This document shows, piece by piece, positions 1-64,000 of a DNA stretch of 64,000 nucleotides (positions are counted from its first letter, which is position 1; each line of letters starts with the position of its first letter). The stretch lies in assembly GCA_951406725.2 (NCBI GenBank), contig OX597816.1, forward strand, positions 97,650,001 to 97,714,000, given 5' to 3'. Origin of the DNA: Octopus vulgaris (taxonomy: Eukaryota). The position numbers and the translations under genes are program-made. The notes beneath the pieces are model-generated. The model had not been told where the DNA came from, ran no database searches, and worked only from the letters and a program-made list of their open reading frames with translations.

Positions 1-1062
1 AATATTTCGCCAGTAGGTAGGGCAATGCGCCTCCTGCAGTGTTCTGAGACCTGAAGATGAGCTAGAAATTACTGGTTAATTGCGATACGAAGTCCAGGTG
101 TCTAGTCTCCTTCGACGAATACTTCTGAGACTTCGACCGCAAGGCAGAGGTAAGGGGCTTATGGTCGGTATAGAAGGTAAAGTTCCTCCTTGCGAGGATG
201 TGGTGGAATTGCTTCACGGGCAGGTAGACTGCCAACAATTCGCAACCAAACTGCTGTAGCGCGTTTCAGCAGGCTTCAGCTGCCGAGAGAAAATTGCAAG
301 AGGTTGCAGGTGTTGTTGGTGATGCTCCTACAGTACGGCACCAATGTCTGTGTCTGATGTATCAACTACAAACAAAAGCTTTGCATCGGAAACAGGGTGT
401 CCGATTAGAGATGCTTTAGCAAGTTCACGTTTCACCCCATGAAAAGCCTCCATCTGGGCCGGAGTCAACGCAATTGCTTCATTCTTCTTACGACGATCAT
501 TTAAGATTTCGGTAAGTGGAGAAGGAGTTCAGAACAATGAGGGATGAATCGGCAATAAAATTTCAGTAAGCCAAGGAAATAGTGCAACTCGCGAAGGGAA
601 GTAAGGGGATAAATGTCCACAATAGCTGGCACTTTCTCCGGCCACGAGATACAAGAGAGAATGTACCAAAAACAAATTTAGCTGGGTTACCCGTACTTGA
701 CATTGGTTAAGGCGCTTGAAGAGCAGTTTTAAATTATGAACATACTCTTCCGTTGAAGAACTAGCAATCAAGAGATCATCGATATATGCATAGACTAAAT
801 CCTGTCCACGAATGACTTCGTCAATGAACAACTGGAAAATGATGGTAGCATTTCGGAGGCCAATTGGCATAGTCGAGAATCGAAGGAGCCAAATAGGGTT
901 GTTACGGCAGTTTACAGAATATCCTCGGGGGGGGGGGGGGGGCAAGAATCTGATTAGAAGCTCTCACGAGATCAAGTTTGAAAAAAACAGTAAATCCAAG
1001 CAGTGATCTTAGAGATGAGAAATTGGATACCTATCAGGAATAGTGATAGCATTGAGACGTCT
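1..1062 (-). mobile_element. Ty3/Gypsy LTR retrotransposon pol fragment (RT-RNase H), disrupted; runs off the window start
   Basis: Minus-strand frames give RRLNAITIPDRYP, KLDLVRA, MPIGLRNA, YAYIDDLLIAS (YxDD), then RNase H motifs DTSDTDIGAV, PLAIFSRQLKPAETRY, ELLAVY, FYTDHKPL. Multiple frameshifts and stops, including a G-run at about 926-942. Confidence 0.92.
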
Positions 1063-1281
1063 AAACTTTCAATGATGCAGTAACTTTCAATGATGGCACT
1101 GGTCTCTATAGAAACATACAGAATGAGAATATGGTACTGCTAATAGAGAAGGAAAACACAATTTTGACGTGTCAACATTAAGATACTTGGAAATACATTA
1201 TGTTTCTTAATCGAAATACTGCTAGCAATTCTCTACGTATTACTATATATTTATTTGTGTGTGTATGTGTGTGAGGGCTCG

Positions 1282-1312
<31 letters not shown>

Positions 1313-1539
1313 TAGTAAGAAAATTGAGTGATATAATGGATATAAATTAATTTGTAATTAATTAACATGGCTTTCAATCGTTTCAATAGAAATTACACAA
1401 TATATATAATAAAATAATTTCCAATTTCTTAAGATTTTGAGCGAAATATCTTCAGGGCGAAAAGGACATTACGGCATTTACATGTAAATCAGTTATGGCA
1501 CTCCAACAGATTGACTATAATGACTATATATAAAGGTGC

Positions 1540-2093
<554 letters not shown>

Positions 2094-3048
2094 AATTACA
2101 GAATAAGCAAGAACACTTACGTCGTAACAAAGTATGTGATATTTGGTGGTAGTGAATCTATAAGTGTTGTAAGCGTGAGTTTCCGGAAAAGTTCACTTTG
2201 GTCAACATCGTATATTTTTCCATCCGTACATTGCTTGCCAGTATCATCGTTTTTAGATGCTCAAGATTAGTGCATCATAGATAATTTTTTGTGTCCATGT
2301 AATAAAATTATTTATTGATGATCCACAATAGTAAAAATATTGCTTTAGATGTATGTGTTCGTATGCATCACAAGAAACAGTTAGGTTTCTTTCACTAACA
2401 TTTTACATAGTTCATCCTACGTAAGTGAACGTGGGAAAAAAAATTTGGAATTTTGAAAGAAGCTGCTATAAATCTAGTTTTAAATATCGGGGCCCACCAG
2501 AATAAAATAGTAATCAAAAGAATTTATACATAAAAAAAATGGTTGGGGATAACTGCTCTAGATAATTGATCCTTATTAATGTTATTGCGTTTGCCAGTTG
2601 GTTACTCAAACGTTGGTCAGTTAGTAATGGCTCATTTGATTGGACAGGTTTTGGTGTTGATAAAGGTGGTGGTTTTGGTGGTGAGGACGGAATGTTGTTG
2701 GTTGCTCACTTTTAAAAAGATGGCAAGTGCGACATTTGCAGTGTTATTCCTGCGCCTGTGTGTCACCATCCGTATTTGAATTAAAATTTGCTTTCATTTT
2801 GTATTCATTCATTCAGCGTAACCGAGTGGTGCAACAAATTCGAACGTTCTGTACGCGAGTTTTGGACTACTTTTCACAAAATATCAACAAGAATTCGATA
2901 AAATTGATATACCAGAATGGTCGGTTTTTCATTCTGAAAATGAAATATATGTTATATATATATATGTGTGTGTATGTTATGTGTGTGTGTGTGTCTGTCT
3001 GTCTGTCTGTCTCTGTGTGTGTTATATGTTGCATATATATTTGGTATG

Positions 3049-3090
<42 letters not shown>

Positions 3091-3144
3091 TATTGTATAT
3101 GTGTGTGTACGCGTGTGTGTTATATGTTGCATATATATTTGTCA

Positions 3145-3216
<72 letters not shown>

Positions 3217-3777
3217 AACACGTACACACACAAACACACATAATATATACATATAAACACTCAAAGATAAAAAAGAGACAAACTTTGCTTTGATTAATAG
3301 GCAATTATGTAGGATGTTTCTCAATGCTTTCAGTGTTAGTAATAATAGAGTGATCATAAAGAACCTTCTAGAAAATTTGTATAGAATAAGCAGGAAGTTT
3401 GTACTAAATAGCACTTTATTATGGTATCGATTTAAGCTAGGTGTATTTCATTAGCATTTCCTTGACTCGAGATCTTCTAAAAGTTTCTGGCGTGTATAGA
3501 GAACAATATAATCGTAATTAGTTACGAGGCCCACTGCCAAAAAAATTCTGCTTTCTCCATATCTTCCTTGGACATTATATCCAGTTTGCCTGGGGCAAAT
3601 TTTATACACTTAATAAATATATAACTCCAACTTTGATACAATATATGACGAAGATCATGAACTTTTCTTTGTATCTAAGACACTATGTGTAGTTATGTGT
3701 ATATGTTTGAGTTATGGTGTACATCGATTCCTGATGCAGTATTTGTATGTCTATCTATCCATCTATCTATCTTTGTG

Positions 3778-3825
<48 letters not shown>

Positions 3826-3826
<1 letters not shown>

Positions 3827-4025
3827 GTTGAAATTCAAAGAAAAACAAAGGACGAAGACAGGTGTATAGACAACAGGCAGGTGTATTAGTTTGACGCTCT
3901 GGAAGGGAAGAGATACTTTTACGTTTTGAGCCTACCCTCTTCAACAGAAAGGAAAGAAATGAGGAAAGAAATTGAGAGAATAAATAGGGAGAGAATAAAA
4001 GCGAGATAATAAAACATCTGTGCAG
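3826..4025 (-). mobile_element. Short Penelope-like pLTR-type repeat (family 2) abutting (TA)n; homologous to 25325-25505
   Basis: Shares gacgaagacagg...tagacaac...attagt...gagcctac.ctctt..acagaaagga with the 25.4-kb copy and carries a hammerhead motif. The PLE assignment is inferred from that motif. Confidence 0.6.
3916..3951 (-). ncRNA. Minimal type I hammerhead ribozyme motif, decayed
   Basis: Minus strand CTTT-CTGTTGA-AGAGGGTAGGCTC-AAAA-CG-TA-AAAG. Stem I is CTTT/AAAG and stem III is palindromic ACGT, but GAAA has mutated to AAAA. Confidence 0.5.
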
Positions 4026-4059
4026 CTAGAGGTCTGTCATGTATGTATAAATATTCTTT

Positions 4060-4194
4060 TATTCCTGTAGTTGTTTCACATATGTGACTGTGGCCATGCT
4101 AGAGCACCAACTTTTCGTTGAACAAATCGACCACAGGGCTTATTATTTTAAACCCCAGTGCTTATTCTATTGGTCTTTTTTGCTGAACCACTAT

Positions 4195-4195
<1 letters not shown>
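4060..4195 (-). mobile_element. SINE family A, 3' fragment
   Basis: gactgtggccatgctagagcacc...caaatcgacc matches the full copies at 18.5 and 34.5 kb. Confidence 0.8.
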
Positions 4196-4233
<38 letters not shown>

Positions 4234-4434
4234 TGACAGAATTACGCAGTTACAAATGCTTGTTTAACTGATATTATTGCCTAGTGATAGAAAATGAGAT
4301 ACCATAATCTTCTGGAAATGAAATGTATACGTCCAAAAAGATGATTGGTCAAGGACGGAATGGTTTGTCTAGTTTGTCGTTACTCATCTTGTACAAAAAT
4401 TAATTTCTATATTACATTCCAGCTTATCTTCAAG

Positions 4435-6850
4435 TTGTTGTTTCCAGATAAACTTCGGGTCGATGGAAAGTTCGAATAGCTGCGGTGTGTTGCAATCCGT
4501 GACAAATAACTGAGCTGCAACGATAGAACCCGTTGCTCAGATCTCTTCACTACTCAGATCCTCGGTCTCTTTAGTCTAGGGATGGTCACCTCATCGGCAT
4601 TGAAACACTGTTGCCCACTCATTTTTGGGATGTCATCAATTTCTAACATCTCCCACACACCCAAGGGGAGCACCAACGCCCTTGTATTTGAGCGGTGCTC
4701 CCGTGGAGGTGCACACCACTTCCATCCCCACAGGAAGCTACCATTAGCACATGTTCCTCCACCATTAGTAAGAGGAGAAGCAGGATCTATTCAAGAAGTG
4801 GTTGTTTCCATCATCTCTCTTGCGTTGGCCCAATACAACGGGCCTCAAATGTACTCTCAATGTGGAGATGCAGCAGCTGTCATTGCACCACGCCTGCGCG
4901 TCATCGGCCATCCACACACCCTCAGACGAGACTGCATACCCGCGTGACGCCCAACTTTCGCTAGGCAACATCCCTCGGACCGAGAGCCATCTTAAGATCT
5001 CGAAAACGGCCTGGATGCTGGTGCCCTTCCTCCCAATCTTCAATCGATAAAACCTTAGAATTTGGTCGACACAGCGATCGACTGCTTTCTTCTGCTCTGA
5101 TCGCTCTTCGTCTCCCCATCACCGTCATCAATCGAGGGGGCCAAAAGGCAACGGCGCAAATCAGGGCTAACATCTTGTCCTTCGAGCGGGCGCCCATAAC
5201 TAACCTGTTCATATAAGCCTACCCGCAGGCTGATATGTCGTATGGGGCTCCGTGCATGCTCCCCAACACAGATATGGTCATACCATTTTCAACTGGCGCT
5301 CAACAACGACCTATACAGCCCCCATCTATTCGAACTGGGTATGAACAACATTGCTCGAAGCTTAACGACTTCTTTCGACTCCAGGTATCTGGACAATGGG
5401 ACGATAAGTAGACCGGCGGAGAGTGTCTTTCACAATCGGTAGAAAGTGTCTGCCGTTCAGTGGTTCCCGTTTTAGCAAGGATCAGCCATGACATACTCTC
5501 GTCCAAGTCGGAGGTTGTGAAATTCAACTACAATGCAAAGGTCTTTGTGGCCTCCATCTCAGACCGGCATTCCCTATTTCACCAGGTACAGGTGACCTCG
5601 AAACGGGACGTTCTTATCTTCGGATCATTGAACCTCCTGTCTGCCATTCGCTCCACCCGCAGGTCTAAGCTTCAGCAGCTTGAAAGATTGAAAACACTGA
5701 ACATAATCGAAGACCACCAAGCACTGTTCTTATTAAGGAACTGCTTCACCATGCAGAATTTATTGCATACCTTTCGTACCATCCCTGGTTACAGTCACGT
5801 GTCTCTCCTTAATGATCTCGACGCCTGCATCTAAAGAGCCGCCGAACAAATATGCAACATTCGGTTCGACGACTAAAGATGACAACAGATCACCTTATCC
5901 ATCAAATATAGATTTTCAGTCTCCCTGGTCGATGACCTCTTGCCGTGTCGTCATCAACTGGGTTTTCCAAAGCACAATTGAACATACTGGCATCGGATTG
6001 CGCGAGGTTACCTACGCGAAATAGAACCAATTCAGTCTGAGCCCTGCTGACATCCATTCCCTTCTCCCCTCTGTGGATTTCCATTTGTGATGCTATCCCT
6101 TGTAACATGGTATCGCATGAACTAGTGAGTCAAGTTGGCTACCACCGTCTGGCATGCTTCCGCTCAGCGTCGATGCTTCACAGCTGGGCCTGGCCCAATG
6201 TAGTGCCGCTGCTCGCGATTGATGCTTAGCATAAGATCGACTGTTTGCGCATTCGCGTTTCCTTGAGGTTTGGACTAAAATATGTGAGAATAATGAATGC
6301 CGTTGCCGATCCACTAGGGATTCTCTCAGCATACACTCATTTTGAAAGGCCATTATAGTGCTGGCCATCTTCTACGCCATGTCGTCCGTAAATCTTAAAG
6401 CATGACCTAGTCCTACAGCCTACCATTCCAGCTCGAGCCAGCGTGGCTAAACCGAGGAGACGATAAAAGGCCTGATAGTATGACAATTTTCCCCTTTCGT
6501 AGCGACAGGCTCCTCAACTGCGATGCCACATAATCTCACACTTTCTCCAGCGGCAACTTGGTGTGTTCTTCCATCAGCCCACGCCCCGCTGCTCGTCAGG
6601 TTCCGAAAAGTAATCTATCAAAGTATCGGTTACTCTTTGAGAAGTTTATGTCAAAGCCTGTGGCTATGGAGACCTCCGACGTTCTCGGCCCTCGGACCAT
6701 ATCACTGCTCACCGCTATGAGATTAGAGCTAGTTATCCGCAGAGTGTCTGTTCCAGCGCATCTCTCTCGCCATCCTGCAGAGTAACGCATTTTTCATTTT
6801 GCCTCGAGGGAATATCAAGTGGTCTGAATAACAAAAACAAAAACAAAAAA
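4435..6850 (+). mobile_element. CRE-clade-like non-LTR retrotransposon (RT + CCHC + restriction-like endonuclease), degraded
   Basis: GC-richer block. RYLDNGTI at about 5383 (YLDDG-type), HQALFLLRNCF, ECRCR..D..IH zinc-knuckle remnant, and RLE motif WLNRGDDKRPDSMTIFPF at about 6445-6500. A-rich tail at 6828-6850. Many stops. Confidence 0.78.
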
Positions 6851-9315
6851 ACCCCAGAGAATGTAAGAATTATATAGCTTACTACATGGGCCGTGTATTG
6901 TGATGTTGGCAGTAGAGTTGGTGTCAGTTGTCAAAGTGATGGTGGTATAAAGATTCACAGTTGCAGTTCTTACTTTGAATCCATAAGAATTAATGTATGT
7001 CTTATCAACGGAAATTTAATTGTGGTAGCGTTGGTTAATATCAATAAGAAGGTGTGGGATTGAAGTGCAGGAACACAAGTCATACTTTAATATCAGATCT
7101 GAAATCTTTGGGTCACGTTGATGGAAAAATGGCTTTGTACAAATTTTTATTAATGAAGTTGTCTAGAAAAGGGAAGGGGTTTTTATAACTAATCAAACTG
7201 AATCATATAGGTTGGTGACTGTTTCTTATTATGTTAAAGATTTCATCTTACTTTGTTCAATGTTATAGAAAATTAAATTGTCAACTTTTCTTCGCTTACT
7301 TCTCTGATACATTAAATAAATTCATCATAATAGTTAATTCAGTCAGGCTTCAAGCATTGATATTAAAGCATCGCACAATTTAGAATGACACTAAAATGCA
7401 AGGACAAGTATTGACCTTGATCATATTTTTAAGATTTTTACTGTAAAAAGCCTTAAGCAAAAGTAAATAGATACGTATTTCAGCTAGGGTCTTCAACTAC
7501 ATGCAAATTTGAAGAGGATTGAAATCTTCCATTAATATCTCGAAAGTTTGATAATGGGATTGGGTTAATAAATACAATTCACTAATACAATTTACGATAA
7601 TCTTATTTCATGGAATGGCAGGCTTCTTCATTACTGTTATCTCGTACATGTGCAAACAGGAACGACAAGATAAAAGGAAATAGAACAGAAATGAGAGATA
7701 TCCTTATTCCAATGGAACATCAAGTAACAAAATACTGTTACACTCAATGATACATAAACGGAAATATATATCTTCAATTAATTTATGCAACTACATTAAT
7801 GAATAACATGTAGTTTGTGAGAGCAACATAAATCTGATGTAACTAAACCATGTTTCTGTTAATTTGAGTACGTACATTTATATTAGCAACATTTCCCATG
7901 TTTCTAGGATGAGCTATCACCCTGCATGTATGTTTTTATTTTGACACCATTTCCTTTTACATTTGTGGTGTAAAACATATCCAAGCCGTACTTATTCACG
8001 GACCGCATAATTTTTTGCAGCTACTACTGCTAGAAATGATACGGTGTTACATCCTCAGATGGCCAACTGACATTTGACAGTTACTGTGAATCCATTTCGA
8101 CGACTCTACATTCACGTAGACACTGGGGCTACTCACTAACGTTTTTACTAGTGAAACAAACGGTTTATACGATATGAACAACAATTTCCATGACATCAGA
8201 TGTGTTCTATATATCTGTTTGATTTCCTAGTAAAAGGAATTGTTTTCTTATCTAGAATTGCGAAATGCATTTTTAAATAGATATATACACAATTTGCTTC
8301 AATCTGGGCTTATATTTCCAAGCAGTCAGTAGCGACTCTGCCTGTCGCACTAATATTGTAAATATTATTATATCAGTATCTGATAAATGGGCAAGTTATT
8401 TGTTATAAAGCATTGAGCAGTCATATGTGGGGACATTTTTTCGGAACAGCTGTTTCTGGATATGACTGTGCTTGTTCCTTCTATAATTCGGGAAATGGTT
8501 ATAAGAAGAAACACTGAACGAATTTTGTTTGTGTTGCTAAAATTACTATAGTTTGTTTTTAATAAAAAAGAATATTAAAACAATGTTCTCATTAATTTTG
8601 GTTCAATGTACATTATTTCAGTATTAACGCTTGATTGTTCAACTTTTGTTGAAAGAGCTAATAATTACGAAGTGAAGTATTGTATAGTTTCAAAAGAGTG
8701 TTGTAGAGGAAGGTAGAGGCGAAATGTGTGCAACAGGATGTAAGAAGGGATATTACACTCTGCGATATTTTGTATATTACAAAGAGATGCTCTGCATGAA
8801 ATTGTCTAATATATCAATGACTAGTTGGGTCCAGAATTTTAGCAAGAAATTTGAGAAGTGAATTCATGTTACCAGACAATGCCAACAAGTATTTATACAA
8901 AAGTCTGAGGATGTACGTTATATTATATGTACGCTTCAAATGAACATATGTAGCATGTTGGGGCATTTATCTAAAAGATTTGATGCATTGTATTTTTAAA
9001 ATACACATTCATATACCAACAAAGGCAATAACAGACACGCTTACTGGTACACACATAGGTATATATACACTCCTATATGCATGTATGCACACTACATTTC
9101 CAACTTCTTTGCTGACATATTAAGCGGATGTCAATTTCTCAAATGAATAACCGGAACACATTATGGCCTTCAATTTGATAAATAACATTCGATTAAATTG
9201 TTTACGTCGAACCATATTAGTCTTCAACTTTTATTATTGGTTGTTCAGTAGATGTTACTAGCTAAGTTGCTATTTTTATCACTAAATTTAATTTCAGCAA
9301 AAATTGTGTTGATCG

Positions 9316-9368
<53 letters not shown>

Positions 9369-10498
9369 CTGTTCCGGCTCATAATGGTTTCAATATATTA
9401 AGTTTTTTTCTTTCCATCAATACGTTGATTAATCAAGTAATATTTTAGTTTCAGTGGGTCAGCAACAATTTGTATCGATTTGGCTTCGGACGAAAATAGT
9501 TTCTTCTGGTTAATAATATTTGCAGTAAACATTGGTTGTCTTTGCTGAGGCATAACATAGCAAAATTTTCCCTAGCATAACATTGAAATCAACAATATAT
9601 TTTAGATGCACTCATTTCAAAATACAATATCTTCAAACATCATTTAAGCCTCGTATATCCTACGTGTCTATAGCTGTTAATCCTGATAGTTTAGAAACTT
9701 GTTCAGCCATAGAGAATATAAATCAGTTATATTATTAAAGCCAGTCACAAAATAGTAAATGTAAAAGTTTGTAAAAAAGAATAGATTTTGTGGACAATAC
9801 TAACTGATAACGTTGCTCTTACAATATATGCATTACAATATATACAAGCAATTTAAATACGGTTTGCAGTGAATTCTTTTTGCGTGTCATTAGTATCCTT
9901 TCAGAAACTCTAAAATATCACATAAACTTAATTACCGTCTCTTATCAACAAAATTCAAATTCATATTTGCCTTTGCAACACATATGCCTATTGCAGTTAT
10001 AGTTGTTTGTTATGTTTTCAAATTTAACTGATGATCAGCAGGGCAATGGAAAGAAAGTTTGAGCGCGTAATATTTTGTTCAGCGACTGTGCTGTCTTCCA
10101 ATTTTAGGCGGTGTCGTGAGTTTTGACGGAATTTTTTTTTTCCACTTCTAATATTTCATTTCACTACTAAGATGCACTGTCATTTGCTACTAACATTTAT
10201 AGCTTAAAGTTTATAGAGCTGTCCGGTTATGTTTCTGATAGTGATGAGAACGATATGGCATATGACAATAATGACGAAGGTGGTAAAGATAAGGATAACA
10301 ATGGTGATGGAGATGAGGATATTCATTAATATGGTGATAAGGATTAATTGTAATATACAACTACCTAATAAATTTCTTTGCTAGACTTGCAAAAAATAAC
10401 AGCAAGTATATAACATTTAAAGAAAATATTTTATGAATAGGTTACCTTTCTTTTTCTTACTGTTTTCCCCTCCCTCTTACACACACACAGACACATAT

Positions 10499-10873
10499 AT
10501 ATTGTTGTATTTGGGGTTGGTTATGTTGCCAGTTTAGCCAATAAAAACACACACACTATATATTTGGTGTTAATTTGCTTCAGCATTATTTTTTACATTA
10601 ATCGTATTCCGGCCAGAGTTCTTCCGTCACACATCTGTGACCTCATCAGTGGTCCTTTGCCTGGCTGATCGTTAGTTAGGAAGGCACAAGAATACGAAAG
10701 AATAAAGCAAAGGACCACTGATGAGGTCACAGAAGTGTTACGGAAGAACTCTGGCCGAAATGCGATTAATGTAAAAAATAAAATAAAACTGAAACAATTT
10801 AACACCAAATATATAGTGCATGTGTTTCTGTTGGCTAAAATGGCATCATGACCATCCCCAAATACAACAATAT
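10499..10873. repeat. Long inverted repeat (arms of about 165 bp, 46-nt spacer) with a hammerhead-like core in each arm
   Basis: 10499-10660 is the imperfect reverse complement of 10707-10873 (atattgttgtatttgggg / ccccaaatacaacaatat; gtgacctcatcagtggtcctttgc / gcaaaggaccactgatgaggtcac). Confidence 0.93.
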
Positions 10874-10932
10874 CTGTTTCAACATACGATTTCACATCAG
10901 GAATCTTGCAAAACGAATATATAAACGTATAT

Positions 10933-10989
<57 letters not shown>

Positions 10990-10993
<4 letters not shown>

Positions 10994-11187
10994 AATTCCA
11001 AACATGAACAAGCAAGAAAAAACAACGCGAGGATGTGGAATAAGTACAGTGTTATTGGACGATCAGGGAAGGAAAGAAAAGAAAGAGCATTTCACATTTC
11101 GAGCGGAGCTCTTCATCAGAAATATAGAAAAAGTCCAAAGAAGGGAAGACGGAGAAAGAAAATCGCCAACGATACACACGCGGTCAA

Positions 11188-11190
<3 letters not shown>
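10990..11190 (-). mobile_element. Short Penelope-like pLTR-type repeat (family 1) between (TA)n tracts; homologous to 37921-38130
   Basis: aacaacgcgagga...tattggacg.tcagg...gcggagctcttc.tc.gaaa...aatcgccaacg.tacacacg.ggtca is shared with the 38-kb copy. Confidence 0.65.
11089..11123 (-). ncRNA. Minimal type I hammerhead ribozyme motif; cleavage triplet decayed
   Basis: Minus strand ATTT-CTGATGA-AGAGC-TCC-GCTC-GAAA-TG-TG-AAAT. Perfect CUGAUGA and GAAA, stem II GAGC/GCTC, stem I ATTT/AAAT. The H position is G. Confidence 0.65.
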
Positions 11191-11258
<68 letters not shown>

Positions 11259-11521
11259 TACGCGTGTGTATGTGTGCGTCTGTGTGTCTATGTTTGTGTG
11301 ATTTTCTTGAATGGGTGGTTATTAATCTCATCGACAGAAAGAAGCTAGATACATTAGGATACAAAGATCCCCCAGCCAGGAAATTTCACAGAGCCGCTCA
11401 TATGGACTAGATTCACTGATAATTCAATATATCTTGTTTTAGTTCCAGTCATTAGATAAACTGGTCTATTGCAATGAGGCACCGTCTTGATGTGAGTTTA
11501 ATGGAACAATTCGATCAGTGT

Positions 11522-11595
<74 letters not shown>

Positions 11596-11803
11596 TGAGA
11601 AAGAGTGAGAGAGAGACAAACAACTTGTTTAAAATCTCTGAGTGAAAGATATACGGTAACAGTACCAAATAGTACTATAAAGGATGACGTTACTTTTGTT
11701 ATAGCCCAAGAAAACATTTTTTCCAGCTGACTATCGACATACAGTTTGTGTCCGTATAGCATTCGCAAGGGAGGTCATCGCTCTCATTTCTAGCCTTACA
11801 TGA

Positions 11804-11892
<89 letters not shown>

Positions 11893-12349
11893 TATGTGTG
11901 AGTGTGTGTGTGTGTTTGCATGTGTACGTGTGTGTATTTGTCTGTGTGCGCGTAAGTATGTATGTGTATATGTCTGTCCAGAAACACCCAACACACTCCT
12001 GAATTCGAAGACTGTTGTCTATAGAACTAAGCTCACATTATTTAAATCATATTATGTGCTTCTAAATTTCCATAACAGCCAATGATTTCAAGGTGAACTT
12101 TACACAAAAGCAAAGCAGCTCCGTATTCCAGTTCATCTGAATGTACTCGGAGCACAGAAGCGAATTCTTCATCATCGAACCGTACATGGAGTAATTGCCA
12201 GCTTGGCCTCTGTATGAAATTGAATATTAGTAAACTGGATTATTCATAAACAGGAAAATATTGTTGCTACCAAAGTGTTAAGCGAATGCATGCACGCATG
12301 CACGTGCACACACACATATACACACACGCGAATATATATATATAAACAA

Positions 12350-12427
12350 GGTGGCGAGCTGGCAGAAACGTTAGCACGCCGGGCGAAATGCGTAGCCGTA
12401 TTTCGTCTGTCGTTACGTTCTGAGTTT
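12350..12427 (+). mobile_element. SINE family B, 5' head
   Basis: ggcgagctggcagaaacgttagcacgccgggcgaaatgc...gttctgag: tRNA-like A box and start of B box. The reverse complement occurs at 41.9 kb. Confidence 0.8.
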
Positions 12428-12676
12428 CACACCGTTCTAAAGAAGAGAAGCGGATATTCCTGACACCTGTGATTATTTAGTCGCTGATTTTCTACGTACC
12501 AGTGGTCCCCAAATTCGGCCAGATACGCAGTGTATGAGTACATTCCCTTGAAAATGCCCAAAGAAACGAAAAGAGCACTGGCGTTTTAAACACAGCACAT
12601 CCAAAAGAGGTTAATGATAAAAGAAATAGCGCAGTAAATTTACTTGCCACGAACTATTGAAATTAAATATACATAA

Positions 12677-12715
<39 letters not shown>

Positions 12716-12773
12716 CAGAAATATAAACGTCACTAAAGCGACAAAGGACACTAAAATTGCGAATAAGCCACTC

Positions 12774-12849
<76 letters not shown>

Positions 12850-13227
12850 CATACATATTCATACATATACGTATATATGTATATACTTACATATGAAAGT
12901 AACTATATATGTAAATTTAGACGTATATTCTTACGTCTTAGATAATAGCCCTGCTTCGACATTCGATGCATTTCTAGGAAATGCCTTTTCACAACTTTTG
13001 ATAATCGTTCATATCTGATTGCATCTTATCTGGAAACGATGACCGGCGAAAGTTATCATATATTCTGAATAAAGTGACGTGTTAACTGCAAGTTGTTCAG
13101 CACCATCAACTGTTGATTTTGAAAACAATTTAGGATTAAATCATAGGATTAAATCATTTCTCAATTACGGTATGTTAGGTATAGTTATCTGTTCCAGATT
13201 TCTACTTTTAATATTTGCTAAATTGTC

Positions 13228-13445
13228 AGATAGCGAGCTGATGGCATCGTTAAAACATCGGGCAAAATGCTTAGCGATATTTCGTCTGTTTCTATTTTCT
13301 TAGTTGAAATTCTGCCGATGTCGACCTTGCCTTTCATCCTTTCTGCGTCGATAATATAACTACCAGTTGAGCACTGAAGCCGAAGTAATCGAATTACCCT
13401 CTCCCCCCGAAATTGCTGGCCTTATATCAATCTTTGAAACCAATA
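13228..13445 (+). mobile_element. SINE family B, near full length
   Basis: gcgagctg...gtcgaccttgcctttcatcctt...taccagttgagcactg...ccccgaaattgctggcctt. Confidence 0.8.
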
Positions 13446-14789
13446 TTTGCAAGTTTTTAATTTTAATTTTTTGTTAAATCTTAGGAATCTATGAGTTATC
13501 GCATAATATTTTTCTAATATTTGAAGGCGTTTGTAAGATATTCATAAATACCATAAATCCAAATTGAACATGAATCCAAATAGTTTATAATTATTCTCAG
13601 GTGAGAAATATTATGACTAAGTAAATAATTTCATCGCTTAAAAGGACAGCTCTCCATGTTTTATATTAAATGGACGCTTTCATGAATTACATTCTGTTTA
13701 GTCCCATGTAAGACTAATTGATTTGTCTTGATAGGCAAGTATTTTTGAGGCGATATTTATGCAGTATACTCTTTTATTTAGCTCACTCAAAAGTATTTAT
13801 AGATTTCTAAATGTAAAGTGAAACGTATAATAGATTTATTATACACAGTTATATCAGTAGAAATCTACTACTGTAATCTTGTGACTCATTTTTTTCTGAA
13901 TATATATAACTGCGAAATAATGAACCTGTCATCTCGATACAGAGCGCAATATAAGTTATTAAATTAATCATGTAATAAACGTACTATATAAAGTGAAAGA
14001 GTCTGAGAAAATTCTACGATTTTAGGATATGCATCAAAAGAATTAAAATTATTACTCTTCAATCACAAACCGTTATCAAACGAAAACAATGGTCTTGCAT
14101 GCATGATTATTTAGATGTTAGATTCGCAGAAAAATAGTTTGGGCAAAAAAAAAAAACTTTTTGAGAAAACATTTAGTTATCGAATAGCAGTGTTAAATTA
14201 TATCTCTAAGAAAAATGCCGTCGTTCCACAACGATAAATTTACTGGTTGATTTTACGTTCTTTAATGTCGAAGTTACTTTTGCTCACTTTACTTACGTAC
14301 CTTGTTTTGGATATATACTGACCTACAAGTGGATAAGATTTTATGCGTAGCCATTAGAGTAATATATGAAATTCTAAAAGGATACCATGCTGTCATCTAT
14401 TCCTAAGTCGACAACTATTGGTTTGTTTTCTGGAATTGATAGACATGAATGTAGTATCTTTACAATTTCTTTGTAATAAGCATTAGTTATATTATGAACC
14501 AGTGTTTTTTTGGTTTTCGACGATTTCCTTTAACTAGAGTAATGTTTGGTGGGAGTGTGTGTATCTATGTGTCAGAGAAGTGTAATGTGTGTGCGTGCGC
14601 GTTTGTGTGTGAGTGTGTGTACGAGTGCTTTTAGGTGAAAATAATATAGTGTAGTATAGATTGATAATATTGATGTAATGGTATCATAATCCAAACAGAA
14701 TGTCGCATCACCTGTGCTCGGAGCAATATAATTCAGCGGTGAATTAGCTCTGTACTGTACTATGGTACAGAATTATATATTAACACAGA

Positions 14790-14955
14790 TCAGCAGTCGA
14801 TTAAATCGATCCTGGTATTTGATCAGTACTTTATTTTATCGGCCTTAGACCGATGAAAGGAAAATTGAGCGCAGCATAATTTAAATTCAGAAAGTAGTAT
14901 CTAGAACATGTAACTCAAGACAGTTTTCCCAGAGCCTAACGCATCCGCCAATCCT
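14790..14955 (-). mobile_element. SINE family B, degraded
   Basis: gtcgattaaatcgatcc...gtactttattttatcg...gatgaaagg...aaattcagaa, the reverse complement of family B. Confidence 0.6.
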
Positions 14956-15650
14956 CCCTCATTTTTATGTATCAAAGTTAATTTCATATGAATATATTAG
15001 TTTGTACGAACGGAAACAACTGAACCTTGATGGAAATGCTTTGCCCATTCTTTAACTTGTATTAAGGTCTGCTGATCATTCTTTTGAACTTCATTCTGCT
15101 AATTAAGTTGAAATGCTGCGATCTCAACTGATCCAATATTATATCTTTAGATGAATATTTCTGGATTCTGACAGCGAAGAACTTCAGTAAGTAAGTAGTT
15201 ATTCAGTATTGTTCATGAGCAGTCATAGAAGAAGTAAGATCAAAAGCATTCCGTTATGACCATCCCATCATAATTTCATGGCAATTGTCTCAAGGATCAC
15301 ATCTATTGTAATTTGTGGTTTTTATATCATAACAGCGGACAATTTGACGGAGATTTATTACTAAAAGGTCGTGTTACAGCCTAGAATATTTTGTGCGTGT
15401 GTGATTTTATATGATGTGGAGGCATGTTAGGATATCTACTTTAATAATATTTCAAAATTAATTCAAAACTGCTTCGCACCGCTCACATATAGAAACATAT
15501 ATACATATGCCGAGTGATACATATGTATATTTTGTGTGAATGTATGCGTTCATTAATACATACATATGATCAACGACTCATCCATACACAGAAACACACA
15601 CATATATATGTAAATATGAATATATATGTTTGTGTATGTGTGCGTGCGCG

Positions 15651-15684
<34 letters not shown>

Positions 15685-15728
15685 TAATCTTACACACACT
15701 TGTACACACACACACATACACATATGTG

Positions 15729-15772
<44 letters not shown>

Positions 15773-16387
15773 CATATATGGTACATACAGACATTACTTC
15801 CTACATACAGGTCTTAAATGTAATATATTATTTTGGAGCCAGTTATTTTTTTCTAAACATAAACATGAAGGATAAACTGTGTCTGCTATTTCAATTAATC
15901 AAATATAATAAATTACACTTGCTTTTTCGTCTAGCACTGCAAGCAAAGCAAGTAACTTCAATGTACAAGAATACAGCGTGAATGTACAGATATTTATGAT
16001 TAGATATATGATGAAATAAATAAATCGCTTTATTGCAGCAGGAGGAAAATATCTATATGCGAATGAAAATATCACAAAAAAAATAAATAAAAATAAAATA
16101 AATAGTCTATAACGATACAAAGAAATAAAACCCCAAAATGTTGGAAGAAAAAAAGCATCCATATCAGAAATCAATATAAACACCAACATGAAAATGTCTA
16201 TCTTGTTAATAATAGAAATCTTTCAGAAAATGGATACAAATATGCATATCATACATACATACATACATACATACAAGCATACATACATACATACATACAT
16301 ACATACAAGCATGCATACATGCATACATATATAACGTGTGTCTATGACTATGCATATATATGTGTATGTGTGTATCTGAGATTATGA

Positions 16388-16427
<40 letters not shown>

Positions 16428-16462
16428 GTGTGTGCGTGTGTGTGCGTGTAGGGGTATTAGTG

Positions 16463-16510
<48 letters not shown>

Positions 16511-18489
16511 TATATGAATTTATGAGCATAATGTAAGAATTAAATATACATATATATATATATATATATAGGTATTAATATACACACATACACACACACA
16601 TATATATACATATATACAGATATATATATATATGCACGCATTCATATAGACGTAAATATTTAAATACATATATTTTATTAATATAATATTGCATAACATA
16701 ACTTGTGATGTCGTTTAAATCGATTTAGTTTTGTTTAAGTGTATATAGTAAGATGGAATATACTGCATTATGTTCAAAATATAATAGAACATAATCAAAG
16801 TAGTAATTAACACATTATTGAACGTATTAATTTTATATGAAAAGTTATTTATTGATGTTAAGACTGGGTGTATTAAGAAACAAATTAATATGGTTATAGT
16901 GATGCTTAAAAGATATAATATTAATATGAGGCAATACTTAAAAGCATAAATTAAAAAAATGTTACTTGCCAACATAGCATGAAAGTCATAATTCAAAGTT
17001 AGCTTGTGTAATTATAGAAATAAAAAAATAAAATGTAGTAATACGTATGTACATATAATGTTAAATGCTTCTAATATAATTTTGCTTGTATGACGAACAT
17101 TATTGTGTGCAAACTTATTATATTACGTTATCTTAAAAATGTAGTTGAACTGTGGCAGTTATTGGTTATACAGATAAGGGGTAAGTTAAACATATTCTCT
17201 CTCAAATTAAATATTTAGTTAGTTAATTCAATGTTAAAGCAGAATTTTAGTGATTTACATTCAGTATCTGTCTGTTAGTTAATAAATAATTGTTGGTTAT
17301 TATTTTCATAGAAGTGATAAATAATATGTGGATGCATGGTTGTTTTGATGGATGGGGTATTGTAGGTGAAGAAAATAATATTTGGTTGTTCTGTAAACTT
17401 AAATATATATTTTCCTGGTTAGAATAGAATAAATTTGTGAATCATCAAACCCTTGACACGTTTCGGCACAAAGTAATAGTGAAGTTATGATTAATCGAAA
17501 CAGAAGCTACGACGTTATCGACACTTAAGACTATCTGAATTTAAAAAAAAGACAGCCTAACGTTATTCACCGTAATATTTTCATTGCAGTTTCTTTTTGT
17601 ATGTAGGCTGATGGACGCTAAAACGATTTCAGTCTTTGTTCATCTAGATATTTCATCAATCGGACAACAGGCTTATTGAGTTAGCCATCGAAGTGTCTGA
17701 GCATTCTGCAGGCATGTGCACCTTGACCGTAACTTACAGAATCATCCAACGTAGCAGAGTGGCGTGTACATCCGATCCAACGGGTTTCTAGATTCGAACT
17801 TACAGTTAATGTATTTTATCAAAAATAACGATCTGTTGAGGATAAGTTCTTTCATTAATATATATCTTGAACATTTCTAACTTTTGATCGTATTATCTAC
17901 TATTTACAGGAGCATATTTTTACAGTTTTACAACTCTTCCAGTCACATTAGTTGAATTTATTAATTGAACACTTTGCATGGCAATATTCTAAATCAAAAC
18001 TGAAAAAAAAATACATAATACCCAATTTCATTTTGAATATAAAACATCAACTCCGGAAGTTTCTTGCACAGGGCCCCTGAATAACTATGATACTAGGAAT
18101 AAAACGTTAACCAAGTTTACTAAAATTCCATTAAGTACACGACACTCTGTAGTTATTTCACATTCTATATAACAAATGCTAAAAATATTCTATGTGTAGA
18201 AATATATTCAGATTCACCTGCATCTTATATAAAAATTTAATATATCATCTACATATGTGATATAAATATCTTTAGTCCATGAATATTTTATTCCATCCTG
18301 CCCGATAAAAACTTCCGCACGTAATATCTTAAAAAATGCATTAAGTTTATATTGAGAGAGGCGATAGTTACTACTCACTGAATTGACTATTGTGATAAAA
18401 AAAAACACTATATATTTTGAACTTTATTGAAACCCTTTTAACCAAAATATTTAATTAAATTATTTCCGTCGTATAATCGCTAGTATTCT

Positions 18490-18733
18490 TTTATTCTTTT
18501 ATTTTTTTCAGTCATTTGACTGCGTCCATACTGGAGCACCGCCTTTAGTCGAGCAAATCGACCCCAGGACTTATTATTTGTAAACCTAGAACTTAATGTA
18601 TCGGTCTCTTTTGCAAAAGCAGTCTCTTTTGCCGAACTGCTAAGTTACCGGGACGTAAATAAACTAGTATAGGTTGTCTAGCAATATTAGGTCGGCAAAT
18701 ACAGACACACAAAAATACAAACATACACACACA

Positions 18734-18803
<70 letters not shown>

Positions 18804-18997
18804 GATAGATAGATAGATATAGATATAGATATACGATGGGCTTCTTTGTGTTTCCGTTTACCAAATCCACTCATAAGGCTTTGGTCAGCCCGAGGCTACA
18901 GTAGAAGAGACTTGTCCAAAGTGCCACGCAGTGAGACTGAACCCGGAACCATTTGGTTGGTAAGCAAGCTACTTACCATACAGCTACTCCTGCGCCT
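18490..18997 (-). mobile_element. tRNA-derived SINE family A, full length, with internal (CA)n/(TA)n
   Basis: Minus strand starts GGCGCAGGAGTAGCTGTATGGTAAGTAGCTTGC...GGTTCCGGGTTCAGTC (A/B boxes) and ends ...GCAGTCAAATGACTGAA. Repeated many times in the window. Confidence 0.9.
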
Positions 18998-19969
18998 ATG
19001 TATATAATTTTTTCACGATTTTTTACTTGTAAACAAGAAATATCTCGCATTGTATGTTAAATATTACATCAAGCGTCCACCTAACTATACATATAATCAT
19101 CAGCCTCATTAATCTGCTGACAATTACCTAACTATGGCCTTGTAAAATCAAATTTATCTTATATACTTCGCTCTTCAAATACACTCTGTCATATTTCAAC
19201 ATCATTCACTGATTAACAAAGCCCTCACAAATGCAGAAGTGCAAATTTCACATTAAGTATTCACCCAGATGTGCAAACTTTCTTCTAAAGGCATGCATTT
19301 ATATAATTCAAAAATTCTCTGTACATATACGTGTATAACTCCAGACCATTCTCAGCAGATTTGATTGAAAATAATGAAACCCAAATATTTAGCTAAGCAT
19401 ATTAAAACTATAAATTTTTAAAGATGGCTATATATATGTACATATGTATGTATTTCAATATATCCATAGATGTAAGAGAAAAAATTATACTAGCAACTAA
19501 TTTATTTTGACACATTATACTTGCAAATAATATAGAAGCTTAGAAAACAAATTTTTATTTCATATCTCTATGAAATTACTTCTAATTACTGCTCTTTAAT
19601 ATTGAATCGTCATTATTCAGATAATTTATTTTCAATATAAATATATTTACACGGCTACATTTACACTAATCTACTCATGTATTGTATATTATAAACTATT
19701 TACAATATTATATCTCTATAATATTAAAATTGCTCTTATAACACATTATGTTATTTTCTTTAACAACCTAAATCTATTTCATTACTAAATTTCGAAATAA
19801 ATCTTTGCGAATCTATTTATATTTGATACTTAATACAACGATTAATTGCCTTCGTGTCTGCAAACCCCACCAACCACAACGAGGTTTTATATGGTTAATA
19901 CTTAGCTCGCAATCACGAAGAACTGCACGTAGGTGGTGTTGACAAATTTTTGCGAATCGTTAAGCTAGA

Positions 19970-20625
19970 GGTAGACACACTGAAGTGTTCATTATCGTAA
20001 CTCAAAGCCGATCTTTATCAAGATGCAATTACAAGGCAAATAGACTCAGCAATAGAAAAGGCTCAAAGTTTATGAATGTGGTACCCAGGTAAAAATGATT
20101 GGCCACCTTCTCTCTTCATATTCTTTAATCGCTGCAAATGAGTACAGATAGAGGCAAGATGAAATACGGGTATATAATCATTCAAAAACTTACAAACACG
20201 ATTAGAAAGAAACCTCTATAGGCATGTTTGACCACATCAACTACTCACCGAGATTTGTCGTCTCAACGTTCTCTGAGATTTTATAACTCTAACGAAAGAA
20301 CTATCTTGGCAAATGGCCCAAATATTATAAGGAAAATTAATATTCATGAAACGCGTCTTCTAATTGATATGGCTGTCTCCATTGAAAACAATGTGGCAGT
20401 CAAAAAACTAAATAAAGCACAGAAAAATAAAAACCTAAGTATGATGATTGTTAAAACGTGAAAGAGGAAAACCCGCTAGGATATATCTTATGATCGAGGA
20501 AATCTGAGTAATAAAGATTCAGAAAAATTCACAGACGTGATAAGAAAACCATGAGGAAACGAAATAAAGAAAAAACCATACTGGGTACTGCACATATCAT
20601 CCGAGTAGCACTATCATCATGAATG
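19970..20625 (+). mobile_element. R4/Dong-like LINE 3' fragment (RLE endonuclease), highly degraded
   Basis: LANGPNII...LLIDMAVSIENNVAVK, ending ILGTAHIIRVALSS*. Compare DANRPDI...LLIDMTVPIDINVSVK at 48.9 kb. Confidence 0.75.
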
Positions 20626-20792
20626 TCAGTTTTATAGCATTTTTATTGAATACTAATGTGTTTTCTATTTTATTTATCAGGAATTAGCACTCCCGGAATC
20701 AAATACTCATCCAATGTGTTAATAATTAATAAGAGCTCCTTATCAGTAGAGGAGCGTGATTTAATGGTTAGGGTGTTGGACTCATGAACATA

Positions 20793-22059
20793 TCAGGTTT
20801 CCCAAAAGTTCTGTCGGATTTAACTTTTTTTTAAATTGAATGAAATTTAATAGGATTTTAGAATGTCTAATTGAATTAAAAATTATTTTTATGCATCTGT
20901 GTATATTTAAACTAATTAAAAATTATTTTACAGAATAATAAAATTAAAATATATTTGATTAAAACCCTTTCCAACATGGAAATATCCAAAGAGCATTTAA
21001 GGCACATAATGCTTTATGAGTACAAAAAAAGGAAACTCTGCTGCCGAAGCGAGACGAAACTTACACTCAGTTTATGGGAAAGAATGGTTGAATGAAAGAA
21101 CTTGCAGAAGATGGTTTGCAAAATTCAGAAGTGGAGATTTCAGCCTTGAAGATGAAGATTGAACAGGAGTTGACTTTGATGATAAGTTCCGTGAGGAATT
21201 ACTTGAAGAAAATCCTGCATTATCAGTTGAAGGATTGGCAATAAAGCTTAGTTCAAGCCATACAACTGTTCATCATCATCTTCAACAACTTGGAAAGGTT
21301 CCTAAACTTGGAAAATAGGTGCCTCAGGAATTGTCCGAAAGCAACCACAAATCCTAAATTGACATCTGCTCTTCTCTCTATTCTCGCGAACACATTTCAC
21401 CCTTTTTGGATAGACTTGTGACTGGTGACGAAAAATAGATCTTCTATCGAAATGTCAAACGTCGTAAACAGTGACATGGTAAAAGAGAAAAAGCTCAACT
21501 ACAACCGAGAAGGGAACTTCATAAAAAAAGGTTCTTCTCTCTATCTGTTGGGATTGCAAAGGAGTAATTCACTTTCAATTCTTACCACCTAATGCAATAA
21601 TCAATGCTCAAGTATACTGTCAGTAATTAGAGCATTTGAACCAAGCTTTGAAGAAAAAATACCCGCTTTAGTGAATCGAAAAGGAGTGATGTTTCATCAG
21701 GATAATTCGCGACTCCACACTGCAAAGATCACATCACAGAAGGTCGAAGAGCTTGTTTGGGAAAAAATTCACCATCCACCTTATTCTGCCGAACTTGCTC
21801 CTTCAGACTACTATTGGTTTTGTAGTTTACAGAATCATTTGGGGGACATAACCTTCGCAAGCTAGGAGGATGTCGAAACTGACATTTCAGAGTTCTTCGC
21901 TTTGAGACCAAAATAGTTTTACATTGATGGGGTTAAAAAGGTTGTAAATAGATGGAAGGAAATCATAGATATTAAGGGAAAGTACATTGATAATTAAATT
22001 TCAATTAATCACTAGTTTTTTAAATTCAAAATCCAGACAGAACTTATGGTATTACCTGA
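20793..22059 (+). mobile_element. Mariner (DD34D) DNA transposon, full length, defective
   Basis: TIRs tcaggtttcccaaaagttctgtc-ggattt / aaatccagacagaacttatggtattacctga, with TA duplication at 20791-92 and 22060-61; 1267 bp. Confidence 0.95.
20976..21996 (+). pseudogene. Mariner transposase pseudogene
   Basis: MEISKEHLRHIMLYE start; *VPQEL (WVPHEL), VTGDEK, HQDNSRLH, HPPYSAELAPSDY. Several stops and frameshifts. Confidence 0.93.
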
Positions 22060-22261
22060 TAAGAATGTGGTTTTGATTCCTGGACCAGATGACGGGCTGT
22101 CTTCTTGCGCAAAACACGTCCTCTCACATTGCTCCAATCTACTCAATTGACATATATATGTGAACCTTCGATGGACCGGCATCGTAACCAGGTTCGGAAT
22201 ATATAAGCCATGAAAACTGACGCTATGAGGCTATATGACTCAGGCAGGATCTTTATCTTTG

Positions 22262-23990
22262 ACTTGTTTCAGTCATTTGACTGCAGTCATGTTGGAGCAT
22301 CGCCTGTAGTCAAACAAATCGACCGCAGGACTTATTTTTTGTAAGCCTAGTGCTTATTCTATCAGTCTCTTGTGCCGAACCGCTAAGTTACAGGGATGTA
22401 AACACACTAACATCGGTTGTCAAGCGATGGTTGATGTACAAACACAAACATACAAACACACACACACACACACAAACATATGTATACCACGGACTTCCTT
22501 TAGTTTCTGTCTGCCAAATCAATTCACAAGGGTTTGGTTGTCCCGTGGTTTTCTCATTCGCAAAATATGCATGTTTTAAAAGCCAGTAAAAATCTGAAAT
22601 TCGGCTATAATAATGTACACTTCCAGTCTCATTGCTTTGAAGGTATGATGTTATGGAGAGAAAAAAATTGGAGAAAATAGTTATAGAGGTTTAAAAATCG
22701 AAAAAAAAACTGTATATTTTTAGCCAATAGCGAGACGGAAATTTTCAGCGTTTTGCGGAGTGGCTTCGCCTTTAAGGTTGTACCCGGGGAAATTTATTGT
22801 TTTAGTGTCTGACATGTTCACTGTAGGTTTCTAAATAAAGAGAAATACCTCCTAAAATCAACATGTATCATCTTGCTGTTTTTTGTCTCTTCATTGATTG
22901 TATGGTTTCAATATTTGTAAAAATTTATATTAATATATTTGTATGCATCTGTTTACTTTATGCCTACCTCTGTATTATGTACATCTGCCATGTATTTGAG
23001 TACATCATTAATATATATGGTCATGTAGATGTATGTATTCGTATATAAGTTTATATGTACATTATGCATTCGTGTGTGTGTGCGTTTGTGTGTATGAAAG
23101 GGGGTCTGTCTCCAAAACTCCAAAGTTGAGTAACGTTTTCATGATTGGATGTGTAAACTACGTTAAGAATAACACTGGTCAACAAAGAATTTGTCCCAAG
23201 GAAAAGAATATCTGCATTATATACGTTTTTGCATGCAGAATTTAAAAATAACGTCAGATTATCTGTACCACCACAGTTTCTCTGTTCCACGATATCCCTC
23301 TCAGTTCCTGTTACGTGGGCTAAATTTCGGTTAAGCTGTGGAAATGTGAACGGTTTAAGAAATACTCTTATTTAAAATATTTATGAACAGAATTAAACTA
23401 GTTAAATCATAAATCCAGCTGAGACAATGAGACCCCAAAATATATGAAATGAAAAATATATAAAAATACTAACACACAGAAAAATACTAACACAGAAAAA
23501 GGCAGAGAAAAATACTGACACACAGAAGCACAGAAAAAAATGTAATATATTAACACGCAGAAAATAAATAAAAAAACACGTGGGTGAAAAGAATCTCGTG
23601 GTTTGAAGAATTAAGTGTGAAAAATCAACATAGACAACAGCAGCACAGAAAAAATGAACGACAACACAGTGTGTGGTTGTCATGGTAACAAGCTGCTAAT
23701 GTCACGCTGTTCTTTAACTGGTTAAAATTACCCAAATTTCCCAACTTTAATGCCAAATAACATCAGATTCTTTAATTTCCGAAATAAAGTAATTTGTTGA
23801 TCGTAATCAAAATTAAGAGCTGCATCGATACACCAAAACTGAAAGAAATCTGAGCAAAATTAAGTGGTGGGAGGGGAGATCATTTTGTGAATGAGAAAGA
23901 CTAGAAGACAATTGTCAAGTTGCCACGCAGCGGGACTGAACTCAGAACCGTGTGGTTGGTAAGCAAACATCTTACCACACAGCCACGCCT
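22262..23990 (-). mobile_element. SINE family A split by a 1.35-kb insertion (SINE parts 22262-22547 and 23902-23990)
   Basis: The SINE body ends ...caagggtttggttgtcccg at 22545 and resumes tagaagacaattg...gccacgcagcgggactgaac at 23902, matching the order in intact copies. Confidence 0.85.
22548..23901. mobile_element. Non-coding TIR-bounded insertion (non-autonomous DNA transposon)
   Basis: Ends gt-tttctcattcgcaaaat and attttgtgaatgagaaagac are imperfect inverted repeats, and the insertion interrupts a SINE. Internal aaaaatactaacac tandem units at 23455-23570. No transposase seen. Confidence 0.7.
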
Positions 23991-24053
23991 GGTCCGTTAT
24001 CTACCTCAGATGTCTAGGTGGTTCCTGCTGGATAATGAGTGAATGCGGCAGAT

Positions 24054-24143
24054 ATCATCATCATCATGATCAGCAGCAGCAGCAGCAACATCACCACCAC
24101 CACCAGCACCACCACTACCACTACCACCACCACCACCGCCACT

Positions 24144-24198
<55 letters not shown>
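24054..24198. repeat. Compound trinucleotide repeat (CAT/CAG/CAC/CAT)
   Basis: Seen directly; produces the poly-M/V/L and poly-I/T pseudo-ORFs. Confidence 0.95.
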
Positions 24199-24458
24199 CT
24201 AGCTACTACGATGATTTAAGATTTTCGATTCGTCACAATGATGTTACTTCCCCGATTCTGTACGTTAATGAAGGTTGCTCAGAAATTTTTGGTTATCTGA
24301 ATTCTAAATTTCTTCTGAGATTCAGCAGCACAATTCACCGAACTCCCTCGTACATGTGTTTATTTATTTATTTATTCATTCATTTATTCAGTTATTCAAA
24401 GCAAAAAAAAAAAGCCCTTTCTCATCTCTGATTTCTGCCTCACTCTCTCACTGATTAC

Positions 24459-24525
<67 letters not shown>

Positions 24526-24790
24526 GTGTGTGTATTGAGAAAAAAGTCGTCAGAATTTTGGAAAAAAATCTTTATTTATTCATTATTATTAGTGGTTTCG
24601 TTCGTTTCTCGAACTGGTGAAAAATAAAATTTTGTGAATGTACAAACAGCTTGTTCATTTATATATAAAACAGATGCGTTTGGGGGGGGGGGTTGTTTAG
24701 AAGTGGAAATTGTTTTTGTTTTTTAGTGTGAGGTTCCATTGACAATGGAGAATGGAGATGGATAGATAGAAATATAGGTAGATAGATAGG

Positions 24791-24840
<50 letters not shown>

Positions 24841-24859
24841 TATATGTGTATATACATAT

Positions 24860-25110
24860 AGGCGTAGGATTGGCTGTGTGGAAAGACGGAAACTGAAAGA
24901 AGCCCGTCGTATATATGTATGTATATATATATGCATTGTTTAATTAAATGAAGTCACATGAAACGATTGTACTGCACTACCTTTGGATATCCTTGTTGCT
25001 TATTTTGATTGTAATCACCCCATTTTGATTTATATGGATAATACCATGCCAAATTCTGGTACCTTTAACTTAAGTATCATATTCAACTGAATCTAAATCT
25101 TTACTGAACT

Positions 25111-25153
<43 letters not shown>

Positions 25154-25310
25154 ATGCTTGCATGTCTGTGTTTTTCCCCCAACATCGCTTGACAGCCGAT
25201 GCTGGAGTGTTTACGTCCCCTTAACGTAGCGGTTCGACAAAAGAGACCGACAGAATAAGTACTAAGCTTACAAAGAATAAGTCCTGACTGAAACAAGTAA
25301 AGAGTAAAGA
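24860..25310 (+). mobile_element. SINE family A, internally deleted and interrupted
   Basis: Head ggcgtaggattggctgtgtgg is fused to gacggaaactgaaagaagcccgtcg. Tail 25150-25310 reads catcgcttgacagccgatgctgg...gactgaaacaagtaaagagtaaaga. Confidence 0.8.
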
Positions 25311-25324
25311 TTATATATATATAT

Positions 25325-25505
25325 AGGGAGAATTTACAAAAATAACAAACAAACGAAAAAAAAGAACAAAAGACGAAGACAGGTGGTGTAGACAACAAGC
25401 AGATGCATTAGTATAACGTTCAGGAAGTGAAAAGGTCTTTAATGTTTCGAGCCTACGCTCTTCCACAGAAAGGAACACAGAAAGAAACATGGAGAGAGAA
25501 ATATC
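25325..25505 (-). mobile_element. Short Penelope-like pLTR-type repeat (family 2)
   Basis: Homologous to 3826-4025; abuts (TA)n at 25312-25325. Confidence 0.6.
25437..25472 (-). ncRNA. Minimal type I hammerhead ribozyme motif, core variant
   Basis: Minus strand CTTT-CTGTGGA-AGAGC-GTAG-GCTC-GAAA-CA-TT-AAAG. Confidence 0.58.
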
Positions 25506-26182
25506 TTTTAGCCACACTGATATATGCCCGACTTTATACTTCCTTCAAGTAAGCTCAGTAATTTTGTATTATTTGGCATTAAAATTTCTTCTGTTTCAGC
25601 AACACAATTTGTCCCTCTTACTCGCACATGTGTTTATATATTTTTATAGAACTACGTAGAGCAAAGTAACCCTCCCTCATCTCTCTCTCACTCTCCCTCA
25701 CTTCCTCATTGAACACAATTCGTCATCTTTACACGCTCCGGTGAACATACCTAATCCATAGCATCCACACCGATCATTGTATACTCTCGCTCAGCGAAGC
25801 ACACATCCCCTCGTACCATATTTCTTTCTGTCTCTTTTCTCCCCTTCGCCTCTTTTATCTTCTTTTCTTCTTTCCAGTACATACGTCCGTGTATCTTATT
25901 TACTAAAGTACGGAACACCTACCCCTTCACTGCCATCACTATTAAAGTCGTGAATTTGTATTACGATTTCATGATGCATTAGTTGGTGAAGTGGCAACCC
26001 ACAGAGCTTGCTCTGTGAAGAGGGAATATTCCCTGCTATTTAGGCAGCCTACAGTAGCAGAAACAAAATCTTCCAAAGGCCACCCAAATCATATTTCTGT
26101 ATTAAAACTGTCGATGGAGTTATTATTGTTCAGGCCTTCTACTATAGGCACAAGTTCCGAAATTTCTGCTAGTCGTATACAA

Positions 26183-26910
26183 CGGGTCCAGGCGAGTTTG
26201 GCTAGAATAATTCGCCTAAAGGCAATTTGTCTAAATCAGTATTAATCTAGAATCAATTTGTCTAAATCACAATCTGATGACTTCGTATTTTTTACTCATA
26301 ATTCATAATACTTTGGGTTTAAAACTAGCTGTTAACTATTTATAAAAAAAGAAACACTAGGATTATTGTAATTCAAAATGCATAAAAAGCAAAAGATAAT
26401 CTTTACTGAAAGGATATTTTCAATCTTAAAAGGAAAGGTTGTGTGCTATACCACGAACGTAATCAATAATATTTTGTGGGTCAAAATTTTGAACAAGACA
26501 TTTTATTCATTTTGTAGTATCTCGATGGCACTTTTTGGGAGGTTCTGGCTCCATTCTAACAATATACTGCCCAATCCGAATTTCATTTAGACTTTGTTCA
26601 TTTTGTAAAAAGTTGATAAATTTCCAGAAGTTGGGGTGATAAGTCCCAACGTGGGTTTCGAATGCTCGATGCCATCCTTCGACAGAGTTATTTGTTTTGG
26701 GCAAATCATCAAGGACTCTTAAATACATATTCCACATCTTTAGTGAGAAAAGAGGTGGGCATCGCGCATTCCTTCTGTTAGGCTTTCCAATCCACCTATC
26801 TTCGAAATAATCAATGATTTCTTGTGCTTCATCAAGGAAGGTATAGTTATCACATAATAACTCAAATACTTTTGTTACTGTGCCTACTGGAAGAGCAAAG
26901 AGCAAAAGCA
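26183..26910 (-). mobile_element. Mutator-like (MULE) transposon 3' part with C-terminal transposase fragment (ORF 26507-26905)
   Basis: IIDYFEDRWIG...PPLFSLKMWNMY...LPKTNNSVEGWHRAF...HPNFWKFINFLQNEQ is typical of the MULE transposase C-terminus (TNNxxE). Subterminal caatttgtctaaatca repeats at 26223-26270. Confidence 0.85.
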
Positions 26911-26911
26911 G

Positions 26912-28050
26912 TCTGCAAGGCTGTAAAGATCAAATACTGATCAACAAAGCCATAACTGAAGACAGTCGCAGAAATAAGAAGGGTCTAAATATGGCCTGGA
27001 TGGATTTCCAGAAAGCTTTCGGTAGTATTCCACACACATAGATCCTAGAAACATTAACCATGAAGAAGGTAGCACCGATAGTCAGAAGATATATAAAACA
27101 TTCTTTAAATAAATGGCAGGCAGTGCTATAACTCCAGACAAAGACGGACTCATAAAAACCAAAGCCACCCCAATTAGAAGAGGAATATTCCATGCAGGCA
27201 CACTCTTGCACTTCTTTAATGCTTGGCACTGACACCTTTATTTGACATGCTAAGCAGAGCTGGATGTGGATACAAAAGTTACGGCAAAACAATCAGTCAT
27301 CTTTTGCATACGGATGACTTAAAACTGTACGCTACAAATGATAAACGGCCGGAAACATTACTACAGACAGTACATGGACTTACTAAATAAATAAACATGA
27401 ATTCTGGCTTAGAAAAATCTGTCAAAGCAACCCTGAAAAGAAGAATATTAGTTAAGAGTAACATCACACTAGATAAAGCAAATAAAATAAGAGAATTAGA
27501 CCAAAGCCAGACATACAAATACTTAAGAGTCAATGAACTAGACACAGTACAAAATTGATAAAGAAAATTAAAAAAAGGAATACCATAGACGAGCCAGATT
27601 AATACAGAAAACAAAGCTCAATGCGAAAAGTAGATAATAGTTATGAACACTCTAACTGTCCCAGTTAAAAGTTACAGCTACAATATTCTTAACTGGACTC
27701 TATATGAACTAATTAAAATACACAGGAAAACAAAAGCAAAAACGATTGACAAGATTTAGGATGCACCTGCCAAAATCTGACATAGAAAGGCTTTATATAA
27801 AATGTATCGAAGGTGGTGGAGGCCTGATATAGCTGGAAAACTATTACAAAATAACCACCATAGGACTACAGAAATACCTACTTCAGAAGCAAGGAAAACT
27901 AATACAAATAGTTACAAGACATAAAAAAAGCAAACAAATTATTTTCAGTCTTAGAGGAAGCTGACAAATACAAAAAGAAATCATAGTAACTAACAACTAT
28001 GATTAAAAGAAGAAACAATAAAAGCTAAGTAAAAGTTGTAATCCAAACTA
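26912..28050 (+). mobile_element. R4/Dong-like LINE RT fragment (family A)
   Basis: LNMAWMDFQKAFGSIPH, ISHLLHTDDLKLYA (YMDD-type), NMNSGLEKS, MHLPKSDIERLY. Homologous to 49692-50300. Confidence 0.88.
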
Positions 28051-30085
28051 AAACTGAAACAGAAATTTAGTAGTTTACATGACAGGCTGAGGGAACAACT
28101 TAAGGATTGCCTTAATGGAGGAATAATACCAGATTGGAGGACTAGAGGGAGGATAATACGTATTATGAAGGATAAGATCAAAAGTAATACAGCTAGCAAG
28201 TATAGACGAATAGCTCTCTTATCATAAGTGTGGAAACTGTTGACAAGAATATTTTCAGAAAGCATTTGCCAGCACCTTGACAACCAGATATTACTACCAG
28301 AAGAACAGAGATGGTTGCAGGAAGAAAGCCAGAGGAACGCATGAGCTCTTATTTATAGATAAAGCAGTTCTAAATGGAGTACGACCTAGAAAGAAAAATT
28401 TAACAATAGCATGGATAGATTATAGGAAAACCTTATGACTCATGGATAAGTCAATGTTTGAGTATGTTCAGTATTGCAGACAACATAAGAGAATTAATTA
28501 GCTTTAGCGTGAAGGAAATTGAAAGTAGGTCTATACTTAGGTGACACACTCTTGGGTAAAGTTAATATTGAAAGAGGGATTTTTCAGGGGTCTCGTTGTA
28601 CCCTTTAATATTTGTTTTATGCTCGATTCCCTTCAGTTTGTATCAAGAAAGGTAAAGGCAGGGTATCTGTTCAGAAATAGTAATGCGAAATTTAAGCAAA
28701 GGTGTAGGCATGGAATTTAGTGTAGATAAGCGTGCAATATTCGTCATGAGAAGGGGAAGGTAGTCAACAGCGAAGATTATGTAACTGGCGAGAGAAGGCA
28801 TTGTATAGTAGATTCCCAAAGGTAGTTTCAGCAAATTATTGTAGTGAGATATGTTTATGGCTGCAGAAGTGAAATAATAATAATAATAATTATGTGAATG
28901 GAATAAAATCCAAGCAGTTAATACATGGGCGTTAGCATCATTTTGGTATGGAGCGGGAATTATAACACATGGCAAAAGAGAGAAAAAAGACCAGAAAAAT
29001 ATTGACAGTACACAAAGCGACACCAATCGGTTGTACTTGTCCGAAAGAAAAGGTGGGTGGGAGGTCTGATAAGCTACAACAACTGTATTGAAGCAGAGAA
29101 AAACAGCCTAGTGTGGTATATAAAAAATGCCGTGGAGCCACTTTGAAAGGCACGAAGTAGGCTGGCGTCATGAAAACTGAAATCTGTGTAACTAAAGAAA
29201 AAATTTAACAAGAAATGAACAAAACAAGAAAATCATGTAAAGAAAAGAAAATGTACGATCAATTTGCAAGAGATGTGAACGCGAAGACAGATACAGAGGA
29301 CCGGTGGCTATGGATGAAGAGGAGTGACCTGAAGATAGAGACAGTCGCACCCATATGCGCTGCTCAGCCAGAAACGTTAATGACCAATTATATGAAGTGC
29401 AGAATAGACACCACTACCGACAGCGGCAAATACAGAGTATGTGGTAATAGAGGTGAAAAGGTATGATACATCTTTAGCGAATGCCCTAAATTGGCACAAC
29501 GCGAATACAAAAGATGCCATGACAATGTGGCAAAAATTATCTATTGGGAGCCCTGTGGAAATCACGACATACAAAGAGCAAAGACGTGGTATGAGAAAAC
29601 TCCAGAAGGAGTCACCGAAGTTGCAAAATCCTTTGGGATTCAATGATATAGTGACCAGATATCGGAAACCGGATATTGCTTTGGTGAACAAAAGAGAAAG
29701 AACATGTATTATAATCGACATAGCATGCTCCGGTGACAATGTGAAAACATTAGTGTGAAAGAAGAAAATGTAGTCAACTATGACGATTTAAAGTGGGAAA
29801 TACGAATGTTGTAGTCAATGAAGAGAGTAGATGTGCTACTAATAGTAATTGTTGCACTTGGCTGTATCAGCACTCAGCTACCAGCATGGCTGAAAGAGAT
29901 TGGTGCAAGTGTGGAGGTAGAACAACTACAACAATCAGTATTGCTGGAAACTGCAAGACTTTTTCGTAGGGTTTGTGAAGCATGACTAGTAAACAAGTGT
30001 CCACTTAATCACCTGGATGCAGGCAGCTGATACTTTCCATCATTTCAGCAAAATAAGCTCTAAGTATTCATATAATACTAATAAC
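28051..30085 (+). mobile_element. R4/Dong-like LINE (family B), RT to 3' end, degraded with internal deletions
   Basis: YRRIALLS..WKLLTRI, RKKNLTIAWIDYRK, WLWMKRSDLKIETVAPICAAQ, YRVCG..E..HIFSECPKLAQREYKRCHDNVAK, RKPDIALV...IIDIAC, VLLETARL. Tail taatactaataacaat. Confidence 0.88.
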
Positions 30086-30368
30086 AATGATTTCCTTTAT
30101 CTGCCACAGGGGCAGAGGATGAGGGGGACAATACAAAGACAGACATAAAGTGTGGGGGGTTTACATATAATAGCATATATTGAAAAAGAAGGGACATATG
30201 CATACCATAAAAAGGTTTAAGAAAAATATGGGAAGGGATCATAGAGGTGTGGCCCTCCTGATACAGCTAATACTTCACTTAACATTCCTGCATTAATGAC
30301 CGTCGAAATATCGTTGAATTTGGATTTCGTCATAAAAAATGTACGAGAAATATGTTATGGAGTAAATA

Positions 30369-30509
30369 TAAGGTTGTCCCAAAAGTTCGTAGAAAGTTTT
30401 GGAAAATAATGGTCTTTATTTTGAGGAATAATTTTTGTTGATTTTGTTAGTACTTGGCGAGTAAAAATTCAATTTTCGCAAGTGTTTACGAACTTTTGGG
30501 ACAACCTAA
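30369..30509. mobile_element. 141-bp Tc1/mariner-type MITE
   Basis: Perfect 21-bp inverted repeat aggttgtcccaaaagttcgta (30371) / tacgaacttttgggacaacct (to 30507), with TA on both flanks. Confidence 0.9.
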
Positions 30510-31104
30510 TACTACTGCAGCAAACATGAATATTTTGACGGAGTAATTTTTTCCGAAATTATATACTAATTTGCATAATTAACGTAATATTTTTCTTCTC
30601 AACGTAATATTTTCCTTCTTTTCTTCTAATTTGTGATAATTTGCAATGAGTATTGAAGTGCTTGCGAGAATACAAAAATTATTAGTTATTTGATCTGGCA
30701 ATAAGAAGTAATTTCAAACAATATCATGTAGGCTATATCAAACGATTTGCACTTATGCAAAATTTTGACCTTTCCGCTACAGAGCTCAAACATTACTGTC
30801 TAAATCTTCAAACATTTGCTCATTTACACACACACACACACATACACACACACACACACATACACAAGTATAGTTCTAAGCTTGCATCTGATTCTATGTG
30901 AGCGCGTTTGTTGGAATTGAAGAAGTTAAATCGCAACAAATTCCTGAGAGCAATTAAGGTCATAAAGAGCTTTCTCTTAACTTGTTTTACTTTGAACATG
31001 GGAAACAATCTTTCATCGCAACCAACTGTTCGAATTGCAGCCAAATGGCTGTATTCGTTAATATGAAATCATAAAGCATAAATCTACCACAGCATATGTG
31101 AATT

Positions 31105-31425
31105 CGCATGGTTCAGCGGTTAGAGCGTCGGGCTTACAGTTGTGTGGTTGTGAGTTTTGATTCCCAGACTGGGTTGTGTGTTGTTTTCTTGAACAAGACA
31201 TTTTCTTTCATGTTACTCCAGTTCACTCAGCTGTAGAAATGAGTTGCAACGTCACTGGCGCCAAGCTGTACCGGCCTTTGCCTTTCCCTTGGATAACATT
31301 GTTGGCATGGAGAGGGGAGACAGGTAGGCATGGGTGATTGCCGAACTTGTACTTCGGAGAGGAACTTTCTAGGTGCAATTCCATGACCATTCATGCCTAA
31401 AGGGGTTCTTTACCCTTTTATCTTT
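31105..31425 (+). mobile_element. tRNA-derived SINE family C
   Basis: gcatggttcagcggttagagcgtcgggc (A box) ... gttttgattccc (B box), body ttgaacaagaca...ccagttcactcagctg, tail ttacccttttatcttt. Confidence 0.8.
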
Positions 31426-32249
31426 AGCCTATCAGAGAATATACCGAAATGTTTGAAATAACTATTTTGACCATTTCCAGAGCTAATTATTCATAATACT
31501 TGTTTATCGGCATCCAGAGTTAAAGTGCAAAACGTAAGGATGTAGCGAAAGCATTATTAAACATTTTTATCGTTAGCGTGTCAATTCAATGTCACATGAT
31601 ATTTAGTCGGTTGATATCCCCGACTAATATTCAACTCATAGGGAGGATATATTCCAATCTTTCTTAACCCACAATAAACAAAACGATCACCGACTGCGGG
31701 ATACACTTTACAACGAAAATTTCAGATATTATCCTAGAATATGAGATAAAGAAAGTGTAAATATCAGTAATTATCAATATGGACTAAGAAAAAGAAATGC
31801 TTCTTTCCTTGTACGAAGGGAGGCAAACATGTATATTTTAATTACTTTCTCTTTGAAAATCAACCATGCGCATCTAGGCAATATATGTCAGTCATAGACA
31901 GAGAAACTCGTGTATAAATATATGTGATTCTGTGTGTGTGTTTGTGTGTGTCAGTGTATGTATGTGTGTGTACACGCGCGCGCGTGTTCTTGTGTGCAGC
32001 CAATAATCACTGCAACAGAAATACTTGAAAGCTAGTTATGCATCAGAACATGTGAGATGACATTTGTTTTCAGAGATACGCTTTGGGCATCATGACGCCA
32101 ACGTTGCAACATAGTCGTTGCTTTTGATATCATGTTGCCGATCAAATCTAGTTTTCCAAAGAGACCATTTAACTTTACTGAATAGTTACAATATTTAATG
32201 GCATATGAAGTATTTCATTACATAAAATATTGATATCGTACATTATATA

Positions 32250-32314
<65 letters not shown>

Positions 32315-32974
32315 GGGGGGAAGAGATGATGTGAAACTTTGTCCGTCGACGTTGAAAATTCAGTTGCTTCATCAGTTGGAATACATTCTCACGAATTAAT
32401 GCGTAAGGAGTTGAGCATTCTGCTGAGCTGACACTTGTGCAATTCATGTAGTTCTTAGTCGAATACATGTGAAGACGTCTATAATTGCGAAAACAAACCA
32501 ACATTTACACAGATTCCTTTGAGATTGTTTTATCCACATGTGTGGGACAAGATAATGTAACATAAAAAACTCAAAAGAATATTTGTCCAAGTGTACGTAC
32601 ATACCTATGTACGTACGTACATACATGGTATAAATATGTATGTATGTATATATATATATATATATATTCGTCTAGTTTAGCTTGGGCAATAGTCTCATAA
32701 TGTACTCTTAAAAGCTCCCTTGCTTTTAGCTGTAGGCTACTTGTTAATTCCATTGACAAAATCAAATCATCATCACGACACTTTCCATTGAAAATAATAC
32801 AATAAAAGAACAGGCAAGATAATATTCATATTACTGATAGCGTCTTCGACAACATTTCTTGCTGATAGCAATTTACTTCTATTTAGATGATAGAATTGGA
32901 GATGATGATCTATCAGCTATTATAAGTCCTACGTTTGCCTCTTCCCTTCCAGATCATTTATATTTAATTTGAAA

Positions 32975-34180
32975 GTTCCCTTGCAAGGTAACTCCAAGAG
33001 AAAATCAGAGAGCAACAATACCTATTTTTTCTTATTTTCTATGAATTAGAAAAGGCTTTTGAAAGGGTTTCAATGTGTAAGGTTCTTCATCGTTTTGGAT
33101 GTCCTGATCACATTATCTTTTTGATTCAAGCAATGCATGGCATTACGTCTGGACGTGTATTCCACCAAAACATGCTCACAGAAGAATTTCCAATCACATG
33201 CGGATGAAAGCAATGTTGTGCCTTGGAACCTACGCGATTCTCCGTGTATCTGGTTACAATGCTTCACGACGTTCCCCCAGACAATCTAGGAGTTGACATC
33301 AGATATCGATATCATAGACTTCTCAATCTTAGTAGACAACGATCTAAACATCTAACACACATGCAACGCGTCTCAGAACTTTAATATGCTGATGACAACG
33401 CTGCCCTCTGTCAGAAAAAGGAAAACGCCAACGGCTTGTGGACAATTTCGCTGTGGCCTACCATCACTTCGACTTTACAGAAAGCATCAATTAAGCCAAG
33501 GTCCTTGCACAACCAGCTCCAAACATCACCTTGATAAATCATGATGTTACTATCTCAGATACACCTTTCGGAAAAGTAGAGCATTTTCTATATCTAGGAA
33601 GCCTTGTATCAAAAACGTGCATCTCAGAAAAGGATTGGAGCTGCAAACGGGGCATTTGGATAGTTAACCAAACGCATCGTTCAATCTTGAGCATCAAATG
33701 GGAACACTATGTATACCCGCAATCAAAGAATCAAATCGCTGATCACAAAATACCGTCTTTGATGGTCAGTATATGTAGCAAGAATAGAATAATCAAGGTT
33801 ACCACACCAAGTCTTCTTCAGTGAGCTGACCACGGTGTTGCCTTTTTCGAAGATACACGGACCAACTCAAAGAAGCCCTGAAAGCCGCTGGAATTGAGAG
33901 GCTAACTCCTTTGAAACACAAGACCGAGACCGTATCAAGTGGCGGTGTTCCATTACCATCTCAACCAAAAACCTCGAAGCCACCACAAAAGAAATGGAAG
34001 AAATCAAACGCCAGAAGAGAAATGCTCGAGAAAATCAACCTCATCCTCCAACAACACTGCCATGCAGTCAATGCCATCGACTCTTCTATGCAAGAAATGG
34101 TCTGCAAAGTCATCAACGGCATTACCATGAAGGAAGCGTTCCGCAAAGAAGAGTATACTCTGATACGAGATGAAGCCAAT
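32975..34180 (+). mobile_element. RTE-clade LINE 3' fragment, degraded
   Basis: LEKAFE (DLxKAFD-like), YADDN at about 33385, KVEHFLYLGSLVSK, and C-terminal C2H2 PCSQCHRLFYARNGLQSHQRH at about 34062-34125. Confidence 0.8.
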
Positions 34181-34491
34181 GACGAATTTCAAGTTAACGA
34201 ACCGTAAAACTCTCAATGTCATCCGTTGGCTGTTGTCTAAAGTTTTACAGATTTTATGTTCTGTAATGCCCCGCGAAGCTAGGTTTGTATGCATTAATAC
34301 TTACTACAATTCTACCTATCATCTATTTAAGAAGGTGTACTGTTTATTTATATGATTTCTGCCTTCCCTATTTACTAATAATTTTCTAGTTCAGTTGCCC
34401 TTTTTAATTTGCCCCGGTGATCTTTAAGTGGCATTAATCTCTTCTGTGAATCTACTTTTGTATACACATTGATTAATATTGGTGATACATA

Positions 34492-34905
34492 TACTCTTTA
34501 CTCTTTTACTTGTTTCAGTCATTTGACTGCGGCCATGCTGGAGCACCGCCTTTAGTCGAGCAAATCGACCCCGGGTCTTATTCTTGGTAAGCCCAGTACT
34601 TGTTCTATCGGTCTCTTTTGCCAAACCGCTAAGTGACGAGGACGTAAACACACCAGCATCGGTTGTCAAGCAATGCTAGGGGGACAAACACAGACACACA
34701 AACATACACACACACATACATATATATAAATATAAATATATACGACAGGCTTCTTTCAGTTTCCGTCTACCAAATCCACACACAAGGCATTGGTCGGCCC
34801 GGGGCTATAGCAGAAGACACTTGCCCAAGATGCCACGCAGTGGGACTGAACACGGAACCATGTGGTTGGTAAGCAAGCTACTTACCACACAGCCACTCCT
34901 GCGCC
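34492..34905 (-). mobile_element. tRNA-derived SINE family A, full length
   Basis: tactctttactcttttacttgtttcagtcatttgactgcggcc ... ccacacagccactcctgcgcc. Confidence 0.92.
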
Positions 34906-35644
34906 TATATATTGAATTAATTGTGATTTTAAACTTACTAGATAAGGTTCACTTTTTAATATTTAATTATCAATTATAGTGTACCCAGAAAATTGAACCC
35001 AACAATTGGGGTACTATATTAATGCATTAAATAATTTTTCCTTCGTGTATTTCCGAGATAGATTCTAACGAACTGTTACACACACACACACACACACAAA
35101 CACAAACACACACAAACACACAAATACACGTACATACATATACGTATATGCATAAATGCGCATACACATGCTTACACACACACGCACATATATATACACA
35201 CATATGCTTTTATATATATATATGCAAACTAGAATTAGAAAAGAAAATTCGCATTATCTATTTATCATCACCCGTGTTTCATCTTCCAATAGGAGTTACA
35301 AATTTGTAATTTCAGGAAAAACATGTAATATATCTCCTATTTGATTTACTTTAGGCATCGAATCAAATAGAATTATTTGATATATTACATACTTTTTCTT
35401 ACATTTACTATGTGTGTAACTGCTAGTATCAAAGGAAAATTACGTAATAGTGAATAATTAATACCGACAATATTCTCCAATATCCTCTTTTGTATATAAT
35501 TACTCTGCAAGTATTATTTTCCAGCATGCATCAACACTTATGCATACCTCGTACAAGTATAATAATATCTGCATACAATTTTGGAGTATAGGAATATGTG
35601 GATGGGATTCACAAGGACACATCTTGAAAGCCTATCTGCATATA

Positions 35645-36888
35645 CAGAGTGGTATCAAAATGTTCTCAGAGTAGTTCTGTACCGCAGCAACAGATTGTGA
35701 CGCACAGTTGCGTGTGCAGTGAGAGCTAGCAGTGACATTAATGAGGTAGTGTGCCAAGTGATATAGTTGTGTTAACAAGTGGTGAAATTGTGTTTCTGTG
35801 ATCAAATGTATACCGTAGTTTGCGATCTTCTCATAAACAAGAAGTTGGAACATGAAATTTTGCATTTAACTTGGAAACTTGGGAAGGCTGCTACAGAGAG
35901 ATTAATCATGCTTTGGCAAGTTAACGGCCATGAGGAAATGGGTCGTACGCAATGTTTCAAGTGAGACAGTTGCTTCAAAAGTGGAAGACCGTCCCTGGAA
36001 GATGAGGAACGATCTGGAAGATCTGCCACGAGCAATGTGGAGATAATTCATCAACTTGGGCCTGAAGATTGTCGGAGGACAATCAACGACATTGCTGATG
36101 TTGTTGGTCTGTCGTATGGGTCAGTGCAGGCAATTCTGACGCTTTTGTTGAACAAACAGAAAGAACATCGCGTGAAAGACTGTCAAGATCTCCATCAGCG
36201 TACCGCCGATGACCCATTCTTCATATCGAGAATCATCAATGGTGACGAGAGTTGGGTCTAAGGGTACGACATAGACGAAGCGGCAGTTGTCACAATGGAA
36301 GAGCCCTTCATCTCAAAGGAGGCACCACAGAGTCTCAGCTTAATCAAGAGCAAGTTTATTGTTATTTTCGACATCCGCGGTATTGTACATCGAGAATTTG
36401 TCCCCCAGGGCCACACCAACAATCGAGAGTTCTACTGTGACGTTTTGAAACGTTTGAGTGAGGACATTCGGTGAAAGTGACCGGAACTGTGGAGCGTAAA
36501 GTATTGGATTCTTCACAGCGACAATGCTCCCTGTCACCAAGTTCTCACTCGTGAGTTTCTAACCAAAAACAATATGGTATCATTTCTGCACCCGACCTAT
36601 GAACCAGATATGACACCTGCAGACTTACGTCTCTTCCTCAAGACACAAATGCGGCTGAAAGGTCGCATTTTAACACCGTTGCTGAGATCCAGAGCGAATA
36701 ATAGAAGGTCCTCAACTCGCTTTCGCAAAACAACTTCCAGGTCAGATTAAAAAATGGGAAGGAACGCTGGGACCAGTGTGTTGCTGTGCAAGGTGACTCT
36801 TTCGAAAGAGAGGATGCTAAAACATAGGTAAATAAGTGAATTTTTTATTAAATATAACAAGTCTGTGAGCTTTATGATACCACGTTCC
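35645..36888 (+). mobile_element. Mariner DNA transposon, full length, heavily degraded
   Basis: Imperfect TIRs gtggtatcaaaatgttctcaga / tctgtgagctttatgataccac with TA flanks. Transposase remnants RRTINDIADVVGLSYGSVQAIL, INGDESWV, HSDNAPCH, HPTYEPDMTPADL. Confidence 0.9.
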
Positions 36889-37227
36889 TATATTTATATA
36901 TGTGTATGTGTGTGCACGTGTGTGTGTGTGTGTGCATGAGCGTGCGTGCGTGTGCTTGAATGTATATGCGTGTGTGTATGTTTGTGTGTGTTTGTGTGCG
37001 TGTGTATATAGTATATATAAACAAAAGTCTCGATTTTTATAGACATGATATTTAGCGTACTTGTATTTCAGAAACCAGTCTCCTAAACAATGACATCTGA
37101 AAGATACCGTAACTTAATATAAACTCTCTGTAACGATAAAATTTTATCTCGAATTGAGTATTAACACAACTATAGAGGTTTTAGCAAACATACAGGCATA
37201 TATACCTTTGCATCTATGTACACCTGA

Positions 37228-37321
37228 TGTACGTATGTATGTATGTATGTATGTATGTATGTATGTATGTATGTATGTATGTATGTATGTATGTATGTAT
37301 GTATGTATGTATGTATGTATG

Positions 37322-37355
<34 letters not shown>

Positions 37356-37371
37356 TGTATGCATGTATGTA

Positions 37372-37415
<44 letters not shown>
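37228..37415. repeat. (TATG)n-(TA)n microsatellite; inverse (CATA)n-(TA)n at 37765-37920
   Basis: Seen directly. Confidence 0.95.
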
Positions 37416-37416
<1 letters not shown>

Positions 37417-37839
37417 TAAGGTACACTTTAGGCCTTGACCTAAAGAGTAGCCTGCGGCATACACCTCGCTTGGATATTCACGGCTTCCGAAGTACCGTTT
37501 GCTATGTAACATAAGTAACTAATTCATGTTCTCTATTCCTTAACTCTTGGATTTTTATTTGCACACCTGGCAACCCTTGCTTCCTACTGTGAAATCTAAT
37601 ATAATTTTTTCAGCTTATTGTACTTCGATACAAATAATCCATAACCTACCACTCCAAGAAACCGCTATTGTTCCTGAAAGTGGGCTTTTAAAAATATTTT
37701 CATCATATTGCTTGAATTTCACTCTTCTACTACACCTGGATCCTTGGATACTACATTTATAAATATATATATACATATACATGCATACATACATACATGC
37801 ATGCATGCATACATACATACATGCATGCATACATGCATG

Positions 37840-37920
<81 letters not shown>

Positions 37921-37925
<5 letters not shown>

Positions 37926-38130
37926 TAATCCAAACAAGAAAGCACAAAAAAACAACAACGCGAGGACGTGCAACAAATATAGTATTATTGGACGCTCAGG
38001 AAAGAAGGAAAGAAGGAGGGTTTAACGTTTCGGGCGGAGCTCTTCGTCGGAAACATAGGAGAAGGAAAGATCCAGAGAAGTGAAGACAGAGAAAAAAAAT
38101 CGCCAACGGTACACACGAGGTCACATTTTG
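37921..38130 (-). mobile_element. Short Penelope-like pLTR-type repeat (family 1)
   Basis: Homologous to 10990-11190; abuts (TA)n ending at 37920. Confidence 0.65.
38020..38054 (-). ncRNA. Minimal type I hammerhead ribozyme motif
   Basis: Minus strand GTTT-CCGACGA-AGAGC-TCC-GCCC-GAAA-CG-TT-AAAC. Stem I GTTT/AAAC, palindromic stem III ACGT. Confidence 0.62.
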
Positions 38131-38855
38131 AAAAAAAAAATATATCAATCAAAAGGCTGTCTTATAAAAATAATCCGCACATACAATAACAGCCATACCA
38201 AAAATCCAACACACGCCCATCATCAGCTACACTAAATAGTGCGTCATCAGCACTAACGTAAGTGTTGTTTGTGAGCAAACATACATTAGATATCACCACA
38301 CTCATTCAATCTTAATTCTAGGAAGGATTAAACTCTAACATTAATAAGCAAACTACATCAAATAAATCTCATGCACAAAAACAGTATCGGTAAATTAATA
38401 ATTCTATAAGTAAATCTATGTCTAATTTCTAAATAACAACCTAGCCCTTGAACTCCATACAGATAATATTCCTACAAGTATTCCATAGTTATTATTATAA
38501 AAGTGAAAGCTTCTATGTTCTATTCCTACTAAAACAAATCAAACTTAGCTAATAATATAATTCTAAGTGAATTATACTATTTCATATCCCCAAAGTTAAT
38601 AATCAAAACACTCCATACGTATTTAATATATGTTATCCTTACATGATTTAATGATAAACTTATACTAGTAATTAATAGATAATACTAAAGTATCCTTATT
38701 AAACCAGAAGCTAATAAAAGAATACCTATAATTAACAATTATTATTAAAACCTTGCTACGATTAAAGCAAAATATATAACCCTTTAAAATCAAGGTATTA
38801 CCACTTACATGTTACCTGGACACACGAGGTTCAAGTCAACTGTTTTCTCAAAGGA

Positions 38856-38980
38856 CTATTTGGTTGCGTGGTGCGTAGTCCAATGCTTCCTCAAATGTCT
38901 TAACTATCAGGTGACATAGTGCGTAGTCCTCTATTTTCTCAAATGTCTTTAACTATTTTGGTGACGTAGTACGCATTTTG
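38856..38980. repeat. Minisatellite, about 48-bp unit, about 2.5 copies
   Basis: actat..ggt..c.t.gtgcgtagtcc...tt.ctcaaatgtctt unit repeated in tandem. Confidence 0.85.
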
Positions 38981-39109
38981 ATTGACCTGCAAACAGTCCA
39001 AATATCGACAACCTAGAATCCAGGGCACTACCTAAACACAGAGGTCCCACTCAAGTACATATGTCCCAATGCATCTACGTGACGATATGAAGAGGAAGGT
39101 TAGCTTCAG

Positions 39110-39166
39110 TGTTAGTTTTTAGGGTTAGTTTTAGGGTTAGTTAGCGTTAGGGTTAAGATTAGGGTG
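39110..39166 (+). repeat. Degenerate interstitial TTAGGG-like tract
   Basis: gttagtttttagggttagttttagggttagttagcgttagggttaagattaggg. Confidence 0.8.
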
Positions 39167-39189
39167 TCATTACACGTCCACGCAGCGTA

Positions 39190-40482
39190 CGAGGGACGTT
39201 CAATAAGTAATGCCTCTGACCCACTTGCAGTTGTTTGATCTAGCTGAAATTGTGCATGTGCAATCATTTATATCTCTATAGAGTAAGTGGCAAATTACAG
39301 AAGCTCTGAATTAATTGTGGTTTCTGATTTACAGGTGTTTGAACCGAGTCAAGTGTGAAATGGAGCCTGTTGAGTATCGAGCAGTGATCCGGTTTTTGTA
39401 TTTGAAAGGACGCACACCACGGGAGACTTTTGATGAAATGAAAGTAACTTATGGTGATGATGCCCCATCATATGACCTTGTAAAACGCTGGCATCGTGAA
39501 TTCAAACATGGTCGGAACTCTGTGGAAACAGCTCCCAGATCTAGTCGCCCCTTCTGCCATTGTTGAGGCATCTGTCCGTCAAGTTGAGGCTGCCATTTTG
39601 GAAGATCGACGCATAATTATTCGCCAAATAGCCCATGAGGTCAAGATTAGTACCGGGTCTGTGGAAACTATCATTCATGACCATTTGCATATGCAAAAGG
39701 TGTCTGCCAGATGGATGCCCAGGTTGCTCACGCCTTTCCAGAAGCAAGAACGCGTCGAGTGCTCGAGGGTGAATTTGGAGATGTGCCAAGAAGATGAGTC
39801 AAACTTTTTCAAAAGACTCATTACACAGGATGAAACCTGGGTCCATCACGATGATCCAGAGACCAAAGGCCAGTCAATGCAGTGGAAGCACCGTGACTCA
39901 CCCCCTCCAAAGAAGGCAAGTGTGCAGCCCTCCGCTGGCAAGGTCATGCTCACAGTCTTCTGGGACCAGGACGGAGTAGTGATGACATATTTCTTGGCAA
40001 AGGGTACCACAATTGCAGGAGCCTATTATGCTTCACTTTTGAGGAAATTAACAGAAGTTATCAAAATCAAGAGGCGGGGCAAGATCAGCAAAGGCATCAT
40101 CCTTCTGCAGGACAACACTCCGGTCCACAACTCGCTTGTCGCCAGATCGGAAGCACAGGCGTATGGCTATGAACTCCTCCCCCATCCCCCTACTTTCCTG
40201 ACCTTGCACCCTCTGATTTTCACCTCTTCCCAGTCATGAAGTTGTTTTTGAAAGGAAAGCGTTTCCCAGATGATGCAGCCTTGATTTCTGAAGTCACGTT
40301 CAGGTTGGAGGACCAAGCTGGGGTCTTCTACAAAAACGGTCTCCAGAGCTGCATCAAACAATGGGAGAAATGCGTAACTCTGGGTGGTTCCTATGTAGAA
40401 AAAGACTAATAACTTTGCCAAGTTTCGTTGCTCTACTGCTATGGGAAGTGGGTCAGGGGCATTACTTATTGAACGCCCCTCG
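39190..40482 (+). mobile_element. Mariner DNA transposon (irritans/Himar1-like), full length, well preserved
   Basis: TIRs cgagggacgttcaataagtaatgcctctgacccactt / aagtgggtcaggggcattacttattgaacgcccctcg (2 mismatches), TA at 39188-89 and 40483-84; 1293 bp. Confidence 0.97.
39360..40409 (+). pseudogene. Mariner transposase with two frameshifts (about 39550 and 40190)
   Basis: MEPVEYRAVIRFLYLKG, WMPRLL, ITQDETWV, LQDNTPVH, HPP/YFPDLAPSDF, C-terminus KQWEKCVTLGGSYVEKD*. Confidence 0.95.
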
Positions 40483-41791
40483 TACATTTAAAATGTTTTG
40501 TTCGCAATATCTACATCTAAGTACTACCACTGCACCTAATTAGTACCGTTAAGTGACCCCTGTATTCAAGTAGTACCCAATCCAAATCAATAGACGTTTA
40601 CAAATATTTACTAAGTTGAAGGCTAGATACTACACCATATTTATTTAAAGTTTCGAGTCTTCCACCTAAACAGCGATTAAACGTTTTATCTAATTTACCA
40701 TATCTATACCCTTGTTCCACTAAATCTTAATTTATTTATTCTTTCCAAAAATCTGACCTGACAAAAACCATAACCTATAATGGAAGGAATTCTACTACTG
40801 AACAATGGCATTGAAGCTACCTGGAAACCAAAATCTTGTGTTTTATTATAAATGTCAGTACGTATCCCATTATTAACCTTAATTACTTAATGGAAATCTA
40901 AATAATTAATATTCTTTATATTATTTCCATTTCTGATGGCCTTAAGCTCACTAAGGTATATTTTTAAAAGCAAAAATTCACAGAAACCATAATTAGGTAT
41001 AAATATATCATCTATGTAGCTGTGCGTGCAAATATCAGTATTAATTTATGCACGTATGTCAAACTATACCTCCCTTCTTAATATTTTAATACTTACTTTC
41101 TGTTATTCCTTTATTCATATATAATACTTGTAATCATAAATAGTTTTCACGCGATGAGTTTATTATCTATTTCCTTTCGTGAATTACTGTGAAAATACGT
41201 TGTTATTTGAAACCTTAGAACAATGTTTTCATTAGGAATCTCTCAGAAGTAAACAGTTCAATTACCGAATACATATTACTAATTTCGTTCGACTAGTACG
41301 TGCACATATACTCTGTTATAACTGCAATAAATTCCACCGGCATCTCTGTTAAATCATACACAAAATTTTCCTACAGAACAAACTAAAGGATGATCATGAT
41401 TTGGATAGCTTTTCAACGTTGGTTCACTCAGTCATTGCCGGCTTGTATTTTTATATATCATAATCATATATTAATATTAGGGTGTTAATATTGTTTTAGA
41501 AGTTTATAACTCAAGATATGTTAGTCGTAGTCTGTTTTCATTAATGTTAGTTTCAATTAAGGGCAATAACTTGCCAGAAAATATAAAATGGAGAGCAAAG
41601 TGTATTATTTCCTAATTTCATATTACCTCGATTGCACTGATTAGCGTCAGACCACCGAAATTAAGTAACGGTGTTTCTAGTTGTAGATGGGTGAATACTT
41701 AGTAATCGTAGGTATTGAAAGCATTACCTATTAATGTCTATGCTTGAATCAGCTAATGCACGCAGGCTAAAACGAGTAAGAGAATAAAATA

Positions 41792-41985
41792 ATCTTTTTT
41801 ACTCTAGGCACAAGGGCCGAAATTTTGGGGGAGGGCCCAGTCAATTAGATCGACCCCAGTACAAAACTGGTGCTTAATTTATCGACCCCAAAAGGATGAA
41901 AGGTAAAGTCGATCTCGGCGGAATTTCAGCTCAGAACGTAAAGACAGACGAAATAAGCATTTCGTCCGGCGTGCTAACGTTCCTG
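41792..41985 (-). mobile_element. SINE family B
   Basis: ctctaggcacaagg...atcgacccc...ggatgaaaggtaaagtcga...cagaacgtaaagacagacgaaata...ggcgtgctaacgtt. Confidence 0.85.
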
Positions 41986-43689
41986 TATTTGCTTAGACTA
42001 TTTTATGGGTAGGGTTCGAACAATTTTTCAATCATTTCCAGTTTACACCCGTCTTGTTTGAAACAACAAATTTTTATTAATTCTTGTGCCATATGCATTC
42101 GATATTTTCTACACCAAAATGGTGACCTTATACCTAAACCAGGAGCCATTATTATGTACACAGTATATAAATTGTGAGTGTGTAACATAAAGCTTGAAAC
42201 TTGACTTTCATTGCGTTTCTTTTTTTCTAATTTGTATAATGTGTCACTTTGTATAATGCGTTTTTGTGAAGCAACTCTATCAATACGGTTGTATTTCCTG
42301 ATGTTCAGTTTCCTGTTGACACGTTTTTTAGCTTTACTTTCTAGAATAATTTTTCAAATCTATATAGATTTTTTGCTTATACGCATATATTTGTATAATA
42401 TTAAGTCAACAAACTTTACAAGCAACACCATGTATAACTACTATATTCGAAAAGTTAAAAAACAAAACGCTGCATAAAATATGCATAAAACTACAGAAAG
42501 AAGATGTTTACTATTACTTCACTGAAAGATTCCAAAAGGCTTTTGTTTATTATAAAAAAAAGTATTCTTTCAAATATATTATTTTGATAATATTCTGTGT
42601 AAGAGGTCTTGTCAATGTAAGATCAACAGTTTTAGGAAATAAATTATCCCTTTTAGCTTTTGAGGCAATACAATTCTTTAGAAAAAAATTTCTGATTTTT
42701 TTAATGTAATATTTCTTAACAGTTTCATTATTCTTTGATTTGTATTAGATAAACCATATTTATGCATATGTTACAAGTTTTAAACTCTGTCAAATTTTGA
42801 AATCGGCATTTTAAGCATAAAGAAATGAAATATTAATATTATTTATAATCTAAAATCAGTATTTATTATATATGATATAAACACCAAAGGAACAGAAAAT
42901 CAGAACATTGCCAGAGACGGGGTATCTAAATCGTCACTCGACCTGTGAGAATGAACAATTAAATATCCTTCCAACATCTTACTGTAGAAAAACAAGATAT
43001 AGTAGATAGGGGTGTGTGAAAAAAAAAAGGGAAAAGAAAACAAAAAAAAATCTTACTTAGAATTCTGTGCTGAAATCCTGGGGAGATGTTCATGATTTGA
43101 TTTCCCTAGTAACTACAAGTTACTAACAGCGTGACTAGCCTCACTCAGAAACTGCTTACGAACAGCAATATCACCATTCTCATAATTCACTAACAAAGAG
43201 ATGGGTCTTTCATTTTAAATGTAGAAATGAAGAGTTACAAAGACTCGGAAGTACAATCAAATTAGTCTGTACGAGATTCAGACAGATTAAGGCAAAGATT
43301 CAGCACGTAATTTTTCGGTGATCAAGGATCAGTAAACTCGTGGCTCTGTTTTCGTGTGTAGGCCAGCCGGTAAGAGTGAATGTTAAATAAATAGTCTGGC
43401 TCCAAAAATACAGCTATTCAGTAAGGACATTGAGAGGAAATTTAAGATGCTTTCCATAAAAAAAGGCAAAGTAGTATTATCTGATTGTGTAGAACGATCC
43501 AACGGCGTTAGAATGAAATATGTTGGAATGGATGGATATAAATCAAGGATAATGAGATGACCCATTTCTGTATATCCTGTCTAGCTCAAGAGGTAGTAGC
43601 CACCTCTTTTTTGGATGATGTGTTCTTAGTGTTTGAAAATATTCGTTGATGATGATGATGCTGATGATGATAATAGTAATAAATTGCTT

Positions 43690-43840
43690 CAAATTTGGCA
43701 CAAGGCTAGCATTTCCGAGGTAGGGAATAAGTCGATTACATTCACCTCAGTGTTGAACCGTTACTTGTTTTATCAACCACGAAACGATCAAAAGCAAAGT
43801 CAACCACGTCGGAATTTAAATTCAGAAGTTAAAGACGACT
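43690..43840 (-). mobile_element. SINE family B, degraded
   Basis: tttggcacaaggctagca...gtcgattaca...ttttatcaacc...gcaaagtcaacc..cggaatttaaattcagaa. Confidence 0.6.
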
Positions 43841-43949
43841 TCGAGATGGGAAAAAGAATTGTGACACGGAGTGACATTACAATCAGGTCAGAAGATAAGC
43901 AAGTTGGTAACATGAGAAAGTGTAAGGTGGCTGCTGCAAGGGATTAGTT

Positions 43950-45410
43950 CGTTGAATTGATGGATTTGCATCTTAAGCTAAAAGGTTGCGTACATCAAGG
44001 AATTATACTAAAGTGGATGATCAAAATTTGGAACATGGTGATCCAGAAAGACTCAGTGGAAGGATGCTGAGGCCAGCGTCTGCCGTTCGATTGCCTGCTT
44101 ACTTATGACGTGGTAGCTTCTAACAGGAATAATGGGAAAAATTGATATGACTACTTCGAAAGAAATGGGCTTTTAGCAGTTGAATAGTTGAGCTATAAGA
44201 AGGGATCGCACGAAACAAATTTACAGTTTTTGATAGATAAGGCAGTTTTGAGGAACTGCTAGGTAAAGTTGACAAGATTTTCAATGGCTTAAACTGAAAA
44301 CTAGAAGACATACAAAACAGTGCCTGTCTAGTGGATTCTAAAATGCCCAGAGAGCTTTGGGCAGCTAAAAATATAATATATTTAATCAGAAGCTGCAAGA
44401 GGAACTAGAAAACAGTTTCTAGCGTTGGCGGAAGGTCAACTGGATAAGTCAACATCGGGAGGGGAATTCTTTCAGGGAGACACCATGTCTCTCAAACTGT
44501 TTATTGTTACCATCTTACCGCTATCCATGGTTTAATGAAAGTGAGAGCTGGCAATGAACTGGTCAAACAACATGAGACCAATTAATCACCTGCTGTTAAT
44601 GGATAATTTACAGAGGTAGCAATGTCAACTGAACTCAATTATTCACGATGGTATTTGGTCTAGATAAATGTGCTATTATTGAACGGAGGCGACAACGAAA
44701 ATTAGACAGCAGCAGAAAACAATTTCCAGATGATGATCGTATAAGAGAAGCAACGAGTCATCGTATATTACAATTGTGCTACATGAAAAACACAAAATGA
44801 AGGAAAAGGGTTTTTCTAAATGTCCCAGAGTGGTGAAAAAGTTATGTATATTCAAGGTGAATGGGGGAAGCTTGATCAGAAGCATCAACTTGGGCTCTAA
44901 GCGTGGTACGTTACGGCGAAGGAGTTGGTGAAGGGGTCAGCATAGGTAGAGACACTAAGACGATAATGGGCATGCTTAAGTGCCTTCATACTCTGTGTAA
45001 CATGAAAAGGCTTTACCTACGAAAGAAGGAACACAGACGTGGATAGGTTGCAAAAGGGAGCCAAACATTTTGGTGCCTAGCTTAGAGATAGTGATAAATA
45101 TTTTTTGTCAGCTGAACAGAATGAAGGGATCAATGAAAATGATGAGTACAAAATCAGGACAAATGAGCTAAAAAATCATTAATTGAAAGAGTCCTAAACA
45201 GACAGTTTCTCCAACAAACATCGGGTGAATAAAATATCTTGTAAACGAGAGGGATTTTTAAAAGAGAGAGAAGGATTTATTCTTGCTGCTCAACAACAGG
45301 TTTAAAATACCAAACTTCACAGGAAGTACACCACAATACTCAAAAGTGTACTTGTTGCAGAATAGTACTCCGTCTCTAAACAGCGAGAAGAAACTGAGAC
45401 GTGGTGTAGA
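43950..45410 (+). mobile_element. R4/Dong-like LINE, very old and degraded
   Basis: RGILSGRH/GDTMS, INHLLLMDNL, FGLDKCAI, EREGFILAAQQQ remnants. Confidence 0.65.
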
Positions 45411-45429
45411 TAACCTAGGAAAAGAATGT

Positions 45430-45505
45430 AATGATGATGATGAAGCTGTTGCTGCTGCTGATGAAGATAGTAATTATAATAATAATGTTGATGATGATGA
45501 TGATC

Positions 45506-45563
<58 letters not shown>
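45430..45563. repeat. (GAT)n/(AAT)n trinucleotide tract
   Basis: Seen directly; lies between two R4/Dong-like pieces. Confidence 0.95.
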
Positions 45564-45566
<3 letters not shown>

Positions 45567-47012
45567 CTATGCCCGGAGATAAATCTGTCAACAAAAAATA
45601 CAGACGAATGCAGATCTGTTAGCATTAAGAAGTCACGTTACGAGCAATGTTTTCATCCGGAGAACTCAGAGGCGGTGTTGTGTCAAAAAATTGACCCAAA
45701 ACAGACAATTCCGCCCCCTAATGATAACGTCCAAGCTCGTCATGCCTCAGTGATAACAAAGGAAAGTACAAACCATATTGGCGGTCACCCGGAACACCAA
45801 GGAACACATACTCGAATGATGAACCAGAATCGGTACGGAAAATCAACTACTGGTTCAAATCTTCCCGAAACACAGGTGCTGGACGTACCCTACAACCGGA
45901 ATATTCAAACAGATGGATATCCAAGCTCGTCATCAAATAACCAATAAAAAAAAAGAGACTAAAAACTGGTCTAGGGAGGATAATAAAGAAGTTCTTAAGG
46001 CTGTCTATCATGCCATACATTTCCCCACAAATAAATCTAATACTGTCGAAACATACTTAAATTGGAGCAGAAACATATTGAAGAAGGACACTAAGTAGAA
46101 AGTAACAAACGTGCCAGCATCAGAAGAAACACTATGAAAAAGACATTATTAACTTTATTAGAAATTGATCAAATTAAACAATCAGTGAGGGATAAAAGAA
46201 CGACGTTGCAGTTAAAGAATATACTACGGAGGAAATAATTATAGACGGACCCACGTCTGGTGAAACTGCAATAATCATTGAAGGAGTTAATATAACTGAT
46301 AAGAAAAGTGAACTCTCTGAATCAACCATAAACACTAAGGTAGAGGAAAATCAAATAGATGAAGAAAGTCACACAGAACTGAACTAGATAACTTAAAAAT
46401 TCAAATCATGATACTGAATGGCTGAAAATGAAAGAAACCAGTACGAAAGAACTCGACACTCTCCCAAAAATTCGCAATTCTTATCAAAACTGATATATGA
46501 CAAGAAAAACCTCTCAATGGCAAATACCCAAGGAGAGCTAATAGTGCAGATGTTGACAAAGCCCTTACCCATCAATGGTTAGAGTCTTCTGGCTTAAATT
46601 CAGAAACAGAAGGGTTTATCATAGCAGCCCAAACCAATGCCTACCGACAAGGAACTACCACACCAACATATTAAAGAACGGTAGTAGCCCAACATGTCGT
46701 GTATGTCAACAACAAAATGAAACCATTGATTATGTTGCTTCCATGTATAGTTTTCTTGCGCTTACAAGTATCTCAACAGGCATGATAGAGCAGCACGATA
46801 TATTCACTGGCTAATTTGCAAAAACCTGAACCGGCCCCACGCTAAAAAATGGTGGGAACACAAACCACCTCCAGTACTTGTGAAGGATCACATCTCACTC
46901 CTCTGGAACTTCCCCATTCAAACTGACAGAAAGATCGATGCAAATAGGCCAGATATTACATTGAAAGACCTCAGACACAAATCACGCCTCTTCATTCATA
47001 TGACTGTCCCAA
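45564..47012 (+). mobile_element. R4/Dong-like LINE derivative: N-terminal region joined to CCHC-RLE region, RT absent
   Basis: Starts ATG CCC GGA right after (AAT)n. KNWSREDNKEVLKAVYHA N-terminal motif. From about 46490: QEKPLNGKYP, QWLESSGLNSETEGFIIAA, CRVCQQQNETID, LLWNFPIQTDRKIDANRPDI. Confidence 0.78.
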
Positions 47013-47014
47013 TC

Positions 47015-47150
47015 GGGTACTTATTTTATCGAGCCGGAAACGATGAAAGGCAAATTCGACCGGGCGGCATTTGAACTCAGAATGTAAAGACGGATGAAAT
47101 GCTGCTAAATATTTTGCCCGGCGCACTTAACGAATCTGCCAAGTCGCACC

Positions 47151-47197
<47 letters not shown>

Positions 47198-47620
47198 TAA
47201 TAATAATAGTAACGCCAACAATAGTTTTGGCACAAGTCCAATAATTTTGAGGTAGAGTGTCAGACGAATGGTACAATCCCAGGGGTCAACTTGTACCTAT
47301 TTTAGAGACCGCGAGAGCATACAAGGCAAAATTGTCCTCGGTGGAATTTTGACTTCAGAATGTGAAAATGAAAGGATTGTCGCTGAGTAATTTGTCTTGC
47401 GTGCTAACAATTCTGCTAACTTACCTCTGATTTATTTCTGCACAAAATGTGTAGCAGCATTTCTTCGAGATCTTTCCCTTTCTAATTTCTATCCCCGCCA
47501 TGTGGATTTCGCTTTTCATTTGTTCCAGGACAATAAAATAAATATTTATTGGGTACAGAAGTTGATACTGTTGACTGATAAACTTCTAAAAGTACTGACT
47601 TTGTTCCCCATTGCAACAAT
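47015..47620. mobile_element. Cluster of SINE family B fragments (47015-47150 minus, 47225-47425 minus, 47440-47620 plus) with (AAT)n at 47151-47210
   Basis: gtacttattttatcgag..gatgaaaggcaaa...gaactcagaatgtaaagac and related degenerate copies. Confidence 0.7.
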
Positions 47621-48504
47621 TATCATAATCGTCTACTTCTAAATCGTATCACATCATGGTCAGTCTGCTTTTCCACACTGATTCTTCAATGGAAACAAAC
47701 ACACTTCAAGATGAATTCGCATGACCTCTACCTAGATACAACTACGGCGTCTTCAAACTTTAAATAATTGATCCTGTGCTCAGAGAGAATGAAAACTGTC
47801 AGAGTTTAAATTTCATGTTGGCAAATTCAAGTTTGTCGCTACGATTAATCTTGGAAACTTGGAACTATAGCAAGCATTAACTGTGCATGAGTCAAAGCAA
47901 TATTCCTAATGTCTTTAGTGGAGATATCGATTATTAACTTTAATAAAGATTAGCAGAGGATTAGTGTACTACTTCAATTTAAAAACTGTAGAAGTGACTA
48001 TTCTACGAATATAGAACATCATGGAGTACAATGTTATTGCCTGAATAATACTTTCTTACACGTATACTCAGCAATCGCAATGAGCTCTACAACTGCCATC
48101 CTCAAACACGCAGAATTGATGAGCTGAAGGCTTCCCTTCGTTCTTGAATATTAAAGAGAATATCGCGTTTTCTGCTCAAAATCTCCCTAACCTACATATT
48201 GTTATATATTATAATTCATAACATGTGTGTATGTTACGAATAGAATTAAGAGAATTAGAAATGTCTGATACTATTTTACAAACTACTAACATTTAGAAAG
48301 GCATATGATATTTTCTAGGAATATTATCTGCATGTTCCTGCAACGACGTGATATTTACGTCACCGAATAAATTGAAACTTGAATATATGAAGTTAATATT
48401 AGGAAAGTATTGTGAATTTATGGAGAACTTGGATAGAGTCCTCCATTCATATTGAATTGATTCCTAGCTCTTTTGTCTAGCTTTGCTAATTCAGTTTTTG
48501 TCCA

Positions 48505-50520
48505 TTATTATTATTATTCTATGTTTGAGTTTTGCTTTATATTTGTACAAGTTGGCTCCAAGTCTCACTCAGAGACCTCAAGAGACAACAGGTTGGAAGT
48601 TCATGTTGTTGTTATGCCTAGTGTGCCATATATTTGGGGTGGGGGGAGTTTTTGGTGTTGTACTAATGAATGTCTAAAAAAAAAACGAAAATTATGTTTG
48701 TTTTAAATCTTGAGATTACATAGAAAGTATTTTGCGTAGGATATGAGCAGTTCCCATGAGCACTATCTTTTGAATTTCTGCCATTTTGGGGTTTCCTGGT
48801 ATCTGAATTAGGTAGCTATCAGCCCTTTTGCTATCATTCCCAGGGCACCTATGACAACAGATATTGTTTTAGTCTTCAGGTTCCACATTTTGCTGATTTC
48901 TATTTCAAGATATTTATATTTGCTCAGTTTTTGGTAGGTCTTGACAGATACGTTTATATCGATTGGGACAGTCATATCAATGAGGAGGCATGTTCTTTGT
49001 TTGAAGTCTTTCAATATGTCTGGCCTATTTGCATCTATCTTTCTGTCAGTTTGAATGGTGAAGTTCCAGAGGAGTGAGATGTGGTCATTTTCAAGCACGG
49101 GGGGTGGTTTGTGTTCCCACCAGTTTTTTTCATGGGGCAAATCCAGGTTTTTGCAGATTACCCAGTGAATATATTGTGCAGCTCTATCGTGTCTGTTGAG
49201 ATACTCTGTAGGCGCTAGAAGACTGCACTTGGAGACCACATGGTCAATGGTTTCATTTTGTTGCTGGCATACACGACACGTTGGACTACTTCTGATCTTT
49301 TGTATGTTGGCCTGGTAGTTTCTTGTTGGTGGGCATTGATCTTGAGCTGCTATGATAAACCCCTCTGTTTCAGATGATAAGCCAGAGGCCATTAGCCATT
49401 GATGGGTCAGGGCTTTGTCAACATCTGCATTATTTGCTCTATTTGGGTATTTGTCATAGAGAGGTTTTTCTTGCCATTTATCATTCAGAATATCTAAGGC
49501 CGCAGATTTAGCACGGGTTTTCATGCGCTTAGCTTTTTCTATGCCTGTTTCTTGTATGTCTATCTCTAATTCCGAAATTTGTTGTATTCGGAATTCACTT
49601 AGATATTCCTTTGCCTGTTTTGTTACTGACTATGATGCTTTCTTGTTTTCATGTTTTGAGACAAGTTTTAACATCCAGTCCTCAGAGTTTTTCAGTAGGT
49701 GTCTAGGCCAATTGTAGCAATCTTCATTGTTATTGCCAGTTGTAAAAGTCCACGGCCTCCCTCTTTTCTTGGCAGATAAAGTCGTTCTGTATCTGCCTTA
49801 GGGTGGTGCATTCTATGCATTGTCAACAGTTTTCGAATTTTTCTGTCAAGATTACATATTTCAGTAATTGACCAGTTAACGATATTGAAACTGTAAGTCA
49901 CAACTGGTATGGCTAATGCATTGATCGCTTCGATCCTGTTTCTCGCATTCAGCTCTGTCTTGAGTATTGCTCTTACTCTGCGATAACATTCTCTCCTGAT
50001 CCTTTCCTTCATCTCTGAATGCCTTATTCCCTCTCCTTCAATTACCCCTAGATACTTGTAGTTCTCTGCTGGGTCTAATTCTTTTATGACATTCTGCTGG
50101 TCAAGGTTAACGTTAGATGTTTCTGTCATTTTTCCTTTGATAAAGGTAGCTTTTGAACACTTATCGAGGCCAAATTGCATTCTGATGTCATCACTGAATT
50201 GTTTGACAATCGCTAGTAAGCCCTTGAGTTGTTGGTCATTTTTTGCAAAGAACTTTAAATCATCCATGTAAATGAGATGATTTATATTTTTATCAAACAT
50301 TTTATACCCGTACTACGCGTCATTGAGCAGTTTTGAGAGAGGTATTAAGGCTAAACAGAAGAGGAGTGGTGATAGTGAGTCACCCTGGAAAATGCCACAT
50401 GAAATTTTTACATCACCAGCATTTAGAGATTCGTTGTCACTGTTCAAAGTTAGTGTGGTTCTCCATGATCTCATACTTACAGACAAAAAGTCTCGCAGAG
50501 CAGGTGCTATCTTATACATT
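48505..50520 (-). mobile_element. R4/Dong-like LINE (family A), 5'-truncated, best-preserved RT/RLE copy
   Basis: GIFQGDSLSPLLFCLAL, HLIYMDDLK, FGLDKC, CRVC..ETIDHVVSKC (CCHC), RHD, RPDI...LIDMTVP...KY..LEIEI (RLE). 3' tail into (TAA)n at 48505-48516; 5' end at the 50.5-kb (ATT)n tract. Confidence 0.95.
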
Positions 50521-50522
50521 TC

Positions 50523-50537
50523 TTATTATTATTATAC

Positions 50538-50598
<61 letters not shown>

Positions 50599-50674
50599 GT
50601 TATTGTTATTGTTATTTTTGTTGTTGTTTTTTTTATTATTATTATTATTGTTGTTGTTCTTGTTGTTGTTGTTA

Positions 50675-50732
<58 letters not shown>

Positions 50733-50735
50733 AAT
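50523..50735. repeat. (ATT)n/(GTT)n trinucleotide tract
   Basis: Seen directly; separates two co-oriented R4/Dong-like elements. Confidence 0.96.
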
Positions 50736-53700
50736 TGCCATTTCACAGCTTCTAACGCTGGAGATCTATTACAGTGTCAGCTTTTCACTACTATTGAACT
50801 AAAGTAACACCTCTTATTTTACGATCACCGTCCGGAGTATTCGAGTGGTTCCAAGCAGTGCTGTTTTCTGGAAGTGCTCCACCCTTATTACAGACCCTAT
50901 TTGTTCCACGTACGTCTCGAGATTTTTGCTTACTGTTCCCAGGCTCCGATATTTATTGGTACTACTGCTACCTTTTTCATCGACCATAACTGCTTAACCT
51001 CTCAAGCTAACCTGTCATATCTCTAGATTTTTCTTTCTTCGTTATCGCATACCTTGTTGTCAGCTGGGCATGCTATGTGTATGATCCAGCATAGTTTGCT
51101 TTCTTTCTCAATTAAGACTATGGCTGGCTTCCTATTCTATATCTCATGGTCGCACTGAATCATAAAATCCCATAGGATCTTTGCATTTCTATCTTCGAAT
51201 TTGCCTTCAGGTTTGCGGTCATCCTTTTTTTTTCCTCTGTCAACTCTATACTTAGTGCAAAGCGTCTAATGGACAAGCCTGGGTATATTGTCGTGGCATC
51301 TCTTGTATTGTATCTGGGCTAGTAGCGTGCATTGGCTAGTATTATGCCATACGGTTTCACCGTTTTGTCCACAGATTCTGCACTAGTGCTTGCTCTTGGG
51401 CAGAACATATTAGAGCCTCCGTTTTGAATCACTTTTAGTCATCCACTGCCATCTTTTTTCTCTGTCTGTCTTTTCTTTAACATCCCTATGAAATTGACCA
51501 TACATTCTTTTCTGTATCCACCTATTTTCAGTTTCATTCGTTTTCGATTTCTTGTATAGTGCTTTATCTTTGCGGTCTTTCATCCTACAAAAGACTGACC
51601 TTCTTCCTTCTAATAATACCGGTTCTGTGACAGTTTTTATACCATGTTATGTTGTTTTCTTCTGCTCTAATGCTGTGTTCGCATCCAATTAGTCACCTTT
51701 CCTTTTTTTTCTTGGTACATACAGTCTGTCTGTGTCACTTTTTGGGTGGAGTGACCCATATCTAGTTAGCAACTTTCTGTCTAAGCTGCTTAGTTCGTTT
51801 ACTGTCCATGCGAGTACCCCTGCTCCATATCTAAAGAGTGAAACCGCCCAGATGTTGATAGCTTCGATCCTATTCCGTCCATTTAATTTCGACTTTAGGA
51901 TCAGTCTCAGTCTGCGCAAGTACTCCACCTTAAACTTTTCTGTAATTTCTTTCTCCATAAATGTATCCATTTCCAAAATCCCCGAGTAATTATAGCCCGT
52001 CTCTTCTATCTACTTCATAACCTCCCCCGACAGTATCGTTAGCCCGTCTATACATTTGATTTTGCCTCTCTTCAAGACAACACTTTCTTAGTCCGAATTC
52101 CATTCCATTATCAACACTGAAGGTATACAGCGTATCGACGAGGGAACTGACTTGGGCTCCATCTTTACGATAAAGTTTGAAGTCAACCATGAATAACAAA
52201 TAGTTGACTTTTTGTTGGCGGCTTTTGAATACACCCCCAGCTTTTGCTTTCCTCAGAATCAGTGTTAGTGTTATCAAGCACAGTACAAAGATCAGTGGGG
52301 ACAGGCAGTCCCCTTGGAAGTTGCCTCTCCTAATTTCTATTGTCCTTAAGCTTCTTCCGTATGCTATCAGGTCCGTCCTCCAGTTCACCATAATTTTTCC
52401 AAGCAATCGCTCAACATTCGATGCAATACCAAATAGGTTCATACACTGTATAATCCAAGAATGTGGGATCATATTGCACGCCTTAGGATAGTCGATCCAT
52501 GACATAGCTAAGTTACTTTTCCTCCTCTTGCATTCTCTAAGTACATTTTTGTCCATCAGGAGTTGATCCTTGGCACCTATGCACTTACGCTTGCAACCCT
52601 TCTGCGCATATGGCAGGACTCCATTTTTTTTCTAGATGATCGTACATGACTCTGCGAGTATTCCAGTCAATAATTTCCATAGAAGTGGCAAGCAAGATAT
52701 CGCCCTGTAATTGTCTACCGTGTTGTCTTTTTTGATGTTTTTCAGGCACATCACTGTCTTACCCAATGTCAACCACTCTGGTATTACTTGGTCAGCATTT
52801 AACAAGATTTTGAGTTGCAAAGCCATTCGTGCATGACATTCCCCAAAAGTCTTGATATAGTAGCCTTGAACTCCATCTAGTCCGGGGGCCTTCCAGTCGC
52901 TCATTTTTTTTGTGGATTTCCTTCACTTCCCCAGCTAAAATGACAAGTTCTGCCTGTTTTGGACAGATAAGTCTTCGTTTCACTTCTTGCAACCATTCAG
53001 CATCCTTCTTGTGCTCTTTCTCTTTGCTCCAGATGTCACTCCAAAACATTTGACTTTCGATGTTACGTGGTATAAAAGTTTCATCTGTACGTTCTCCATT
53101 TATTTATTTATAGAATCTCTTCTAATCTACTCTGAATAACCGATTCTGTTGATAACCTTTCATTCTTTGGTGTGTATCGTATCCTCTTTGCTTTATTTGC
53201 AACTAGGTACTGTTTCGGTCCCTCCACTACTACTTTCAGGCCCTTACTTTCAATATTACAATTCCTTTTCTGGGCCCTGTATTTTTGTTTGCTTTTAAGC
53301 TCCACTTTCTCTTTTCAGTCTAACACAGAGATTTTCTTCGAGAGCATGTCTAACCCTGCCTGGATTCTTCTTTTCTACCTTGGATCGTTTCTTTTGCTAC
53401 TCCCATTATGTTTCTTTTTCTTGACATCAACACCTACGTTTTCTGCTACAACAATACTTGCTGCCTTGATCAAATTATTTGTTTCTGTGATGTTTGTTCT
53501 TATGTATTTCAGAATTTCATTCACATTTTTTTGTTTCTTGGTTCAATTTCTATCGATCAACCTTTTTAAAGTTTTTCTTTCATCTTTCATGTCGCCATTA
53601 GTTTTATTGTCTTCTTTTAGATCATTTATTTGTCTCTCATCAAGTAAACTACCATTACTCCTTTCCAGTGCTATAGGATTACACTTATTAGTAAGAACTA

Positions 53701-54178
53701 TTTTTATTGTTATATCTGCTGCTATTTTCCATTACCCGTATTTTGACAGCTTCGAGCTCGACTTCTATGCACCAACAATTCTTTCTTATTGCTCTAGCTT
53801 GATCACATTGTCTTTGTTCCATGAGTTGAAACAATCCTTTTCTCTCCAATGATCATGCATACGTTGTCGTTAACCCCTAATTTGAGCACCATTTTCATCT
53901 ATTGGGTTGCTCAAGTGGTTACACTCCATGAGCACAGCATTCATTTGCTTGCTCCATCAACGCCGTGTGTGATGGTCCCTTTCTGGATATCGACAGGGTG
54001 GAGCTAGACCAGAATCTCTGAGCCTACCGAATGTAACACTGTCATCATCATTGGCTTCAGTTTCATTACCACCGTTATTCACAATATTTTGTTTTTTCAT
54101 TGTCACTCATATGAGGTAGCGATTATCAGGTTGCGCAATTACCAGTGTTTTTATTGTGACACCATCACTCGATGTATT
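50736..54178 (-). mobile_element. R4/Dong-like LINE (family C), close to full length (about 3.4 kb), defective
   Basis: N-terminal WSKQMNAVLMEC; FWSDIWS; WKAPGLDGVQGY; NYRAISCLPLLWKLLTG; WIDYPKA; [15 protein letters not shown]; LHPKSDTDRLY; CRICGQNGETVWHN; LCWIIHIACPAD; ALLGTTRILR. Flanked by TAA-type repeats at both ends. Confidence 0.92.
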
Positions 54179-54209
54179 ATATTATTATTTTATTTTTATC
54201 ATTATCACC

Positions 54210-54734
54210 ATCTGTTTGTGGAACTAGTTGGGGTAGCAGCTTGGTAAATAGATCGTGTTATAGAGGTCTATAAATAGATTCGGCAGATGGTGGGGAGGTC
54301 AGCCATAGAAACAAAGGAATTTTCGAACCATTTGAGTTCCTAACTTATTTTATTTTGAGGAAGATTTAAAATATTCACAAGAAATTGTAGATATTACAGT
54401 CTTTGGAAATAGTAGGAGGAAGAGATATTCACCTCGTTGGATTTTTGAATTTCTGAATTTCTAATTCTTTTGGAAATATTGAATTTCTAAATGTCTCAGA
54501 GAGACATGAGCGGTGGTGGGGCGATAGAGTGGTTGTATACTCTCAACATAACGTAACAGTCCCGTAAATGGAATTACACCACCGCTATTTAGCCCTAGGA
54601 AGCATCGACGCTTCCTGTCGGCCTTGACACATTTCCTGTGTCCTCATATTTGCGAAGGAGATTAGGCACCCCCACCAGCTAGGGCTAGCACCTAGAGACA
54701 TGCATGTTTCTGCATCTTTGCTCGTCATCAGTCT
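54210..54734 (-). mobile_element. Penelope-like 5' region: hammerhead, structured leader and decayed ORF start
   Basis: Hammerhead at the 5' end, a series of hairpins, ATG at 54507, then broken frames FLLL/KDCNIYNFL..F.LP resembling the PLE N-terminal FLxxCxxxNxxPxF motif. Leader homologous to 58375-58548. Confidence 0.55.
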
Positions 54735-54739
54735 GTAGG
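54691..54739 (-). ncRNA. Type I hammerhead ribozyme motif with GUC cleavage triplet
   Basis: Minus strand AGA-CTGATGA-CGAGCAAAGATGCA-GAAA-CATGCATG-TC-TCT. Exact core, palindromic stem III ACATGCATGT, stem I AGA/TCT, weak stem II GCA/TGC. Confidence 0.75.
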
Positions 54740-55150
54740 TGCAAGAAGACTGCACATGGAGACAACAAAATCAATGGTTTCATTTTGTTGTTGACGTACA
54801 TGACATGTTGGGCTACTACCGTTCTTTAATATGTTGGCCTGGTAGTTTCTTGTAGGCAGGCATTGATCTTGGGCTGCTATAATAAACATTTCTGTTTCTG
54901 AATTTAAGCCAGAAGACTCTAACCATTGATGGACACGGGCTTTGTCAACATCTCTTTGGGTATCTGCAATCGAGAGGTTTTTCTTGCCATTTTATTAGTA
55001 AGAATATCTAAGGCAGCAGTTTTAGCATGGGTTTTCATACGCTTAGCATTTTCTGTGCTTGTTTCTAAAACGTCTAATTCTGGAATTTGTTGTTTTAGGA
55101 ATTTATTTAGATATTCCATTGCCTGTTTTGTTTCTGAGTATGATGCGTTC
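54735..55150 (-). mobile_element. R4/Dong-like LINE (family A) fragment
   Basis: ASYSETKQAMEYLNKF...MKTHAKTAALDIL, then SSGLNSETE.FIIAAQDQCLPTRNYQ, CHVRQQNETID. Homologous to 49200-49640. Confidence 0.9.
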
Positions 55151-55233
55151 ATCTTCTTCTTCTTCTTCTTCTTCTTCTTCTTCTTCTTCTTTCTATTATT
55201 ATTATTATTATTATCATCATCATCATCATCATC

Positions 55234-55297
<64 letters not shown>

Positions 55298-55300
55298 CAA
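55151..55300. repeat. (CTT)n-(ATT)n-(ATC)n compound microsatellite
   Basis: Seen directly. Confidence 0.95.
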
Positions 55301-56645
55301 TGTCATCATCCTCTTTTTTTTTTTTTGTTTTTTTTTGGCCTGTCTGTATCTGCATCTCCCCTAAGAGAGGTTATGACATTCTATCGTAGACAAGAATTAT
55401 TAGGGTAAATATTTTATGACGTGATCTGATTCCGAAATGATGCATGCATAAATATACTTTGTGATGTAGACAGTGTTTGAGGTGTATATGTTTTAATGTC
55501 AAGTAATTTGTTGTAGGCATTAATAGAACAAAGTATTTATATCAAAGTAAAATATCCAAATGTGCATTTGATGTATGTACGCTTGCGTAATTTTGCAAAA
55601 ACTTGCTTTGAATTGCCTTGATATTTTACGATTTACTCTAATGCAACGGCTCCAATAACCTATATTGTAAAAGGTTGAATATGAAAGTGTTATCTTCCTA
55701 TGAACTCCACCACTTGTCAAAAAGAAATTTCTGATATGCCAAATCCTTCAATAAATTAACAATGTTTTGAAAAAGATATGATAAAAAATATGCACCAAAT
55801 TATACCAAAATAATTTGGAATAAAAATATAGGTTGATTCGAAAATAGATCAGTAATAACAGAAACTTATCGGAATGGAAGATATTTGAACTTTAAATTGG
55901 ATTCTGTTCTACGAGAAATAGTTCTTTATAGTGATTTTCTGTAGTAGTTTAAAAAGTAACTTTTGCTCTGTAGTTTTTCTTCTTTGGCAAAATAGTTTAC
56001 ATTTCATTTTATCCAATATTGAATATAATAATTCTTTTCAGTAATAGTGTAACGTCAATAAATAAACCTCTGTCGTAGTGCAATAAGTATGTTACAACCC
56101 ATAATATTTAATGAATTGCTGACACTCCTGGACAGATTTAGCTCCGGTCATTATGTTAATATTCAAGGTCATCTTTTGTCCATTCCTATATTTCTTCACG
56201 CGCGCACACATGTATATATAAACTTACATGTATGTGTGTCTGTGTGTCTGTGTGTCTGTGTGTGTTTGTGTATAAATATAGCAGTATAGGTTACAGTGTG
56301 GTTTAAGATTTGCTTTTGGCATTGTGTCTGTACTGATATAGGGTCAGACTCATTTCTATATTTAGTCATTGATTGATTAATTAAGGATATAGATTAACCC
56401 CTGTCTACACAGGCCAAACTTAGTCATTTAAATATATATGACAAGAAGTGAAAATTTAATTAACGCTGAGTTTATAATATATTTAAAAATGTAAGGACAT
56501 CATGTATATATTTATTAAGATCTCACGAGTTTTACCTAGTGAAATCTATCGTCGGTGTTAACTCGTATCTGAGTAGTGGATCTGTACCCAGCGATTGAAC
56601 CTCTTCATCTTGATGGGTGCGAACGATGTAGTGGCCTGAGGTGGT

Positions 56646-56712
<67 letters not shown>

Positions 56713-56768
56713 AAATTGAAAACATAAAGTCAACAAGAAGGAGTATGGTTCGACACCTATTTAATAAA

Positions 56769-56870
56769 CACTATACATGTTTCAATACAACATAGATCTA
56801 CATATTCAAACGATTTAACTTTAGCAACAGTTTTCCTGTATAATGTGATTCAGTTGCATCTCCTCAGGTG
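56769..56870 (-). ncRNA. Hammerhead-like motif with long (77-nt) stem II, in a repeat running into (TA)n
   Basis: Minus strand CAC-CTGAGGA-GATGCAAC...GTTGTATT-GAAA-CATG-TA-TA-GTG. 8-bp stem II base with G-U pairs and palindromic ACATGT; stem I register is off by 2 nt. Confidence 0.5.
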
Positions 56871-57199
56871 ATATACAATCGCCGTTCCTGTTAGTAACCC
56901 TTTGACTTCGATGCTAACTCATCCGACTGGCTCGTTTGAATCTAGTAGTTGCTGGCAGTTCCATTCCGCTCGGTGTCAACGTATCTCTGTACGCTCGACA
57001 TGAACAGCATTCGATATACTGGCTGTTCACATTTTTCACATGTTAGATTGCACACGCAAAATTTTATTATTTCGCATATACATTATACACTCATACATAC
57101 CCACATATATATACAATCCCCCACCACACACATATACACACAACTACATCTCTGAGCATTCCTATACATACAAACACGTATATATATAAACATATATTC

Positions 57200-57358
57200 G
57201 ATAGGCTTCTTTCAGTTTCCGTCTACCAAATCCACTCAGAAGGCATTGGTCGGCCCGGGGCTATAGCAGAAGACACTTGCCCAAGATGCCACGCAGTGGG
57301 ACCGAACCCGGAACCATGTGGTTGGTTAGCAAGCTACTTACCACACAGCCACTCCTGC

Positions 57359-57361
<3 letters not shown>
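57200..57361 (-). mobile_element. SINE family A, 5' half
   Basis: ggcttctttcagtttccgtctaccaaatccac...ccacacagccactcctgcgcc. Confidence 0.9.
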
Positions 57362-57455
<94 letters not shown>

Positions 57456-57714
57456 GTATATATATATACATATATGAGCGGAAACTAGAACCAATCAATC
57501 AATCATATATAAACTTACTTGGAGGAAACGATACATGTATATACACGCATGTGCATACATATCTACACACACACACCGATCAGCAAACACATTCACACCT
57601 ATACATACATGCACATACATTTATGTGCCCATATGCAAGTGCACAGGTATATCCTTGGGCACTCCATCATATATACACACACAAACATACAGACAAAAAT
57701 GATGATTGTGGTGT

Positions 57715-58165
57715 AATGGAATAATAAGAATTGTTTTTATATACTGTCCCATCTTGAAAATGCATATTTGGCGATGTGGTTACTCCTAGGAAATTTTTCA
57801 TCATGCTTGTTCACCAGGTTCTCATCACTCAGCAGTATACTCAATGCTTCCTTAAGGCAAAGGTCCCATTTGTCGGATAGCGAACCACATGTGTGTGCAT
57901 TTTTTCTTATTATTGACCATTTTATTTGGTATTTAATTTTTTACCCTTTTAGTTCCCATATGAGGTCTGCCAGTGAAATTGCGTGCCGTCTGTTTATTTT
58001 TCAGAATGATGTGATGTAGTTGCGACAATGGACTTTGAACACGAATACGTGGTACCTATATACACGTTTTCGTGTTCAAATGTGGTCATTGTGCATTTGT
58101 ATAGTATGTTCTGTTTGGACGTATTGGTTCATGATCGGACAAGCCGATTTTCTGTGGCATGTCTA
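57715..58165 (-). mobile_element. Penelope-like element GIY-YIG endonuclease fragment
   Basis: Minus frames: CPIMN, NILYKCTMTTFEHENVYIGTT (GIY-YIG), FKVHCRNYITSF, SLADLIWELK, IKWSII, WDLCLKE, LVNKHDE. Matches the PLE endonuclease C-terminal pattern. Confidence 0.78.
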
Positions 58166-58321
58166 GTTATTTGTTGATTGATGTGTGTGCATGTGTATGT
58201 GAACAGGTGTGTGGTTGTGTGTGTAGGTGTGCTTGTGTGTATAAATGTATGCATAATCTCCCTTGAACACTTCAAAGTGCAGCCTGTAGACGGATGAAAT
58301 TTTTTTATTCCTTAAATATAA

Positions 58322-58374
<53 letters not shown>

Positions 58375-58377
<3 letters not shown>

Positions 58378-58548
58378 ACACAGGAAATGTGGCGAAGCCG
58401 ACAGGAAGCGTAGATGCTTCCTGGGGCTAAACAGCGGTGAGGTAATCCCCTACTGTCACGTTAAGTTGACAGTATACAACCACCCTATCGCCCCACCACC
58501 GTACATATCTCTATCTCTATGAGATATTTAGAAATTTAATATTTCTGA
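58375..58548 (+). repeat. Second copy of the structured leader seen at 54470-54645
   Basis: aggacacaggaaatgtg...gccgacaggaagcgt.gatgcttcct.gggctaaa.agcggtg...gtatacaaccac.ctatcgccccaccaccg...tttagaaatt.aatatttc. Confidence 0.9.
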
Positions 58549-59503
58549 ACACTTATCTTGTTTCTCACATATGCAACCATCTGATTATATTCCTTTACAT
58601 ATATACACGCACACACCCATGCGCGCGTATATATGTACGAGTAAGGGTATGCATGCATATGGGTATATGTAAACATTTATACACATGCAAAATATAGATA
58701 ACTGCATATGTAGGAACGATGGTACATGAGGATTGTATTTGTAACTTATCTAAAATATACATGTATATACATCTTCACAAATATTTTCTCAGAATAATTA
58801 ACACTGCTATTTCCTTAATTCTTAATTCTTCATATATTTGCCTCACAGTTAAAAGCTATGAGTACTTCCTCTACCTCTTAACCCCCTCGCCCCGTTCCTC
58901 TATCATTTATACTATAATACCTTTCTCTCTCTATCCTCACTCCTACTTTCAAACTATCTCCACTGACCACTGACCAACCCAATCATAATTTTGCTTTTTC
59001 CTTTTCCTTATTCCTTTTATTCATACCTTCACGGGTTTTATTCTTTATTTTATTTTTTGTTTTTACTAATCTTTTTTCTCCTTTCTCTTTAATTCTTTCT
59101 TTCTCTCCTCCTTTTTCTCCCTCCCTTTATTTTTTTTTTTCATTCCTTTCTTCATGTTTTCAATATGACCATATTAATACACTCCCTATTTCTAGGTCAG
59201 TTTAAACACAAACCTTGAATCTGCTACACTCTATATAAATTCCCTACTGGAAATGACCAACTTTCAGAGAATCTTACATTGCTTATAAACTCTACATCTG
59301 GATGGACTCATATTAAACTCTGTTGGACTTTTGGATTTTACTCAAAGGATATTGGAATATTACACATATATACCATTATGACTATAAAACGGATTTACGA
59401 ATTCAATAACCATACATAACTTACACATACTTTCTTTCCTCCACCTCACTCTCTATTTATATCACATCGAGACTAACTATGACTTAATTTTTCCTCTCAC
59501 ACC

Positions 59504-59555
59504 GTCTCCGATGAAGGGATATTATTAATTAATATCCTAGAAACAGCTGTAAGAC
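59504..59555 (+). ncRNA. Type I hammerhead ribozyme motif, all three stems intact
   Basis: GTCT-CCGATGA-AGGGATATTA-TTAAT-TAATATCCTA-GAAA-CAGCTG-TA-AGAC. Stem I GTCT/AGAC, 8-bp stem II GGATATTA/TAATATCC, palindromic stem III ACAGCTGT, GUA triplet; core has U4C. Confidence 0.75.
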
Positions 59556-59929
59556 ATTCTATCTATAAATGCTATAATATCTATACAGCCTTGGTTTTTT
59601 ATCCCATTACGCAATAAGGTCATATATATATATATATGTATGTAGTAATACTAACAATATCCTTTGGATGGAATTTATAAATATTTTAATGAATAGCTAT
59701 TTCGTTTCCACAAATCACATTCTCTTAAGATCATAGTCCATATTCCTGGGCATCGGGTAACATTAATAGCATTAATTGGTGTTTAACTGAGTGTTGTTTA
59801 CCCCTTTTGACTAGCAAAAAAGTTGATTGAGGCATGTGTTATTTCTAAGTGTATTTGGTGGAGAGGACTGATAGTTGTATGGGAATGGAGGTGAGTGTGG
59901 TAAAGTTGGACTAATTCTGTTATTCTGTC

Positions 59930-60090
59930 TGTAGTTGTTAATGATGAGTAGTACATTCCTTTGTTTGATCTCATTTAAGGCATGATTATCTTCAATGAGG
60001 TCTAAAGCAAACAGGTCAACAGGTACAAACACTACAGCCATCAGGTGTTGGTGCTCATTGTCTGAGTCATTACATTATACATTCTTAAGT
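59930..60090 (-). mobile_element. Possible highly degraded MULE transposase remnant
   Basis: CNDSD...HLMAVVFVPVD resembles the MULE LxALAFVP motif; short and weak. Confidence 0.3.
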
Positions 60091-61774
60091 TGACCTATTA
60101 ATTATTTCTGGTGGTACAGTGATGTAGCGTATAGCATCTTAAATATTAGTTGCTTTGTTCATTTGCTCATATAGAACAAGGAAAAAATACACACAGAAAT
60201 ACTCACATGCTTCAATCAACCTTTTTACTGGTCTAAAGAGATAAACAAGTTAGTTTACAAGTAGTATCGTATTAATACCAAAGTTCATTGGCTTAATTCG
60301 TTCGATATTTAGATGTAATTTTACTCACTTCTGACGTTGCGAGAATATTACCAGTAATACACTCGAGTCAATTCTTTCGACTATATATCTAATGTATACA
60401 GATTTTATTATATACATGTAGTAGTTATATATCATTTCGATTATAAGTAGTTTTCAGTTTTATAATTATTGCAAATAATGATACCAATCGCAAAATGAGA
60501 ACAAATCATATGAGTTAATATTCTTTGCCTATAAAACTGAAAAATGTTAATGTATAGAAAGGGCCATCTATTTCATATGAACCAGGAAACATAATTTTTA
60601 CATTATTGCGAGACTCGGCATCTTCCTATCTTTCTACCTATAAATCCATAGAAAATCGCCAATGAAAGTCCCACGCAAAAAAATTAGATAATTAAAAACA
60701 AAGAAATTACAATAAAATTCCTTACATATAAAATACTACTGAATATCAGCAGAACATCTAATAGCGTATTCATGCAATTTATCTTTTTCTCAAATTTTAT
60801 TTTAAAATTCTATGAGGCAATGAAATGAATTTAATGGCCGCAATTTTGAAAATAAAACGATACTTTATCGATATGAGCTGATGTAGAAAGTATAAAGTGT
60901 GATATATTCCCTAACTAATGAATGCATTTCCTTTTGTTTCTGACGCTGGCTAAACTTTCTGTGATAAAGCTGAAGCTGTATTAATGGCAACTCTGAAGAT
61001 GATATTTGAGAAATTGAGTGAGTTAGGAAGATAGACATTTGAAGGCATAATATATTTCGTAATTAAAATTCGAAAATTTTTATAGAATTTATTTATACTT
61101 ATTTTTATACTAAAAGAAGACGTAGTTGTTATATTCAAATTCTCCTACCTCATTCTAATGAAAATATACCATAATATGAATAGTAGAGTTCGAAGGTAAG
61201 ATATCACATTTTGCTTCGATCGAATAGTAATAGCGTGTTTAAGTTTCAAATGTTCGCGTGTAAATCAATTTATAACTAGTTACCTGAATAAAGACTTTAT
61301 AGTCAGTCGTTAGAGTTTTGCATTCTAAAATGTTAAATACATGAACGCCTGATTAATTTGTTTTTATTGATGTCCCTATTGAAAGGGTGGACAGTTTGGT
61401 GGACACTGGGAGTTGCACATGTAGAGAATAAGAGTTTTGTGAACCAAAGAAGAATAGAATGTATATGTGCAGTCGCTAACACTTGCTATTGCAGGGAATA
61501 ACATTTCGGATCGATATAGATAATTGCTTTCATGCAGCATGAGGTGTACTATGCCCAGATATTGGTGTATTATCAAATATGGTTTGTATTTCCAGCAGAC
61601 CGATCTACCGGGTAGAAACTCCTTCAAACAACATACAAGAATTATCAGTCAAAATGATATGATAAGTAATACATTTCGTGTAATATCTATGTCATGAGTT
61701 AGACGATTGTTCGTGTCTTACCCTACCTTGTAAAATATAAACTCCCAAGTATTTAGATCTATTAAACTATCTTT

Positions 61775-61985
61775 GGTGGCGATAGGCAATCTGAAATTCA
61801 TGGCCTTTTGACAGGATCGCTAAAGTGCTGGGTCAAATGCTTAGTATTTCTTCCGATTTTACATTTTGGCTTCAAATTCAAACGAGGATGGACTTGCCTT
61901 TAATTCTTCCGGTACCAATTGGGCACTGGTGCTTAAGTAATCGACCTCTTCGCTGAAAATTGCCGTAATTGTGCCTTTGTCGGCG
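61775..61985 (+). mobile_element. SINE family B, degraded
   Basis: aaatgcttagtatttc...ttcaaattc...gacttgcctttaattctt..gtaccaattgggcactgg...gtaatcgac...aaaattgc...ttgtgcct. Confidence 0.65.
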
Positions 61986-64000
61986 TAATCAATAGAAACC
62001 ATATTTCAGAATATACGGTCTTAGGCCAACGTCAGAAGTTTCTAAAATTAGTGGATGAAAAAAGCAGTGCAATCCCAAAGAATTCATTTATATTCTCCTA
62101 AGCTCAGATCCGACCAGAGTTTCCGTTACACTTTAACTGCGTTTTTTTTTTTTTTGCTAAGGAAAAAAGTTGTAATGTTCTCAGAGCCATTCCATTGACA
62201 GCATATTTCTATAGAACAGTGAAAAGCTTAGATTTGCATAACCTTTGGCAGGTTAATTACTATTTGAAAATTTGTATATCTGTACTTAATGTAGGTAGCC
62301 ATGTGTGCACCTACCAGAGGGTTATTAAAAATTGCAATATAGAAGCATTTGTCTTGGAAACAGCATTGTCTGTGGGAAAATGTATTAGTTCTATAATAAT
62401 ACTGAATATTAAACATTCCAAATCAAATAATAATGTAGCAAACACACACAGAATTGTTTTTAACAAAAAAGTTTTTCAAATCTTCTACAAACCGGAGACA
62501 TTCGTGTCGCACCTTAAAATCAAGTTAACGAATATGTTACAATATTGATTAAACAATACTCTTTAAAAACTAACAGTTATCTTGCACTATCAGACGTTTA
62601 TGAAAACGATGTCTCTCTTGACACAAGTATCATTTAGGATCTAAAGGTTAAAGATGCGAGCTATGATTCAAGTTATATCACCTCTTTGACTCCAGTGTAG
62701 ATATGATCTCAGTAAAATATTAAAGCTGTTCAAAGACATCAAGAAATATGTTATATGCTGCATTACCTATGTAAAATAAAAATATATACAAATATATTTT
62801 GCATACAAGATATATCTGACGTATGATCAAATTAATGACAGAAATATAATTATAGTTTCTGTTATTGCTCTATAATCATATTTTTCAAATTATCTACAAT
62901 AGAATAGATCGCTAATAACATTTACATTCAACTTAAGCACAATCAGTTGGCAATCTGTACATTTAACAATTTTCTTTCTTTTTCTAACTTTGTCCTAACA
63001 TTAAACTTTATTTAGATCAGAGATCTTGTGTTCACTTAGTACGAAACCTCGTGCATCCTAGAATTACGTGACATATGCCATCTACATAATCTGCTACTTA
63101 TCTGTGTTGGGAAAGACGTTTAGTGCACAGGTCAACAAAATCGATAATCTCACATAATCTAAGCGGTATTTAGAAGCAATCTAAACATAAGTTCACAACA
63201 AGGCATGATTTTCTGCATATATTTGTTTTTAATGAGAACAAAATCAAATTAACCCTTTGGCATTTATTCTATCTTTGTGACCTCTAATGCTACACAACAT
63301 CAAGAGAAATTTGGAACATACGAAGTATGGAAATTAAATGGTTGTGAGCTCATGTAATGGATATGATTGTAAGATATCAGAAAGCAGTTCAGAAAGTTTA
63401 AGGTGTGAGAGGAATTACTGTAGATAAATTGTGAAATTGAAAGATGGAGATATAAATGGAGGTAAATTGGAGTGATAAGAAATGGGTGTAAAAAGAGTAA
63501 AGGTGATTGAAAGAGAAATTCACATGTAGACCAAGATCAAATCAGAAAGTAGAACAATTTGCCAATGTAAAGTGTAAAAACGTATTAATTGCATTTATTT
63601 TGAACGCTTTTTGCTATTTTTAACTATTCGCATTATCTGTTGAAAATAAGATCATTTATTCATTGTTTCACTTGTATACAACATCGAGCTATATCACTGT
63701 CGTGATATATAATTAAATTATAACTTGCTAACGTCTATATTATCTTGATCAGGCTCGATCACAAATAAGCGCCAATTTCTTTGCTAAACAATATAACGTT
63801 TCATTATATATGACATAACATCATCTGATTCAAAACCACCACATGACCCATGGATGACTTTAGCGGACACTGGAAGAATTTATGCAGGTCTGTGGTTAGT
63901 GTGACTTTCTGACGTCCTGCCAAATATGCCACCGAAACCAAGATTTCTCTTTCATTCCCCCATCAAAACATGCAAAAAAAACTGAAATAAACACACCAGT

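Follow-up and report, generated by a model that had tools for sequence, protein, structure and literature searches.

A probable truncated retrozyme copy in Octopus vulgaris: conserved fold, insertion footprint and putative promoter of its family

Non-LTR retrozymes of metazoans are short repeats, 150–400 bp across the class, that carry one hammerhead per unit, occur in tandem and lack coding capacity (Cervera & de la Pena 2020, PMC7229834; Li, Clavereau & Pollet, bioRxiv 10.64898/2026.07.22.740005). How animal retrozymes are transcribed and how a reverse transcriptase (RT) recognizes them are described as open questions (bioRxiv 10.64898/2026.07.22.740005). Penelope-like elements (PLEs) are recognisable by insertions that are truncated, partly tandem, inverted and tailed (PMC8557442), and the RT of the PLE PAc has two internal start sites in an AC-rich stem-loop (PMC11167929).

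We analysed a window of 64,000 nt of the Octopus vulgaris genome (contig OX597816.1, positions 97,650,001 to 97,714,000), on the minus strand of which an initial annotation had placed a hammerhead ribozyme directly upstream of a repeated multi-hairpin RNA, and had proposed a self-cleaving, cap-independent leader. We are confident, short of certainty, that this stretch is a 5'-truncated, likely inactive copy of a non-coding retrozyme of ~352 nt, likely copied by the RT of a PLE. What had been observed is mostly right; the interpretation as a leader is unsupported, and the fallback that had been offered, an RT-recognition element, is likely the best reading of the hairpin domain. As a repeat copy that is likely dead, the locus is of less importance than its family: with helix order kept through six divergent families, both 3' ends mapped and a promoter motif at hand, transcription and RT recognition can be tested directly. 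The features of the locus, in window coordinates, are as follows.

54734..55150, minus strand: flank on the upstream side, a fragment from the zinc-knuckle region of an unrelated LINE that encodes an RT, 80–85% identical to 49205-49642 and 46497-46766.
54470..54733, minus strand: 5'-truncated retrozyme copy of subfamily A, corresponding to nt 90-352 of the ~352-bp unit.
54694..54734, minus strand: type I hammerhead, with core CTGATGA at 54731-54725, mismatched stem II, GAAA and palindromic stem III.
54679..54687, minus strand: orphaned 3' arm of an extended stem I (one arm of the first annotated helix), which finds its partner upstream when full units are folded as circles.
54626..54642, minus strand: hairpin GACACA/TGTGTC (hairpin 2), with double changes in 3/6 pairs (a low estimate, see below) and 93.6% of cells paired.
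54591..54623, minus strand: GGCC/GGCT clamp around hairpin AGGAAGC/GCTTCCT, with double changes in 2/4 pairs of the clamp and 5/7 of the hairpin.
54509..54586, minus strand: 10-bp helix closing an inner hairpin and an AC-rich stretch (54536-54521), with double changes in 6/10 pairs.
54470..54507, minus strand: two terminal hairpins, ATGTCTC/GAGACAT and then TTAGAAAT/ATTTC[C]AA; site of the second group of family 3' ends (nt 351-355).
54337..54475, minus strand: flank on the downstream side, an interior segment of another repeat family, for which there are 626 first-look candidates.
58370..58548, plus strand: second, shorter copy, of subfamily B, comprising the 3' half only, without hammerhead, behind a (TA)n run.

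All 11 motif coordinates annotated on the minus strand (CTGATGA at 54731-54725, GAAA, the palindrome ACATGCATGT, GTC and five helices) proved exact on re-checking, and 54470-54760 folds better than chance (z -2.5; 1/200 shuffles as good). The copy is 89.8% identical over 265 nt to a natural monomer (L003:1149-1500) and has its 3' end in common with the best genome matches (40 of 2847 first-look candidates scored). The hammerhead core CUGAnGA...GAAA...NUH is present both here and across the family, and the unit's type I hammerhead is predicted to be self-cleaving, with the cut in the window copy expected between 54697 and 54696. However, the core that had been called exact is so in sequence only, stems I and II being broken. 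Stem I is down to 3 contiguous bp, stem II has a central mismatch, and the first 89 nt of the unit, including the promoter part, are absent; for these reasons the copy is likely dead.

On its upstream side the copy joins the LINE fragment through AGA/GA microhomology. That LINE, by its motifs presumably of R4/Dong type, has an ORF at 48808-49629 of the window, and homologues of it carry an RT. Decayed RT-encoding LINE sequences cluster near (TAA)n runs in the window (46497-47000, 48760-50312, 51689-53103 and 54734-55150). The downstream repeat (54475-54337 here; further copies at L032-L040) belongs to an unclassified family of ~1.5–2 kb with internal repeats, near the 5' end of which lies a CTGAAGA..GAAA string with no evident stems; none of nine other fetched copies of it carries the unit. 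The junctions of the window copy are bridged by none of the listed sequencing-run contigs, a result to which we attach no weight.

Genome-wide, the natural monomer measures 352 bp, and units of 352–358 bp each contain one type I hammerhead and no ORF. The hammerhead core pattern has 614 matches (a few counted twice) and the terminal motif pattern 1179, with 0 matches to either reversed control; together with the second partial copy in the window, these counts confirm that the RNA is repeated. The best copies end at a common 3' position and differ at their 5' ends, frequently standing head-to-tail or beside an inverted partner, and both dimers and longer tandems are present. A short repeat with one hammerhead per unit, in tandem and without coding capacity, has the features of the non-LTR retrozyme class (PMC7229834), into which the window stretch fits; the RNA, in which the initial annotation had recognised no described family, is thus of a known kind, although Rfam gives no match.

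Beyond subfamilies A and B, the related families C, D, E and F have different sequences and the same helix order. Subfamily B has ATA in place of ATG in the last named hairpin, where a G-C to A-T change compensates the pairing. Altered cores occur in several families (CCGATGA, TTGATAA), which counts against our reading of the unit; subfamilies that combine a CCGATGA or CCGACGA core with a U-U pair at the foot of stem II occur in abundance (L097-L125, L242, L252, L256). One array of family D (L377, G000:C4:13620759-13624380) comprises 9 full units of 355 bp and 2 partial ones, with core TTGATAA or TTGACAA. Contigs from runs that we guess to be RNA cover the unit unevenly, and least over the hammerhead, which speaks neither for nor against expression. 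The retrozyme family is probably common to related species, because contigs at least 92% like the unit are found in three runs (X18, X19, X20) under three different organism codes.

Rfam returns no match in the window at the gathering threshold, and in six related loci its hammerhead models give none at E<=1, the only matches being microsatellite-driven miRNA and snoRNA ones; hence the ribozyme call rests on core motif and covariation. Within the family hammerhead, double changes are found in 5/5 pairs of stem I, 3/3 of stem II and 1/3 of stem III. Across 24 rows from six families, double changes occur in 37/64 pairs against 23.4 when shuffled (0/500 shuffles reach the observed value), a test that is inflated by kinship among rows. 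The proposed structure pairs 85% of cells and slid controls 35–42%, the former fraction being inflated since the rows were hand-picked and the structure was drawn from these very sequences. Since the MAFFT alignment is wrong at hairpins 2 and 5 of families D–F, the double-change counts of these two hairpins are low estimates. Run unaided, RNAalifold finds stems I and II, hairpin 3 (AGGAAGC) and, in a slid register, helix 4, but misses hairpins 2 and 5. The annotation's first helix, TAGCCCTAG/CTAGGGCTA (54679-87 with 54590-98), has a double change in 1/9 pairs, and 104/500 shuffles reach its score. In full units its 54679-87 arm pairs upstream as extended stem I, and the annotated helix forms in the window copy because truncation took away the real partner. 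Four of the five helices that had been drawn hold across six families, two of them strongly, whereas the first is without covariation. The succession of a type I hammerhead and a conserved structured RNA, with covarying stems and one helix order through six families, is upheld; we regard this as support for a conserved fold, short of proof. When five natural monomers were folded as circles in silico, each scored better than all 60 of its shuffles (z -4.9 to -8.4), with 62–69% of nucleotides paired; the fold is a long rod, capped by the hammerhead, to which a branched domain is added.

A hammerhead, then dense structure with an ATG in a hairpin, had suggested a self-cleaving, cap-independent leader (pLTR or 5' UTR) of a PLE ORF. 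The idea has a real precedent in viral UTRs, and low cap-independent translation in reporters is possible from self-cleavage alone (PMC13725137); the PAc ORF begins at its hammerhead, and the RT starts ~115 nt into that ORF (PMC11167929); and retrozymes descend from pLTRs (bioRxiv 10.64898/2026.07.22.740005), so that the hairpin domain may derive from the beginning of an ORF. In the window copy, however, there is no ORF for a leader to act on. Its ATG reads M-S-L-stop, with TGA at codon 4, and the DNA behind it is the unrelated repeat described above, in which blastx against 10 PLE ORF pieces from the same genome found a single 19-aa match (E 0.09), which is not credible; the supposed decayed PLE-like N-terminus is not confirmed. 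Neither a conserved start codon nor a downstream ORF, as an IRES-like leader should have, was found in the family: among 111 hairpins counted (some loci overlap), 60 have ATA, 50 have ATG and a single one has ACA, with a stop within 6 codons in every case. Nor does anything coding follow at 28 loci picked by the terminal motif, where 9/28 run into the next unit and 19/28 into unrelated flank. The unit is also absent from the PLE loci examined, the top-scored part of 6136 candidates. This explanation is already largely refuted, and we find it barely credible.

The copies nevertheless point to PLEs through their insertion footprint. Of 29 loci chosen by the core pattern alone, 12 show a partner in inverted orientation and 9 a head-to-tail junction. 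Free 3' ends, 44 in number, fall mostly (35) into two narrow intervals, 19 of them at nt 289-302, which is the AC-rich stretch (54536-54521 in the window copy), and 16 at nt 351-355, giving two fixed ends ~55 nt apart. The next 12 nt after these ends are 83–88% AT against a background of 62%, and (TA)4 follows 14/35 of the clustered ends against a background of 4.9%. Truncated 5' ends, partial tandems, 5' inversions, an optional tail and AT-rich or (TA)n targets are thus all seen; the first four match the PLE signature (PMC8557442), and the two 3' ends parallel the two internal RT starts of PAc (PMC11167929). The link to PLEs that had been proposed is therefore retained in this altered form, a PLE partner being suggested by the footprints alone. 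By sequence, no link to a PLE RT-GIY-YIG ORF was found: among the top-scored of 6136 candidates, no GIY-YIG locus in sets of 30, 5, 20 and 30 (three overlap) shares sequence with the unit.

The genome does hold young PLEs with intact ORFs. Their GIY-YIG families (L071-L075; L142, L146), presumably Neptune-like and Nematis-like, have intact frames of 781 aa (plus an upstream ORF) and ~1090 aa; the core regex finds no convincing hammerhead in their tails, and their ends abut (TA)n. PLE-like ORF fragments within ~500 bp of a unit (L167/L204, L201, L294) were considered as possible partners and rejected, since distance and strand vary and 2/3 lie behind a microsatellite; we read them as neighbours with a common (TA)n preference.

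What these ends and helices suggest is that the hairpin domain is likely an RT docking and start module and not an IRES. The domain might instead be only a scaffold for stability or ligation, the 3' ends arising from RNA breakage or from microhomology with AT targets and not from RT starts. Retrozyme circles are generally highly self-paired (PMC7229834), and the last hairpins resemble the targets in being rich in AT, as a scaffold would allow; but helix order is kept across six families of different sequence, and both groups of 3' ends are narrow and common to subfamilies A and B. We consider a mere scaffold unlikely, while giving it appreciable weight, and prefer the docking and start module.

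A second conserved element lies upstream of the hammerhead. The motif ATCAGTG, common to the retrozyme families and noted before U1 genes were compared, is found at -57 to -59 in 12/12 U1 loci and, in a looser form, at -57 to -61 in 13/15 U2 loci. In nine retrozyme insertions it precedes the first TSD base by 56–59 nt, two 9-nt TSD matches (L163, L218) having been dropped as chance; the chance expectation is 0.25% per 4-nt interval. Thirteen fetched sites outside A/B, mostly short and truncated, were more mixed: 2 with clear TSDs lack the motif, 1 has it at -68, 1 (family D) has it at -58 by eye, and 9 are without TSD. At the family level, then, the unit has a proximal element at the offset of U1 and U2 genes, and this element is missing from the truncated window copy; its position, with the LINE junctions described below, suggests that the unit carries an internal snRNA-type Pol II promoter. 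A U6/TATA-type promoter was considered and set aside: a TATA-like run occupies -28 to -30, its place in U6 genes, but the same run forms the base of the RNA rod; since the offset of the proximal motif fits U1 and U2, the Pol II type is preferred. U6 genes of this genome have an octamer-like motif and a TATA at -30 (L339, L341, L346, L347; L348-L359), and GAGGCAA is common to U1 and one U6 type, in which it lies 4 nt further upstream.

At several loci the unit is split just upstream of the hammerhead by a LINE of 5.45 kb with an ORF1 bearing a CCHC knuckle, an APE endonuclease and an RT, which we take to be of L1/Tx1 type (Tx1 clade); ORF1-only relatives of 1.65 kb split units there too, and ATCAGTG is seen ~58 nt ahead of the insertion point, which is fixed. 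Two sets of 30 LINE 3' ends were compared, each with the locus used as query and a few loci that may be duplicates among them. In the ORF1-only set, 24 are followed directly by retrozyme, 2 by a retrozyme head and another LINE and 3 by other DNA, with 1 lacking an intact end; in the full-LINE set, 16 are followed by retrozyme (15 by BLAST, one family-D site) and 12 by other DNA, with 2 lacking an intact end. Strict targeting is rejected, as 12/30 full-LINE and 3/30 ORF1-only 3' ends lie elsewhere; the targeting is a preference, not a rule. The LINE's own TSDs are 9–17 nt. At the two U2 loci without the motif, a LINE of this family (88% identity) ends at +1. Some LINE copies have an extra 5' head whose beginning coincides exactly with the ATC of another host, which is what transcription from that point would be expected to produce.

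Several further LINE arrangements were recorded. A full-length LINE stands at +1 of a U2 snRNA gene with a 14-nt TSD of the U2 start (loci L376, G000:C3:20812000-20821900; L375/L372, L365, L374), and one copy among these has the first 17 nt of U1 as its 5' head. At least three LINE families (full, ORF1-only and a third) occupy the same base of families A–F (L216-L222, L228-L287, L290, L294-L297), at times stacked behind one another.

The frequency with which a retrozyme lies directly behind the LINE (24/30 ORF1-only and 16/30 full 3' ends) could mean that this L1/Tx1-type LINE, and not a PLE, mobilises the unit, by 3' transduction or in SINE-like fashion. Most unit copies, though, have no LINE next to them; the LINE makes TSDs of its own and occurs in U2 genes too; and the inversions, partial tandems and two internal 3' ends of unit copies are absent from LINE insertions. 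Mobilisation by the LINE is accordingly very improbable, and copying by a PLE RT remains our preferred reading.

Under that reading, the life cycle would begin with Pol II transcription from the unit's internal promoter of snRNA type, ~30 nt upstream of the hammerhead core. Transcripts of tandem copies would be cleaved by two hammerheads, and the monomer so released would fold as a rod with the multi-hairpin domain and could circularise. A PLE RT-endonuclease might then dock on the hairpin domain, nick a target of AT-rich or (TA)n DNA and begin to copy the RNA from an internal site, either the AC-rich stretch or the last hairpin; an RT running round a circle or along a multimer would yield partial tandems, and early RT stops would yield truncated copies such as that in the window, which is without the promoter part and most of stem I. 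Two published results weigh against the scheme: PAc insertion in vitro does not need the hammerhead (PMC11167929), and 1/9 Xenopus dimers cleaved (bioRxiv 10.64898/2026.07.22.740005).

More tentatively, and at somewhat less than even odds, we propose that docking by structure alone lets divergent circular RNAs borrow a sequence-unrelated Penelope RT, and that the snRNA-like start base has been captured by a LINE through its position, the LINE also being found at U2 +1. If true, this would be a three-tier parasite chain of PLE enzyme, retrozyme and LINE. The sole setting left for a leader is the unit-LINE tandem, in which an upstream hammerhead would put a structured RNA with a 5'-OH before the LINE ORF1; this we regard as improbable.

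The conserved fold and mapped ends of the retrozyme family represent a modest, testable novelty within a known class. Octopus retrozymes were not found in the literature searched, which covered few subscription journals and was without Repbase, and 'ribozyme' and 'retrozyme' have 0 matches in PMC13282606; 'octopus' and 'cephalopod' have 0 matches in the accessible part of PMC7229834, and the supplements of cited papers may list cephalopod retrozymes. A LINE inserting at +1 of snRNA-type promoters was likewise not found in that literature, again with few subscription journals and without Repbase.

The octopus unit resembles metazoan non-LTR retrozymes (PMC7229834; bioRxiv 10.64898/2026.07.22.740005) in its ORF-less length of ~350 nt (350–390 nt in mussel), in its type I hammerhead with a short palindromic helix III, and in its range from monomers to multimers, its self-paired circle (predicted in octopus) and the presence of PLEs in the genome. 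It differs in the helix order common to six families, the two mapped 3' ends and the snRNA-type motif, and no sister pLTR was found for it. With the PAc/Poseidon PLE (Frangieh et al. 2024, PMC11167929) it has in common an upstream hammerhead, two internal starts, an AC-rich stem-loop and AT-rich targets; but the RT-binding RNA of PAc is the first 172 nt of its ORF, whereas the putative counterpart in octopus is non-coding and lies ~170–225 nt behind the cut site, and the octopus tail of ~55 nt compares with 30–40 nt in print for PLE tails. Newt satellite 2 (PMC2220036, citing Coats 1994) is also a hammerhead repeat with an internal snRNA-type Pol II promoter, which there has been shown experimentally, while in octopus motif position and LINE junctions point to it. 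The inserted LINE resembles the target-specific Tx1-clade elements Tx1L, Tx1-Mar and Keno (PMC4494074, PMC4640811) in being of APE type and in its preference for a repeat or for U2 genes, and like some of them it has U1/U2 heads; Tx1 families that target other transposons are already known (PMC4494074). Keno and Utopia insert at U2 nt 38/39 (PMC4640811), whereas the octopus LINE inserts at U2 +1 and also at the equivalent base of several retrozyme families with little common target sequence.
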